A stretch of DNA of 63,976 bases, the filler included, from Candidatus Fermentibacterota bacterium (GTDB taxonomy: Bacteria > JAFGKV01): NCBI GenBank assembly GCA_016928395.1. It is 8 parts of 8 records of this genome, joined end to end, with 100 filler letters (N's around TTAATTAATTAA, not from the genome) between each part and the next. Parts side by side here need not be neighbours in the genome. Positions count along the whole stretch, not along the records: positions 49,853 to 58,359 come from JAFGKV010000327.1; 7 more parts are not named here. One strand, written 5' to 3'. A model generated the notes under the pieces. It was not told where the DNA came from. It saw nothing but the letters and a program-made list of their open reading frames with translations, and did no database searches. The first letter of the stretch is position 1. The number at the start of each line of letters is the position of its first letter. Position numbers and translations under genes: made by a program. Below are positions 1-63,976 of this stretch, one piece after another.

Positions 1-366
1 ATGGATGGATGGACGAATGGACGCTTCGCTCCGCTCGCAGTTCATGACTGTCGACTGCCTACTGCCGACTGCCGTCTGGTTCAGCCCCGCAGGGCAAGGC
101 ACACCGTGGCGAAGGAATGCAGAGCGTACGCTCCATTCCTTCGTCACTTGTTACCCTTTGAGCCCTTGGAGTCTTTGTGGTGAATTGTCTTCTCTGTGAC
201 CTCTGTGCCTCTGTGGTAAGTCCCCCGCCCTCCTTTGCGAGCTTGGCGGCCTTGCGTGAGATGCCTGCTTCGCCTTTCCTGCGCAGCTTGGTCCCGCACC
301 TCTGGATACTGGGGCAGGCCGGACTGCCGACCTCTTCACTTCTTTACTTCCCTCTAGGAGTTCTCC

Positions 367-987
367 ATGCTTGATTTCCTGTCGAAGGCCGGCCCGCTCA
401 TCTATCCGCTGGGCCTATGCAGCCTCGTCGCCGTTACCATCACCATCGAGCGCCTCTGGGCCCTGCAGAGACGCCGCGTTCTCCCCCGGGAGATCGTGGA
501 GGTCGTGGAGGCGGTTCGCCCCGACCGGGATGTATCGTTAGCCGTCGAAGTGTGCCGTCGGAATCCCGGCGTGTTCTCCAACATCATGCGCAAAGGGCTT
601 GAACTGATCGGGGAGCCCTGGGAGATCATGCGCGACGCGGTGATGGATGTCGGTCGCCAGGAGACGACAATGCTGCAGCGCCATCTGGTGTGGCTGCAGA
701 CCGTGGCCCAGGCGGCGCCGCTCCTTGGTCTTCTGGGAACCGTGACCGGCATGATCAAGCTCTTCGGCGCCATTTCCCTCTCCGGCCTTGGGGATCCCCA
801 GGCCCTCTCAGAGGGGATCAGCGAAGCGATTCTCACCACGGCGGTGGGGCTCGCCATCGGCATCCCGACTCTGGTCGCCTATAACCTCCTCACCGCACGG
901 TCGGAGGCACTGGTGACGGAGATCGAGGCCCATGCCAGCGCTCTGGTGCAGCGGGTGCGGCACGGTCAACAGGGGGTCGCGTCATGA
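367..987 (+). CDS. exbB: MotA/TolQ/ExbB proton channel family protein
   Basis: 206 aa; N-terminal TM plus APLLGLLGTVTGMI...F and GISEAILTTAVGLAIGIP motifs; AGGAG RBS; ATGA overlap with next gene. Confidence 0.9.
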   Translation: MLDFLSKAGPLIYPLGLCSLVAVTITIERLWALQRRRVLPREIVEVVEAVRPDRDVSLAVEVCRRNPGVFSNIMRKGLELIGEPWEIMRDAVMDVGRQETTMLQRHLVWLQTVAQAAPLLGLLGTVTGMIKLFGAISLSGLGDPQALSEGISEAILTTAVGLAIGIPTLVAYNLLTARSEALVTEIEAHASALVQRVRHGQQGVAS

Positions 988-1436
988 GCGGCATGGTCTT
1001 CGCGCCGCCGAGGCGCCAGAACAGCGTGGTGCTGAACATCACGCCCCTGGTGGATGTGCTTTTCCTTCTGATCATCTTCTTCACCGTGGCCGGCACCTTC
1101 AAACGCACGGGCGCTCTTGAGCTGCGTCTGCCCGACTCGACGACCTCCACGCCGGTGGATGCGGGAACCGAGGAACAGGAGGTCCAGGTCGTGCTGACCG
1201 AGACGGGTGACCTGCTGCTTGATGGTTCCCATACGGAGCGAGGCGAATTGAGCGCCCGACTGCGATCGATGCGCGCAGAGAATCCCACGCGACGGGTCAT
1301 GATCAAGGCCGAGACGGGGGTTCGCCACGGCGACGTGGTGGGGCTGCTGGACATCGTGCGCGAGGCCGGCTTCCCGGGAGTCGGCATCGCGACGCTCCAG
1401 GCTCTGCCCTCTCAGCCCGCCCGCCCCGCCTCCTGA
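984..1436 (+). CDS. exbD: ExbD/TolR biopolymer transport protein
   Basis: LNITPLVDVLFLLIIFF TM motif with conserved Asp; C-terminal V.IKAE..V.HG.VV..LD; coupled to exbB. Confidence 0.92.
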   Translation: MSGMVFAPPRRQNSVVLNITPLVDVLFLLIIFFTVAGTFKRTGALELRLPDSTTSTPVDAGTEEQEVQVVLTETGDLLLDGSHTERGELSARLRSMRAENPTRRVMIKAETGVRHGDVVGLLDIVREAGFPGVGIATLQALPSQPARPAS

Positions 1437-1440
1437 ATCT

Positions 1441-1500
1441 GGTTTCAGTCGGGCCTCTGAGGGCGCCGGCGCACTCAGGTCTTTCAAGGGTGAGAGCACG
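1441..1500 (+). repeat. Dispersed ~65-70 bp MITE-like repeat (family A), copy
   Basis: ttcagtcgggcctctgagggcgccggcgcactcaggtctttcaagggtgagagcacg aligns with 32323-32384, 54899-54970, reverse of 61630-61692 and a diverged copy at 8811-8867. Confidence 0.8.
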
Positions 1501-1758
1501 GCCGGCAGTTGGCTATCGGCCCGCCCAGCGCTACGAGGAAACGTTGCCTCGTAGGAGCGATTGTCCGTTGCCCGCCGGGGCTGCTCATACATAGGGAAAC
1601 TTCTGAGCCTCTTACGAAACCCTGGTGGCGTCGCGGTCGGGACGAAGCCCGCCCCTCCAGAGCGACCAGGGGACAGGGTATCTTTCCCGAATGGAGGGAC
1701 GACCTCTGCGTCGTCCGTTGCGTTTCGCACGAGGCTATTCTGATGAAGTTACCGGTTA

Positions 1759-1830
1759 GTGGGGGCCCCGGGCCCGCCCGGACGATACGCGGTGCAACTT
1801 CCGGTGCCGCGGCGGGAAGTTACAGCTTAG
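1759..1830 (+). repeat. 72-bp dispersed repeat (family B), copy 1
   Basis: 71/72 identical to the reverse complement of 17918-17989; internal hairpin aacttcc...ggaagtt. Confidence 0.92.
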
Positions 1831-1979
1831 TTGAGGCAGGTTGGGTTGCTGCCCATTTCCATGCGCCGCGTGGGACCGCCCGGACACCGCTGGATACCCG
1901 ACGCCCGATGTCCGCGTAGCCGAATGGTCGTACGATGCGGGTGGATGGGTGCCTTGCCCCACCCCGCCGAGCCCCATCC

Positions 1980-2009
1980 GGCCACTATTCTAACGTGAGA
2001 ATAGTGGCC
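1980..2009. repeat. AT-rich palindrome with 12-bp arms (family C core)
   Basis: ggccactattct-aacgtg-agaatagtggcc; core CTATTCT-N6-AGAATAG recurs at 44740-44759. Confidence 0.75.
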
Positions 2010-2074
2010 TTTGACCGACCAGCAGTGCCCGTTCAGGCCAGGGCATTCCCCATGCGCGCCGACATCCCCCCACA

Positions 2075-2156
2075 CGGAAGATTATCGATTAAAGATTTGA
2101 CCCCGCCCCCTGATGCGGAAGATTATCGATTAAAGATTTGACCCCGCCCCCTGATG
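2075..2156. repeat. Perfect 41-bp tandem duplication (2 copies)
   Basis: cggaagattatcgattaaagatttgaccccgccccctgatg at 2075-2115 and 2116-2156, no spacer. Confidence 0.95.
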
Positions 2157-2180
2157 CTGTTCGCCCTGTCACCCTTGCCC

Positions 2181-3254
2181 TCACGGGGCGGGCTCGGCCG
2201 ATGCCGCCCGCGCCTCCACCGGGGTGTCGTGGGCCAAGGCGAAGTGACCGTCGACAATGACGATGTCTCCGGGAGACGCACCCTTGGCGACCTGCACGAC
2301 CCCGTGCCCCTTCTTCCCCAGCTCGACATACTCCCACTTTGCCCGGCCCCCTTTCACCACGAAGACCATCGGCCGTTCGGAACGCTGAAGGATGGCCCGC
2401 TCCGGCACCATCACCGCGTGCTCCACCACGCCGGTCTGCACCCGTACCTTGGCGTGCATCCCGGGTTTAGCCCCCGTTCCCGCCGCGCATGCGACATCGA
2501 CGCCGCAGCCTCTGGTCTCGGTGCTGATGGAGGGCGACACCGACAGCACGGCAGCGGCATACTCCGTATCCCCAAGGGCCGGGAAGCTCATCCAGCACGG
2601 AGCGCCTTCCCTTATGGCCGCGGCCTCCTCTTCGCCGACCGAGAGGCCGACCCTCAGCTTCGACACGTCCAACAGCCGGCACAGCGCCTGGCCGCGGTAG
2701 ACAAGAGATCCCTCACGGGTTGTCAGATCGGCCACGACGCAGGCAAACGGCGCCCTGATGATGGCGTTCTCCAGGGCCAGCTCGGCCTGGGCCTGGGCCA
2801 GCTCCGCCTCCTTGAGCCCCGTGGTGGTCTTCAGCATCTCCTTTGCGCTCTCAGGCGCGTTCGGCCGTTGCCGAACTTCGAACTCGTACTCCAGCCGGGC
2901 TTTTTCCACGTTCAGCCGGGCGCGCTCCATCGCCAATCGGTACGCCGCGGGGTCGATTTCATACACCACCTCACCCGTGAGGTACCGCCGGCCTTCCCGG
3001 TCTGGCGCCCGGAATACCCTCCCCTCGACCTGGGCCGCCAGGTCCACCTCACGCCAGGCCTTCACCTGGCCGGTGGCCTGCACCGTCAGGGGCATGATCC
3101 CCGCCCGCACCGTATCGACAATCACGGGTACCGCTGCCGCTGCTGCCGTGACCCGCTCCTTCGCCGGCGTCTTCTCTTTCTTCCCGCATCCGGCGATGAC
3201 CGCCACTCCCACGCAGATCATCGCTCCGCCCATGCGCGCGATTCGCCTGATCAT
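2181..3254 (-). CDS. RND efflux periplasmic adaptor (MFP), lipoprotein
   Basis: Lipobox VIAGC; lipoyl half-motifs (LAAQVEGRV, IRAPFACVV), alpha-hairpin, KPGMHAKV and VPERAI motifs; downstream of two RND subunits. Confidence 0.9.
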   Translation of the reverse strand: MIRRIARMGGAMICVGVAVIAGCGKKEKTPAKERVTAAAAAVPVIVDTVRAGIMPLTVQATGQVKAWREVDLAAQVEGRVFRAPDREGRRYLTGEVVYEIDPAAYRLAMERARLNVEKARLEYEFEVRQRPNAPESAKEMLKTTTGLKEAELAQAQAELALENAIIRAPFACVVADLTTREGSLVYRGQALCRLLDVSKLRVGLSVGEEEAAAIREGAPCWMSFPALGDTEYAAAVLSVSPSISTETRGCGVDVACAAGTGAKPGMHAKVRVQTGVVEHAVMVPERAILQRSERPMVFVVKGGRAKWEYVELGKKGHGVVQVAKGASPGDIVIVDGHFALAHDTPVEARAASAEPAP

Positions 3255-3299
3255 TGCTCGATTCCCCTTTCCCGCTCTATCGCGACATCTTCGGTTCCG

Positions 3300-3390
3300 C
3301 CGTCGTTCGTGCCATCGCTATCGCTATCGCTTTCGCCCTCGCTATCGGCCTCTCCCCTCGATCCCGACTCCGACCCCGATAGCGATTGGG
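3300..3390. repeat. Hexamer-based (ATCGCT/CGATAG/CGACCC) intergenic fold-back repeat
   Basis: Core cctc.cccctcgat..cga..ccgaccccgatagcgat shared with 6550-6588; related tract at 32480-32520. Confidence 0.7.
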
Positions 3391-3420
3391 AAGCCTCAGT
3401 CTCATCCCTCTCGCCATCCC

Positions 3421-6400
3421 TCATCCCGCCCGCCCCTCGTCCCGCAGGGTCAGCCGCAGCACCGCCGGCACGACGGTCATCACCAGCGGCGTGGAGACCA
3501 CCAGCCCGGCGATGGCGGTGAACGCCAGGGTGCTCCAGAGGGTTGCCCCGCTCTGTGCGGCGACCGCCAATGGCACCATGCCTGAGGCAGTAGTCAAGGT
3601 CGTGATGAGCACCGGCCTCGTTCGTTCACGGATGGCCCCTTCGATTGCCTCATGACTGCTGGATCCCTCTCCGCGCAGCCTTCGCACCGCGTCAACTAAG
3701 AGAATCGCGTTGTTCACCGCGATGCCGACGAGGAAGATCGCACCGACATAGGCCTCGGGGGTGAACGTTCGGCCGAAGGCCCAGTACGCTCCCGCGACGC
3801 CCACCACGGCCAGGGGAATGGCCAGCATCACAACCAGAGGCAACGTCAGCGAGTCAAATAGGGTCGCGGTCACCATGAACACCACGACCACGGCCGCCGC
3901 GACGAACAGGCCCAACGCCCCGGTTCCCGTGTCCTGGAAACGACGCCAGCGTTCCATCGGATCGGCGATGCGGTAGCCGGGTGGTAGCGCGAGGTTCTCT
4001 ATCACCCCCTTGTGAAACTCCGAGGCCATGCCGGGTGGTCCGAGAAACGTGTAGCCAACCTGGCGGATATACTCGCCATTGTTCCGCTCTACCTCGATCT
4101 GCACCGCTTCGCTCTCCATGTGAAAGACATCGCCGATGGCCAGCCCCGCCCCGTAGCCCGCCGCGGGGGCGGCAGCCACGTCGGCCACGGCAGGGTACCG
4201 GGCGCCGTCCACGGTGAATCGAAGGTAGAGATCATCCTCCCCGGCCCGGATCCTGCCGCCGGATCTGGCGCCCATTTCGTGCATGGCGGCCCAGAGGCCC
4301 TGGTGCACCGGAAGCCCCTCGGCTGCCATCCTGTCCCTCCACGGCGTCAGCACCATCTGGTGTCGGGATGATCCGACGCCGCCGGTGGCATTGATGTCGG
4401 TGCCGCGAACCCGGGGGTGATTCTCCAATAGCGCCGCGACACCCCTCGCCAACTGTTTTAGGCCTTGGTAGTCGAAGCCTCGCAGCTCGATGGTGCTCTG
4501 CAGGCCGATGCCGTGGGAGCCGCTGTAGTACGGGAACGGACTGACCCCTCCGACGCTCACGCTCTTCGCCCCGGCGATGCCGGCGGCCACGGCGACCAGT
4601 CGCGACTCGATCTCGAACGCTCTCCCTGACTCGGCAGCATCGTCATCCAGGTAGCCCATGACCTGGCCGGCCTCTCCGCTCACCGATGCGACATAGTAGG
4701 CCACCCCCTCTTCCGAGGCCAGGGCAGACTCGAAGCGGCGTATCTGGCCATCCAGGATCCTCTGGGGCGTACCGGGGGGCATGGTGAGGTAGGCGTAGAC
4801 CGTCTTCCCCTCCCGGCGGAAGCTCCACTCTCGGCCATGGTGTACCTTGGTGATCAGCACCCACCATGCGCCGCCCACCAGCAGCAGTCCCGAAGCTACG
4901 CCGACCCACGGGTGTCGTGACAGTCCAACGGTGACGCCGGCCAGGGCAGCGTCAAAGGGCCGGCCGCGGCACCATGCCAGGCCGAATCTCGATGCCAGAG
5001 TCGGTACCAGCGTGAGGCTCACCAGGTAGCTGGCCGCCAAAGTCATGCACACCGTGAAGGCGAACGGCGCATAGTAGAGCTTGAGGGTTCCCTGGCTTGC
5101 CACGAGAGGGCCCAGGGCCACCGCGGTGGTCAGGATGGATCCGGCAATGGGCGCGGCCACGGTGCGAACGCTCTGCACCGATGACCGCAGCGGGGAGGCT
5201 CCCCCCCGCCGGTGGATGGCCACGGCCTCGGTCACCACGATGGCGCCGTCCACCAGAAGCCCGAACCCCAGGGCCAAGGCGGTGATGGTGAGCACATTCA
5301 CCGAGATCCCGGCCCAGTACATGGCCGTGACGGTCAGAGTCGCGGAGAAGAGGATCGTGGAGAAGACCACAACTGCTGCGTGAAACGACGGGTAGAACAG
5401 GAGGAGCGATGCGAGGATCAAGCCCAGGCTGACGGCCGATCGGGTGCGCAGGTCCGCCAGGTCGCTGCGAACCTTGCGGGTGTCGTCATACTCCAGCGAC
5501 AGGGTCGTCCCCGCGGGCAGCTCCCGGCGAAGCTCCGCCACGGCCGCCTCGACGCGCCGGGCGATGCGGAGCGCATTCCCCTGGGGCGCGCGTTCCACGG
5601 CGAGGCCGATATGGCTTGTGCCGTTGTAGCGGATGACATACGGTTCATCGCCGACACCCCGCCGGATCGAGGCGATATCGGCCAGGCGGACCGTGGTGGG
5701 GCCGCTGCGGCAGATTACCACCTCGCCGAGATCCTTCAGGTCGCCGGATCCGGCCGTGAGCCGAAGGTGCGTGTCTCTCCCCTCGTGCCGAGCCAGGCCG
5801 ACCCCGCGGTCGAGCCGTCCCGTGGCCAGTGCGGCGGCAACCCCCGCCGCAGACAGGCCCAGACGACGCAGCTCCACCCGGCGCAGGTCGATGACCGCCT
5901 CCTGCTGCGGGGTGCCGGAAATGGTCACCCCTGCCACGCCGTCGATCCGCTGAAGGCGTGGGGCGATGATCTCCTGGGCCAGCCGCGTCAACTCCAGAGC
6001 CCCGGCGTCTCCGGCCAGGCTGTAGATCAGGAAACCTCTGGTTCGCAGCTCCGTGGGTACGAAGGGCCGCACCCGGGGCGGGCGCACGCCCGGAGGAAGC
6101 TCGCCCATGAGCCCGGCGATGCGTTCTCCCACCTCCATGGCCGCCATGTCCATATCGGTTCCCTTGGCGAAGGATGCCGTGATGCGCGCTGTGCCGAATC
6201 CCGACGTGCTGGAGATCTCCTCCAGCCCTTCCACGGCCCTCACCGCGCCCTCCACGAGACGGGTGACCCGCTCGCACACGGCCTCGGGGCTGGCGCCGGG
6301 CCACTGGGCCTCCACGGTCAGGGTCGGCATGGAGAGCTTGGGAGTCCCCTCAACCGGGATCCGTGCGACGGAGACCGCGCCCAGAACGGCAATGGCGACA

Positions 6401-6477
6401 TAGAGAACCGTCAGGCCCCTGGGCCGGCTCAACACGGCCTGGGCGAGCCCTCCTTTGTCGGACGGCGTGCCGCTCAC
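3421..6477 (-). CDS. RND (AcrB/AcrD/AcrF family) permease subunit
   Basis: 1018 aa; WPGASPEAV, GLLVDGAIVVTE (TM4), GIAVNNAILLVD (TM10), RTRPVLITTLTT (TM11). Confidence 0.93.
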   Translation of the reverse strand: MSGTPSDKGGLAQAVLSRPRGLTVLYVAIAVLGAVSVARIPVEGTPKLSMPTLTVEAQWPGASPEAVCERVTRLVEGAVRAVEGLEEISSTSGFGTARITASFAKGTDMDMAAMEVGERIAGLMGELPPGVRPPRVRPFVPTELRTRGFLIYSLAGDAGALELTRLAQEIIAPRLQRIDGVAGVTISGTPQQEAVIDLRRVELRRLGLSAAGVAAALATGRLDRGVGLARHEGRDTHLRLTAGSGDLKDLGEVVICRSGPTTVRLADIASIRRGVGDEPYVIRYNGTSHIGLAVERAPQGNALRIARRVEAAVAELRRELPAGTTLSLEYDDTRKVRSDLADLRTRSAVSLGLILASLLLFYPSFHAAVVVFSTILFSATLTVTAMYWAGISVNVLTITALALGFGLLVDGAIVVTEAVAIHRRGGASPLRSSVQSVRTVAAPIAGSILTTAVALGPLVASQGTLKLYYAPFAFTVCMTLAASYLVSLTLVPTLASRFGLAWCRGRPFDAALAGVTVGLSRHPWVGVASGLLLVGGAWWVLITKVHHGREWSFRREGKTVYAYLTMPPGTPQRILDGQIRRFESALASEEGVAYYVASVSGEAGQVMGYLDDDAAESGRAFEIESRLVAVAAGIAGAKSVSVGGVSPFPYYSGSHGIGLQSTIELRGFDYQGLKQLARGVAALLENHPRVRGTDINATGGVGSSRHQMVLTPWRDRMAAEGLPVHQGLWAAMHEMGARSGGRIRAGEDDLYLRFTVDGARYPAVADVAAAPAAGYGAGLAIGDVFHMESEAVQIEVERNNGEYIRQVGYTFLGPPGMASEFHKGVIENLALPPGYRIADPMERWRRFQDTGTGALGLFVAAAVVVVFMVTATLFDSLTLPLVVMLAIPLAVVGVAGAYWAFGRTFTPEAYVGAIFLVGIAVNNAILLVDAVRRLRGEGSSSHEAIEGAIRERTRPVLITTLTTASGMVPLAVAAQSGATLWSTLAFTAIAGLVVSTPLVMTVVPAVLRLTLRDEGRAG

Positions 6478-6529
6478 GGTTCACCGTTCACAATAGAGCC
6501 GCCCACGCCTCCCCCTTTCGCAGAGGAAT

Positions 6530-6655
6530 CGGTTTCGATTTCGTGCTCAGCCTCCCCCCTCGATAGCGATACCGACCCCGATAGCGATCGAGAACCCGCC
6601 GCTCTGTTGTTATCGGAATCGATATCGCTATCGCTTTCGATATCGATATCGACCT
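6530..6655. repeat. Hexamer-based intergenic fold-back repeat, second copy
   Basis: cgatagcgataccgaccccgatagcgat followed by complementary atcgctatcgctttcgatatcgatatcg. Confidence 0.7.
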
Positions 6656-6685
6656 CTGCACCGCTGACTCCTCACCCCGCACCCC

Positions 6686-8650
6686 TCACGTCTGCTTCGC
6701 CTTCCCCGCGAACGTAAGATGCAGCGCCGGCACCAGCAGCAGGGTCAGCGCCGTCGCGACGATGATCCCCGCGAGAATGGTGACTGCCAGCCCCGTGCGC
6801 AGCTCTGCACCCTCTCCCAGTCCCAGCGCCATGGGAAGCAGCCCCAGCGCCGTGGTGGCAGTGGTCATGATCACCGGCCTGAAGCGGGTCTGAGCCGCAT
6901 CGACGACCGCGGCGCGAAGGTCAAGGCCCTCAGCCAGGGCCTGGCGCGTTCGGTCGACCAGCAGGATGGCGTCATTGTCCACGATTCCGGCCAAGACCAC
7001 AATCCCGATGCCGCTGACGATGCCGAGGCTCGTGCCCGTGATGAGCAGCCCCGCCATCACGCCGACCAATCCCATGGGCACGGTGAACATGACCACGAAC
7101 GGCAGCCTGAACGATTCGAACTCGAAGACCATGACCGCGAACTGCAACCCGATGGCCAGCAATCCCGCGACTATGAGGCTGTTCAGCGAACGTCTCATCT
7201 CCGCAGCTTCGGGCCCCAGGCCTATCCGGGTGTTCCTCGCCGTGGGAGCGAACCGCTCCGCAACGGCGCCGATCTCCCGGGCCGCCCGGGCGATATTCGC
7301 GCCCTTCACATCCACGAGAATGCGCACCGTTCGCTCACCGTTGACGTGCTCGATCTCCCCGGGGACGGTCTTCTGTCGGCAGCGCAGGAATCGCCGCAGG
7401 GGCACCAGTCCGTGATGGGTGGCCACCGGATAGGCCAGCACTTCCTCCCACGCGGCGCCTTCACCCTCTCCCGCCAGGAGGATGACCTCGATCCTGTCTT
7501 CTTCCCGGTAGTAGGTGGTGGCGATGGTGCCGCGCGCCACGCTTTGGATTGCGTCAGCCACCGCCGAGGGGGCCAGCCCCGCCGATGACACGAGATCGAG
7601 GTCTACCGCACACCGGAACTCGGGAATCCCGCTGGGCCACCGCACCTCGGCCTGCTGAATCATCGGCAGACCCGCGACGTGATGCCGGACCTCCTCCGCT
7701 TCCTCCCGGAGGGTCGTCACATTGTCGCCGGTGACCAGCACCGAAAGATCGTGGGGCCCGGAACCGAGGATATCGCCCAGGAGCGTGACGCGTCGTTTCC
7801 ACGTGATCGATCCGGCCACGCCTGCCCATGCCTCCGCCAGCCGGGGGCCCATCTCCGCGGTCTCCATCGAGCCGTCGCCGTAGGCCGTGATCAGCGCGTC
7901 CACCGCCTCCTGATTCCCGCGCAGTCCTACCCGCGCCAGAGTCTGTCGAACGCCGGGCGTGGCGAAAAACCGCCGTTCCATCCGTTCGGTGACCCGCGCC
8001 AGCTCGTCGAACGGCATGCCGGGCTCCGTGGAGACCTCGACATCCACCGCGCCGGTGTCCTCCACGGGGAGGAGTTCGACGGGAAGGAACCGTCCGGCGG
8101 CCAGAGATGCGGCCAGCAGCGTCGCCGACACGGTGAACACCGCGGGCCGATGATCCAGCACCCAGGTCAATGCACGGAGGTAGGGGGCGCGCAGGGGTGC
8201 GAGCATGTCTCTCGCGCCGGCTGAGGCCGCGCGAGGCGAGAGACGGATGCGTGACGCCAGCGCGGGCACGAGGGTCAGCGCGACCAGCAGGCTGGCCAGC
8301 AGGGCGAAAGTGACTGCCAGGGCCTGATCCCGGAAGATCTGCCCGGCGACGCCTTCGACGTAGATCACCGGAAGGAAGACCACAAGATTGGTCAGGGTTC
8401 CCCCGATGATGGCCCCGGCCACCTCTGTGGTGCCGGTGAGGGCGGCCTGCCGGGCATCGAGCCCCATCTCCCGCCGACGGTGGATCGCTTCCAGCACCAC
8501 GATGCTATTGTCCACCAGCAGGCCGACGCCCAACGCGAGCCCGCCCAGAGACATGACGTTCAGGCTGATCCCCGCGGCATAGAGCCCGATGAAGGCGACC
8601 ACGACGCTCAAGGGGATGGTAATGCCCATGAGTAATGGGCTGCGCCAGTC
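6686..8650 (-). CDS. RND permease subunit, 5'-truncated by contig end
   Basis: LNVMSLGGLALGVGLLVDNSIVVLE, GIVDNDAILLVD, RFRPVIMTTATT; frame runs into the N gap. Confidence 0.92.
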   Translation of the reverse strand, partial: DWRSPLLMGITIPLSVVVAFIGLYAAGISLNVMSLGGLALGVGLLVDNSIVVLEAIHRRREMGLDARQAALTGTTEVAGAIIGGTLTNLVVFLPVIYVEGVAGQIFRDQALAVTFALLASLLVALTLVPALASRIRLSPRAASAGARDMLAPLRAPYLRALTWVLDHRPAVFTVSATLLAASLAAGRFLPVELLPVEDTGAVDVEVSTEPGMPFDELARVTERMERRFFATPGVRQTLARVGLRGNQEAVDALITAYGDGSMETAEMGPRLAEAWAGVAGSITWKRRVTLLGDILGSGPHDLSVLVTGDNVTTLREEAEEVRHHVAGLPMIQQAEVRWPSGIPEFRCAVDLDLVSSAGLAPSAVADAIQSVARGTIATTYYREEDRIEVILLAGEGEGAAWEEVLAYPVATHHGLVPLRRFLRCRQKTVPGEIEHVNGERTVRILVDVKGANIARAAREIGAVAERFAPTARNTRIGLGPEAAEMRRSLNSLIVAGLLAIGLQFAVMVFEFESFRLPFVVMFTVPMGLVGVMAGLLITGTSLGIVSGIGIVVLAGIVDNDAILLVDRTRQALAEGLDLRAAVVDAAQTRFRPVIMTTATTALGLLPMALGLGEGAELRTGLAVTILAGIIVATALTLLLVPALHLTFAGKAKQT

Positions 8651-8810
8651 NNNNNNNNNNNNNNNNNNNNNNNNNNNNNNNNNNNNNNNNNNNNTTAATT
8701 AATTAANNNNNNNNNNNNNNNNNNNNNNNNNNNNNNNNNNNNNNNNNNNNTCGGAGCCGCAGCTCCGAGTACGAGTATTCCGAGTACGAGTATGAGTACG
8801 AGGTCAGGAT

Positions 8811-8867
8811 GTACTCTCAAACAAGTGCGGCCTCTGAACAACGCGGCGCCGTCAGATTTCTCAGGGT
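8811..8867 (+). repeat. Family A repeat, diverged copy with left terminal motif
   Basis: gtactctcaaacaagtgcggcctctga...gtcagatttctcaggg; preceded by GAGTAC simple repeats. Confidence 0.55.
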
Positions 8868-9121
8868 CGCGCTCGCGCTCGGCCGGGAGTCCGGCTGTCT
8901 GATCTCCGTTCTGATGCTCTCCCGTACAAGTCACGTCCCCGGCCGGCACGGACGATACGTGTGGTGACTTTGGGCATTACTGGGCAGGTCGCTCTCGCGA
9001 AGCGTATCCGGACCCTGCGTGGTCAAAGACCTGGGGCACTGTCGGCAAGTGAGTCCGTCTGACCGATTCTCGTCGTCTGATCCTAAAGAATGCAGACTTG
9101 TTCCTAGTCACGCGCTCCAGG

Positions 9122-10675
9122 CTACGGCCAATAGCGGGCAAGTGCCGTTTCGGCTGAACCGGCGCATCCGGCCGCCACGATCCTACCGTTGGGCTGGATA
9201 CAGACGGCCCGGGCGTGGTCCCACCCGCCCGTGCTGCCCAAGTCCGTTGTGACTATGCCCATGGTCCCGAACTCCATATCCCGCGAGCCGTTCTCGGTGT
9301 ACCTATAGAGTGAGAAGATCATATTCCCAACGCTGGCCACCACAATCTTCCCGTCAGCCTGGACGGCCGGAAATCCTACCTTCTCGAAAAGGGCGATCTG
9401 GCCGGCATCCGGTTCATGCACTAGCCCCGCCGAGCCGAATGCACCGTCCAGGGATCCATCGGTCGCCAGACGCAACATCACGAACACCGGAGAGAACATA
9501 TCGCCGGCAAAACCCGTCATGACAAGCCTGCCATCCGGTTGATCGACTATCTTGGCCACCACGAATTCGTCGCCCATATCGATCATCGCGGTACCGTGTG
9601 CCCCGAAGGTGCTGTCCACCACTCCCTCCGCCGTGAATCTCACCACCCACGCAGCCCTGTCTGCGCTCCCGGCAACCACAATGCGCTGGTCGGGGAGGAC
9701 GCAGAGATCGGCCACTTCGAAGGCTAGACCGAGGTCAATCGTGACACTGCCGTCACCACCGAACGACTCCTCAGGCTCGCCTGTTGAGTCGTAGGCACTC
9801 ACTATCAAGTGGCCGTCCTTGGTTCCTGCGACGATCAGCGTGCCCGAGAGCAGGACTCCCAGGGGATTCTCCCCGCCGCTCGTATCCAGGTCTGTGATGA
9901 GGATTCCTCCGACCCCGAATGCATCGTCCAGGGCCCCATCCTGCTGAAAGCGCACCATGGCTTGATCCTGCAACGTCTTGCCTGACAAGCTGATCATGCC
10001 GCTGGGTCCGACGGCGAAGTTCGTACCATGGGCGGATGAGCCATCGATGGAGACACTGGCGATCCCATTTGCCCCGAATGACGCATCGAGAGCCCCCTCT
10101 GCGGTGTAGCGAATCACCATGAAGTCACCCTTGGTCGAGTACAAATCCAGCCCGTTCCCGGCAACGAGGATCTTGCCGTCCGGCAGAGTGGCAAGATCCT
10201 GGACCTCACAACGTACATCTGAAACCACAATGCCGCCAAGCCCGAAGCTCAGATCCAGTTCACCGTTGCTCCCGTCTGCCGACCCATCCGCGCGCTCCGC
10301 CTCCCAACTTCCATGATCACCTTCCTCCGGATACACATAGGTCCCAGAACCGGCGTTGTCGTCTATCGTTCCCGAGAACTCAATTCGTCCTGCGATGTCC
10401 CCGAAAGTGACGGAGTTGCCGTGGATGCTCCCCTGCACGTCGGCATTCTGCATGCCTATTCCCGGGATCGTGATCTTGCCGCCCAAGGATGTTTCTTGGC
10501 GGAGGAGGGTGGCGAAGAACTGGCCGCTTTGAGTAAAGACCGAACTCTGCCAGGTGCCGGTCCACGTGCCGTCGATCTCGGCCTCCTGTGTCGGATCGGT
10601 ACTGTCTCCACACGAAACGAGAAGGACGATGCCGATACAACAGCTGATCACCACTACGGACCAAGGGCTTCTCAT
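9122..10675 (-). CDS. Lipoprotein with seven delta-60 (DUF5122-like) beta-propeller repeats
   Basis: AGGAGGT RBS before ATG at 10675; lipobox LLVSC; seven LD.SFG..G repeats with QPDGKI(L/V)VAG-type motifs. Confidence 0.85.
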   Translation of the reverse strand: MRSPWSVVVISCCIGIVLLVSCGDSTDPTQEAEIDGTWTGTWQSSVFTQSGQFFATLLRQETSLGGKITIPGIGMQNADVQGSIHGNSVTFGDIAGRIEFSGTIDDNAGSGTYVYPEEGDHGSWEAERADGSADGSNGELDLSFGLGGIVVSDVRCEVQDLATLPDGKILVAGNGLDLYSTKGDFMVIRYTAEGALDASFGANGIASVSIDGSSAHGTNFAVGPSGMISLSGKTLQDQAMVRFQQDGALDDAFGVGGILITDLDTSGGENPLGVLLSGTLIVAGTKDGHLIVSAYDSTGEPEESFGGDGSVTIDLGLAFEVADLCVLPDQRIVVAGSADRAAWVVRFTAEGVVDSTFGAHGTAMIDMGDEFVVAKIVDQPDGRLVMTGFAGDMFSPVFVMLRLATDGSLDGAFGSAGLVHEPDAGQIALFEKVGFPAVQADGKIVVASVGNMIFSLYRYTENGSRDMEFGTMGIVTTDLGSTGGWDHARAVCIQPNGRIVAAGCAGSAETALARYWP

Positions 10676-10983
10676 CCCTACTGACCTCCTGCGCAAAGAG
10701 AACATCGAAATGCCACACCACTCCACATGCAACCTGTCGGCGTATGTGTCAAGAGTGGATCGGATTCTGACTCTCTACCGCCGACCTAGTCCTCCATACT
10801 CCACGGCGGTTCTGAACTCGGATTCAGAAGTACGGAATCATTCGACCGTCGCTGCATCGAGCGCAGCCGGAGATGGCGTGGCAGTCTGCGGAGTGTAGCG
10901 GTGGTTTTCGCCGTGTTGAACAGAGGGGTCTTGGGTCGGCTGACGCGGGGGCGTCGGTGAAATGTCAACGCGCGAACCTCAAC

Positions 10984-11019
10984 CGTGAGAAAGCTAAGCC
11001 CCCGGCTCTGCCGGGGGAC
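10984..11019. mobile_element. IS200/IS605-type terminal hairpin remnant, no tnpA
   Basis: aagcccccggc-tct-gccggggga resembles the subterminal hairpin of IS200-family elements; no Y1 transposase ORF adjacent. Confidence 0.5.
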
Positions 11020-11093
11020 CATGGATGGAGGGTTCATAGGAACTCACTGAGGAGCTCGAATACCCCGGAGCGAATCGGTCGATATGCGTCGGC

Positions 11094-11125
11094 CTGGATT
11101 GCCCGAACGAGTCGGGCAATGACGG
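11094..11125. repeat. REP-like palindrome
   Basis: attgcccga-acgag-tcgggcaat, perfect 9-bp stem in a ctggatt...aatgac context. Confidence 0.55.
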
Positions 11126-11447
11126 AGGGAAGTATGGAAGTTGCGCCCTGTATCGTCCGGGAGAGCTCGGGACTCCCACGTGTGTGAGGGTACATGGACC
11201 GTTCGACCGCCATGCGGTGCTTTCGACGCCATACTCCACAGTGTTTGCCCCGCACGCAGAGGTGGCGGAACGATATCCTACCCTGCTCGATTCACTTCTG
11301 GTTGTTCGCCATTGGGTGCAGGGTTCCAACGGGGCAACGCTCTGGCGCACCCACAGTATAGCAGCGCCTTCAGGGGCCGGGTGAGACTTGAGGAGGCGAC
11401 AAGACCGATGTCCGGGCGGCCCCCGCTGTTGCGGCGCGGTCATGGTC

Positions 11448-13076
11448 CTAGTGGACAGTCGCCTGGCCTTCCATCCTTTCGCGGTCTTGCTCCTTAATGG
11501 TCCCGCGCCGGTCGGCATCTCGCGGCGGCACAGACGGGGCAGACCACGGGGCCTCGCCTATGGCCGACCGGAGTGCATCCGAGGCACTCCGGTCTAGAGG
11601 CTCTCGGAGGCCCAGGCCATGGTACATCGCCTCGAATCGCGCCTGCGCCGTATAGGACCGCAGGTCGGGATACTGGGCGAACAGCCGGCGATGGGATTCC
11701 ATGGAGGGGATGGGGGCATCCTGGCTCTTGACTTGCACTATGCTCTGCTCTTCGAACCCGATCCTAAGGCCATACACGAGGTAGTCGAAGGCGATGTCTG
11801 CCCCGCCTGACGGCCCTCGCACCACCAGTTCTTCAGGGGAGATCGATACAACCGCCAGAGGTACCGGCTCACCTCGGGGAGTCAGATGGGCGGTCAGGCC
11901 GATATCGGGATTGGTGACCCACTTAAAGGTCTCTCCCAGACGAACCCGTGCCTCGCCATCGACCAGCCGCGCGGATCCCCGCGTATACGTCGCGACCTCA
12001 TCTCCCTCCGGCGCCACATAGACGATCACCTTTTCGCTGTCATGGGGATGGTTCTGCACGAAGGCAACGCTGGCGCTTCCGTAGATCTTGTAGGTATCGT
12101 AGGCAACCCGGGCCCACGAGCCGCCGCCGGTATTGTAGAAGTAGCCTGCCGCGAAGGGCGACTTGCCGTGCACCCCGTATCCTGAGACCGCGACGCTTTC
12201 GAACCGACCACCCGTGGCGGTCCCCTCAGTGGAGTGATTCTCGCCCTTGACGCCGGCCCCCAAGGAGGCATTGGTCTCGCCGTAGAGGCCGTAGCTCTCT
12301 CCGGCGGTTCGTGTGGCACTGCCGTGGACACCATAACCGTAGGGTGAAGCGATCAACCCGTAGACGCCCTTGGTCGTGCCGGTCGTTGCCGTGGCCAGAC
12401 CGTGGAGTCCCCACCCCGCCGACGATGCGGTTTCCCCCCACACCCCCGTGGTCGATCCCGATCCCGCGGCGGCATAGCCCACGACTCCCCTCCCTGCGGA
12501 GGATGCACTGCGCCCATACACGCCGCGGGTGGTGCCTGAGGCTGCTGTCGCATTGCCGTACAACGCCCACCCGCCACTGGAGGGTGTAGAGCCCCAGAGA
12601 CCATCGGCATTCCCAGTCGTCATGGAATTGGCGCCGGAAATCATGGCGGCAGGCAAGGCACCCGTCACGGACGTGCCCGGCACCAGCCCGCTGGCCATGT
12701 AGGCATACCCGACGCTGGCCATCGGTTGGCGGGGCGTCTGCACCACTCCATCAAAGGTGACCTGAAGCCAGTAGTTCGCATCGAAGGCCAGGATTATGGC
12801 CGGCTGCGGAGAGGCTCCCAGTACGACGGAGAACACCCCGCCTTCTGTCGGGATAGAGACATCCCCACTCTCCCATACCTGCGTGCCGCCCGAGGAGGCG
12901 TTAAAGAGACGAAAGCTCATGGTGTAGGTGTCGTCGCTCACCGGCACGCCTCCGGCATCGGTGACGCGGCCCTGGTAGCTGATCATCAGGGGAATCTCGC
13001 CCCGCGCAGCGCCGGCCAGAGCGACGAGGAGCATCAAGGTGAAGACTGTCGTCGGATACCTGGACGATCCACGCAT
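11448..13076 (-). CDS. Secreted protein with Gly-rich G(V/L)(Y/W)G repeats, fibre-like
   Basis: AAGGAGGT RBS; signal peptide ending ARG; N-domain IPLMISYQGRVTD...YTMSFRLF; more than 10 G.YG-type repeats; C-domain FVQNHP...PEGDEVATYTRG. Confidence 0.75.
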   Translation of the reverse strand: MRGSSRYPTTVFTLMLLVALAGAARGEIPLMISYQGRVTDAGGVPVSDDTYTMSFRLFNASSGGTQVWESGDVSIPTEGGVFSVVLGASPQPAIILAFDANYWLQVTFDGVVQTPRQPMASVGYAYMASGLVPGTSVTGALPAAMISGANSMTTGNADGLWGSTPSSGGWALYGNATAASGTTRGVYGRSASSAGRGVVGYAAAGSGSTTGVWGETASSAGWGLHGLATATTGTTKGVYGLIASPYGYGVHGSATRTAGESYGLYGETNASLGAGVKGENHSTEGTATGGRFESVAVSGYGVHGKSPFAAGYFYNTGGGSWARVAYDTYKIYGSASVAFVQNHPHDSEKVIVYVAPEGDEVATYTRGSARLVDGEARVRLGETFKWVTNPDIGLTAHLTPRGEPVPLAVVSISPEELVVRGPSGGADIAFDYLVYGLRIGFEEQSIVQVKSQDAPIPSMESHRRLFAQYPDLRSYTAQARFEAMYHGLGLREPLDRSASDALRSAIGEAPWSAPSVPPRDADRRGTIKEQDRERMEGQATVH

Positions 13077-13410
13077 GGGATACCTCCTTGTCTCGTGGGT
13101 ATGTGGATGCCCGCACGCCCACAGCGTACGTACAATGACGCCCATACGAGCGACTAGTATCAAAATACGCCTCGTCACTTCGATACGCCATCATTCCGTA
13201 TTCACCGGTGGCAGGTTTCGTTCGGATCGCAGTATTCGGATGTACCGCTTGGCAAGGGGATCAGTCGCCCGTTCATCAACTCCACCATTGCCTCCCATGT
13301 TCGAATCACTCAGGCTGCCGCCTGCGGCGCCGCTTGTCAGGGCATGGGTTGTGGCCTTCATTGGGTGGATACCATTCATTCCTGGCAGGGGGCCGTCTTG
13401 GAGGTGACAG

Positions 13411-15087
13411 GTGACTGCTTCTTTGATGCTGGTGCTTATGCTACTCTCGACGGGGCGTTTCCCCGAGGTCGAACCCACCTTTTTTCCCCGAGCCGGGACA
13501 CTGGCGGGCGACAGCCTGGCCGTGCTGACCAGTCCTCAGCAGCTCATTCCGGCATACTGCCCCAGCATCGTCGGGGCCATGGGAGAGCTGACCGTAGCCA
13601 TCTCCGGCGACAGCGGCCTGGTCGTGCTGCACAGCGCGGCGCCGGGGGAACCCTGGCAGCCCATTACCGCGATCGGCCCCTGTGACACACTCCCCCTCTG
13701 CCCGTCCTTCCCAGGACTCGTGGCCGAAGATCAGGGCACGGCGGCGCTGTCCACCATCGTTCAGAGATGCTCCGGCGGCACGCCCTACGCCTTCTATCAG
13801 ACGCTCGATCCCTCCTCCCCGGATTCGTGCAGCGCGTCCGGAATGACAGTGACGGATTCGGCACCGGATTCCTCGGCCGCGCCCCACGACCCGGCCTTGG
13901 TGATACCCAGTCGTGCCGATGGTCTGGTTGCCCTCTCGGTGTGGGATCCCACCACGTGGGATTCCTACCTGTTCACCCTATCCGAAGGAGAAACTGCCTT
14001 CGCTCCGGATCCGACTGCCTGGTCCTCCGCCTTCCCCCGCCCCGACACGATTCCCGGCGGCCCCACACCCATCGCGGTCGGTCCATCGGGAGAGATCACC
14101 GCCTGCGTGCTGGCAGAGGCCGGCGACTCGCTGCACGTGGCGCTCCAGCCTTGGGTCACGAGGAGCAGGGATGGCGGCGAAAACTGGGATGAACTCGTAC
14201 TCCTCCCGGCCGAAGCCCACGGATCGGCCCTGGGGGATTCTCCGGGGCGAATGCCCTATGGATCCTTCCGCGGGGGGACCTCCTGGTATGGCCCTCAGCT
14301 CGTCTATGCCGGGTCGACACCTCTGGTGTTCTGGACCGCCCGGCGCTCTCCCGTCGACACGTCAACCGCCGAGGAGCGCCTCTGGTCGGTTGCCCGGGCC
14401 CTGCTGTGCTCCTATCCGACCGATGATGGATGGCAGACAACCTATGTCGGCAGAGCGATGAACGATTCGGCGCTGGCCTACGATACTGCTGACTGGCCCA
14501 CCGTGGCGCTCGATGGCCGCAACGCCGTCGTGCTGTGGTCAGACCTGTCGGAAGACGGCAGCAACCTGGATGTGTGGGCATGCGGGCACGATGCAGGCAC
14601 CGGCACCTGGACGGAGCCGGTTTCGCTGACGGCCACCTCGGGGAGCGAAGCCTTCCTGGAGGCCGCAGGCCCGGTGACGTCTACCGGCGACTATGCCCTG
14701 CTGTGCGGTGATGCGCGCCTTCTCTACGGTGAGACCTCGGCACTTTGTCTGACCTCTTTCCGTCTCGACCCGGTGTACGACGCGGGGTTTCGCACCGATG
14801 TGCTGCCTGCGCCGTCATCCGTGCCTGATGGTGCACACCCGGCTGTCCTCACGCTGAAGATACATCCCAACCCCGCCTCTTCTTCTTTCCGGCTGGTGAC
14901 ACCGGCGAGCATTCAGCTCACCAGGCTGACCGTCTACGATCTGGTCGGCCGCCAGAGGCTCCAGATCCACGAATCGTCTGCATTGCAGGCGCCAATACCC
15001 GTCGCTGCCCTGTCGCCGGGGGTGTATCTTCTGGTCTGGCGGGCAACCGAGGGGCGGGGCGCCGTACCGCTGGTAGTGGTGAACTAG
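13411..15087 (+). CDS. Secreted protein with T9SS-type C-terminal sorting-like domain
   Basis: GGAGGT RBS; BNR-like SRDGGENW; C-terminus HPNP...VYDLVGR...LSPGVYLL. Confidence 0.75.
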   Translation: MTASLMLVLMLLSTGRFPEVEPTFFPRAGTLAGDSLAVLTSPQQLIPAYCPSIVGAMGELTVAISGDSGLVVLHSAAPGEPWQPITAIGPCDTLPLCPSFPGLVAEDQGTAALSTIVQRCSGGTPYAFYQTLDPSSPDSCSASGMTVTDSAPDSSAAPHDPALVIPSRADGLVALSVWDPTTWDSYLFTLSEGETAFAPDPTAWSSAFPRPDTIPGGPTPIAVGPSGEITACVLAEAGDSLHVALQPWVTRSRDGGENWDELVLLPAEAHGSALGDSPGRMPYGSFRGGTSWYGPQLVYAGSTPLVFWTARRSPVDTSTAEERLWSVARALLCSYPTDDGWQTTYVGRAMNDSALAYDTADWPTVALDGRNAVVLWSDLSEDGSNLDVWACGHDAGTGTWTEPVSLTATSGSEAFLEAAGPVTSTGDYALLCGDARLLYGETSALCLTSFRLDPVYDAGFRTDVLPAPSSVPDGAHPAVLTLKIHPNPASSSFRLVTPASIQLTRLTVYDLVGRQRLQIHESSALQAPIPVAALSPGVYLLVWRATEGRGAVPLVVVN

Positions 15088-15089
15088 CC

Positions 15090-16367
15090 ATGACACAGGC
15101 AGATCTTCGGATAGATATGGAGGGGCTGGAGGTCAGCTCCCCCGAGTTCGATCTCGTGGTTGACCTCGTGGGCCGCCTCAAGGCCCGCCTCATCGCCAAG
15201 ACGGTGCCGGGCTCGGAGTATACCGGCTGGGTTACTCTGCCTACAGACATGATGCGACACCTGAATCAGGTCACCGCGCTGGCCGAGGAAGCCCGGCGCC
15301 GCGCCGACGCCATGGTGGTCGTGGGCATCGGCGGCTCCTACGTGGGCGCTCGGGCCGCGTGCGAGGCCCTGGGCCGGGGCGTGGACGGCGTCGAGCTGCT
15401 GTGGGCCGGATGGTCCCTGAGCCCGGTGATGACGCGCCGGCTGTTTGACAGCCTGGGCGGGCGCGACTTCACGATCAATGTCATCTCCAAGAGCGGCGGC
15501 ACCATGGAGCCCGCCTTGGCGTTGCGGCTCCTTGGCGAGTATGCCCGAAACCGTTACGGTGAAGGATGGATCGATCGAGTCATCGTGACCACGGATCCAT
15601 CCAAGGGCGCCCTGCGCCGTTGGGCAGGCGAGCACGGCATCACGGCCCTGGACATCCCGCCCTCGGTGGGCGGCCGGTTCTCAGTGCTCAGCCCGGTAGG
15701 ACTGCTCCCTCTGGCCTGTGCCGGTATCGATGTCGCTGCGTTGCTCTCCGGCGCCCTGCAGATGCAACACGTTACCGAATCGAACCCTCTGGGTGACGAT
15801 CCCGCAGTGCTCTACGCCGCGGCGCGTTGTGCGCTGGAACAGCAGGGCCGGGTTGTGGAAGTATTGACGCTCCCGGGGCCAGAGCTGCACCAGTTCGGGG
15901 AGTGGTGGCGCCAGTTGGCCGGAGAAAGCGAAGGCAAGCACGGCGCGGGCATCTGGCCCTCGCTGCTGACCCTGACGACCGACCTTCACAGCGTGGGCCA
16001 GTATCTTCAGGACGGGAGACGCATGCTCCAGGAAACGTTTCTGGCCTTCGATGAAATCGATGGCGAACCGCTCATTCCTGCCTCGGCGCCGGTGGCCGAT
16101 GGCTTGGACCTCGTCGCGAATCGACCCCTGGGCCTGGTCAATCGAATTGCACTGGAGGGTACCCGTCAGGCCCACCGCGCAGGCGGCGTACCGGGGGTCA
16201 CCATCAGTACCCGAAGGCTCGATGCTCAGTGTCTTGGGGCTCTCTTCTACTTCTTCCAAGTCGCCGTGGCCCTGACCGCCCTGTTCCATGGGGCAAATCC
16301 CTTTGACCAGCCCGGCGTCGAGGCCTACAAGAAGAGCGTGAAGGCCAGGCTGGACTCTTTGGCGTAA
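15090..16367 (+). CDS. pgi: Glucose-6-phosphate isomerase
   Basis: GIGGSYVG, SKSGGTME, GGRFSVLSPVG, ESEGK, DLHSVGQY, NPFDQPGVEAYK. Confidence 0.95.
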   Translation: MTQADLRIDMEGLEVSSPEFDLVVDLVGRLKARLIAKTVPGSEYTGWVTLPTDMMRHLNQVTALAEEARRRADAMVVVGIGGSYVGARAACEALGRGVDGVELLWAGWSLSPVMTRRLFDSLGGRDFTINVISKSGGTMEPALALRLLGEYARNRYGEGWIDRVIVTTDPSKGALRRWAGEHGITALDIPPSVGGRFSVLSPVGLLPLACAGIDVAALLSGALQMQHVTESNPLGDDPAVLYAAARCALEQQGRVVEVLTLPGPELHQFGEWWRQLAGESEGKHGAGIWPSLLTLTTDLHSVGQYLQDGRRMLQETFLAFDEIDGEPLIPASAPVADGLDLVANRPLGLVNRIALEGTRQAHRAGGVPGVTISTRRLDAQCLGALFYFFQVAVALTALFHGANPFDQPGVEAYKKSVKARLDSLA

Positions 16368-16372
16368 CCGCG

Positions 16373-17656
16373 ATGCTTGTCACTCTTGCGGGGACGAATA
16401 CCCCGCTGCGCGCTTCGCCAGGTGATGCGACTCCCGAGGTCATCTGCGCCGCCTATGCCAGGATCAGCCGCAGCCCGCTCCCCGTACACGAACTCCGCGC
16501 CAGGGCCCGTGATGATCTTCCCAAGACCCGGGCCTTCACCGAACGAATCGTGTACCATCTGGGACATGAGTCGGTCGCTGAGCATGCGGTATTCAACCTC
16601 GACATCCTTGGCATTTCCCGGCTTGTCACCGAGATCGTGGAGCATTCACGGCTGGCGTCATATACCGAGCGGTCCCAACGGTACATCTGCCTCGGAGAGG
16701 ACTTTCTGATCCCCCATGAGGCCCGGGAACTGGGGTTTTCCAAGTCCTTCGGGGACTTGGTGCGCCAGCAGCATGCGGTGTATCGGGCAGCCGCAAAGCG
16801 CCTGAGCGCATCGGGCGATTCCCGGGCGGCCAAAGAGGATGCGCGGTACGCTTTGGGACTGGCGACCACCACGCAGCTTGGGCTCACGGCCAATGCCCGG
16901 GCTTTGGCCTCCATGCTCGCGCGGCTGGAAACCGGGCCATTGCACGAAGCGCGAACGCTGGGCAACCGCATTCGTCGCCTCGTTGCCCGCGTAGCCCCCG
17001 CTCTCATCCCGGCCAAATCCCCCAGCGAAGCTCCGGTCGAAACGATGGGGATCAATGGACTCAGCCCGTGGGTCGTGAGTGCGGATGCGCCGGCCTTGGT
17101 CTGGCACACTCCCGAACCCGAACAGGCGGTACGCGACGCCCTTCAGTTCTGCGGTGGGAAGTTCTGGCAGCCCCGACCCGTCGCAGACGGTGCTTCGGCG
17201 CTCACGGTGCTGCCCCGCGCCTTCGAAGCGGTACAGCTTGCCTTTGTTGTGGTGGTCAGCGCCTCGGCATTTGCCCAGCTCAAGCGCCACCGCATGGCCT
17301 CGATCCTGGCCCAGCCATACGATCCGGCCCTGGGCCTGACCATCCCGCCGACGGTCGAGGCGGCCGGCATGGCCCGTGAATTTGAGGAACTAGCGTCGCG
17401 GTCAACGGAGATGAGGGTCGCCATGGCCAAGGATCATCCCGCGGCGGGCGCCTACGGGCTTCTCAATGCCCACCGGCGGCGGGTCCTGCTCGTCATAAAT
17501 GCCCGCGCCTTCCACCAGATGGCTCGTCTCCGTCTTGACCACCACGCCCAATGGGACATTCGCCGCCAGGTCGGCCTCATGACAGACGAGCTGCGGGCCC
17601 GCCTCCCATCCCTTGCTCGCCTCCTGAGTGTGCCTGAAGGAGAAACGGCCGACTAG
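16373..17656 (+). CDS. thyX: FAD-dependent thymidylate synthase with two tandem ThyX domains
   Basis: GHESVAEHA, RLASYTERSQRY, EDARY...NARAL in domain 1; QLKRHRMAS, NARA...LRLDHHAQWDIR in domain 2. Confidence 0.8.
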   Translation: MLVTLAGTNTPLRASPGDATPEVICAAYARISRSPLPVHELRARARDDLPKTRAFTERIVYHLGHESVAEHAVFNLDILGISRLVTEIVEHSRLASYTERSQRYICLGEDFLIPHEARELGFSKSFGDLVRQQHAVYRAAAKRLSASGDSRAAKEDARYALGLATTTQLGLTANARALASMLARLETGPLHEARTLGNRIRRLVARVAPALIPAKSPSEAPVETMGINGLSPWVVSADAPALVWHTPEPEQAVRDALQFCGGKFWQPRPVADGASALTVLPRAFEAVQLAFVVVVSASAFAQLKRHRMASILAQPYDPALGLTIPPTVEAAGMAREFEELASRSTEMRVAMAKDHPAAGAYGLLNAHRRRVLLVINARAFHQMARLRLDHHAQWDIRRQVGLMTDELRARLPSLARLLSVPEGETAD

Positions 17657-17917
17657 GATTCGCATAGCTCGCAGTTCATAGTCGACGGTATGCAGTTCAC
17701 CGCCCATCCCGTCTTCCCCTGTGCCCTTTCACCTCTTTCCGGCTTCGCTGCGCTCTCTGAAATGGGAGATAGGAGTAAGGAGGTGGGCAGCAGTCGGCCC
17801 GCTGAGCGGGAAGTTCGAGGCACGAGACCCGAAACATCAAAAAAGTGAGGAAGTAGAGAGGCAGAGAAGTGAAGAAGCTGAGGGGGGAGGAAGTCGGCGG
17901 AACCCCCTGGCTGCTGC

Positions 17918-17989
17918 CTAAGCTGTAACTTCCCGCCGCGGCACCGGAAGTTGCACCACGTATCGTCCGGGCGGGCCCGGGGCCCCCAC
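17918..17989 (-). repeat. 72-bp dispersed repeat (family B), copy 2, near contig end
   Basis: Reverse complement of 1759-1830 with one mismatch. Confidence 0.92.
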
Positions 17990-18105
17990 GTGTTTGAGAG
18001 AGCANNNNNNNNNNNNNNNNNNNNNNNNNNNNNNNNNNNNNNNNNNNNTTAATTAATTAANNNNNNNNNNNNNNNNNNNNNNNNNNNNNNNNNNNNNNNN
18101 NNNNA

Positions 18106-18285
18106 CCAATCGCGTCGATAGGCGCCGGCAGCTTTCCGCTGGGCTACACCGATGACAGCCCATACGAAGAGAGCGACATGGCCTTCTACCTGGTCGTGCC
18201 TGTCGATGTTGATGGCAATGCCAACCCTGACGGCGTGCGAAAGGGCGCCTACCGGTACACGATGAGTCTCACCGTGTCGGACTAG
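18106..18285 (+). CDS. 3' end of a probable secreted protein (FN3-like C-terminal module), 5'-truncated; absent from ORF track
   Basis: Manual translation PIASIGAGSFPLGYTDDSPYEESDMAFYLVVPVDVDGNANPDGVRKGAYRYTMSLTVSD*, resembling the C-terminus of the next gene. Confidence 0.7.
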   Translation, partial: PIASIGAGSFPLGYTDDSPYEESDMAFYLVVPVDVDGNANPDGVRKGAYRYTMSLTVSD

Positions 18286-18452
18286 CCACGCCCCACGCTT
18301 CGCATCCGTACGAAGTAAAGGCCCCTGCGTGGTGGGCATAGTTTGTGCTTCTTCGCTAGCGCGGCGATGCCCAAGCCTGTAGGCCCGGTCTCGCTGAATG
18401 ATGCGGATCGCAGGCATGCGGGGAGGTATCGAATTGACATGGGGGACGGAGG

Positions 18453-21400
18453 ATGGCCATGACTGCACTATGGGTACTCGCGGCGCTGATAGTGGGGGCG
18501 ATGGTTCCCGCATTCGCGGAGGAAAGGATCGGCGGCCCCGACTGGTATGTGCAGAGTGCACTGGATAACCAGGGCAACATACACATTGCCTACGTCTCTC
18601 CTGCGATGGACGTGTTCTACAGAAGATACGACGGTTCGACGTGGAGCGACTCGTCGTATCTGGGGAACTCGACTCCCTGCTGGCTCACCTACACTTACCC
18701 GGCCATTGCCGTCGGATCTGACCTTGTTCCCCACATCGTGTACGGAACCGATACCGGGAGCTACCCGCATGACCTCAACTACTTCACCTACGCGCGCGCA
18801 TCAAACCAGGCATGCACGTCGTGGGTGTACACGACGATTGGAAACGACGGTTTGCGGAGAGGTACCGCGGACATAGCCCTGGACGCGAGCAATCAGCCGC
18901 ATATGGTCTACAAACAGACCAATAAGTACTCACCCTGGTGGCACAAGATCATCTACCGCGACCCTTGCGGCATTGAGCATGTCATTCGAGAGAAGTGGGA
19001 TCCGCAGCAGGTCGTCAGGCCCCGGATCGCCTATAGCAACGGGACCGTGCATATCACCTGGTGGGAGACCGGCAACAACAGGACCAATATCTGGTATGCG
19101 GCGTCACCCAACTTCACTCCTCAACAGCTGAGCAATGTAGGCTACCGGCAGTATGTGGACTCCCCAGGTATTGGCGTTGCACCCGACGGTCATGTAGAGA
19201 TCGCCTACCTCGTCGCCGATTGGAATGGATCGCCGTACTATGTCGGACTGTTCTCTACTCGGCCGGGATGGACCAATGGCGTTCAGCTGACCGGTGCAGC
19301 CGCCCTGAGCGAGGAGTTCGAAGACTTCTGGCCCCCGAATGTTGCATTTCACTCCAATGGTGACCGGTATATCTCATGGTACCACTGGGCGGAGCACGAG
19401 CACTACTACATGGGCCCGGGGGGCACCAATGTGTTCTACTCCCCGGGGCACATCGACGTGTGTGCCGGTGCGGGCGGGGCGTACTACCTTCGCTGTGCCG
19501 GTGATCCCGGCCCCATGTACTTCCAGCAGATCGCCGGGGGGGGATCCAATGTCCCGCCGACAATCCAGATGCTGTCGCCTCCTGCCCAGAATGCGGAAGC
19601 CAATGCCTCCTACACACTCTCGTGGTCCGATGACGATCCTGACAACAACGCGACGATCGCCCTCTTCTATGACACTAACTCCTCGGGCTTCGATGGTACG
19701 CCTATCCCGGGAGCTCAGAACATCCCGGAGGATCCCGACGGCGCCGGTGACCAGTTCATCTGGAACATCACTGGGCTGCCTGACAACTCCCGCTACTGGG
19801 TGTACGCGACAATCGATGACGGCACCAGTCCCGTCACCGTTTCGTACTCGCCGGGCTACGTGTTTGTGAACCATGTGAACGATCCACCCTCGATCACCCT
19901 TACGTCGCCCTCATCGCCCGATACCGTCGGGGGTGGCACCTTCGAGATCGCGTGGACCGACGATGACCCCGATGACGACGCATCGATATGGCTCTTCTAC
20001 TCCTCGGTTGATGCTCCCAACGAATCCACACTGATCGTATTCGACCTCTCCGAGGATGATGCCGAGGACAGCTATGCGTGGAACATCTCCAGTATGCCGC
20101 CCGGCACGTATCGGATCTACGCCCGTATCTTCGATGGCCAGTACAATGGCTATTCCCACTCCACCGGCACGGTGACCGTCCTGACCAGTATCACGTTCGC
20201 CCCCACCGATGACGCCAGTGTATACCGCGACTGGGAGCCTGACCTCCCCCATGGCGATCGGGATGACCTTGACGTCGGTGCTGATGACCAAGGCACACCC
20301 GACGAGCTGGCATTCTTCAGGTTCGAGGTTGCGGGTTTAGAGTATGGCGTCGTCCGTGCGTATCTCCGCCTTCGGTGCGTTGAATCAGGGGGTGGAGGAG
20401 GGGCTCACTCGGTGAACAGCACGACATGGACAGAGGAAACGCTGACGTGGAACAACAAACCCGGCATGGGCGCCTCTCCGGTTTCGTCAATCCCATGGGT
20501 GTATGAGGGCAACTGGTACGCGTATGAGGTTACCTCGCTTGTAGTGGGGAACGGCACCTACGCCTTCGCCTTGCGTTCCACCGAACCCAACGGAGCCCAC
20601 TTTGCTTCCAAGGAGTACGAAACCACCAGTCTTCGCCCCTACCTTGAGGTGCTCATGGGAGGCGAGATCCCCGAACTTCCGCCCACAGCGCGTATCGATT
20701 CGATCCTTCCCAACCCTGTCATCCAGGGATTCCACCCCGCTGTCGGGTTCTACGGAAGCGGTTGGGACAACGATGAAGGCGGCGCCAGTATCGTCGCGTG
20801 GACGTGGACCTCCAGCCTCAACGGCCAGATCGGCACCGCGTCCTCCTTCACCCTCGCGCCGACGGCGTTGGCGACCGGTGTTCATACCGTGTCACTCACG
20901 GTGCAGGACAATGAGGGCGAATGGTCTGTACCCGACACCTCCTCTCTGGAAGTGCTCCCCCCCGACACCTCACCCCCCACCTGGCCCGACGGAACCGGGA
21001 TCCAGGCCGTGGAAGACCTGGCAAACGGAGGATCTGTCAGACTACTCTGGAATGCCGCAACGGATCAGAACCCCCCGATTCGATACAACGTCTACTACAG
21101 CACCTCTTCGCCCGCATTCTCCGGGACATGCCAGAGCGACGTGAGCTGGACTCCTGGCCTCGACTACTCCTGCACCTTTGTGGTGCCCGGGCTCACTGTC
21201 GACGTGCCATACTACTTCGGCGTCCGGGCCGTGGACCTCGTCGGCAACGAAGACACCAACACCGTGGAGCTGATCTGCACTCCGTCGGAGAGTGGGCCTC
21301 CTTCCTTCGTAAATGACCCCTCCGTGTCTGGGATCACCTCCGGATCGGCATTCATCTGGTGGAGCACGGACGAACCCACCACGGGGATAGTTGGCTACTG

Positions 21401-22343
21401 GGTCGGCCCTGACGATAGCACTGCGGTCGAGGATCCCACGATGGCCACAGATCACAGCGTCCACCTCACGGGGCTGCAGGCCGCAACCGCCTACTTCTTC
21501 CGGGTCTACGCCGTTGACTCTTCCCAGAACTGGATTCAGAGCGATGTCGACACCTTCACCACCGCCCAGCTCCCGACATACGAGTATCTCCCCGTCGATG
21601 ACGCGTATGTCAGCAGTGCGGAGCCGGATGCCAACTTCGGCGGATCAACCCTCCTGTTGGTCAGTGCCGGGCAGATCAGCTACCTGAAGTTCGTCGTGCC
21701 CGACGAGGGCGACGTGGTGGGGGCCGAGCTTCGCGTGGTGGCTGCGACATCGGGCGATAGCGCGACAGTGTGGCCCGTGGCATCCATTACCTGGGCGGAG
21801 GAGACCATCACCTGGAACACCAGGCCCTTCCTGGGAGGCACGGCGATTGGTGGGATTCCGGCCCAAACCTCCGCGTACGCGTACACAGTTGACCTCTCGG
21901 CGTACATTACCGCTCCAGGAACCTACTCCCTGGCCATCAACGGGCCACCCAGCCGCGGAGGCGCATTCTACTCGAAGGAACACACCAACGATGCCCAGCA
22001 GCCCTGTCTGCGAGTGACCTGCCAGGAGGATGGGCAACCTCCGTCACAGGTCGGAGGGCTGCAGTGTCTCGCCTTGGAGTCTGATGTCTTCCTCACCTGG
22101 CAACCATCAACCGACAACGTGGGGGTGGCCGGATATCGCGTCTATCGCGGGAGCTTCCCATACTTCCAGGTCTTGCCTCGAACGCTCATCGCCTCGCCTC
22201 AGACCACGCAGTTCACAGATCTGTCCGTGCTGGGCGATCCCTCGGTTGACCACTTCTACGCGGTGACGGCATTCGACGACGCCGGCAACGAATCGATCCC
22301 CTCAGCCCGAGTGGGAGAGAAGGAGTATGAACTGCTAGACTGA
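18453..22343 (+). CDS. Large secreted modular protein: propeller-like N-domain, Ig-like repeats, two DNRLRE/CBM96-like domains, PKD- and FN3-like domains
   Basis: Signal peptide; paired W.DDDPD..A.I.LFY repeats; two DDA.V...(F/L)(R/K)F...W.EET(L/I)TWN..P modules; FN3 motifs YYFGVRAVD, WQPSTDNVGVAGYRVYR. Confidence 0.85.
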   Translation: MAMTALWVLAALIVGAMVPAFAEERIGGPDWYVQSALDNQGNIHIAYVSPAMDVFYRRYDGSTWSDSSYLGNSTPCWLTYTYPAIAVGSDLVPHIVYGTDTGSYPHDLNYFTYARASNQACTSWVYTTIGNDGLRRGTADIALDASNQPHMVYKQTNKYSPWWHKIIYRDPCGIEHVIREKWDPQQVVRPRIAYSNGTVHITWWETGNNRTNIWYAASPNFTPQQLSNVGYRQYVDSPGIGVAPDGHVEIAYLVADWNGSPYYVGLFSTRPGWTNGVQLTGAAALSEEFEDFWPPNVAFHSNGDRYISWYHWAEHEHYYMGPGGTNVFYSPGHIDVCAGAGGAYYLRCAGDPGPMYFQQIAGGGSNVPPTIQMLSPPAQNAEANASYTLSWSDDDPDNNATIALFYDTNSSGFDGTPIPGAQNIPEDPDGAGDQFIWNITGLPDNSRYWVYATIDDGTSPVTVSYSPGYVFVNHVNDPPSITLTSPSSPDTVGGGTFEIAWTDDDPDDDASIWLFYSSVDAPNESTLIVFDLSEDDAEDSYAWNISSMPPGTYRIYARIFDGQYNGYSHSTGTVTVLTSITFAPTDDASVYRDWEPDLPHGDRDDLDVGADDQGTPDELAFFRFEVAGLEYGVVRAYLRLRCVESGGGGGAHSVNSTTWTEETLTWNNKPGMGASPVSSIPWVYEGNWYAYEVTSLVVGNGTYAFALRSTEPNGAHFASKEYETTSLRPYLEVLMGGEIPELPPTARIDSILPNPVIQGFHPAVGFYGSGWDNDEGGASIVAWTWTSSLNGQIGTASSFTLAPTALATGVHTVSLTVQDNEGEWSVPDTSSLEVLPPDTSPPTWPDGTGIQAVEDLANGGSVRLLWNAATDQNPPIRYNVYYSTSSPAFSGTCQSDVSWTPGLDYSCTFVVPGLTVDVPYYFGVRAVDLVGNEDTNTVELICTPSESGPPSFVNDPSVSGITSGSAFIWWSTDEPTTGIVGYWVGPDDSTAVEDPTMATDHSVHLTGLQAATAYFFRVYAVDSSQNWIQSDVDTFTTAQLPTYEYLPVDDAYVSSAEPDANFGGSTLLLVSAGQISYLKFVVPDEGDVVGAELRVVAATSGDSATVWPVASITWAEETITWNTRPFLGGTAIGGIPAQTSAYAYTVDLSAYITAPGTYSLAINGPPSRGGAFYSKEHTNDAQQPCLRVTCQEDGQPPSQVGGLQCLALESDVFLTWQPSTDNVGVAGYRVYRGSFPYFQVLPRTLIASPQTTQFTDLSVLGDPSVDHFYAVTAFDDAGNESIPSARVGEKEYELLD

Positions 22344-22655
22344 CGGGAGGAGACCGCGGCATCTTGAGCCTCTCCCGGAGCCGTCGCGCTCTGCGTGGCG
22401 TGCGGCTGTCGGGCGGGACGCTCCGATAGCCTGTCTCCTGTAGCCTACGACGCAGTCGGCCCGCAGACCCGTCATTCAGGGATACATCGTCCCGTTTTGA
22501 GGGTACTCTCAGACAATGTCTCATACGCTCGGGAGCATCCACCCTTGAGTGCAAGCGCATAACCGGCAGCCGCGCCTACCTTCGGGCGGTCTAGCATCCC
22601 GGCCGGGCAATGCCGTTCCCCGGCGGCGCCGCACCTCAGCAACAGTGGAGTCTTG

Positions 22656-24761
22656 ATGTACCGATGGGTTCTGCCTTGGTGTGTTCCCGCGATAGTGCTC
22701 GCGGGGCTGTTCTGTGGCACGCCTGCGTGTGCTCCCCGCGAGGCAACCGAGGGTTCCCCAGCCGACATGACGCCTCTCTTCGGTTCCTCGTTCCGCGCGG
22801 TGTGGGTGCAGGACATTGGTGACGGATCCGATTTCGAAGTCCAGGGAGATCGGTTGCGGCTCATGGGCTACGATTCCTCCGACCCCCGAGGGGAGGTCGT
22901 CATCCTTCCCGAAATCGCCAACTACGCCCGCCCCCTCATAACGCGCCAGGGAGATCGCATCGTATTCTCCAGCCGCAAGACCGCCAAGGCCTACATCGTG
23001 AACTGGGACGGCTCCAACCTCCGTGAGATCACGGACGGCCTCGGCGTTGCCGTCTGGATCGATCCTCTGAGCGCCGAGGAGTGGCTCTTCGTAGCCCGGC
23101 CGGGGGCCAACACCGATTCCACCGGCTGGCCCATGGGCAGCATCTGGCGGTATCCTATCGACCGGCCTGCAGCGGGCGAACTGGTCTGGGATCGAACCGA
23201 CATCGACATCGACAACTTCCAAGTGTCGGCCGACGGTACCCGCGCCTGCGGTCTCTTCCCGTGGCCTTCGGGCGGCATGGCCGAGCTTCCCAACGGCGCG
23301 TGGCGGAAGTATGACGAGGGGTGCTGGACCTCGCTGGCACCTGACAATAGCTACCGCTCCTGGGTATTCGATGGCAATCACCGCGACCTCTCGGTGTTCG
23401 ATGACGAAGGAACCAACAAACGTATCCTCCACCTCGGCACGTTGCCGGGGATGAACAACTGCGAGGTCAGGCATCCCCGCTGGAGTAATCACCCTCGCTA
23501 CATGACCATGACGGGTCCCTATTGCGCTGATGACGGCACCGGGAGAGCCGTCTCCGGACACGGTGTGGAGGTCTTCGTGGGCCGATTCGCCGAAGACTTC
23601 GCGTCCATCGACGAGCTGGTGCGTCTTACCCGCAATGCGCGGGCCGATTTCTTCCCCGACGTGTGGATTGCGGCGTCACACCAGGATATGCCGGACACCG
23701 GGTCGATCCCTCCGCGCAAGGCCATGCCCGAGCCCGCGGACGTCTCCCGAAGCGGCACATTTCCCTCCCCCGAGGGGGTGGCATTCGTGTGGGAAAACAG
23801 GTCGGCTCCTAACATCGTCACTGCAAACGGCGTCTTTGTCCGCACCTGCCGCGTGATTCCCCGGGGTCAGGCGTGGTACGGACGTTTCTTCGACATGGTT
23901 CTGCGGGGCGGGGCATTCGAGGCGGAGGACGTCGATCAGAGCATGCTCGACCAATGGAAGATCAGCAATGCCCTGAGCATTGAAGCAGTGCTGACGCCTG
24001 CGAAGAGATCACAAAGTCCCGCGTCCATCATCGCCTACGGTCCGCCTGCCGGGTCCCCTCAGTTCATGCTGAGCCAATGTGGCGATAGCCTAGTGGTGGC
24101 CATCCAGACATCCGGCTCGGGCTCGCCTTCCACTGCGGTCCTCTGCCGGCTGAATGAAACACTACCCAATCATCTGCTCGTGAGCTACCAGCAAGGCCGA
24201 TTGGCCTGCTACCGCGATGGGCGCCTCGAAACCACGGTCTCACGCATCCAGGGAGGGTTTGACTCGTGGACTGTACAGCATCTGACCTTTGGAAATGCGC
24301 TGGATGGTCTGGCTCCCTGGGCCGGGTCCCTTGAGGGCATTACGCTCTGGAGCAGGTTCATCGATGAAGAAGAGGCCGCCCATCGCGCGCAGACTCGGCT
24401 GTCCACGGTTCGCGGGAGGCCCGAGGCTGATTCGTGGAGGGTTGACGCCACTTTGGTTGAGGTGACGCCGATACCCGATCCGCGTACCGTCGCACCCTAC
24501 CATCGGGCACTGGTAGTCAACGCCTACGATGTCTCGTACAATCCCCCGGAAGGCTCGCCCAGGATTCTGGTGGCCCACTGGGGAATTCTCGATCGCGCAG
24601 TTTTGGCCGGTGTACCCGCCGAGATCGGATCGACCTACGGTCTCGTCCTCCAACGATTCGAGGATCATCCCCAACTTGAGTCGGAGCGACTGCTCATGGA
24701 GAATTCGGATTTGACCCTCCCTCTCTTCTACGACATCGGCCTCCTCCTGGCCCGCCCGTAG
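22656..24761 (+). CDS. Secreted protein: TolB-like propeller, LamG-like domain and unknown C-terminal domain
   Basis: Hydrophobic N-terminus; RIVFSS..VNWDGSNLREIT, HPRWSNHP; LSIEAVLTP...HLLVSY..G.L..Y.DG...W.G.LEGITLWSR (LamG-like). Confidence 0.7.
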   Translation: MYRWVLPWCVPAIVLAGLFCGTPACAPREATEGSPADMTPLFGSSFRAVWVQDIGDGSDFEVQGDRLRLMGYDSSDPRGEVVILPEIANYARPLITRQGDRIVFSSRKTAKAYIVNWDGSNLREITDGLGVAVWIDPLSAEEWLFVARPGANTDSTGWPMGSIWRYPIDRPAAGELVWDRTDIDIDNFQVSADGTRACGLFPWPSGGMAELPNGAWRKYDEGCWTSLAPDNSYRSWVFDGNHRDLSVFDDEGTNKRILHLGTLPGMNNCEVRHPRWSNHPRYMTMTGPYCADDGTGRAVSGHGVEVFVGRFAEDFASIDELVRLTRNARADFFPDVWIAASHQDMPDTGSIPPRKAMPEPADVSRSGTFPSPEGVAFVWENRSAPNIVTANGVFVRTCRVIPRGQAWYGRFFDMVLRGGAFEAEDVDQSMLDQWKISNALSIEAVLTPAKRSQSPASIIAYGPPAGSPQFMLSQCGDSLVVAIQTSGSGSPSTAVLCRLNETLPNHLLVSYQQGRLACYRDGRLETTVSRIQGGFDSWTVQHLTFGNALDGLAPWAGSLEGITLWSRFIDEEEAAHRAQTRLSTVRGRPEADSWRVDATLVEVTPIPDPRTVAPYHRALVVNAYDVSYNPPEGSPRILVAHWGILDRAVLAGVPAEIGSTYGLVLQRFEDHPQLESERLLMENSDLTLPLFYDIGLLLARP

Positions 24762-25071
24762 CTGCGATGAGACCGGGGATGAATGCGGAATTCGGATTGC
24801 GTTCGATGTGCGACGTTCGACGTTTCCTTCGCTTCCTCACCTTCTTACCCGTGTTAGCTGAACCCCGAACCCTGGAGGCTGCCTTCCTGATGCTGCCCCC
24901 CTCTCCTCACTCCTATCTCCTCTCTCCGAGAGCGAAGCGTAGCCATCCACCCATCTCCTCCAATATTCCACGGCTGGAATATCCAACCCTCACCCACTCA
25001 TTCACCCAACCATCCATTCGTCCATTCCATCGTTCCACCATTCCATTATTCCAATCCTGAACACTCCGTAG

Positions 25072-26574
25072 ATGGTCTTCAGCTCTCACGTCTTCCTCTT
25101 CTACCTCCTGCCCTTGGCGCTCTTGGGCTACTATGCGCTGCCCCACCGGGGCAAGCACGCCTTTCTGACCGCGATCAGCTACCTCTTCTACGGATGGGCC
25201 AATCCCGCGTTCGTGCTGGTCATGGCCACTTCGACGCTGATTGACTACGCTGCCGCATTGCTCATGGTGGGCCGCCTGAATCCCCGCGACCGCCGCCCCA
25301 TCGAGCCCCTGCAGCCCGGCACGCCGAGAACGCGACCGCAGAAGGCCGCGCTGGCGCTCTCGGTGATCTCAAACCTGTCTCTCTTGGGGTTCTTCAAGTA
25401 CTTCAACTTCGCCGCGTCCAGCTATGATCAGTTGATCACCGCGCTGGGGCTTCCGCAGCTTGGCCTCGATGTCGCGTTCCGGGTGACCCTTCCCCTGGGA
25501 ATCAGCTTCTACACGTTCCAATCGATGAGTTATACCATCGACACGTACAGGGGCCAAGCCACGCCACAGCACCGGCTGACGGATTTCGCCTGCTACGTGT
25601 CCATGTTCCCGCAGTTGGTGGCGGGGCCCATCGTCCGCTACCATGAGATCGCCGGCCAACTGGCCCGGCGTACCTACACGATAGCCAGTTTCGCTCGGGG
25701 CACACTCTTTCTTGCCCTGGGATTGAGCAAGAAGGTGCTGCTGGCCAACCCCTGCGGCACGGTGGCGGATGCCGCGTTCAGTGCCGGATCCTTGGCCGCA
25801 TTCGATGCCTGGATCGGCGTCATTGCCTACTCGTTCCAGATCTACTTCGATTTCAGCGGATACTCCGACATGGCCATCGGCCTGGGCCTCATGCTGGGCT
25901 TCACTTTCCCCCGCAACTTCAACCGGCCCTATCTCTCCACATCCATCACCGAGTTTTGGACCCGCTGGCACATGACGCTGTCGACATGGTTCCGCAGCTA
26001 CCTGTTCCTGCCCCTGGCGTATCGGCTTTCCCGCCTATTGCCCGAAGACCGCCCTCTCGGGCTCAGCCATGACCACGTCGTGTATGCCGGTGCAGCGGTG
26101 CTGACCATGACTTTGGCCGGGCTGTGGCACGGCGCCGCCTGGAGCTTCGTTCTCTGGGGCCTCTACCATGGCCTGTGGCTGGTGGGTGAGCGGCTGTCCG
26201 GGATCCACAGGCCCAAAAGGAGGAGAAGCCTGCCCCGGCCCGCGCGGATCGCCACGACCTTTCTGATCACGCTCCTAGGGTGGGTGGTCTTCCGCGCCGA
26301 GAGCCTCGCCGCGGCGGCGGCGTACATGGGGAGCATGACGGGGTTGGGCACAGCACAGCCCGGCGCCGGGCTCCTTGCCGGCGTATGGCAGCAACCCTAC
26401 TACCTCGGCACCATGGCAATCGCGGCTGTGGTCACCTGGGCATGCCCGGATACATGGGAGTTCACCCGCCGCATCACCGGAATCAAAGCCGCGTGGTCCG
26501 TGGCCTTGCTCGTCGTGTCTCTGCTGGTTCTCTTCACCCAGGCATACAACCCCTTCATTTACTTTATTTTTTAA
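25072..26574 (+). CDS. algI: MBOAT O-acyltransferase, AlgI/PatA type
   Basis: MVFSS..FLF, LPLGISFYTFQSMSY, FPQLVAGPIVR, QIYFDFSGYSDMAIG, FWTRWHMTLS, GLWHGAAW, PFIYFIF. Confidence 0.92.
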   Translation: MVFSSHVFLFYLLPLALLGYYALPHRGKHAFLTAISYLFYGWANPAFVLVMATSTLIDYAAALLMVGRLNPRDRRPIEPLQPGTPRTRPQKAALALSVISNLSLLGFFKYFNFAASSYDQLITALGLPQLGLDVAFRVTLPLGISFYTFQSMSYTIDTYRGQATPQHRLTDFACYVSMFPQLVAGPIVRYHEIAGQLARRTYTIASFARGTLFLALGLSKKVLLANPCGTVADAAFSAGSLAAFDAWIGVIAYSFQIYFDFSGYSDMAIGLGLMLGFTFPRNFNRPYLSTSITEFWTRWHMTLSTWFRSYLFLPLAYRLSRLLPEDRPLGLSHDHVVYAGAAVLTMTLAGLWHGAAWSFVLWGLYHGLWLVGERLSGIHRPKRRRSLPRPARIATTFLITLLGWVVFRAESLAAAAAYMGSMTGLGTAQPGAGLLAGVWQQPYYLGTMAIAAVVTWACPDTWEFTRRITGIKAAWSVALLVVSLLVLFTQAYNPFIYFIF

Positions 26575-26577
26575 AGT

Positions 26578-28260
26578 ATGTGTGCTTCACTGCTTTCGAC
26601 GTCCAAAGAGCCCGCAGCGGCGGAAGTGGCACGGACTATCGTGTCTCGGCCCTGCGCCTTTGCGGTGACGGTGGTGGCAGCGGCTCTCATCCTGGCCGTC
26701 CCGGTCAGCCAGACCATCTGGGAGGGCCGGGAATACCGCGCGGGAAGGCGGGATACGGCCATTCCGCAGGCCATCGACGCGCGACGCTTTGTCGCGGGTT
26801 CAGCCGCGGCGTGGACCGGCAGCGGGCCATCGTTCACGCGAAGACTCTCCGCACTCAACCGCCGGCTGAAGACGGAGATCCAGCGGTACGAAGACGATCT
26901 GGAAGACCGATCCATTGTCTCGCGATTCTTGCTGCCGCCGTCGCAGCAGATCCTCTCAGGCCTGCTGGGCGCAGGCAATGAGAAAGTCTACTGTGGTCGC
27001 GACGGCTGGCTCTTCTACCGTCAGTCCATTGATTATGCCATGGGCCCGGGATTCCTCAGCCCCCGGCACAGGGCGCGTCGCGCGGAGGAGGTCGCACAAC
27101 CGAATCCCCTCAAGGCCCTCCTCCATTTTCACACGCAACTTCGCACCCGTGGCATCCAGCTCGTCGTGATGCCCGTACCCGTGAAACCGGCGGCACATCC
27201 GGAGAAGTTCTCCCGGGGATTCCACCCGGGCGGAGAGATCCTGCATGATCCCTCCTTCGACGAGTTCCATCGCGAGCTGGAGCAGGCCGGCATCCACGTC
27301 ATGGTCATCGACAGCCTTCTCAACCGCATGCGTCACAGCGGCCATGAGACCTATCTGCGCACTGATACCCACTGGCGACCTGAGGTTGTCGAGGAGGCGG
27401 CACGGACACTGGCGTCATATCTGCGAAACCGGGGCGTACTCCCAGAGTCTGAGGAGAGTGGATACACGCACGCCGCCGCAGAGATTATCAATACCGGCGA
27501 CCTGGCTGCCATGCTGCAGCTTCCGGCCCAGCATGGGGTCTATCCCGCGCAAGCGGTCCAGATCCGCCGGGTGATGACACCGGATGGCGTACCGTGGCAG
27601 CCTGTACGAGACTCCCAAGTCTTGGTCCTCGGAGACAGCTATGCCAACATATACTCCTTGGAGGCGTTGGGGTGGGGAGAAACGGCGGGATTCGCGGCCC
27701 AGCTGAGCTACTACCTCCGCCGTCCGGTGGACTGTATCCTCCGCAACGACAGTGGGTCCTTCGCCACCAGGGAGATGCTGCGGGATGAGATGGCGCGAGG
27801 TCATGACCGCCTGGCGGGGAAACGGGTAGTAGTTTACCAGTTCTCGGCCCGTGAGCTGGCCTTCGGTGACTGGAAGTTAATCGATTTGCCACTCGTGCCT
27901 GAGGCCGCCGGAGACCTCTTCTGCCCGCCTCCCGGGAGTCTCGTGACAGTCACCGGTACCGTTGAGGCTGTGTCTGACGTGCCGAGGCCCTTTTCCGTAC
28001 CGTATCGGGATCACATCTTCGCCGTGCAACTGACGGGCCTGCAGATGCCGGACGGGAACGAATCTTTGGGACGGGCCGCCGTGTACCTCTGGAGTATGCG
28101 GGACAATGCGCTGACCCGAGCGACTCGTATCCGGCTGGGGCACACTATCACTGTGCGCCTCAGACCGTGGTCCGATGTCTCCGATACCCTCGATGCCGTC
28201 AACCGCAGCGAACTGGATGAGCTGGTCCTTGCCCCATGCTGGGGAGAACTTCCGGAGTAG
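26578..28260 (+). CDS. AlgJ/AlgX-type SGNH O-acetyltransferase with extra C-terminal domain
   Basis: GRDGWLFY, LVVMPVPVK, RTDTHW (DxH), VLGDSY (catalytic Ser). Confidence 0.85.
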   Translation: MCASLLSTSKEPAAAEVARTIVSRPCAFAVTVVAAALILAVPVSQTIWEGREYRAGRRDTAIPQAIDARRFVAGSAAAWTGSGPSFTRRLSALNRRLKTEIQRYEDDLEDRSIVSRFLLPPSQQILSGLLGAGNEKVYCGRDGWLFYRQSIDYAMGPGFLSPRHRARRAEEVAQPNPLKALLHFHTQLRTRGIQLVVMPVPVKPAAHPEKFSRGFHPGGEILHDPSFDEFHRELEQAGIHVMVIDSLLNRMRHSGHETYLRTDTHWRPEVVEEAARTLASYLRNRGVLPESEESGYTHAAAEIINTGDLAAMLQLPAQHGVYPAQAVQIRRVMTPDGVPWQPVRDSQVLVLGDSYANIYSLEALGWGETAGFAAQLSYYLRRPVDCILRNDSGSFATREMLRDEMARGHDRLAGKRVVVYQFSARELAFGDWKLIDLPLVPEAAGDLFCPPPGSLVTVTGTVEAVSDVPRPFSVPYRDHIFAVQLTGLQMPDGNESLGRAAVYLWSMRDNALTRATRIRLGHTITVRLRPWSDVSDTLDAVNRSELDELVLAPCWGELPE

Positions 28261-28269
28261 CCTGACACC

Positions 28270-29321
28270 ATGACACAAAGACCATCGAGCTCGCGCCCTG
28301 CCATGGCCCGCCTCTGCCCATCCTTGTCGCTCCTGTTTCTGCTGACGATGGCCTGCTTTCCCTCCCAGGATCCGGCGAGAGCCTTCCAAACCCTCTGCGC
28401 CGAACAGTGGCGCAGCGTGGAACACGCGACCCACCAGGTCGTGGAGGGAAGAGAAGGATGGCTGTTCTTCGGGCCGGAGCTTCGCCATATCAGCCTCGGC
28501 CCATTCTGGGGGCTCGACGCGGCCCGGCATTCGGCTTCGACCGATGCCGATCCCATAGCCGCCATCCTCGATTTCAGGACCCAGTTGGACCGCCTGGGCG
28601 TGAACCTGCTCATGGTTCCCGTGCCTCCCAAGGCGATGGTCTACCCCGACATGCTGGCCGGCGAGCCCTTGGACTCCCGCCGCCTCGATCCCTTCCACAG
28701 GGAGTTCTATGACCTGCTCCGCCGCGAGGGTGTCGCGGTGCTCGATCTGAGCCCTGTGTTTCGCGACGCCCGGCAGGACACCGGCGAGCACCTGTACTGC
28801 AAGACCGATACCCACTGGTCGGGCCATGGCTGTGTCGTGGCGGCCGAGGTTATCGCCCAGGAGCTGAGAGACCGCACCTGGGCGCCGCAGGCCACAGAGG
28901 AGATGACCTACGAGTGGCGGGATATCGACATCGTGGGTGATCTCTCCGCTACCTTGGGTTGCACGGGATCCACGGAGCCTCTCAGGGTCCGATCCGTCGG
29001 ACGACGAATGGGTGGGGGGCTCATCCCCGTGCCTCCCGATCGAAAAAGCCCAATCCTGCTCCTGGGCGACAGCCATTGCCTCGTGTTTCACGCCGGCGAC
29101 GACATGCATGCGGGCGGTGCCGGTCTCCTGGACCAGCTCGCCCTGGAACTGGGGTCGCCCGTTGATCTGGTGGGTGTCCGGGGCTCCGGCGCTACGCCCG
29201 CGAGGATAAACCTCATGCGCCGCGCCCGCTCCTCCCCCGGCTACCTCTCCGCGAAACGTGTCATCATCTGGTGCTTCGCCGCCCGCGAGTTCACCGAGAG
29301 CACCGGCTGGCAGAAGATCCC
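28270..29321 (+). CDS. Second AlgJ/AlgX-type SGNH O-acetyltransferase, 3'-truncated
   Basis: GREGWLFF, VPVPPKAMVYPD, KTDTHWS, LLGDSH; runs into N gap. Confidence 0.85.
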
Positions 29322-30132
29322 NNNNNNNNNNNNNNNNNNNNNNNNNNNNNNNNNNNNNNNNNNNNTTAATTAATTAANNNNNNNNNNNNNNNNNNNNNNN
29401 NNNNNNNNNNNNNNNNNNNNNACGCTGCGCGGTGCGGGATGGTGGCGAGTGTTCTTCATTTCGACATACTCCAGGTAGAGCAATGAGTGGCCGGTGGACC
29501 CTTCACGATCGGGCCCCGATTACATCAAGAATCGCCGCCATCCAGGAGGCGGGATGGTCAGCGCGGACAACTTCCTGGCACTACCTCCCTTCCCGTTTGA
29601 GCCCCGACGCTACCGCTCAACAGACCGCCTATCTTCATGAGACGCCGGAAGCCGAAGACACGCATGGCAAGAAGCTGTGACCGCAGTGATGCGGGCGCCA
29701 GGGACCTGCAATGCTCCATAACGTTACAGACATCGATACCGCGATCGTCCCGCCATGTCAAGAGCTCCTTGTCGCTGAAGGTTCTACTGCAGGCCAGCCA
29801 CGGTGCGCAATTCGCCTTCCGGCGGAAGCGGCATTCCTCAGGTGTGCGAGCTTTCGTTGGGTACGCGTCTCACCCCTGCCGCACGGTTCTTGATCGAAGA
29901 TGTGGAAACGCGGTCTGGGCGACCTGGAACCTGCGTGAGGACAGGAAAGAGCACCCCAGGTGCATCCCGCGGTGCTCGCTGCCGAATCAGAAAACCGGCA
30001 GGAGGGCACCAAAGCCGGGGACTAACACGGGTGCTCCCCCTGTCACCTCTTCCCTGCGTAGCCCCTCGACCAGCCCTGGAAGGGGTGACCAAAGAATGGC
30101 GCTGACGATGCTGAAGGCCGCCCTGATGCTTC

Positions 30133-31494
30133 CTAATGGATGGCCGGGTCCTCGGCGGCCTTGGCCAGCGGGAGCAAGACGTTGAACGACGTGCCCTTCC
30201 CTTCTTCGCTGACCACGGTGATTTGTCCTCCATGCATCTCGACGATGCGTTTAGAGATGGCCATGCCCATGCCGCTGCCTTCGGGCACCAGTTGGCGGGC
30301 GTTGGAGGCACGGAAGAACTCATCGAACACGTTGGGAAGCTTGTCGTTCGGTATGCCGATGCCCGTGTCACGAACGGAAAGGGCCAGCCGGTCACCCTCG
30401 ATTACGCCGGTGACCCAGACATGGCCGCCTTGGGGTGTGTAGCGGATGGCATTACTCACCAGATTGGTGATAAGCTGTCGTAGGTCTTCCCGGTTGCCGT
30501 CTACCGTGGCCGGTGCAGTCGAAATCTGAAAGGACACCCCTCGCTCCTCCGCGTGTGGAATGAAAAGCCGCGCGACGCTATCCGCGAGCTCATGCATGGC
30601 CACGGGCTCTCGCCGCTGCGGCTTCTGCATGACTTCCAGATGGGCGAAGGTCAGAAGGTCTGCGACAAGGCCGAGGAGCCCTTCGGCACGCCGGTCAACC
30701 CGGGCAAGGGTATCTTTCTGTTGGGAATTCAACGTTCCCATGAGACCCTGGAGCATGACCTGGAGCAGGCTCCGCATGGCACCCAGTGGAGCGCGCAGTT
30801 CATGGCTTACCTTTCTTACATAGAAGGCCCGGGCCTCCTGCAGATCCCTGAGTTCGCGATAGGTTGCCTGGAGTTCCCTCTCCCTTCGCCGAAGCGTGCT
30901 GGCTATTGAGCCCCCCACGAAATCCACCAGATACAACGTCACCGTCATCATGAAGGATGTCTGGAAGACGTAGAGCTTGCTCTTGTAGAGACAGGGCACC
31001 CCGACCGTGGGCAGATGGACATGTTCAAGGATACCGAAGTATTGGCCCCAATACACCAAATTGACCAACACTGCCGCCAAAGTCGTGAGAAGGAACACCT
31101 TCCAGCGCTTCAATAACGGAAGCGAGTAGACGATGGGAATAATAATGAACACCATGAAGGGGTTCTCAATGCCCCCGGTGAAATGAACCAGAGCGGCAAC
31201 TGCGACTATGTCACAGGTGATCTGGGAGATGGCGATGGCTCGGATATTCCGTGCGGTCATGATTTCGCGGGCACGAAGGTTGGCGACAAAGATCGCGAAG
31301 ACCGCATTGTAGAACGGTACCGTCAATGCTACGAATGCGGTCTGCGGCAATGGGAAACGAACCCCGAAGCAGTACCAGGCCACCACGAGCGCGAAGAGCG
31401 TTGCGATGCTCGCAAGCCAGCGGAAGTGCACTGACCATGTGAGCCGATAGTACAGCTCCTCTTCGATCAGCGTAAGGTTTCGGCCGGGCGTCAT
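30133..31494 (-). CDS. Membrane-bound sensor histidine kinase (HisKA + HATPase_c)
   Basis: About six TM segments; VSHELRAPL (H box), NLVSNAIRY (N box), DTGIGIP, FDEFFR, GSGMGMAI; start placed at MTPGRN. Confidence 0.92.
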   Translation of the reverse strand: MTPGRNLTLIEEELYYRLTWSVHFRWLASIATLFALVVAWYCFGVRFPLPQTAFVALTVPFYNAVFAIFVANLRAREIMTARNIRAIAISQITCDIVAVAALVHFTGGIENPFMVFIIIPIVYSLPLLKRWKVFLLTTLAAVLVNLVYWGQYFGILEHVHLPTVGVPCLYKSKLYVFQTSFMMTVTLYLVDFVGGSIASTLRRRERELQATYRELRDLQEARAFYVRKVSHELRAPLGAMRSLLQVMLQGLMGTLNSQQKDTLARVDRRAEGLLGLVADLLTFAHLEVMQKPQRREPVAMHELADSVARLFIPHAEERGVSFQISTAPATVDGNREDLRQLITNLVSNAIRYTPQGGHVWVTGVIEGDRLALSVRDTGIGIPNDKLPNVFDEFFRASNARQLVPEGSGMGMAISKRIVEMHGGQITVVSEEGKGTSFNVLLPLAKAAEDPAIH

Positions 31495-31629
31495 GCGAGG
31501 CTTTCGGCTGCCGGCGGGGAGGGGCGGGGTCCGCCGGGGAGGCGCCCGTTCCACCCTACAGTGTATAACACAGCAAGCCCGAGGAAGACGCCCCGAGGGA
31601 GGCGCATTCTCCGGATTGTCGCGGGGCAC

Positions 31630-31880
31630 ACGTTGGCTTCCATTTTCAGTTCGATCTGATCCATGAGTACTCTCATTGGGAAGCGGTGACTCGTAGTGCC
31701 GCAGTCATCCGTCGACGCCTGTTGTGGCACTCTCACGTCATCGGCAGAGAGCGTGAGTCCGGCCACCGACAGCATGGGTATCTTGGGTCTCACGCGGGCC
31801 ACAGCAAGAGAGCTCAGAGCGTGTTACCCAAGCAGGAAAACGACAAGATCTGTGGTTTCCCGGAGTCGGTCAAGCCGGAA
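31630..31880 (-). pseudogene. Possible degenerate response-regulator receiver domain
   Basis: Manual translation LDRLRETTDLVVFLLG*...PKIPMLSVAGLT...RVLMDQIELKM echoes receiver beta3/beta4 and has an in-frame stop; directly upstream of the kinase. Confidence 0.3.
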
Positions 31881-32008
31881 TAGGGGGCGACCACATCAGC
31901 GATGGTTCCGTGACCATTTCTTTTGCGCGTCTGGCCGAGGTACTCGGATTCACCCATACGATCGCATTCGACCGCCGCCGCATCCCCGGCAGCCGTGGTG
32001 CTCTATAT

Positions 32009-32091
32009 CCCGGATATTTCACCAGGGAGAGCTGAGACGGGGCTGAAGCCATTGGGGAGAAAGGGATTAGGGGCAGTCGAGCGGTAGGGCA
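32009..32091. mobile_element. IS terminus, possibly IS1380-like, at contig end
   Basis: 83 bp identical to 49670-49752; begins CCCGGATATTTCACC after an AT-rich 'tat' flank; both copies break the assembly. Confidence 0.75.
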
Positions 32092-32322
32092 NNNNNNNNN
32101 NNNNNNNNNNNNNNNNNNNNNNNNNNNNNNNNNNNTTAATTAATTAANNNNNNNNNNNNNNNNNNNNNNNNNNNNNNNNNNNNNNNNNNNNACCAATCAA
32201 TCCCTCGTGTGTCATGTGTTCGTCTCATTGGTGATACCGACAGGGAAGGGAGAATGTTCAAGAGCTTCAACCTACTATGGGTTCGACTCGCTTCGTTCGC
32301 AGTTTCCAGGGTTCAGGGTTCA

Positions 32323-32384
32323 GGGTTCAGTGCGGCCTCTGAGGGTGCGGGGCGCACTCAGATTTTTCAAGTGAGAGAGGACGC
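32323..32384 (+). repeat. Family A repeat copy preceded by (GGGTTCA)n and followed by REP-like hairpins
   Basis: gggttcagtgcggcctctgagggtgcggggcgcactcagatttttcaagtgagagaggacg; hairpins gggagggcacagtgtccctccc and gggcgaccgcccctggtcgccc follow. Confidence 0.75.
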
Positions 32385-32617
32385 GGCGCAGCGGGAGGGC
32401 ACAGTGTCCCTCCCCTACAGAGCTCTTCGAGGAACACTTGCCTCGTGGGGGCGACCGCCCCTGGTCGCCCGCCGGGGGGAATCGGGGTCGGCATCGCTAT
32501 CGCAGTCGTAGTCGACGACCCGGGCATGCGAGCACGAGTGGGAGCCTTCACCTGCACACGTACGCACGGTCGGCGCCGTAGTAACCGCATTCCCGCGCCC
32601 GGGTCCAACCCGAGAGG

Positions 32618-32893
32618 CTATCGGCACAGCAGCAGAAGCCATCCGATGAGCCCGACTATGACCGCCACATGCAGGGCCACCATGACGCGCCACCACGTGA
32701 GCGGCCGGCCTTCAGCCTCGCACGTACTCCTGTAGTCGGCCAGTTCCGCATAGTGACGGATGTTGATCAGACCCGTCAAGCGCCCGCGTCCGTGTCGTCT
32801 GAGAGTTGGCACGACGATGCACATGTGAATCACCACGCCCAGAAGAAGCAGCGCGAACAGCCCAACCCAGAAGACGACTATATCGATGACCAT
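32618..32893 (-). CDS. Small two-TM membrane protein
   Basis: 91 aa, two hydrophobic helices, GAAGGT RBS. Confidence 0.6.
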   Translation of the reverse strand: MVIDIVVFWVGLFALLLLGVVIHMCIVVPTLRRHGRGRLTGLINIRHYAELADYRSTCEAEGRPLTWWRVMVALHVAVIVGLIGWLLLLCR

Positions 32894-33436
32894 ACTGCTA
32901 CCTTCTCGTCAGTGTCCTCAGTGAGGAGTGGACGCAGAAATCCCCGGCGGACTTCTGATCTCCCGCCCCCAGATCCACCATGTCTCTTTGCCGAAGGCGC
33001 ACTGGTTGCCATTGCTGTTCCTTTCAGGAGTCTCGTGACAGCCTGATCGTTGAATCATTCACCGGCGTCTTGCGCCGTTGGCAGGGTCTGCCTTGTGTGC
33101 CAAGATTCGTGGCGAACCGTGGGTGGGCAAGCACGGCGTCAACGCGCCGACCGTGCATCTGGTAACGGTGCAGCGCACTGCCCAAGAGCCGAAAGCCGCG
33201 TATTCTGCGGGTCGGGACCACGGTTTGTCGGGCCAGGCCCCCGCAGGCCCGAGCCTGCGACTGTCTCAAGATCCCCTCCTGCAGGGCACGGACTTGACAC
33301 GAGATGAGAATGGCTCTTAGTAAATGGCAGACCTGGAGGAACGCGGGCCCGCTCGCTGGCCGCGCCCCCTCCCGAGGCGCCTGTGTGACAGGGAGTGTCC
33401 TCCGCCGGTGCAACCGTATCTTCAAAGGGGAGAACC

Positions 33437-34786
33437 ATGAGCGTGTGGCGATGTGCTGGTATCGGGCTGCTCTCGTCCGTCTCGATTGTGGGTGCACAGC
33501 CTTATGGGGAAGCCCAGAAGGGAACCAGACCCTACCGTGACTTTGAACGACCGGAGGCATGTCGGCAGTGCCATGTCGATGCGTACTCCCAGTGGAAGGG
33601 GAGCATGATGGGCAATGCCTTCACCCATCACTGGGATGAGATCGAGTACTTCGGCCTCGCCGTTGAGCATGCCAAGCGAGACCCGAAGTTCAAAGATGTC
33701 GTGGATGGATGCAATGGCTGCCATGCGCCTTTGGCCTTCCTCGCCGGTGATCTCCCTCCCCAGCCCCCCAGCGAGAACACCCGGGCGAACGAGTCGGTAT
33801 CCTGTGATCTCTGCCACACTATCTCAGGGTACGATGAGACCGCGCTCTTCAACTTCAGCTATCATTCCGATCCCGGGCGGTTGAAGTATGGCAACCGTGG
33901 CGGAGACTCGTCTCCGCATCACGACCTGATGCGTACCGATCATCTGTCAGTAGCCAGATTCTGCGCCAACTGCCATAATGAGAAGAGCCCGTGGGATGTG
34001 TATGTGAAATCGACATACAATGAATGGCTGGCAGGCCCCTATAGCGCAGAAGGCGTGCAGTGCCAGCAGTGTCACATGCCCCGGGCGCCTGGCGTCCGCG
34101 CTCTCACCGACACCAAGCGCTACGACGACGTTCGACAGCACACCTTCCAGGGCGCCCATGCACCCAGCAAGACCGCCGGAGCCATTGACGTGATCGTTCA
34201 TGCCGATGCCGAGGAGTATGAGATCGGCGATTTGGCGGTGTTCACCGTGGTCTTGTTCAATCAGAAGGCCGGCCACAAGATCCCCACGGGTTCGGTGGAG
34301 GATCGCCTGCTGCATCTGCACGTAGAGGCGATCGATGCCTCGGGCAGGGTCTACCATCTCCCAGTGGATCGCAAGGGATTCGAGGGAGAGGAATACACCA
34401 TCGGATCCGAGGCCAAGGCCTATCAGGATTTCGCGGACATGATCCATGTGCCCGACGGGTTTGACGGCCTTCCGCGAGATGGAGTTCCCGCGGGTGATCG
34501 CATCTTCAGGATGCCCTACTTCACCGAGAAGGGCATCATGACCATCTGCCAGTGGAATACGGCCAGCCTGGGCGTTGACTACCGGATCGGTCCACGGGAG
34601 ACGAAGTTGGAGACATTCACCTGGATCGTGCCCGATGAGGTCGAACCGGGGCCCGTGCGCGTGCGGGCGCACTTACACTACCAGCTCTTGGTGAAGCCTG
34701 TGGCAGACTTCCTGGGCGTGCCGGAGGAAGAGTCGGCCTTGCGCCTCATCGGTGAGGCGTCCACCACGGTCTCCATCTTCGACTAG
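33437..34786 (+). CDS. Periplasmic pentaheme c-type cytochrome (c554/c552-like domain plus C-terminal beta domain)
   Basis: Signal peptide; five CXXCH motifs: CRQCH, CNGCH, CDLCH, CANCH, CQQCH; AGHKIPTG motif. Confidence 0.9.
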   Translation: MSVWRCAGIGLLSSVSIVGAQPYGEAQKGTRPYRDFERPEACRQCHVDAYSQWKGSMMGNAFTHHWDEIEYFGLAVEHAKRDPKFKDVVDGCNGCHAPLAFLAGDLPPQPPSENTRANESVSCDLCHTISGYDETALFNFSYHSDPGRLKYGNRGGDSSPHHDLMRTDHLSVARFCANCHNEKSPWDVYVKSTYNEWLAGPYSAEGVQCQQCHMPRAPGVRALTDTKRYDDVRQHTFQGAHAPSKTAGAIDVIVHADAEEYEIGDLAVFTVVLFNQKAGHKIPTGSVEDRLLHLHVEAIDASGRVYHLPVDRKGFEGEEYTIGSEAKAYQDFADMIHVPDGFDGLPRDGVPAGDRIFRMPYFTEKGIMTICQWNTASLGVDYRIGPRETKLETFTWIVPDEVEPGPVRVRAHLHYQLLVKPVADFLGVPEEESALRLIGEASTTVSIFD

Positions 34787-34797
34787 GAGAGCTTGCC

Positions 34798-36015
34798 ATG
34801 AACCCTCGTATCTGGCCACTCGCAGTTCTCACCGCCATCACAGTGGCGGCGCCCTCCAATGCCATGCCGGGATTCGCCAGGAAGTACCGCATGAGCTGCA
34901 CCACGTGCCATGCGCCGTTTCCCCGGCTGAAAGACTATGGCGACGAGTTCGCGGGCAATGGCTTCAGGCTGCCGGAAGGTGAGCCCGCACGGGCCACCGT
35001 TGACACCGGCGATCCCATTCTTGAACTCGCCCGTGACGTATCGCTGGGCTTTCGCATGGATTCTTACATTACCTACGAAGACGACGGGGATCCAAGCGAG
35101 AACGACCTGAAGACCCCCTACAATCTGAAGATCATCTCGGGAGGACCCATCGCGAGGAGTCTCTCCTACTACTTTTATTTCTTTCTCTCCGAACGCGGCG
35201 AGATCGCGGGCATCGAAGATGCCTTCGTGTTCCTGAGCAATCTGTTCAACTCGGGCGTGAACCTCACCATCGGGCAGTTCGCCGTGTCAGATCCTCTGCT
35301 CAAGGGAGAACTCCGGCTCACCTACGAAGGCTATGAGGTCTTCAAGCGCGCTCCGCCCAACTCCTCTTCCAATCTGAAGTACGACAGGGGCGTCGTCCTG
35401 GACTATGGAACTCCCTTTGGCATGGATCTCGTGCTGCAGGTCGTCAACGGCAACGGAATTGGCGAAGGATCGGGAGCGTCAAAGAACCTGGATTCAGACA
35501 ATGGCAAGAATGTGATGTTCAGGGCCGCTCAGGCCTTGGGGCCGGCCTCTGTCGGCGGGTTCGTATATCATGGCACGGAGCGCCGCGACGGGTATGACAA
35601 CACGGTGCACTATCTCGGAGGAGATCTCTCCGTGGCCCGCGGCCCCGCGCAGATGACGGCCCTCTACCTCCGGCGTACCGATGCCAATGGGTACTTCCTT
35701 GCGAACGAACAGGAGGTGGTCTCCGACGGTCTCATCGTGGAGGCCACCGTGGTGCCCTCGGACAAGGGACGATGGGCCTTCGCCGCGCTCTACAACTGGT
35801 TCGACTCGGACTATGCGCTCGAATGGGAGGACCTTGGTCCACGCGATGGGATCGTTGGCCTTGACTACGAGACCCTGGCGATCAATGCCAGCTACCTTCT
35901 CGCCCGCAATGCCCGGTGCATGGCAGAGTATACTCGGATACTCAAGGATGAAAGCCGGGCCATGGGCTTCAAGAACAAGAACCGCTTTTTGGCAGGGATC
36001 TCGGTCGGGTTCTAG
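34798..36015 (+). CDS. Cyc2-like fused monoheme cytochrome c / outer-membrane porin
   Basis: Signal peptide then AMPGFARKY...CTTCH...PRL...G..F..NG; beta-strand-rich body ending in Phe (AGISVGF). Confidence 0.82.
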   Translation: MNPRIWPLAVLTAITVAAPSNAMPGFARKYRMSCTTCHAPFPRLKDYGDEFAGNGFRLPEGEPARATVDTGDPILELARDVSLGFRMDSYITYEDDGDPSENDLKTPYNLKIISGGPIARSLSYYFYFFLSERGEIAGIEDAFVFLSNLFNSGVNLTIGQFAVSDPLLKGELRLTYEGYEVFKRAPPNSSSNLKYDRGVVLDYGTPFGMDLVLQVVNGNGIGEGSGASKNLDSDNGKNVMFRAAQALGPASVGGFVYHGTERRDGYDNTVHYLGGDLSVARGPAQMTALYLRRTDANGYFLANEQEVVSDGLIVEATVVPSDKGRWAFAALYNWFDSDYALEWEDLGPRDGIVGLDYETLAINASYLLARNARCMAEYTRILKDESRAMGFKNKNRFLAGISVGF

Positions 36016-36133
36016 CGGCCATAGGCCTTTCGCCTCTCTCGCCGAAGCCCGACGGCCGTCTAGACCATGGATCCGTGCCCGGGCGCCGGGTGTTCCACGA
36101 ATGCCCACCATGGACGGCCACAAAGGAGGCTCC

Positions 36134-36472
36134 ATGCGTTCACATCCGAGGCTCATGCGCTTTGTCCGTTCGGCGGGCGCGGCATTGGCGGTTGTCGTGC
36201 TCGTCGTCTGTTCCTGCAATGTACGGGACCTGTTCCAGAACGATGACGAGATTTCCCTCTACGCCACGGTCCGCAACTTTGCAGGCCTGGACGGATGCGG
36301 GTGGGTCCTCCAGGCTGATGAGCAAATGACCTATGAACCCACGAATCTCGACCCACTGGTCCATCAAGAAGGCTTGAGGGTGTGGGTCAAGCTCCGCCAT
36401 CGCCGTGATCTCTACAGCTTCTGCATGGTCGGCCCCATGGTGGACGTGATCGCCATCCGTCCGATCCGCTGA
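36134..36472 (+). CDS. Small lipoprotein, OB-fold-like
   Basis: AAGGAGG RBS; lipobox VCSC; GLDGCGWVL...YEPTNL...CMVGPMVDVIAI. Confidence 0.7.
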   Translation: MRSHPRLMRFVRSAGAALAVVVLVVCSCNVRDLFQNDDEISLYATVRNFAGLDGCGWVLQADEQMTYEPTNLDPLVHQEGLRVWVKLRHRRDLYSFCMVGPMVDVIAIRPIR

Positions 36473-36621
36473 GGAAGTCAGGAAGTGAAGAGGTGAAGAT
36501 GGTAGGCAGTCAGCGCCCCTCCTGACCCCCGAACCCTGAACCCTGTGCACTGCGCGCGAAGCGAGCCGTCCATCCATCCATTCTTCCCCATCATTCCGCG
36601 TTCTCACCCCCTCGCCCCATC

Positions 36622-38577
36622 CTACTCCCCCTGCCCGCATACCAAGAACGCCTCTTGCCCGGTGGCGGTGGCGCCGACTACATCGTCGATGCATCGGAGA
36701 TGGAACTGGTAGGCGCCCCCAGGCACGGGCGGGAGCTGGACTTCCACGGTGGAGAAGAGGGAAGTGCCCGGCCCCTGAATCTCAGTTTCCACGGAGACTT
36801 CGGTCCCGCGACGCCCGCCAAAGACCTTCCGCCACCAGGACCGTTCGTCTGTTCGCCTGACCGCATAGGTAATGCTGCCCTGATGAATATTCCAGCGCGC
36901 CGGCGTCATACCGTGCACCTCGAAGTACATGGCCAGAGTACCCAGCGAGCCATACGCGGGGAGTGCCGCGGGAATGAGATCGGTCGTCTCCAAGGGGATC
37001 CCGCCGGCAACCGGGTTCTCGCCCACCCAACAGGGGATCGGCCCCGAAAGGAGAAGCCGCGATGACGACGGAGGGCTGACCAGGAGCGTCGTGTCCACCC
37101 GGGCCCAGGTGCCGGTCGACCGATCCTCGACTTCCAGCGAGAACTCCCACTCGCCCGCGGTGAGCGTCTCCACAAACGCGGCGCTGAACCCAGGCGATTC
37201 CGTGCATCCGCGGATCCGGTCGGTTTCGAAACGCTCGGAGGCACGCCGGGACTCGCCGGACTCCAGGCAGCGCCACCTCGTCGCAACAGAGAATCGGGCG
37301 TAGGGCGGTGTGTGACCATCCCACTGGAACTCGACGCCCCTGGTGGGGATGTCCACCGCCGCCACGGCCAGACCTCCATCTCCCCGGGGCAGCACCCATG
37401 ATCGGGCTGCCATGGCCAGGGGCAGCTCTCCATCATGCGGATCATAGCGCTCCTTGAGCCGCTTGATCAACCGAACTCCCTCGACAAAGCTCAGAGAATC
37501 ACGTCTTCCCGCACCCGCCAGGTGGAACCGCCCCAAGAGGCTTCTGTCATCCAGGGCTATGGTGAACTCAGGGTAGTGGTAGCGCAGCTCCTCGTACCGG
37601 AGGGAACCGTCATCGGTAATCTCGGGCCGTATCCGAGTTTGCTCCACGGGTTCACCGAAACGAATCAAGAGGACTCCCGGCTCGGTGCGATGCCCGTCCC
37701 AGGCCCCGGGCCGTGAACGACATCGAACAGAGGCGATAGTGATCCGGGCATAGTGTTCCAGCAGCCGTTCGTTCTCCTGCGTGAGGAGCCGCGGATCACG
37801 GTGATCCCACGCCGAGTCCTCGGCCGGGGTCGGCTGGTCGAGGCGACGCAGATCCAGGCCGCGACGGGAGAAGAAGAAATCGGGATCGTTGTACAGGGCT
37901 CGCGCCGAATCGGGAGCAGACTCCAGGAACACGGCGAACTCCCGGGCGGCCTCCTCCGGATCGCCCTCGCGCCACAAAGCCGCACCCAAGAGCGCATGGG
38001 CGTTGGGCTCTCCGCCGAACAGCGCGGCGGAGGTCGCATGACGGATAGCCGTATCCCAACGGCCCAGGGCCACGGCCAGTTCCGCCAGGCGCATCTCGGC
38101 CGTGCCGTGACTCCCGGGAGTCTGACGAAGCCTGGTCAGGTAGTCAAACGCCGCCTCCAGGTCTTCGTCGCCATACGTGGCCAGGGAGATGGGGCCGCTC
38201 ACCATGTGCACATACCGCAGCCCCTCGGCGACGTGGTGATCGGCCAGGCTGAGGAGCGCCTCGGGATCGTTCTCGCGGAGCTTGAGCAGCCTACGCCACT
38301 GGCGGGCGGCATCATACCACAGACCACACCGCTGCAACACCCTCGCATAGGCCCGCCGGCACGACTCACAGGAGGGAAAGCGATCCGCAAGCTCGGCCGC
38401 ATGCTTCCTCGCCAGATAGCGCTGCCGTGGCGTCACAGCCTCCTCGATCTCTCCCAGGAGCCGGCGTGCCTGTGCCTCCGCATCCGAGCGTGGCGCCGAT
38501 GCGACAGCATAAGTCGGCGCCGTGGCCCAGAGGCAGACTGCGGCCATCAGAGCCCGAAGCGCGAAACTGGGGTTCAA
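36622..38577 (-). CDS. TPR + GWxTD-domain protein
   Basis: TPR-like helices; WDHRDPRLLTQENERLLEHYARI and DGHRTEPGVLLIRFGEP (GWxTD-like); start uncertain (TTG 38577 or ATG 38547). Confidence 0.75.
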   Translation of the reverse strand: MNPSFALRALMAAVCLWATAPTYAVASAPRSDAEAQARRLLGEIEEAVTPRQRYLARKHAAELADRFPSCESCRRAYARVLQRCGLWYDAARQWRRLLKLRENDPEALLSLADHHVAEGLRYVHMVSGPISLATYGDEDLEAAFDYLTRLRQTPGSHGTAEMRLAELAVALGRWDTAIRHATSAALFGGEPNAHALLGAALWREGDPEEAAREFAVFLESAPDSARALYNDPDFFFSRRGLDLRRLDQPTPAEDSAWDHRDPRLLTQENERLLEHYARITIASVRCRSRPGAWDGHRTEPGVLLIRFGEPVEQTRIRPEITDDGSLRYEELRYHYPEFTIALDDRSLLGRFHLAGAGRRDSLSFVEGVRLIKRLKERYDPHDGELPLAMAARSWVLPRGDGGLAVAAVDIPTRGVEFQWDGHTPPYARFSVATRWRCLESGESRRASERFETDRIRGCTESPGFSAAFVETLTAGEWEFSLEVEDRSTGTWARVDTTLLVSPPSSSRLLLSGPIPCWVGENPVAGGIPLETTDLIPAALPAYGSLGTLAMYFEVHGMTPARWNIHQGSITYAVRRTDERSWWRKVFGGRRGTEVSVETEIQGPGTSLFSTVEVQLPPVPGGAYQFHLRCIDDVVGATATGQEAFLVCGQGE

Positions 38578-39743
38578 AACCAATCCAGAAAGAACGGTGG
38601 CTCGGCAGGTAGTCCTGGGGAGAGTGTCTCCAGTGCCGCGCCCCGCTCCCCTACCACAGCGCCGGATCGTCGCGCGGTTGTACTCGAGAGGCTGCCCCAC
38701 ACCAGTGATGAGAGATCGGCGATGTCCAGCTCCGCCTGAGGCATGCCCGCGCCGGGGGATGCCCCAATGCCCCGCTCCCTGACCGCAAGCCAAAAAGGAC
38801 CCGCATTCCACTGGCACAGGGCGTCACGGATCGCCAGCGATACCCCTTCGGCCGATGGCGCGTGGGGTTGGGTAGCCAGCAGCCCCAGATCCACGAGCCG
38901 CACCATGGGGCCTCGAATCGTCGACTTCTCCACCCCCTCTCCCTCCAGATTGGTCAAGGGATCGTCCACCGCGACCTTGAGCTCGATCTTGCCGACCTGG
39001 CCGGCATGGTTCGCCAGGAAGGCCAGCAGGGCATCCCTGGCACACGCTGTGGTCCATGCCCAGTCATGGACGGTGCATGTGCCGCCCATCCGGGAGTCCA
39101 ACGGCGACCGTGCGAGGTCGAAGATCACATACCCCGCGCCGTCCCCCCCCCAGATGGCGCATCTGCGGGGGCGAAGCGGCCGGTCAAGCAGCCGCCGCCA
39201 GTCCCGCTCGATACGGGCCAGCGCCCCCGGGCCCTGCGCCGCCCAGGCGCGTTGAATCTCATCGAGAGTTTTCCAGGAGTCGACGCCCGCCATTCGGCAG
39301 CTCCCCGAAGTCACAGGGCGCCGGAGAAACCCCGGCTGCCGCAGCGTGATTTTGACCATGGGAGTTCCCTGACCCCATCCCAGGCGGCGGTAGAAGCTGA
39401 AATCGAACGGATGCAGAATCGCCCACATAACCTGCTGCGTCCTCAGATGGTCCAACGCATACTGCATGAGTTCGCGGGCAAGGCCCCGGCCCCGGGCGCA
39501 CGGCGCGGTGGCGACGCCCCCTATGGCGCCCACCGCGGCCGGTGACGGCCCGGTGAGTCTCTTGGGTTCCACGATGGCCGCAGTGAGCAGCTCATCGCCT
39601 TCGTACCCTGCGATGAGCCAGCCCGGGGGCACCTCATCGATCCAGTTGTCGACCTGTTCAGTGGTCAGGATGAAGGAGTAGGCAAGCAGGTCTTTAAGGG
39701 CAGGCCGATCATGGGGACGAAGGGGGCCGAACGTCACGTCCAT
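38574..39743 (-). CDS. Eis-family GNAT acetyltransferase
   Basis: IGGVATAPCARGRGLARELM, LHPFDFSFYRRLGW, MVRLVD, D.LC.WN.G, C-terminal FLDWF. Confidence 0.88.
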   Translation of the reverse strand: MDVTFGPLRPHDRPALKDLLAYSFILTTEQVDNWIDEVPPGWLIAGYEGDELLTAAIVEPKRLTGPSPAAVGAIGGVATAPCARGRGLARELMQYALDHLRTQQVMWAILHPFDFSFYRRLGWGQGTPMVKITLRQPGFLRRPVTSGSCRMAGVDSWKTLDEIQRAWAAQGPGALARIERDWRRLLDRPLRPRRCAIWGGDGAGYVIFDLARSPLDSRMGGTCTVHDWAWTTACARDALLAFLANHAGQVGKIELKVAVDDPLTNLEGEGVEKSTIRGPMVRLVDLGLLATQPHAPSAEGVSLAIRDALCQWNAGPFWLAVRERGIGASPGAGMPQAELDIADLSSLVWGSLSSTTARRSGAVVGERGAALETLSPGLPAEPPFFLDWF

Positions 39744-40001
39744 GCCTGGTTCCTTTCAGGCGGGAGGCGAGTGCCGCGGGGGAAATCCGCGGGAAAACGG
39801 AAGACAATCTCACAGAACGCTCCACGGAGCGCAAAGGGGTAAGGCGACAGAGGGGTGACAAAGTGAAGGGGCGAAGAAGTGAAAAGGGGAAGCGAGTCGA
39901 CGTGGTAAAGTGCGGGGAGCAGCGTGCAGGAAAGCCTCCGACAGGGCTCCTGCGTACGACACGGATGCCGGTCATCCATTCCTACCCTTGCGACGTTTCT
40001 C

Positions 40002-41915
40002 CTACCCTCCACGGGGGCGTTCAGGGCTTGGCTCGTCCTTCAGCTTGGGGGTCATGCCGGTCGTGACGGAGAATCTCCCTCGCAGCTCGTAAGCTATGCC
40101 TTCTTCGATGTCGACTGTCCATCCGGAGACGATCACCTGTGAAGGCCGCTCGGGTGGCAGACGCGCGCGACCGTGAAACCCACTGATGAGGCTAGTTCGC
40201 TCTCCGAAGACCGCTGCCACATCCGGTCTCGACGCACGGATGGGAAACAATGCGCACGGGCGAACCTCACCTCCCGCGGCCCGCCACGCGAGAATCACAT
40301 TGGATGCCGACGCCCTTCGGGGAGTGAGATACGCCCAGCCGGAGCATTCTACCAGGTCAGGATTGAGCTGGGTGCACCAATCCACGAATCCACACGAAGT
40401 CACGGGCTGACGCATGTCCCACGCATGTACCCCTATCAAGCCCGAATCCACCGCGGAAAAGTTGAGTAAACCCCGGCGCTTCAAGGCGTTGAATCGCCTT
40501 AGTACGTGATTATGATCTGGATACAGGAATTCCAGCGCGCCCTCGTCACGATAGATGGTGTGAAGCTGAAGTGCCAGTCGGCCATCGTGAAGGCTCTGGC
40601 TGAACCGCTTCATCCTCTTCATGGAATCGCTGGCGGCCTCGCCGTGAAAGAACAGCAGGGCCGCCGTCCACACGCCGCATGCGACTATGGCCCAGCGACG
40701 ACGGGATCGAGTGAGCCAAAGGACGACGGCCGCCGCAATTGGCAGATAGAGCGAGAAACTGACGTAGCGACTCACCCGTGCAACACCCATGCCGTCACCG
40801 ACCCGGCCGGCGGACGTGATCATCCCGCTCATGAGAGAGTAGAACCCCAGGACGATCCATGGGTAGAGCCTGAACCGGCAATTCGAACCCGCCCGGAAGG
40901 CCGACTTTAGGCCGATGACGAACGCCGCCAGGATTGAGCCCCCCATCGCCATGGCCACGCTCGTTGAATGCCTGGATCCTTCGGAAGAGAATGGTCCGCC
41001 CATCCACGTGAGGAGGAAACTCAGAGTCCGCACCGGATCCTCCAGTGTTGCGGAAAACGGTGGGCTCTGGGGTGGCGTGTGGTAGTCGTGGAAATAGAAC
41101 AGGATCGACGACGCGGCACTGATGGCGTACAGCAGCCGGGGCAGAATGAGAAGCCCAGTCCGTGACTGGTTCGGGTGCCGACGAATGCCCAGCAGTTCGA
41201 GAGGGCACAGAAGCGCCCACAGGAGCATGCCGTTGGCATACGAGTAGGTCCCCACGAACGCCGCGAGGCACGTGCCGGCCGTCTTGGGCCAGATTCGCGC
41301 ATTTGAGGCGTTCAGCAACAACCCCCACGTCAGCATGAGCGGTGGAATAAAGGCCACCATCTGGATTCCGGTGAGCCAGTTGATCCACTGGGCCGGGGAG
41401 AAGAGAAGCAGGTTGCACAGCGTGAGTAGAAAGAGGCGCTCATGCCAGGAACGCTCGGGCACTTGGCGCAGCATCAAGAACAGGTTCAGCGAAATCAACG
41501 ACGCGCACAGCAGGATGACGCAGATCTCCCACCGAACGTCAAAGCCGCTTAAGAGCCCGAGGCCCAGGATGATCAGGCGGGGGAATGGCTTCCTGCTCTC
41601 GTTGTGCTGACAGAACAGTGTTCGCCAGTCCACACCGCTGTCGAAATGCTTATCGAACACGAGGGAGATATCCCACTCATCGGCATAGGGAACATCAACC
41701 CAGTATCGTGTGACCTGGGTCATGAGTAACAACGCTGGGGAAAACGCCAGCAGGATCAGGAAAGCTTGGACGGTCCGTGATGAGACGGCCAGAACCGCTG
41801 CCCGTGAAAAGGGTACTGCCGATGCGATGTTGGAGTGTGGGCTGACCGAGGCGTGTAGCCCGCGGAGGCTGGAGCCGTGTCCCGTGCTACTGGCGAACCA
41901 CCACATGGGTCCCAC
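40002..41915 (-). CDS. Multi-TM GT-C-like glycosyltransferase, paralogue 2 (start uncertain)
   Basis: YWVDVPYADEW...QHNESRKPFPRL; about 11 TM; GR..SRY motif; periplasmic C-domain GWA...RPDVA. Confidence 0.7.
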   Translation of the reverse strand: MGPMWWFASSTGHGSSLRGLHASVSPHSNIASAVPFSRAAVLAVSSRTVQAFLILLAFSPALLLMTQVTRYWVDVPYADEWDISLVFDKHFDSGVDWRTLFCQHNESRKPFPRLIILGLGLLSGFDVRWEICVILLCASLISLNLFLMLRQVPERSWHERLFLLTLCNLLLFSPAQWINWLTGIQMVAFIPPLMLTWGLLLNASNARIWPKTAGTCLAAFVGTYSYANGMLLWALLCPLELLGIRRHPNQSRTGLLILPRLLYAISAASSILFYFHDYHTPPQSPPFSATLEDPVRTLSFLLTWMGGPFSSEGSRHSTSVAMAMGGSILAAFVIGLKSAFRAGSNCRFRLYPWIVLGFYSLMSGMITSAGRVGDGMGVARVSRYVSFSLYLPIAAAVVLWLTRSRRRWAIVACGVWTAALLFFHGEAASDSMKRMKRFSQSLHDGRLALQLHTIYRDEGALEFLYPDHNHVLRRFNALKRRGLLNFSAVDSGLIGVHAWDMRQPVTSCGFVDWCTQLNPDLVECSGWAYLTPRRASASNVILAWRAAGGEVRPCALFPIRASRPDVAAVFGERTSLISGFHGRARLPPERPSQVIVSGWTVDIEEGIAYELRGRFSVTTGMTPKLKDEPSPERPRGG

Positions 41916-43686
41916 CGATCTGATGAGTTTCCCCGCTGCACATGTCTACCGTCCAGGCGCTGATCTCTACTGGCCCAACGTTCAGAGACCGTACGTCGGC
42001 CTGCCCTGAAAACCCGCACTGACGGAGATCCGGCTCACCCAGTAACTCGGCCACGTCGGGTCGGGGCAACCCGACCTGTCGAATGGCGAATGGCCGGGAG
42101 ACGCCTCGCCAGTTTGTGGCCACCAGGACCACGTTTGAGCCCGGAGCATGCCGCAAGGGGTTCCTCACCCATCCCCAGAATCGCAGCTGGTCGTGGGACA
42201 CCAACGCGCATCTATCGAAACAACCCCATGCAGGATCGCCCTGATCGAGCCGCTGGCGGTCCTTCCACCGCAGGGTCGGGGTGGGGGCATCGACATCTAA
42301 CAACCCCATGGTACGCAGCTGTCCATACCGCCGGAGCACGAACGATGCGTTCGGGTGGAGCAGGACCAGCCGGCCGGTGTCGGGATAGACCGTGTGAAGT
42401 GCCAGAGCCAGCCTCCCTTCCAGGAGACCGACAGTGAAGTTCTCGATGGCTCGGCGCGAGGCGTCGACTGCGCGAATGTGGAGAAACGCCAGCAGGGCGC
42501 CCCCAGCGACACAGCCGGCCACTCCTACGAGCGAACGGCCACTCCTCCGCGGCAGTGCCCCTACCACGAGGGGCAACATTCCACCAATGGCGACGAGCAC
42601 GTACAGGGAGAACGAGGTGTAGCGGCTGTCCGCGGCCTGGTGAATGCCGAGGCCCATCCGGCCTATCGTGGTGATGACCCCGCTGACGACCGAGTACAGC
42701 CCCAGCACGATCCATGGATACGAAGCGCCCACGGCCTTGCGTCTCCTGGCGATGGCGACGCAGGCGATGAACAGCCCCAGCACGACGACGCCGCACGCGG
42801 CCCGTACATCCGCCGTGAAGGTCGTCCCCTTCGGCACCACTACGCTGCCGTGCCACGCAAGGAAGTAGTGAAGAGCATCGAGGGGGCGCTCCAGCACCAG
42901 GCGCATCGACGGCTTCCCTGGCGGCCGGTGGTAGTCGTGAAAGTACAGAATCATCGTCGAGGCCCAGGTCAGCGCATACCATGCCCGCGCCATCCAGAGG
43001 TGGCCAAGATGGAAACGGGGCGCCTGCTGACGCCGAATCCCTACCAGATCCAAAGGGAGCAGGAGTATCCACAGCAGCATGCCGTTGGCATAGGAGAACG
43101 TGGCAATAAAGGAAAGCAGACTGACCAAGATGGCCTTGCGCCACGCAGGCAGCGCGGAGGACGTGATGAGAAGGCCGGCCGTCAGCATCAGTGGGGGGAT
43201 GAAGACCACCAATTGGATGCCCCACAGCCAGTTGTTCCACTGCACTGGTGAGAACAGAACGATATTGAGAACGGCCCAGATGCCCAGTCGCCATCCCAGG
43301 CCGAGACTCCGCTGCTTCCTCAAGAGAAGAAGAAGGTTCAGGGAGACCAGGCCCACGACCGCCATGGAAAGCGCCATCTCCCATCTGACGTCCCATCCGC
43401 TAAGAAGCCCAAGACCGAGGAAGATCAGCCGCGGGAACACCTTGCGGCTCTCGTTGTGCTGGGTCAGAAGCTTCCCAAAGCTGAGGGTGTCATCATGATG
43501 CCACAGGAATACCTGTGAGATGCCCCACTGGTCCATGTTGGGGACATTCACCCAGTAGGTGGTAACCATTCGGACGAGATAGCCGGCCGGGGCCAGCGCC
43601 GCGGCCACCAGGAGAATCCGCGCTGCCGTGCGAGTCACGCCGCCTAGCCTTCGCGGCAGCCCGAACCCGGGGATCACCACGCGCAA
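41887..43686 (-). CDS. Multi-TM GT-C-like glycosyltransferase, paralogue 1
   Basis: YWVNVPNMDQW...QHNESRKVFPRL; same architecture as its neighbour. Confidence 0.7.
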   Translation of the reverse strand: MRVVIPGFGLPRRLGGVTRTAARILLVAAALAPAGYLVRMVTTYWVNVPNMDQWGISQVFLWHHDDTLSFGKLLTQHNESRKVFPRLIFLGLGLLSGWDVRWEMALSMAVVGLVSLNLLLLLRKQRSLGLGWRLGIWAVLNIVLFSPVQWNNWLWGIQLVVFIPPLMLTAGLLITSSALPAWRKAILVSLLSFIATFSYANGMLLWILLLPLDLVGIRRQQAPRFHLGHLWMARAWYALTWASTMILYFHDYHRPPGKPSMRLVLERPLDALHYFLAWHGSVVVPKGTTFTADVRAACGVVVLGLFIACVAIARRRKAVGASYPWIVLGLYSVVSGVITTIGRMGLGIHQAADSRYTSFSLYVLVAIGGMLPLVVGALPRRSGRSLVGVAGCVAGGALLAFLHIRAVDASRRAIENFTVGLLEGRLALALHTVYPDTGRLVLLHPNASFVLRRYGQLRTMGLLDVDAPTPTLRWKDRQRLDQGDPAWGCFDRCALVSHDQLRFWGWVRNPLRHAPGSNVVLVATNWRGVSRPFAIRQVGLPRPDVAELLGEPDLRQCGFSGQADVRSLNVGPVEISAWTVDMCSGETHQIGGTHVVVRQ

Positions 43687-43776
43687 AGGGCAGCCCTTCC
43701 GCGCACGTCAAGGCTCTCCGCGTCGCCCCGACCCTTCCCCTCACGTCCCGACACCGCCGGCCGCACCCCGCGAAAG

Positions 43777-44712
43777 TCAGCCGTCCCGGGTGAACCTTGA
43801 CGCGGCGATCTGCCGCGACAGGCTCGCCACCAGGAAAAGGACAAGGCAGATGGTGAGCAGTTGAAGAGCCAGCATGGCCGCTCCAAAGGCAATGGTGGTC
43901 GCCCAGTTGGGAAACGCGTAGACGGGCACGCACAGCCGCAGGAACGACGAGGTCAGTGCCAGGAGTATGCCAAGGGTCGCGGGCACGAGAGAGAAGGTCG
44001 CGACGCGCAGGGCGATGGTGTTGAGATGCGGGAGAGACGATCGGAGGGCGTGATCGAACAGGCCTTGGGCGCCGACCCGTGATCGATCGTGGGCGCGGGC
44101 GCGCCGGGGCACGGGCACGCGGGCGATAGTTCCCAGTTTGGGAAGGGCCATGCTGTAGGTCACGTGAAAGAACGGCGAGCGAGCAATCTGATCGGCCATA
44201 ACCTGGCTGAAGGCGGCGAAGTTGCCAAAGTCGGGCGTCACTCCGGTAAGAACGCGAAACAGCCGTTTGTACAGCGCGTACATGGAGCGGAACAGACGAC
44301 CTTCGGGCCGCCTTCCCGTGCGCTGCGCCACCGCGATGCTCCCGCCCCGGGCGCAGTCGATAAGCTCCGCTATGGCCGCCGGATCATCCTGCCCATCGGC
44401 ATCCATGGTCACGACATAGTCTGCACGGAATCGACGAACCTGTTCGCGTATGCCGTACACGATCGCCTCCTGGGAGCCCATATTGTGCGGGGCGTCCAAC
44501 ACCTGCGCGCTGTGAAGGCGCGCCACCTCCTCCAGGTGGGGATCGGGTACGCCGAGATCGTTGACGATGAGCGTGGTCAGCGCCCATCGCCCTGGCGGGA
44601 GCGCCTCGGCCAGCTCGGGAAGCATCTCGCTCAGCGTCTCTGCCTCTCCATAGCTCGGCATCACAATGGTCAGTCGAACAGCGGCATCGGCGTGCATGAG
44701 AACACCCCTCAT
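43777..44712 (-). CDS. GT2 polyprenyl-phosphate glycosyltransferase (GtrB-like)
   Basis: IVMPSYGE, VND, N.GSQ.AI, VTMDADGQDDP, two C-terminal TM helices. Confidence 0.85.
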   Translation of the reverse strand: MRGVLMHADAAVRLTIVMPSYGEAETLSEMLPELAEALPPGRWALTTLIVNDLGVPDPHLEEVARLHSAQVLDAPHNMGSQEAIVYGIREQVRRFRADYVVTMDADGQDDPAAIAELIDCARGGSIAVAQRTGRRPEGRLFRSMYALYKRLFRVLTGVTPDFGNFAAFSQVMADQIARSPFFHVTYSMALPKLGTIARVPVPRRARAHDRSRVGAQGLFDHALRSSLPHLNTIALRVATFSLVPATLGILLALTSSFLRLCVPVYAFPNWATTIAFGAAMLALQLLTICLVLFLVASLSRQIAASRFTRDG

Positions 44713-44739
44713 CCGGGATCCCTATGCATGACACATATG

Positions 44740-44759
44740 CTATTCTAATATTAGAATAG
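44740..44759. promoter_or_regulatory. Perfect 20-bp AT-rich palindrome upstream of GT2 (operator candidate or family C repeat core)
   Basis: ctattctaatattagaatag, about 28 bp upstream of the GT2 start; same core at 1985-2004. Confidence 0.45.
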
Positions 44760-45062
44760 TCATGCGGCCTACCCACGACCGCACAAGTGGCCCAATTACT
44801 CAGGGATTCGGCCCCACGCAAGCCTGTGCACACTGCGGTGCCTCCCCCTCATCCCACACCAGATGAGCAATGGCATGAATGGGGATGGTGGCGTCGAGGC
44901 TCTGAATTCTGACTGCAGCCAGCTTCTAACCCGATTCCTCTCTTTGCGCAGTGACCCTATCAGTTCTCCGTGGCTCTGAGTGAAGTGGTCTTCCTCTGCG
45001 CTCTTGGTAATAGCGCCGCTCGAAGACCGTTCAGGCCTGCAAGGGGATGCCTGAGCCGGCCA

Positions 45063-46520
45063 TCACCAGTGCCGGTCCAGCCGTCGCAGGAACTCCTGCA
45101 TGATGAGCTCGTAGAGCTTGTCTTTCAGGGCTCGATCCTCGACGCCGTGATCGATGCTGGGATTATCGTTGATCTCGATCACGAACACGCCCCGATCCGT
45201 CTGCTTCAGATCGACACCATACAATCCGTCGCCGATCAACGCGGCTGCCTTGACCGCCGTGTTGACGACCTCAGGAGGGGCATCGTCAACCGCGAACGTC
45301 TCAAATCCGCCGAAGCGTGCCGATCCGTCCGGACCATGACTCACGATCTGCCAGTGGTGGCGGGCCATGTGATACTGGCAGACGAACAGGGCCTTGCCGT
45401 TCAGCACCCCCACACGCCAGTCAAACTGCGTATACATGAACTCCTGCGCGAGGATCAGGTCGGAGTCATCAAGGAGTCGCGAGGCAACCTCCTCAAACTG
45501 GCTCCGAGATTCCACCTTGTGGACCCCGCGGGAGAACGATCCATCAGGGATCTTGAGAATGAGGGGAAGCGGCAACTCATCCAACACCCGGGGTAGGTGG
45601 CGGCGGCTCACCACCAGGGTCTTGGGCGTCGGTATGCCGCGGCGACGCAGCAGCTCGGCCAGGTAGACCTTGTTGGTGCAGCGCATAATCGAGGCCGGAT
45701 CATCGATGACCACCAGGCCCTCCCGTTCCGCCCGCTGCGCGAACTGGTAGGTGTGATCGGTGAGACCGGTGGTTTCCCTGATGAACAAGGCGTCATACTC
45801 CGCCAAGCGGGAGAGATCCTTCCGCTGCACCAGCTCCACGCCGAGCCCCATCGACTCCCCCGCCCGGATGAACCTGCGCAACGCCTGCTCGTTGGAGGGG
45901 GGCAACGGCGCCTTGGGATCGTGGAGGATCGCCAGCATGTGCCGCGGTGTCGGTTCCTTCCGGGGTGACGACCAATCGGCCCGGACGAATTCCCGGAGCC
46001 GCTCCTCGAACAGATTCTCTAGATCCTCCGGAAGCTGATCGATGTCCAGGATACGAATGGACCTGATCCGGTGGGCTTCGCTCCTATGCACATCGACGCG
46101 GAGGATGGGCGCCCTGAAGAGCTCATAGACCCGGCGACCAAAACGCTGAAACTGCGGCATGTCCGAGTGGCCGAAGAAAATGTGGATGCCGAATCGAGGG
46201 CGTGGGGGCTCCTGCCGCCGGCAGGCGGCTGCCAGCACGGCCTCCAGGTCACCCAGCAGCGGTGCGTACAGGCGCTTTGTGCGCAGCTCCAGGAGCGTTC
46301 GCACCGAGGGGATTACCCGGTGCTGCCGTGCCTCAGCCAGGAGAGAGCAGTAGTACGCGTGCCCCAGATACTCGTAGTTGCGCCCAAGGTTCACGATCCT
46401 GGTCTTGGGCGGAAACATCGTGGGGTTGTCCAAGTAGTGACGGGCGGTGATCACTTGGAAGGGAGATGCAGCCCACTTGAAGTCCTTCATGAAGCGCACA
46501 ATGATAGCCGAGCCGTGCAC
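45063..46520 (-). CDS. RimK-like ATP-grasp ligase with N-terminal RLAN domain
   Basis: NL.R.Y.YLG..YYCSLLAEAR.H.VIPS (RLAN); CTNKVYL, KIPDGSFSRGV, DWRVGVL, YGVDLK, VIEINDNP. Confidence 0.92.
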   Translation of the reverse strand: MHGSAIIVRFMKDFKWAASPFQVITARHYLDNPTMFPPKTRIVNLGRNYEYLGHAYYCSLLAEARQHRVIPSVRTLLELRTKRLYAPLLGDLEAVLAAACRRQEPPRPRFGIHIFFGHSDMPQFQRFGRRVYELFRAPILRVDVHRSEAHRIRSIRILDIDQLPEDLENLFEERLREFVRADWSSPRKEPTPRHMLAILHDPKAPLPPSNEQALRRFIRAGESMGLGVELVQRKDLSRLAEYDALFIRETTGLTDHTYQFAQRAEREGLVVIDDPASIMRCTNKVYLAELLRRRGIPTPKTLVVSRRHLPRVLDELPLPLILKIPDGSFSRGVHKVESRSQFEEVASRLLDDSDLILAQEFMYTQFDWRVGVLNGKALFVCQYHMARHHWQIVSHGPDGSARFGGFETFAVDDAPPEVVNTAVKAAALIGDGLYGVDLKQTDRGVFVIEINDNPSIDHGVEDRALKDKLYELIMQEFLRRLDRHW

Positions 46521-46522
46521 GG

Positions 46523-47665
46523 TCAGGTGTTCCGCTTTCTAATCACGATGGCGGCCCGAAGCTGGCTCTTCCCGTAGCGGGACATCCGTTCGAACTCCTT
46601 CCTTAGAATTGGCAGATTGATGCTATCGGTAATGCTCTGACCCTCGTCTACATCCACAAAGGGATCGTGCGCATACACGAACCGTTCATCAAACCCGGTT
46701 ACCACGATCCAGTGGGGATTCTTCTCCCGGTAGATCCGGTAGGAACTTATCAAGACCAACGGTATCGCCCCCTTGGCGTGGGAGGACTGCAGATCGTCCA
46801 CGGTCAATCGAGCATGGAACAGCCGTATGGACGTGTGCGAGATCTCTTCCACGAATTCCTGATGCACCAGCTCCATGACTTCCTTCTTCTTGGGATCACG
46901 GACCCCGTCAAGGAACAGGGGACCTGCATCATTCAGGTAGAGATCCACGTCGAACCCGCGGTACCATGCCGCCAGGGCGAGACCATGGGGGCTGCTTCCC
47001 CCCAGGCCCGAGGTCATGAAAATGGTGGTTGCTTCCCTCCAGATCCTGAATTCCAGCATTCGATTCAGCTCCATACCAGGATCAAGGGTCTTCATGGCCA
47101 TCATCAGCGCCGCCGGCCCGCAGGTGAAGTAGCTGCTCTGGCAGTAGTAGGGAATCAAGGCATCCTTAGGCCTGGAGGCAGGGCTCAGACGCTTCTCCAT
47201 CCTGAGGGCGGGGGAGTGATCCTCGTAGTAGTCGGCGATCTCCCCGATATCACGATAGCCAGCTTCTCGATAGATGGCGATGGCACGCTGGTTGTCTTTA
47301 CGGACCTCCAGGCGAAGAAAGGCGCACTCCTGGTCGCGGGCGGACTCTTCGGCGGCTTCCAGCAATCTCCTCGCCAGGCCATGCCCGCGCCACGCAGGGT
47401 CGACGGCGAGGGAATAGAGCCTGGCCAATGAAGCACCTGAACGGAACAGCAGGAGCACGTAGCCGACCAGTGCGGACCCGCGCTCTATGACCAGACAGGA
47501 AGAATGCCCTCTCGTGAGCAAGTGATGGAAGTGACGGGCCGTGAGTTGGTCACTGCTGAAACTGAGCATCTCCAGGCGCACCAGCTCGGGGATATCATTC
47601 AGCACTGCCGGGCGCAGCGCGAAGAGCGGCGCAGGGGGCGTGCCGGTAGAATTGTCACTGGTCAT
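46523..47665 (-). CDS. GNAT (RimI-like) fused to peptidase C39-like (DUF3335) domain
   Basis: LYSLAVDP..RGHGLA, LEVR.DN..AI..Y; Q...TCGPAAL, IWREATTIFMTSG, PHWIVVTGFD..HDP. Confidence 0.9.
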   Translation of the reverse strand: MTSDNSTGTPPAPLFALRPAVLNDIPELVRLEMLSFSSDQLTARHFHHLLTRGHSSCLVIERGSALVGYVLLLFRSGASLARLYSLAVDPAWRGHGLARRLLEAAEESARDQECAFLRLEVRKDNQRAIAIYREAGYRDIGEIADYYEDHSPALRMEKRLSPASRPKDALIPYYCQSSYFTCGPAALMMAMKTLDPGMELNRMLEFRIWREATTIFMTSGLGGSSPHGLALAAWYRGFDVDLYLNDAGPLFLDGVRDPKKKEVMELVHQEFVEEISHTSIRLFHARLTVDDLQSSHAKGAIPLVLISSYRIYREKNPHWIVVTGFDERFVYAHDPFVDVDEGQSITDSINLPILRKEFERMSRYGKSQLRAAIVIRKRNT

Positions 47666-48643
47666 CTGTTCCCTCGGATCCTGCGGGAGAATCACCGGGG
47701 TATCCAGTTCCCGCGCTTGACGCCAGGGACGACGCCGGATGAGCTTTGCATATTCGCATCACTGCCCTCTTCTCCGAATCTCCGGCGCTGACCACTCAAG
47801 AGCCGCGCACTGCCGGCCATCTCACCAGGCCTCCGGACCAATCCCCGCGGTACAGCTCGCAGTGCCAGGCCGGATCCTCCGTGCGGTCACGTTTCATTGC
47901 ACGCGACTTGTCCCGGAGTCAGGCGTGCACATCGTCGAAGAAGCCGTGGAGCCCGCCGCGCCGCAAGGCGTCTCGTGTGTGCTGCCGAGTGGCCCGCGTC
48001 GCACTCAGTGCGCGGCACGTGCGGTCACTGAGTGCTGGATCTCACTCTCCTCGGGGATGAGGGATCGCTCCTCGCGCAGGCGACAGGGTTCGGGGTGGAA
48101 CGATGAATGGACGAATGGATGGGTGGATGGGTGGATGGGCGAATGAATGATTGGATGAATGGATGATTGGATGGGTGGAGTAGTGAGGAGATGGCCCGGA
48201 CTGGCTAGTGCATACTGCCGACTGGCTAAGCCCATTTTCTCGTCACTCTCCCGCCTTCCTTCGTGCCCTCCATGCCCTTCGTGGTGAGATTGCTGCATTT
48301 GCGTGCTTTGCGGCTTTGCGTGAGATCCCCGGCTTCCTCTGTGACCTCGTGTCGTCTGCGGTGAGCTTCGCTCGCAGTTGCCAGTTCTTAGTTCCGGATT
48401 GCCGCGTCATCTCCTCACTCCTATCTCCTCACCTATCGAGGCGGCTTTGCGTGAGATTCCCGTTTCGGATTTCCCGCGCAGCGGGCTGAGCGGCTCCCCT
48501 CTTCGCCTCTTTACCTCTTCACCCCTCACCTGCGGTTGCGGGGGCCTGGGGGAGAGCTTTCGGGCAGATCGCGCGGTTGCGCAGTACCTTGCTGCGTGCG
48601 CTGGCCTGGACGGCGCACCGGTCACCGACCCGAGGACATGCCC

Positions 48644-49669
48644 ATGAGAAAAGCCCTGCTTCCCATAGTCGTGCTCCCCCTCATGCTCTTCTGCCGCTCC
48701 CCGCGCCATGCGGATGCCGAGACCGGGGAGCATGACGGAGTGGCCGGAGCGCCGGAGGGCGTGCAGGCAGCCAGCCCCGAACAACCTTGCGCCCCAGAGC
48801 CAGAGGACTGGGACGCCCGCTGGATCGTGGAACCACAGGCAGCGGAATCTTCGACGCCCAACTCCTGGTTCTGCTTTCGAACACGCGGCACTCTCCGTGC
48901 CAGGCCCCATCTGGCGCGAGCCCGCATTGCAGCCGACTCCAAGTACTGGCTCTGGATCAACGGGAGGCTCATCGTATTCGAGGGCGCCCTGAAACGCGGG
49001 CCAACGCCCCACGACACCTACTACGACGAGATCCCTCTCCGAGACCACCTCGTGCGTGGGGAGAACACCATCGCCATTCTCCTCTGGTTCTTCGGAAAAG
49101 ACGGCTTCTCTCACAAGAGCAGCGGCATGCCGGGCCTGCTGTTCCAGGCCGAGATCGACGATACAACGCTGGTCAGCGACCGCACATGGCGTGCCATGAG
49201 GCACCCGAGCTACTCCGATACCGAGGCACCCCATCCGAACTACCGGCTCTCCGAATCCAATGTGCGATTCGACGCACGATCCGACATGCCTTCGTGGACA
49301 GGTATTGATTTCGACGACTCGGCATGGCCGCAGGCTGCCGAAGCGGGGCGTCCGCCAACCCCTCCATGGAACCTCTTGATCCCGCGGCCCACGCCGCTAT
49401 GGGAGTTCTCAGAGATACGCGACTACGTGAATGAAAATGAGTTTCCCCGATTTTCGGATGGGGAACGAATCGCCGCCAGACTGCCCCACAACATGGCCGT
49501 CACTCCTTATGTGGAGGTCGACGCCCGCGAAGGCCAGGTCATTCGACTCCGTACAGACAGCTATGGACACCACGACAAGAGCTTCAACATCCGCGCTGAG
49601 TACATCACTAGGCCGGGGCTTCAGCAGTACGAGGCCCTGGCGTACATGACCGGTCACGAAGTCTACTAT
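48644..49669 (+). pseudogene. GH78 alpha-L-rhamnosidase-like gene, N-terminal part, interrupted by an IS
   Basis: ARIAADSKYWLWING...EGALKRGP...GENTIAILLWFFGK, FDAR..W..FDDSAW; frame runs directly into the 83-bp IS end. Confidence 0.75.
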
Positions 49670-49752
49670 CCCGGATATTTCACCAGGGAGAGCTGAGACG
49701 GGGCTGAAGCCATTGGGGAGAAAGGGATTAGGGGCAGTCGAGCGGTAGGGCA
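49670..49752. mobile_element. IS terminus identical to 32009-32091
   Basis: 83-bp exact repeat at a contig end. Confidence 0.75.
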
Positions 49753-49852
49753 NNNNNNNNNNNNNNNNNNNNNNNNNNNNNNNNNNNNNNNNNNNNTTAA
49801 TTAATTAANNNNNNNNNNNNNNNNNNNNNNNNNNNNNNNNNNNNNNNNNNNN

Positions 49853-50901
49853 CAGATGTGAGAACGACCAGCCGAAGGTGGCCTTGAAGGTGAGATACTT
49901 GATGAGCAGGATGGCGATGAGTGCGGTCCAGATCTGAATACGGAGTGCATTCGAGCTGGTCCCCATGAAGGTCTTGCCCTTCAGATTCTGCTTCAGGGTC
50001 TTGAAGAAGATCTCGATCTCCCAGCGATCCTTGTAGATCGCGGCAATCGTGGTCGCACCGAAGGTGAGATGGTTGGTCAATAGGACGATCTCTACTTCCT
50101 TTTTAGGATCCCATACCACCACACGACGCAACGGTATAGGGCACTTCAGTTTCGAGACCGGGCCGGTGAACCGGATGAGCTGGTCTGATCGAATGTGCCG
50201 ATTCTTGGGCAGGTTCGTTCTTCGATCACTTCGTACGCCGCATTCTCTTTCTGCCGTGTGACGAAGTAGATCTCGCCACGCGTCCAGGCGTAGTACAGCT
50301 CATAGTCGTTGTAGCCACGGTCCATGGCGACGATGCTGTGGGCGGGAAGCTTCACGATCCGCGCAATGTTCACCTCGTGGGTCGTGCCATCGGTGATGTG
50401 GACATAGGTGGGGAGATAGCCGTCATGGTCCAAGAGGAGATGGAGCTTGACTGCACCCTTGGTCTGCCGGAACGTGGCCCAGGGAAACAAGGCGAGGCAG
50501 AGGTCGATCACACTGGCGTCCAAGCTGAGCAGCTTGTTGCGGAAACGGAACTTCTTCTTCCGTGGGCAGGCAGCGCCTGTGCAGGTCTTCAGTACCTGGT
50601 AGAACGTTCGCTCGTACAGCTCCCAGGGCCGGTGCGCGTTAGCGTACGAAAGAGTCGAGCGTTTCGGGGACGTGGCAACGCCGAGATGGTTGAGCTTCCC
50701 GAGACAACACCTGAGGCCATCGCAGATCTCGCGGAGGGACTTGCTCTGTGCCACTTGGCAGAACAGCATGGCCACGAACTGGTCCCATGAGCTGAAGCCT
50801 TTGGCATACCGGTCGGACCTCAGCTCCTTTGCGGTGCGAGCAAACTCATGCGTGGAGATGATCGAGAGGATTTGACTGAAGAGGCTGGTCGGATGTACCA
50901 T
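49853..50901 (-). pseudogene. IS4-family transposase (DUF4372 + DDE) with a 1-bp frameshift near 50213
   Basis: FSSWDQFVAMLF.Q...SLREI, LDASVIDL, KLHLLLD, MDRGY in one frame; LPKNRHIRSDQLIRFTG...YKDRWEIEIFFK.LKQ in the shifted frame. Confidence 0.85.
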
Positions 50902-51084
50902 GAGGCGTCACTCCTTGGTGTGGCAGCATATCGTTGGGAAGCGAAACTGCCCCCAAGGAGTGACATCCCTTCGGCAGGATCAACGGTAGGCATCCGGATG
51001 AGGATCAGCACGTCGTCCCACACTCCGTCGCCTGCCTCTCTCCTCCAACTGCCTGATGAGAATCGTTCTTGGACAGATGCGATG
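49853..51084 (-). mobile_element. IS4-family insertion sequence; left end near 51080-51084, right part cut by contig end
   Basis: Transposase plus terminal sequence catcgcatctgtccaagaac on the minus strand; abuts a helicase fragment. Confidence 0.8.
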
Positions 51085-51764
51085 CTTACACCAAAATGTG
51101 GCTCCTGCGGCTGCTCTTGGTGGATCCCAACGGGGTCATCCGCGAATCGAAGGGAGAATCGCTTCCCTCTCCCAAGTATGACGCCCTGGACCGGATCGTG
51201 GGAAAGACGGTGGCCGATGGTTGCAAGGTGGTGGTCTTCACCTCCATCAAGCGCGGCGTCACCAGGGAACTGGTCATGCGCTATGCTCGGTTCGGGGTCT
51301 GTCTCATCGATGGGGACGTGGATGCGTTCCCGCGGAAGAAGAAGGAGAGCCAGAGGGAGACGATTCGTCGCGAGTTCCAGTTCGGCGACACCGGGGTTCT
51401 CATTGCCACGCTCGGCACCATGAGCGAGGGGGTCGATCTCAGTGCGGCTTCAACCGTCGTGTTCCTCGACAAGCCGTTCACGAGCACGGCGAGAGACCAG
51501 GCCATCAAACGCGTGCACCGTCTGGGTCAGACCAAGCCCGTGGAGGTCATCAGCATCGTGGCCCGGGATCCGGCCATCGATGCGGTCATTCGAGACAAGG
51601 ATACCGGTGAGCACGAGACCATTGACGAAGCCATCGAGCGTCTCATCGACAAGAAGGAGCTTCTGATCCAGCACGTCGTAGACGGGGCGCGGCTCTCGCC
51701 TGAAGAACGGCGTCTCCTGGAAGAGAGGGAGAACCTGGGCCGTGTCATCTCCTCGCTTGCCTAA
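51081..51764 (+). pseudogene. C-terminal HELICc domain of an SNF2-type helicase, cut from its 5' part by the IS4
   Basis: SPKYDAL, KVVVFT, SEGVDLSAASTVVFLD, DQAIKRVHRLGQTKPVEV; no Walker A/B and no RBS-linked start. Confidence 0.8.
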
Positions 51765-52146
51765 TCGTATCCGCTGCCGATTCTCAACGAATGCGCGTAG
51801 TGCCCCCGGGTGGGCTACTTGGAATGGGTGCAGGGCGAGATCGAGGAGAACCTGCTCACCGAAGAGGGCGAGGATGCGCATCGGGCCGGCTTAGGACGCT
51901 GGCAAGATGTCAATTTGCTGACCCACAGAGCCGTCCGAACATGGTTTCCAGGACGGCTGGAGTATTACCACGGTGAAGAAGCAAAGGAATGAAGAAGGGA
52001 GCCCGTCGGCGGCGGTGCCGGCGAAACGACAAGCCGACGGCTGCGGAGCTATTCGCGCGGAATCCTCGAAATCGAGAAAGGCGCGAGCTGGGGGTCGATA
52101 GTGCGGAGAGAGCAGTGCAAGAGCGAGGCCACGGTCCCCGCTCCGG

Positions 52147-54585
52147 TCATCTCAGGCCGTAGCCGCGACGGTTCTCTTGCCACCAGGTCTTCCAGTCGAA
52201 AGACTCTTCCTCGGGGTAGTGGTCGGTCAGTCTTTGGATGGTGTGCCGCACTTCAGAATCGAGAGCAGGGTTGTCTCCGCCGAGCAATGTGATTAGCGAA
52301 TCCACCGCCTTGGGCTTACCGAACGTGCCCAGCGCACGAATGCAGGCCGCTCTCCGAGTGCCCGAGGTGTCGGCAAGGCCCTCTACCAGGGCGTTGAATA
52401 CCCTCTCATCCTTGCTTTCCCCCAAGGCTCCATACAGCTTGGTGGTGAGATCTGGGATTGCGTTGAGAGAGGGGTCTCGCGCGAGATCGAGCAAGGCGGC
52501 GATGGCCCGTTCATCACCCGTGGCTGCCAGAGCGCTGATGGCTCCATCCCTCACGTGTCGGTTCGAGTGGCGAAGGGACGCGAGAAGCACGTCCACGCAG
52601 GGGGGGCCGATCCGGCCCAAGACCGCGGCCGCGGCGTCTCGCTGGCCAGTCTTCGATCCATCGGCAATGTCCATCGCATCAGTGAGAAGTCGTATGCTCT
52701 CGGGTGATGAGAGGTAGCGCTGGTAGTCCTTCCGGGAATCGGTACTCAGCAAGGAGCTATTCAATCCCCCGAGGGCCTCAGACCGAGTCTCGGGATCGGG
52801 ATCTCCAAAGAGGCGAGCCAGGTGCGCGATGCTCTCACCGGATCCTTGAGAGGCAAGCCCTCTGGCCACCTCAAGGCGGACATCTCGGCTTGTATCGGTG
52901 CTCGCCGCCTGCAATGCGGCCACTGACCGGTCATCGAAAATGCCTCCCAAGGCTCGCGCGGCGCAGACTCGAATGCGGATGTTGTCGGACTTCATCGCCT
53001 GGACCAAGGCGGGAATGGCCGGTTCACCGATGGACTCTAGCATGCCCGTGACCCTCTGCTGCTCGCTCTTGAGGAGCGGTATTGCCTCGATGAGACGGCG
53101 TACCCGCGGCGCGTCCCACAGCGCTGCCGGCATGGTCGCAATGCCGGGATCCTCATCGTCATCCTTCAACGTGGACCGTTCGAGCGCCGCCAGGCACGCG
53201 GTCCGTTGTTCCGCATCACGGGCAAGTCGTTCGATGAGGATGTCTATCGCTTCGCGGCTCCGATGCCGGCCCAGCGCGGCGATGGCCTGCTGCGAGACGG
53301 CATTCACGCTGTCATCCATCAGAACTACCAGTATGGCACGGGACTGCGGGGTTCGAATCCCTCCAAGGGAACGGGCAACACCCTCCCTCACCAGGGGTCG
53401 CGCATCTGTGCGTGCACGGTCGAGTTGATCGAGAGACGATGCCCCCAGAGCTGCGAGTGACTCGGTGGCACGATCACGGAGGGCGGCATGGGACTCACCC
53501 TCTCGACCGAGGCATCGCACCAGGGCAGCCACGACTTGGGCATCCCTGTGTCCGCGCAACGACTGGGCGGCACCTGCCCGAATCGGCGCAATGGAGTCAT
53601 CGAGTGCAGCGAGGAGCATGTCCCGCACGGTCTCGCCAGCGTTCTGGAGCACTGCGACAGAGGTTTCGCGTACCCGTGGCAGTGGACTTGCCAGCGCCCC
53701 GAGCAACGCCGGATAGCCGAACGCACGGGCCAGCATGGCCACGGCCTTCGGAGGGAATCCATCTCGCATGGCCTCATCGTAGGGCGCATCCGTCGGGTCG
53801 GTGGGCGGGGACGTAACGGAGTGAGGAGTCGGGCACTCTCCCCGGTAGGACTCGTGAAGGGCCCGACCTCCCGGCGTCTCCAGGCGGAGACGCCCGCTCA
53901 CCCTGGCACCGGTGTAGTAGTAGGTCCCCCATCCGACGCCGAAGAGGGAGTAGTTGTCTCCGAGGGCTTCAGCGTGACAGGTGATGGTCATGGTCGCATC
54001 AGCCGCGGAATCCGACCCCACCATGTGCAGACCGAAGTACGGAAGGAACTCCCGGATCTCCGGCGCGAAGCCGATGATCACGGAGTCAACTTCCTCCGCG
54101 AACGACTGGTGGATGTCGAGCTTCATGGTGCGGACATCCCGGAACGCCGGCGCACGGGCGCCCTTCATGGCATCCAGCCTGGCCTGTGCGTCCCCCGCGT
54201 GCCTGCCCTGGGGATGAGCCGCAAGGTAGCGCCTCCATGCCGCGTGGGAGTGTTCCCCAGCGGCGAGCTGCCAATCAAGGCTGTCCCATGCCGCCTGCGC
54301 TTCTTGGGAAAACACGCCGTCGGGATATCGTCCAAGGAAACGCTGGTACGCCTCAGGGGTACCCCAGCCCTCGCACTCCTCGAACGTGAGTTCCTCGATC
54401 CTATGGCGGGCCTCGGGCACGAATCTGCTCTGGGGAAATGCGGCGATGAAATCCTCGTACCCCTCCAGCGAGCCAAAGCGCTCCACTTCCCGCCACCTCC
54501 TCTTCTCGGGGTTCGGTAGGATGCTGACCAGGATCACCAGACCGAGCACAACGAGCAGGACGCGCAGCAACCGTTTCTTCGTCAT
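52147..54585 (-). CDS. Membrane-anchored HEAT/PBS-lyase repeat protein
   Basis: GAAGGAGG RBS; N-terminal TM; three Y..F...(F/Y/H)P.(G/S)...A repeats; many L.D....VR..AA.ALG repeats. Confidence 0.82.
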   Translation of the reverse strand: MTKKRLLRVLLVVLGLVILVSILPNPEKRRWREVERFGSLEGYEDFIAAFPQSRFVPEARHRIEELTFEECEGWGTPEAYQRFLGRYPDGVFSQEAQAAWDSLDWQLAAGEHSHAAWRRYLAAHPQGRHAGDAQARLDAMKGARAPAFRDVRTMKLDIHQSFAEEVDSVIIGFAPEIREFLPYFGLHMVGSDSAADATMTITCHAEALGDNYSLFGVGWGTYYYTGARVSGRLRLETPGGRALHESYRGECPTPHSVTSPPTDPTDAPYDEAMRDGFPPKAVAMLARAFGYPALLGALASPLPRVRETSVAVLQNAGETVRDMLLAALDDSIAPIRAGAAQSLRGHRDAQVVAALVRCLGREGESHAALRDRATESLAALGASSLDQLDRARTDARPLVREGVARSLGGIRTPQSRAILVVLMDDSVNAVSQQAIAALGRHRSREAIDILIERLARDAEQRTACLAALERSTLKDDDEDPGIATMPAALWDAPRVRRLIEAIPLLKSEQQRVTGMLESIGEPAIPALVQAMKSDNIRIRVCAARALGGIFDDRSVAALQAASTDTSRDVRLEVARGLASQGSGESIAHLARLFGDPDPETRSEALGGLNSSLLSTDSRKDYQRYLSSPESIRLLTDAMDIADGSKTGQRDAAAAVLGRIGPPCVDVLLASLRHSNRHVRDGAISALAATGDERAIAALLDLARDPSLNAIPDLTTKLYGALGESKDERVFNALVEGLADTSGTRRAACIRALGTFGKPKAVDSLITLLGGDNPALDSEVRHTIQRLTDHYPEEESFDWKTWWQENRRGYGLR

Positions 54586-54898
54586 GGGTATCCCTCCTTC
54601 AACGATGAGTGGCACCACGAACGGTAAGGTCTCTGTGCGGTACTCTCCCGTCAAGGAGCCCTATGGGTTTGACCTGCATGCCCCTGACCACGAGAGCGAG
54701 CGCGATGCAGCACTGTCCACCGACGAACAGCACCTATCCATCATCGTACAGGCGGGACCTCTGCTGCGCACGGTATGCGTTTGCCCGTTGTCGTGCCATC
54801 GGAGATGTCCTTTCCCGAGCACGCGTCTGCCAGCGATTTCGGTTCCTTTACTCCATGGGAGGTGAGGAGTGAGGAGATGGTGGCAAGCAGTCAGGACT

Positions 54899-54970
54899 AA
54901 GTCCGGCCGCTAAGGTCGTGGGGCGCCCTCAGGGTTTTCGAGGTTGAGGATAGGCCGAGTTGTAGCCCCG
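54899..54970 (+). repeat. Family A repeat copy followed by a GTAG-REP half
   Basis: gggcgccctcagggttttcgaggttgagga..gagttgtagcccc matches the reverse of 61617-61665. Confidence 0.7.
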
Positions 54971-55508
54971 GCGCCCATGAAGCCGGTCTAGGGACATCCT
55001 ATGTCTTCAGTCGTCTCGTGGTCTGTGTGACGGGTGAAGTGCTGCGCAGCATGCAGTTCTCCATCGTCAGGCAACCGTTCCTTTCGAGCCGGACCGGTTC
55101 CCGTTTCTCCGTTGTGCCCCACCCACGACTCGTCAAAGTCGCGCGGCGGGGTGCACAGTCGGCAGTCCGGCCTGTCTCCACACTCCCATCTCAGCGAGCG
55201 AAGTGAGGTGTCCATCCATCGCTCCATCATTCCAAGATCACGCACGCGCCAGCAGTCGCCAGTTGGCCGCGAGTCCGGCGGCGAAGACAGCGATGTCCTG
55301 GCCCCATTGAAGTGGCTCTTCGGGCGTTCAGTTGCCGGCTGACTCGACCTTTCCCCGTCAGCAATCACGTGGTCCTGGGTGTTCCGGGGTCTTGTGGTGA
55401 TTAGAGAGGGCTCTTGGGTTACCCGTTCGCCATCCGATTGATATGGGGTGTGAGGACGGTACGGGTGATATCTTGTGCGCCGGCGGCGCTATCACTGGAG
55501 GTGATGCC

Positions 55509-55847
55509 ATGAGTCGCGGGGCGTATGTCGGGCTGCTCTCGCTAGTTATCGCGTTAGCCTTGGTCTACTACTTGGCAAAAGATCAGGCGACCACGGTGGG
55601 CAGGCGCGGCGCGGAGGCGCCGGTGGGAGTAGCGAGTGCGGCGAAGTGTATCGCCAATCAACGGACCCTGGAATCGGTCATCGCCATGTACCGGATGACG
55701 CATGACGGGGAGAATCCTACTACGCTTTCGGATCTCGTGCCGCGGAATCTGCCCCTGATTCCCGAGTGCCCGGAAGGCGGCGCCTATCTGTACGACCGCA
55801 ACGCGGGCACTGTCTCCTGCCCCAATGGCCACCGCGACGAGAGGTGA
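55509..55847 (+). CDS. Pilin/pseudopilin-like small protein
   Basis: GGAGGT RBS; N-terminal hydrophobic helix; CIANQRTLE...Y...P..L.DL.....CPEGG.Y...V.CP.GH; lacks canonical GFTLIE. Confidence 0.6.
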   Translation: MSRGAYVGLLSLVIALALVYYLAKDQATTVGRRGAEAPVGVASAAKCIANQRTLESVIAMYRMTHDGENPTTLSDLVPRNLPLIPECPEGGAYLYDRNAGTVSCPNGHRDER

Positions 55848-56042
55848 CGCTGCCGCGTCTTTGGCGGTACCGTCTTCGGCAAGGGAATCTGGGGCTGCGG
55901 TTCTTCATCGGGTGGCGCTTCCGACTTGCGCCGTGGAGGAGACGGGGCGTAAGTTGACCGCGACTATGCTTTGGTATGAGTCAGGCCCTGCATCAGCCGG
56001 GGCGCGTTGCAGCCCGATTCAAGCATTCACGAAAGGATTCCG

Positions 56043-56183
56043 ATGAAGCTGTCTAGGACCCGCATAGCCTTTGTCTTGCTGATCTGCTGCCTGGTCACCG
56101 CGGCCGTGGTCTGGGCAGCCGAATCCGCTCCGTCCAACACCGTCGGCTTCTTTACTTTTGACCTCGGGGCCGGCACTCGATAG
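56043..56183 (+). CDS. 46-aa secreted microprotein (signal peptide + ~21-aa peptide); absent from ORF track
   Basis: AAGGA RBS; MKLSRTRIAFVLLICCLVTAAVVWA|AESAPSNTVGFFTFDLGAGTR*. Confidence 0.7.
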   Translation: MKLSRTRIAFVLLICCLVTAAVVWAAESAPSNTVGFFTFDLGAGTR

Positions 56184-56281
56184 GCTTTCCTCCGCTCTTC
56201 TTCCCGTCGCGTGCGAGGGCGTCTGTCACGTTCGCACGCATCTCCTTTCCTGTTCCTCAGCTCCCTCGGAGGACACTCGCA

Positions 56282-58359
56282 ATGAGATTTCCATCCTGTG
56301 CGCTTCTGGTTCTCGTGCTCGCATGCTCCGCTGCTCATGCTGACGTCAGCCAGGAGGAGTGGATCCCGCTGGCCGGCGATGAGCACCCTGCACCGGCGCT
56401 GGTCAGTTCCCACGATCTTGGAGTCGGCGCGGTGGAGCTGGAGATCGATCTGGCAGGGCTTGTGCGTTCGGATCTTGAGACCAAGGGAGGCAGGTTCTCG
56501 CGGCTGAACGTGGTTGACGCCGGTGTGCAGGGAAAGGTCGGCCGCATGGAGCTTCCCGCGCTGCGGCTGATAATCGCCATACCCTACGGCGCAGACCCCA
56601 CGCTCAGCGTGCAATCGGAAGAGGTCGTCGAGTTGAGCTTCCAGGAACTCGGTATCACCGCGCCTATCGTCCCGGTTCAAGCTCCGGTCGAGAAGCTGCC
56701 GGGCGCCAGGGAACGGGCAGCGTTTGACATGGATCCTGCGGCGTATGAGACCGACGCCTACCAACTGGAAGCCGCGGTAGCTCTGGGACAGGTGGGAGCG
56801 ATCCGAGGGCATCGATTTGTGGCGCTGGAGTTGTCCCCGGTAGACGTGAACCCGGTCAGGCAGCGGGTGCGGATTCTCCGATCTACCTCGGTGCGGATCG
56901 ACGTCTCGGATTGCGACCTACAGAAAACGAAAGAACGCGCCCAACGCTACAGCAGCCGTGCGTTTGACGGGCTGAAAGCCCGGGTGCTCCTTGGCCCCTC
57001 GTTGAGGACCAGGGATCTGAACGGCATGCCCAATCCTCCCAGACTGCTTATTATCACCGAACCGGGTTGGGCCGGCAATGCCAACCTGCTGGCCTATGTT
57101 GACTGGAAGCGCGCCAAGGGGTTCCGCCCTGAGCTGGTGACCACCGGCACCACGGGCACCACGAAGGAAGCCATCAAGAACTACATCCAGAACGCGTATG
57201 ACAATTGGGCGATACCACCGACCTCCGTACTTCTGGTCGGGGACACTGGGGGAATCCCCAACTGGGTCGGCAGTACCACCAACAACCCGGCCACCGATCT
57301 GAACTACACGATGCTGGAAGGCGATGACTACTTCCCAGATATCGAAATCGGGCGCTGGTCAGTGGCGGACGCCACGGATCTGAACAACATTGCCAGCAAG
57401 TCACTGAGCTATGAACAGGTCGGGTGGACCGGCAACGATACGTGGGAGAAGTATGCCGTCTTCATGGCCTCCAATGACAACTACTCGATCACGGAGGCGA
57501 CCCACAATTACGTGATCAGCAACTATCTCCAACCCGATGGCTACAGCTATGACCGGCTCTACTGCCATACCTACGGCGCGACGACCCAGCAGGTTGCCAA
57601 TGCTCACAATGCCGGGCGGTCGCTCTCGATCTTCTCGGGCCATGGAGACGTCACCTATTGGGCAGACGGGCCGGTGTTCTATCAAAGCAACGTCAATAGC
57701 CTCACCAATACCGTGTACCCCTTTGTGCAGAGCTACGCCTGTCTTACGGGCCAGTACACCGCCGCCGAGTGTTTCTCGGAGACGTGGATCCGCGCCACCC
57801 GTGGCGCCATCGGCATGATGGCCTCGTCGGTCTACTCCTACTGGACAGAGGATGACATTCTCGAGAAGCGGGCCATGGAGGGCTTCTGCGCCACTGTGAA
57901 CGCTGGCGAGGAGAACCAGACATGGCCCGGCGGCATGATGAACTATGCGAAGCTTCGGTACTATGCCCACTTCGGCAACATATCCACGACTCGGCGATAC
58001 TTTGAGATGTACAACATCATGGGCGATCCGACCATCAACCTGTGGACCGCTGTGCCGTCGGCCATGACGGTGACCCACGATGCGACCATGGGCATCGGGG
58101 CCGCGTCGTTTGACGTTACAGTGAGCAACGTGGGCGACTGGGTCTTGATCTGTGTGCATGACGAGAACGATGAGGTTTACGCGACCGAGTACCTGTTTGC
58201 TAACGGCACGGCAAGCCTCGATCTCGGCGCGGGTGCTTCAACTGTGGGAACTCTCCATGTGACCGTAACAGGCCACGACCGCGTGCCGTACCAGACCACG
58301 ATTCCCATCACAGCGCCCAGCGGCCCGCACGTGGTATACGCGGGCTCGACGATTCTGGG
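56282..58359 (+). CDS. Gingipain-like C25 cysteine peptidase (propeptide + catalytic + Ig), 3'-truncated
   Basis: Signal peptide; WK..KG, IKNYIQNAY.NW, VLLVGD, DIEIGR, FSGHG (His), SYACLTG (Cys), YNIMGDP. Confidence 0.9.
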
Positions 58360-58459
58360 NNNNNNNNNNNNNNNNNNNNNNNNNNNNNNNNNNNNNNNNN
58401 NNNTTAATTAATTAANNNNNNNNNNNNNNNNNNNNNNNNNNNNNNNNNNNNNNNNNNNN

Positions 58460-59619
58460 AAACAGCCGTTCGATCCGTCGAGGATGCAGTCGCGGATGGT
58501 GGGCGTGCTCCCCCCCTCGCACAGGATGCCAGTCCCAAGCACGGAGTGGAACGACCCTTCGACCGTCGGCGACGCGCCACCTGTCACGTGGACCCCGACG
58601 CCCGTCACGTCGTTGAAGTAGTTCCACTCTCCCGTCGTGGGGCCTCCCAGAATCAGGGATCCTCCATTGCCCGAACAGGCGAGTGCAATGTCGTCGATGT
58701 ACGAGCACTGACATGCCTTGACATGCCCATTGACCCTGGTCAATGAGATACCATTCGTGCAGTACTCAAAGGTGGAGCCAATGACGTATGCCTCCATGGT
58801 GAAGGGGGATTGGGGAGAGAAGCACACGCCAGTGGTGCAGTACTGGAAATCGACCCCCATGACCGTGTAGTGATCGTAGTAGTAATAGGGATCCTCGCTT
58901 GCCCAGATGCCGAAGGTACAGTATTCGATAGATCCGCCGTCGACGAAGACATCCGAATGCCACATCTCGAATCCCTTGCCACAGCCTGAGATCTGGGGAT
59001 AGGAGAAGTATGAGGAGTCTCTGATCAGGTAGATGCCGGCGCCCGTCACGTTGTCGACCCGAAGGTCGTTGAACGTGATGTCACAGTGGTCGAGGTAGAG
59101 CCCCTTGCACGCCGTCTGCCCGTGTATTCTCAGGTTCGAGACTCCGAACTGTTGGTATCCGCTGTTGTAGAAGTACACCGCGCCATCCGGCTGCCACGGA
59201 TCCCATATTGGAGGATTCGAGATCACTTCGATGTCCGCAATATGCATGTTGTAGATACCGTTGAAGTACATGCCATGGCGAGCACCTCCGTCAATTTTGA
59301 AGCCCTCGTCCGGTCTGCCGAAGTTCAACCCGCCCCCATTTCCGCTGAAGTAGACGGTGTAGTTGTCCTCCCCGCCATGGATCTTGACGTCTTCCTCCTC
59401 GGCGACGGACCGCACCGTGACTCCCGACTTCAGGGTGATAGACTCGTAGTAGGTGTAACCCCTGTTGATCTCCGAATGGACTATGACAACGTCTCCCGAG
59501 CTGGCGTCGTCTATATGCTCTTGAATGGATTCTCCGGGGTAGACGTGCCATGCCTGTTGTGCATGAAGCTGCATGGGCAAGACTGTCGAAACGACAATCA
59601 CACCAATCAAATGTCTCAT
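58460..59619 (-). CDS. Secreted right-handed beta-helix protein, 3'-truncated
   Basis: Signal peptide; VYPGESIQEHIDDASSGDVVIVH...YYESITLKSGVTV; repeated C..G(I/V) strands. Confidence 0.8.
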
Positions 59620-59836
59620 GATATGCCCCTTTGATCGCGTGCCTGAACTGAGCGGATTCATTCAGATGGACATGCTGCATGTCCATCCGCAGCGATGGAG
59701 AATTCGCGTCAAGGCGGTCGTGAGCGAATGATACGTCTCATCCTCGCTTCCTCCTCTGGTCGGAGACCCACCAGGGGTCGATGCCCCTGGCTCATCGAAT
59801 CGAATGTGGAAAGCTCTACGATGACGCATCGGCTGC

Positions 59837-61318
59837 TCATCTGACGATCACCACTTCTCTGGTAGCAACGAACTGATCTGCCGTCAGCCTGACCAGATAC
59901 GTGCCGTTGGGGAGATCTCCACCGTTCTCCAGTCGGGGCTTCCATAGAACCGTGTGCTCACCGGCCTGTTCGGGTCCGCCTGTAATGACAGCCACCTGAT
60001 GGCCGGCGAGGTCATAGACTCTGATCTGGACGAGAGCAGGCTCTGGAATGCGGTAGCGCAGATCAATACCGTCCCGGCCCTGATTTGGTGCGAAGGCCTC
60101 AAACGCATACCCCTCGGGGATGCACCCTTCTGCGATTTCTCCTGCCAGTGGCACCTCGCAGGTACACCCGAACTCCGACGTGCTTCCGTTCCCGTTCGTC
60201 GCCGTGCAGGTGACCCGGGTCCCGGGGGCAAGCGCCGGCGTCATAGTATAGCGATATGTACTCCAGACCGGCCCCTGGACGATTTCCTCCGCGTCTCCGA
60301 GATACGTCATGCCGCTGTACACATAGTCGTATCCAGCCTCCGAGCAGACACCCCGTACGCTCGGATCGGCGATGAAGATTTCCACGACGCAATCGCGCAT
60401 GCAGCGAAAGTATACCGTGGTGCTCTCCGTGTCCGTGTTCATGGACTCGCACAGCGGCGTATCGATCTCCTCGTTGACTCCAGGGCCGTAGACCCCATCG
60501 ACGAAGTCGACGCCGTGGAAGTTCTCCACTCCGGGATTCAAGAGGTCTATGCCGCCTCGACACTCGTAGATGGAGTTTCGACTGATGGTGACATAGTCGG
60601 TTATGTCACCTATCAGATATATCCCTGGGCCCCCATGAGAGTGGGCGATGATGTTCTCGTCAATGAGGTGACCGGGGCTGTAGCCGATGAGGACACCCTC
60701 ATCGGCGCCCATGGGATACCCGTCCAGCCCCTCGCCCAGGCGGTTGTCGCTTACTGTTACCTGCCCGTTGTCGCATTCGGTGTGTGAGATGTTCACGAGC
60801 TCCCAGTAGGCGTTGCAGACTTGATTGTCGCGAAAGAGCACGGGCCCAACCGTGTGGCTCAGGTGTACTCCGCCGAGAGGAGCGCTGAACAGATCCGCCG
60901 TGCCCGTTCGGTCGGTGCCGATGATGTTGTTCACGATCTCCACATCGCCGCAGTAGCCCAGAGAGATGAACGTGCTGCGGGCGCAGGAGAGGATGTTCCG
61001 CTCCTGCAAGTCATCGCCCCCGATCCGAAGCCCCCTGACGCGCGCCGCCGAGAGACATGTGCCGGATTGTCGGCCGCACTCGGTGCCCGTCGGGTCGATC
61101 CCGAGGTAGCAGCCGGTCACCTCGATGTCTTCCGTGACATCTCCGGACTCAGGCTGAGCTCCTGCAATACCGATGACAGACGCGTCGAATCCATTGATGC
61201 ACAGCCCCTTCACTGCGACGTGGCTGGCGCGACTGATGGCGATGCTGGCGCCATTGCCCGGGCCGGCCCCCTTGAGTTCGATCTCGGGCCCATAGGGATT
61301 CGGATCGCCGCCGATGAA
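59837..61318 (-). CDS. Beta-helix protein with C-terminal FlgD-Ig/T9SS-like domain, 5'-truncated
   Basis: Frame open to contig edge (DPNPYGPEIELKG); GCYLGIDPTG, NNIIGTD, ISRNSIY, GSTSEF; C-terminus VYDLAG...L.NGTYLVRL. Confidence 0.8.
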   Translation of the reverse strand, partial: FIGGDPNPYGPEIELKGAGPGNGASIAISRASHVAVKGLCINGFDASVIGIAGAQPESGDVTEDIEVTGCYLGIDPTGTECGRQSGTCLSAARVRGLRIGGDDLQERNILSCARSTFISLGYCGDVEIVNNIIGTDRTGTADLFSAPLGGVHLSHTVGPVLFRDNQVCNAYWELVNISHTECDNGQVTVSDNRLGEGLDGYPMGADEGVLIGYSPGHLIDENIIAHSHGGPGIYLIGDITDYVTISRNSIYECRGGIDLLNPGVENFHGVDFVDGVYGPGVNEEIDTPLCESMNTDTESTTVYFRCMRDCVVEIFIADPSVRGVCSEAGYDYVYSGMTYLGDAEEIVQGPVWSTYRYTMTPALAPGTRVTCTATNGNGSTSEFGCTCEVPLAGEIAEGCIPEGYAFEAFAPNQGRDGIDLRYRIPEPALVQIRVYDLAGHQVAVITGGPEQAGEHTVLWKPRLENGGDLPNGTYLVRLTADQFVATREVVIVR

Positions 61319-61419
61319 CNNNNNNNNNNNNNNNNNNNNNNNNNNNNNNNNNNNNNNNNNNNNTTAATTAATTAANNNNNNNNNNNNNNNNNNNNNNNNN
61401 NNNNNNNNNNNNNNNNNNN

Positions 61420-61505
61420 GGTCCTCCTTTCGACCGGCTCAGTCTACCTCCTTCCGTTACCCATGTATTGACCTATTCCCGTTACCTATGTATTGAACCT
61501 GTACC
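61420..61505 (-). mobile_element. Left end of a probable IS481-family element
   Basis: Two subterminal direct repeats ccgttacc(c/t)atgtattga ending in ctgtacc; minus strand leads through an AAGGAGG RBS into the gap. Confidence 0.65.
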
Positions 61506-61571
61506 AGGCTGAACCCTGAACCCTTGTTTGAGAGTGTATCTCCAACGGGATCGTGGTGGAACGCCCCAGGC

Positions 61572-61624
61572 TGTAGCCCCGGCGCTCTGCGCCGGGTGAC
61601 ACGCCGCAGAGCGGCGTGGCTACA
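61572..61624. repeat. GTAG-type REP doublet
   Basis: tgtagccccggcgctctgcgccggg facing acgccgcagagcggcgtggctaca. Confidence 0.75.
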
Positions 61625-61629
61625 ACTCA

Positions 61630-61715
61630 GCGTACTCTCAACCTCGAAAACCCTGAGAGCGCCCCGCGCCCTCAGAGGCCCGACTGAACCCCGAACCCTG
61701 AACCCTGAACCCTGG
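61630..61715 (-). repeat. Family A repeat copy with (GAACCCT)n tract
   Basis: Reverse complement reads ttcagtcgggcctctgagggcgcggggcgctctcagggttttcgaggttgagagtacg. Confidence 0.8.
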
Positions 61716-61752
61716 GAATTGCTCGCGAAGCGGGCCGAACCCTGGGAACTGC

Positions 61753-62229
61753 TTACGGCACACAGAACGCGCAGCAGATGGCGTCCCGGGCCTTGTCCAG
61801 TTCGCTCTCCCGCACGAGACATGCCACTGTCGAGATGGAGGTGGAGACCCCAAGCACCTGGATCTCCTGGTCCGCCAAACACGAGAACAGGTGAGCCGCC
61901 ACGTCGGGTGTTTCCCGAAAGTGCGGGCCATACACGCCGATGGTTGCCACATCCCTGACCGCATCGATCTTTGCGGCCTCCACTGAATTCCTCAGGGTCT
62001 CGAAGGTCGCGACAATGCGCTCTCCGTCGGCATTGCTTACGCAGAGCATGAGATTGGCGGTGCCGTACGCATCCGTGGCGGAGGAGATGAACTCCACATT
62101 GACACTGAGCTTGGCCAGTTGTCGGAACAGGCGCCCGGCGATGCCCGGGCGGTCGGGCACACCCATGATCCTGATGCTCGTGAGACCCTTGCTCTCGATG
62201 ATGCCACCAACGGTGATCTTGCGCATCAT
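61753..62229 (-). CDS. Stand-alone double ACT-domain protein (aspartokinase regulatory-domain-like)
   Basis: GVPDRPGIAGRLFRQLA..SVNVEFI; IGVYGPHFRETPDVAAHLF..LA...I...STS. Confidence 0.85.
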   Translation of the reverse strand: MMRKITVGGIIESKGLTSIRIMGVPDRPGIAGRLFRQLAKLSVNVEFISSATDAYGTANLMLCVSNADGERIVATFETLRNSVEAAKIDAVRDVATIGVYGPHFRETPDVAAHLFSCLADQEIQVLGVSTSISTVACLVRESELDKARDAICCAFCVP

Positions 62230-62281
62230 CCACCCTCTCTTTGCGCCCGCCGGTATCGCGGGTTGCGTGACTGTGCTGCTC

Positions 62282-63661
62282 TCAGAGGCCCGCCGGTCGA
62301 GGTGGCATCACGAGTGGGCATACCACGTGCTTCGCCACCGCCTCGGATGATCCGTTCACCCGTAGCTGCGCATACAAAAATCCAAATTTCGCTTCCAGTT
62401 CTGCCATTATCACCCTGTTCACCTCGTCCGGCAGACTCCACATCTCGTGCTTGAAGGGGCCGAATCCCTTCTTCCGGTTCTTATAGAGGAACTGCTCGTC
62501 TGTTTCGCCGTCTTTCCGCTCCTTGGCGCTGGCAACCTTAAGGTGCTCGTACACCCGTGCGCGAAGGTCGGCAGGAAACGAGGCGTGATCGAATATCATG
62601 TTCTGGAATCCCGTGGCCAGGTGCACTTCCGCGACACGAGCCTCAGGGAACCGATGGAACATATCATCGGGAAGCGTGGAGGCGCCGTGCTGCACCGTGC
62701 CGGCTATCCCGTATTTCGCCCGGGCCACCGCGCCGATGTCCTCCAGCACCTGGAAATCCAGCTTCACCTTGGCGACGGTGCCGTCGGGAAGGGGGATACC
62801 CCCATGGCTCGTGCCGGTCTGCACGCTGATCTTACTGATGCCCTTCATACCCTGCGGCAGGGCCTTGGTGAGGCCCTGCATGTAGACCTCGAACTCCTCC
62901 ACCGTGCTATTCCTGCCGCCGACCTCGCCGATCTCGCCACCAACGCTCACGGTAATGCCTTGGGGCTCATGCCCGCGGATGAACTCCGTCATGGCCGCTG
63001 CGACTTCGAAGTTGTCCCGCTGCTGTTCCTCCTCGGTGGGACGCTCCAGCACGACCAGCGTCGAGCTGTCGATGTCGATGTTGTAGAATCCGGCATCCAG
63101 GGCGTCGCGGATGAGCGTTTTCAGCCCGTCCAGTTCCTTGACGGGGTCTTTGAAGTATGATGATGCCTTGGCCTGAAAGTGATCGCCCTGGATGAAGACC
63201 GGGCCGACGAATCCTTCCTTGACCGCGGCCGCCAGTACCGCGGCGGCGTACTCCGCCGGGCGCTGTTCGGTGTACCCGATTTCGCTCTTGGCAATCTCGA
63301 AGATGAGCGCGCCGACATCCTTGGCCTTGGCGGCGCGGAACGCAGCCCTGCACACATCATACGTGATGCCTCGGATATTCATGGCAGGCACGGTAAACCC
63401 GCCGGCATCCCCCCGCGCCATGGCCTCGTACAGGCCCTGGATGGAGCTGGGAATCGCCCCCACCGCGCACGCAGTGGCGCGTATGAGCCAGATCGCCGAG
63501 GCCTTCACCGCCTCATCCGTGGCGAACACCGCGGTCCAGATCAGATCATCAACAGCGCGCGACCGCACGGCATGTGCGTCAACAATGGTCACCTCGGTCT
63601 CGCCGATGCGGATCGCGCCGTCGATGCCGTTTCGAATCTCTTGCATCGTAGTCCAGATCAT
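62282..63661 (-). CDS. Class II fructose-bisphosphate aldolase, long form
   Basis: FTVPAMNIRG, FIQGDH, IDIDSS, GGEIGEVG, GTSHGG, VQHGASTL; GGAGG RBS before ATG at 63661. Confidence 0.9.
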   Translation of the reverse strand: MIWTTMQEIRNGIDGAIRIGETEVTIVDAHAVRSRAVDDLIWTAVFATDEAVKASAIWLIRATACAVGAIPSSIQGLYEAMARGDAGGFTVPAMNIRGITYDVCRAAFRAAKAKDVGALIFEIAKSEIGYTEQRPAEYAAAVLAAAVKEGFVGPVFIQGDHFQAKASSYFKDPVKELDGLKTLIRDALDAGFYNIDIDSSTLVVLERPTEEEQQRDNFEVAAAMTEFIRGHEPQGITVSVGGEIGEVGGRNSTVEEFEVYMQGLTKALPQGMKGISKISVQTGTSHGGIPLPDGTVAKVKLDFQVLEDIGAVARAKYGIAGTVQHGASTLPDDMFHRFPEARVAEVHLATGFQNMIFDHASFPADLRARVYEHLKVASAKERKDGETDEQFLYKNRKKGFGPFKHEMWSLPDEVNRVIMAELEAKFGFLYAQLRVNGSSEAVAKHVVCPLVMPPRPAGL

Positions 63662-63720
63662 TGCAGCTTCCTCCCCGAATGAGGAAAAACTATCCTTCCG
63701 CACGAGTGACAATCCTCAAC

Positions 63721-63753
63721 AGTATTGTCTTGGTTGTCGACCTGTCAAGACAA
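63721..63753 (-). promoter_or_regulatory. Putative sigma70 promoter for aldolase overlapped by an 8-bp inverted repeat
   Basis: Minus strand TTGACA (63748-63743), 16 nt, AATACT; arms ttgtcttg (63725-63732) and caagacaa (63746-63753). Confidence 0.4.
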
Positions 63754-63923
63754 CACAGTCGTGGCAGGTAAGTCCTGCTCGACATCAGTTGCCCGTGACC
63801 TCCATCCGTGCAGGAACAGGATGCGGGCGGTGAGGGTTCGCCCTGACATAGAGGACAAAGGATTCTTCACGACACTACATTCCCTTGATCCCGCGCTTCA
63901 TCCGACTTTCTCCGGAGGTACGA

Positions 63924-63976
63924 GTGTTCGTCTTTCTTCCCATTCTGCTGGCAGCGGGCACTCTGGTGCCCGACTA
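63924..63976 (+). CDS. Start of a probable secreted protein, cut by window end
   Basis: GGAGGT RBS then GTG: MFVFLPILLAAGTLVPD. Confidence 0.45.
   Translation, partial: MFVFLPILLAAGTLVPD

Follow-up and report, generated by a model that had tools for sequence, protein, structure and literature searches.

A conserved 46-codon gene related to the N-terminus of a secreted protein family in Candidatus Fermentibacterota

The open reading frame at positions 56043..56183 of the window (the whole stretch of DNA analysed, 63,976 nucleotides made up of eight contigs joined by N spacers) is, judged by comparison with its homologues, a genuine and independently conserved microprotein gene. Profile comparisons show that its product reproduces, as a protein of its own, the N-terminal element, signal peptide and first beta-strand, of a family of larger secreted proteins, here called family A. 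In uncultured phyla, most small exported proteins go unnoticed or lack an explanation; here, unusually clean selection evidence is combined with an origin that can be traced in a larger secreted family.

The microprotein gene and its conservation

The gene, which lies on the + strand, as do its upstream element, the downstream hairpin, the C25 gene and the FN3-like domain described below, contains 46 codons from the ATG at 56043 to the TAG at 56181-56183 and encodes MKLSRTRIAFVLLICCLVTAAVVWA followed by AESAPSNTVGFFTFDLGAGTR. A Shine-Dalgarno-like GAAAGGA (56031..56037) is located 5 nt upstream of the ATG, and the identical sequence is found ahead of the start in two metagenome loci with homologues (L098 and L100). 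The sequence-only reading of a 46-codon ORF with its ribosome-binding site therefore holds, with this element and 10 distinct homologues behind it. Residues 1-25 (56043..56117) show the features of a signal peptide or signal anchor, with K2, R5 and R7 followed by 19 hydrophobic residues ending in VWA. Cleavage after Ala25, behind VWA, is predicted because a small residue is found at -1 in both the microprotein and the A families, and the putative mature peptide AESAPSNTVGFFTFDLGAGTR is encoded by positions 56118..56180; since the hydrophobic stretch has 19 residues, the protein may also be left uncleaved as a membrane anchor. The AF2 model shows a helix at residues 5-27 and the mature peptide as coil, with a pLDDT of about 51. 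The 46-residue protein matched no family in Pfam or NCBIfam, and no Por_Secre_tail or FlgD_ig-like domain (type A T9SS sorting) was found on it in these two collections.

The 98-nt intergenic region downstream (56184-56281) has a predicted folding energy of -29.2 kcal/mol (z -2.2) and contains a hairpin with a 9-bp GC-rich stem (56209..56239), a possible terminator or attenuator. Hairpins 3' of the microprotein stop are also present in L098 and L100 (z -5.5 in the latter). A scan of positions 55800-56400 for consensus promoters and terminators found none, and an Rfam search of the same positions gave no match. Two metatranscriptome runs compared with the microprotein region gave just short, poorly matching pieces, and the 134-residue product of the upstream gene had no match among PDB sequences. 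A literature search for the string PSNTVGF found no mention, and the portions available of the literature joining microproteins with donor strands and beta-strand augmentation held nothing relevant.

The microprotein family comprises 11 distinct members of about 42-47 codons: the window ORF and the homologues P0004-P0006, the metagenome loci L098-L100, and P0007, P0009, P0010 and P0011, these last four found when 1.84 billion representatives were searched exhaustively with HMMER. All 11 share the core WA-ES-PSNTVG-F, with W24, A25, E27, S28, P30, S31, N32, T33, V34, G35 and F37 invariant in the alignment, and in each the stop lies 8-9 codons past the invariant Phe37. The invariant 16-codon core VVWAAESAPSNTVGFF (56106..56153), compared between four DNA copies whose genomes have 50-62% GC, is under strong purifying selection. 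None of the six pairs shows a nonsynonymous difference, while pS ranges between 0.49 and 0.89. Of the 16 codons, 13 vary in the third position, whereas none of the 32 first and second positions varies, and the silent sites are near saturation. Conservation of the ORF, which the sequence-only reading had left to be checked, is thus confirmed at both the stop and the core. Furthermore, a second sediment study holds a variant with six differences within the ORF, four of them synonymous and the other two, R5K and R7H, falling in the n-region of the signal peptide.

In L098, the microprotein gene is flanked by a divergent gene upstream and a convergent gene downstream, and is therefore a unit of its own; in L099, the downstream gene encodes an unrelated membrane protein. 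No gene is common to the four microprotein neighbourhoods. Longer fused forms were sought by a word search among longer proteins, which gave nine candidates, none of which scored. The 206 genomes of the phylum of G001, searched with a single-sequence query, gave no real match, the weak hits being signal-peptide-like (best E 0.004), and the 79 genomes of the phylum of G207 contain no small frames, just long A forms. Neither was the microprotein found in the phyla of G210 (0 of 18 genomes) and G305 (0 of 14), in a sample of the phylum of G304 (0 of 151) or in one further set of five genomes (0 of 5). The family is rare, at about 11 sequences, and its conservation could reflect any narrow lineage-specific role.

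Homology to the N-terminus of family A

Family A consists of unnamed secreted proteins of 250-310 residues with two jelly-roll-like domains and no sorting domain; examples are HQ591_03390 (NCBI, from a Zixibacteria MAG), P0034, P0015-P0038 and the loci L131-L155, and no family in Pfam or NCBIfam corresponds to it. The microprotein profile (A7) aligned with the family A profile (A5) over 44 columns (hhalign 97.9%, E 5.7e-13). In addition, family-A HMMs match the microprotein ORF at E 6e-9 and 1e-8, and the matches are reciprocal. Both families have a signal peptide directly followed by ES-x-PSN-x-VG-(F/Y), the first beta-strand and a turn, so that the homology of the predicted mature peptide covers the N-terminal linear motif of A together with its first strand and turn. 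However, family A goes on for about 230 residues, with the two jelly-roll-like domains and a basic tail, whereas the microprotein ends after the first strand; whichever the frame, family-A HMMs found no remainder of A in the window or in L098-L100. The A gene is usually followed by the gene of a T9SS cargo, B, while the microprotein gene has no such neighbour; no match to the B profile was found in the window or in L098-L100. Since its stop is conserved and its core substitutions are synonymous only, the microprotein gene is a selected gene rather than a decaying stub.

Conservation in A is highest in the motif ES-x-PSN-x-VGF, directly after the signal peptide. The invariant columns cluster in this motif, both among 24 sequences (S24, S27, N28, V30 and G31) and in a 19-sequence alignment (A22, S25, P27, S28, N29, V31 and G32), and the motif is continued by the first strand of a jelly-roll-like domain. 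In the AF2 monomer of A, residues 22-26 have a pLDDT below 50 and the strand at 30-37 is placed confidently within the fold; on this model, the N-terminus has the pattern of a strand preceded by a linear motif that is both conserved and exposed, and the motif looks like one for binding. Foldseek found no match of A in PDB at E <= 0.001. The best VIA-align matches, a designed double-stranded beta-helix (Z 5.4) and Bacillus Ena1B (Z 5.1), were rejected as relatives, as these scores reflect the common jelly-roll arrangement. The ESM Atlas clusters nearest to A are unnamed and mostly from Cloacimonadota.

The B gene, which encodes a protein with a T9SS sorting domain, follows A on the same strand in 13 of 20 A loci, and the A-B gene pair is present in 20 of the 79 genomes of one candidate phylum. 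Translationally, A is coupled to this cargo. Co-folding of A with B gave an ipSAE of 0.74 (three runs: 0.00, 0.74 and 0.77), compared with 0.25 for the best of three controls; the ipSAE mark was attained by 58 of the 80 solved complexes and two of the 110 mismatched pairs, counts that apply only approximately because the alignments used for the A-B runs were made for this analysis. At least 10% of contacts recur between the A-B runs, the pLDDT of the partner is at least 76, and the modelled contacts on the second domain of A include the first mature residues of B (20-29), an instance of N-terminal docking in this system. The model thus supports, short of showing, that A and B bind. Since residues 24-33 of A, which hold the motif, are not among the confident contacts of this model, B is probably not what the motif binds. 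A literature search joining 'type IX secretion' with 'Fermentibacteria' found none. The A-B pair is undescribed and may be a better experimental entry point than the microprotein.

Proposed function and alternatives

We propose that a Sec-type signal peptide exports the microprotein and that cleavage behind VWA would leave a peptide of about 21 residues or, if the protein is not cleaved, a 20-residue tail tethered outside the membrane. The peptide would be unable to fold alone and may place its strand, together with its N-terminal motif, on a partner outside the cytoplasm by beta-strand augmentation. This partner would be the envelope component that reads the N-terminus of A, which the peptide would serve as a minimal ligand, a competitor or a cap. 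An exported strand peptide docking on such a partner is put forward tentatively, with the balance somewhat against it. A more specific form of the proposal, which we hold doubtful, is that A itself plugs its motif and first strand into an envelope acceptor, and that some lineages keep only the 21-residue plug, which caps, competes for or activates the acceptor. Given the translational coupling of A to a T9SS cargo, this acceptor could possibly belong to a surface assembly linked with T9SS. On this view, the microprotein would consist of a strand only and act by beta-augmentation outside the cell. Should a free docking strand of this kind exist, it would exemplify, in nature, the retention of a protein fragment as ligand for the partner of its parent protein.

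The N-terminal extensions of chaperone-usher pilins and the C-terminal strands of type V pilins are likewise short exported strands with alternating hydrophobic residues that need the sheet of another protein, as proposed for the microprotein; these donor strands, in chaperone-usher and Bacteroidota type V pilins alike, are parts of full pilin subunits. MgrB and AcrZ are small single-pass regulators, and MciZ is an FtsZ-capping peptide, which is cytoplasmic and caps the polymer by adding a strand to a sheet. These three proteins resemble the microprotein in having 40-50 residues and act by binding a larger machine, as is proposed for it, but there is no sequence relation between them and the microprotein.

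Among the alternatives to an exported docking peptide, it is unlikely that the product is a small membrane-anchored regulator like MgrB or AcrZ, that is, an uncleaved single-pass N-in/C-out protein whose outside tail modulates a membrane or periplasmic complex. The uninterrupted hydrophobic stretch would suit a membrane span, the AF2 model shows a single long helix, and conservation begins inside the end of this helix, at VVWA. However, conservation peaks outside the membrane segment, and the soluble two-domain A has the same type of N-terminus, with a small residue at -1, where cleavage is likely. Furthermore, MgrB and AcrZ are defined by their partners, whereas the microprotein has no linked partner gene.

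A self-acting secreted peptide, either a signalling pheromone or an amyloid-like surface peptide with its activity in VGFFTF, is very unlikely. The product is short and exported, it is encoded in its own transcription unit, and its aromatic stretch is strongly beta-prone, but no receptor, processing or export genes are linked to it. In addition, its invariant part is a polar ES-PSN motif common to a folded family, which misfits the co-evolution of a pheromone with its receptor.

Still poorer chances are given to a cis-acting leader peptide or secretion monitor, in which stalling on the ORF would control the downstream gene, here the gene of a C25 peptidase, through the intergenic hairpin. A short ORF 98 nt upstream of a secreted protease gene with a hairpin between them is the arrangement expected, and it is the amino acid sequence, not the RNA, that is conserved. 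However, the genes downstream differ between loci, being convergent in L098 and that of the unrelated membrane protein in L099, and the same motif heads a folded protein family, while Rfam has no match. SecM, MifM and VemP have their arrest motif at the end of the ORF and one regulated gene; the microprotein has neither, its last 8-9 residues being variable.

The neighbouring C25 peptidase and the FN3-like tails

The sequence-only reading had seen in the microprotein a free copy of a cargo C-terminal donor strand which, together with the adjacent gingipain-like protease, would take part in a strand exchange like that of type V pili. In the window, the microprotein gene does end 98 nt before a gingipain-like C25 peptidase gene (56282..58359), which is cut by the contig end. 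Its product matches Propeptide_C25, Peptidase_C25 and Peptidase_C25_C in Pfam (E 3e-56, 1e-9 and 2e-8) and contains the stretches FSGHGD and SYACLTG, of which GHG and ACLTG presumably hold the catalytic His and Cys. Against the PorU model NF033707 it scored 52 bits, with a cut-off of 420, a score which the cut at the contig end lowers; on its sequence, the protein is not PorU.

The pairing of peptide and protease is not conserved. At the three other microprotein loci represented by DNA, no C25 gene adjoins the microprotein, and a tblastn search found no microprotein relative at any of 80 C25 orthologue loci (best E 0.57), nine C25 upstream regions being additionally inspected by eye. The orthologues do not end in the same tail either: their C-termini carry a T9SS sorting domain (L005, L006, L008 and L011) or an FN3-like tag (L001 and L002). 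On this comparison, the adjacency of microprotein and C25 genes looks accidental, and the protease is probably not the binding partner of the microprotein.

The other part of that reading was the likeness of the peptide to the tail of a 1296-residue secreted protein (18453-22343), which indeed lies on another contig, ends in AGNESIPSARVGEKEYELLD and carries a C-terminal FN3-like domain (22020..22343) with ESIPSARVGEKEYELLD (22290-22340) as last strand. The gapless register of this alignment stands, and is the same in hhalign, but the likeness is weak: the microprotein had a probability of 14.5% in hhalign against a profile of 29 FN3 tails (pairwise E 0.0019, 19 columns), and its HMM did not list the 1296-residue ORF at E <= 5000 among 15,777 six-frame ORFs. 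The end at 18106-18285, considered a looser relative, is another FN3-like end and even less like the peptide. In FN3 domains generally, the pattern ES.PS..V corresponds to the region of the F-G loop and the G strand (GNESAPS and following residues). A local likeness exists between GNES-A-PS-x-x-V of this region (PF00041-like) and AES-A-PS-N-T-V of the microprotein, which has no FN3 body ahead of it and instead has a start codon and signal peptide there. Furthermore, for none of 37 FN3 matches in 30 loci did the end come within 20 residues; the reading frame continued for another 101-414 residues in 25 of them and reached the end of the locus in 12. Since the segment is internal in all 37, the pattern is not a terminal tag, contrary to what had been suggested.

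Three other resemblances were set aside. The likeness to first strands of LamG-type proteins (such as L085, APSGAIAHWSFDDGTGT, HMM E 0.03) was taken as a generic feature of jelly-roll first strands, and the Ig-repeat proteins P0008 and P0014, with APTNTVGxFTYNL, as a generic strand likeness. P0012 and P0013, from the same exhaustive HMMER search as the Ig-repeat proteins, are repetitive translations and were dropped as not meaningful.

Arg/Lys gingipains process the type V pilins, which are lipoproteins. The lipobox Cys, as the lipobox is commonly defined, is absent from the microprotein, whose cleavage region reads VWA followed by AES; Cys 16-17 belong to the hydrophobic core and show no conservation. 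In contrast to an Arg/Lys processing site, the invariant mature core contains no Arg or Lys. The microprotein has no pilin domain, and no Pfam pilin family was found among its neighbours in the 64 kb searched. Because the C25 linkage is not conserved, strand exchange driven by the neighbouring protease is largely refuted and has a very slim chance of being correct, in spite of the gapless match and of the adjacency in the window; the tempting link to gingipain-type pilus assembly was removed as unsupported. The broader idea of that reading, a free strand that docks on another protein, lives on in the function proposed above, but with an N-terminal strand as its origin.

The sequence-only reading had also offered that the ORF is the stub of a truncated longer gene. 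The relation to a longer protein is real, as the homology is limited to the first ~40 residues of a 250-310 residue family and distant homologues continue as long proteins, but a non-functional remnant, the undecayed 5' end of a broken family-A gene, is scarcely credible: 11 distinct copies keep the same stop position, no remains of A follow in any frame, and at least 13 changes are all silent, the probability of which is near 0.26^13 if some 26% of random changes are synonymous. The synonymous-only core refutes it, barring an overlapping element as the cause, and such an element is argued against because the variation is confined to third codon positions.

The microprotein gene and its homologues

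The microprotein gene and a gingipain-like C25 peptidase gene lie on the contig at 49853-58359, one of eight in the window, separated by N spacers. Read from the sequence, a Shine-Dalgarno-like GAAAGGA (56031-56037, +) precedes an ORF of 46 codons (+) with ATG at 56043 and TAG at 56181-56183. Its product, MKLSRTRIAFVLLICCLVTAAVVWAAESAPSNTVGFFTFDLGAGTR, shows three basic residues, 19 hydrophobic residues ending in VWA and a 21-residue tail. After a gap of 98 nt, the C25 gene (56282-58359, +, cut by the contig end) encodes Propeptide_C25, Peptidase_C25 and Peptidase_C25_C domains. The sequence-only reading had described RBS, ORF length, gap and C25 peptidase accurately. Directly upstream, a 134-aa ORF (55443-55847, +) whose N-terminus carries a hydrophobic helix and whose C-terminal part is rich in Cys resembles, by eye, a pseudopilin or competence-pilin-like protein, and shows no match in Pfam, NCBIfam or PDB sequences. 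A DUF4372 and DDE_Tnp_1 transposase (50146-50901, -) is located near the contig start, and therefore the neighbourhood may be rearranged.

Three homologues (46, 68 and 47 residues) were obtained from 5.8 billion proteins by a word-indexed search; NCBI annotates one as hypothetical, from a Candidatus Eisenbacteria MAG. A metagenome scan found the same small ORF in three loci (L098, L099 and L100). When 1.84 billion representatives were searched exhaustively with HMMER, 12 proteins reached E ≤ 0.001, including five small forms (P0006, P0007, P0009, P0010 and P0011). The family is small (about 11 sequences); across the 11 distinct microproteins aligned, W24, A25, E27, S28, P30, S31, N32, T33, V34, G35 and F37 are invariant, and the stop codon always lies 8-9 codons past Phe37. 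Four DNA copies were compared: the window, L099 (61% GC), and L098 and L100 (50% GC). Across all six pairs, nonsynonymous differences are lacking in their 16-codon core, VVWAAESAPSNTVGFF, and the synonymous proportion is 0.49-0.89; third positions are variable in 13 of 16 codons, and first and second positions in none of 32. Outside the core, signal-peptide residues and the final 8-9 residues do vary. A variant from contigs of a second sediment study has six in-ORF differences: four synonymous, R5K and R7H. The small ORF is a real gene under selection: its substitution pattern agrees with selection on the peptide and does not fit an RNA element or a decaying fragment.

Relationship to family A and to the tail of the 1296-aa protein

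Three of the 12 exhaustive matches are long (P0015, P0016 and P0017; 194-271 aa); in each, ESAPSNEVGF, ESEPSNTVGF or ESGPSNTVGF comes after an N-terminal signal peptide. With P0016 as query, 23 proteins of 242-301 aa were recruited; this secreted family, here A, has no family in Pfam or NCBIfam. In the alignment of 24 A sequences the invariant columns cluster N-terminally (S24, S27, N28, V30 and G31), and E23, P26, T29 and F32 are near-invariant. Among 15,777 six-frame ORFs, A HMMs match only the four microprotein ORFs (E 6e-9 to 5e-7, similar on repeat). Profile-profile comparison of the microprotein with A gave 97.9% probability and E 5.7e-13 over 44 columns, which span signal peptide, motif, first strand and turn. 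The AF2 model of A (pLDDT 85) has two beta domains, with residues 22-26 below pLDDT 50 and strand 30-37 placed confidently within the first domain; in structure comparisons it matches jelly-roll or cupin-like arrangements best, but weakly (Z up to 5.4). The microprotein therefore equals the leader, exposed motif, first strand and turn of A, and nothing more. The N-terminal element of A is better conserved than the rest of the protein and, in the model, partly exposed. Taken jointly, it is very probable that the microprotein gene is real, under strong peptide-level selection, stand-alone and homologous to the N-terminal element of A.

The sequence-only reading had instead matched the microprotein to the C-terminal tail of the 1296-aa protein (18453-22343, +), which ends in ...FYAVTAFDDAGNESIPSARVGEKEYELLD. 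The last 107 residues of this protein gave FN3 matches in 92 of the 121 genomes searched, a tally including one unpublished genome (G073). Match ends (37 matches, 30 loci) read GNESAPS, GNESVPSA, MSAPSNEV and similar. None of the 37 stops within 20 residues of the match: the frame continues for 101-414 residues in 25 and to the locus end in 12. The segment is internal in the frames examined; ES-x-PS is therefore the F-G loop and G-strand region that FN3 domains generally share, as a rule internal, and not the terminal motif proposed. A profile of 29 FN3 tails meets the microprotein profile in exactly the proposed register, but at 14.5% probability (pairwise E 0.0019), and the 1296-aa ORF is missing from the microprotein HMM results even at E ≤ 5000. 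In a six-frame motif scan of 765 kb, ES.PS..VG was found in the four microprotein ORFs, the 1296-aa tail and one off-frame position, and nowhere else. The sequence likeness to this tail is thus not absurd, but post hoc and weak. The first strand of LamG-type domains (..A.W.FDEGSGT..), in L085:1426-2277 (+) and in FN3-LamG proteins of L114, L115 and L128, also resembles the microprotein segment VGFFTFDLGAGT; a generic jelly-roll first-strand pattern may lie behind both.

The A-B gene pair and possible modes of action

The phylum of G207 is that of the closest C25 relatives; of 79 genomes from it, 20 contain A, with one match each (frames of 233-343 aa); no microprotein-sized form was found in these 79. 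Homologues of B, the gene usually downstream, follow A on the same strand at 13 of the 20 loci, often with stop/start overlap; of the other loci, three are truncated at contig ends and four show no B-profile match. A Por_Secre_tail T9SS sorting domain ends all five full-length downstream genes examined. A itself is secreted, with two jelly-roll-like domains and a hyper-conserved ES-PSNTVGF N-terminus, and lacks a sorting domain. A-B is an undescribed, translationally coupled pair (L151:4697-6696, L152:3818-5832, L153:4197-6298, L154:3512-5535 and L155:3795-7468). In the phylum of G001, A-like domains are found only within giant ORFs, where the motif is missing (6 of 206 genomes).

Mature A and B without its sorting domain were co-folded, giving ipSAE 0.74 (three runs: 0.00, 0.74 and 0.77; best of three controls 0.25), run agreement of at least 10% of contacts and partner pLDDT of at least 76. 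Of 80 solved complexes 58 attain this ipSAE mark, as do 2 of 110 mismatched pairs; because the co-fold used alignments of our own, these counts are rough. The prediction supports, and does not show, A-B binding. On B, the confident contacts involve the first mature residues (20-29) together with 78-100 and 136-140; on A they fall in the second domain (171-214), and the N-terminal motif of A is not among them. The model suggests that N-terminal strands are docking elements in the A-B system and that B does not read the motif of A.

The microprotein would be exported, probably with cleavage. Since it cannot fold by itself, its motif and strand would be placed on a partner, the most plausible candidate being the component that recognises the N-terminus of A; there it would serve as minimal ligand, as competitor or as cap. 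We hold this docking-strand mechanism to be the most likely one, but as a tentative proposal of low confidence. Modelled alone, the microprotein forms a helix at 5-27 with the remainder as coil, and might instead stay uncleaved as a single-pass regulator, which we consider unlikely. A peptide acting on itself, pheromone-like or self-assembling, is quite improbable. The motif string was not found in the literature searched; the microprotein represents a solid new family of traceable origin.

Divergent to A-B, about 200-450 nt upstream of A, many loci (L132, L135, L136, L138, L141, L142 and L149) carry a conserved membrane protein (about 210-230 aa, MAYLESAVVVYLR..YYP.GFDFPL) and a TrmB-like gene; at other A loci an SSB gene takes this position. 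In the window, the next contigs encode two secreted beta-helix (NosD/Beta_helix) proteins (58460-59661, -, and 59837-61213, -). One of them has a FlgD_ig-type T9SS sorting domain at its C-terminus, and therefore the organism has T9SS-type cargo.

Genomic setting and the C25 peptidase

In L098 and L100 the microprotein gene is downstream of a cation-efflux gene in divergent orientation, and in L098 a convergent gene comes after it; in L099 the genes after it encode an unrelated membrane protein and then a methyltransferase. The window, L098 and L100 each show a hairpin after the stop codon, and the microprotein gene is its own unit. That it should serve as a leader peptide acting in cis is even less probable than a self-acting peptide.

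The sequence-only reading had paired the microprotein with the adjacent C25 protein. A C25 gene is absent from the available DNA of all three other microprotein loci, tblastn of the microprotein against 80 loci of C25 relatives gave a best E of only 0.57, and no similar small ORF was seen by eye in the upstream 1.5 kb of nine such loci; by linkage, C25 is not its partner. The window C25 protein, its gene cut by the contig end, scores 52 bits on the PorU model (cut-off 420) and is therefore not the T9SS sortase. The microprotein motif is also absent from the C-termini of its full-length relatives, which have a T9SS sorting domain (L005, L006, L008 and L011) or an FN3-like tag (L001 and L002) there. 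C25-linked strand exchange is thus very improbable, and the proposed link to a gingipain-driven process should be dropped. A dead stub, the alternative kept by that reading, is barely credible with the stop so constant.

About 120 nt past the microprotein stop, L099 carries a second tiny ORF (2345-2431, +; 28 codons) with a signal-peptide-like start, MRVLFVVCCFLAAVPHSQA..., not seen at the other microprotein loci. L098 (~8270-8340) and L100 (~1640-1700), both of 50% GC, have in common a segment of ~45 nt, ..CGTGCAATTC.TGCAG....GTGCATAATTTGCACACA.., located some 200-400 nt beyond the microprotein gene and close to the 3' terminus of the convergent gene, which may reflect coding conservation or a regulatory site.
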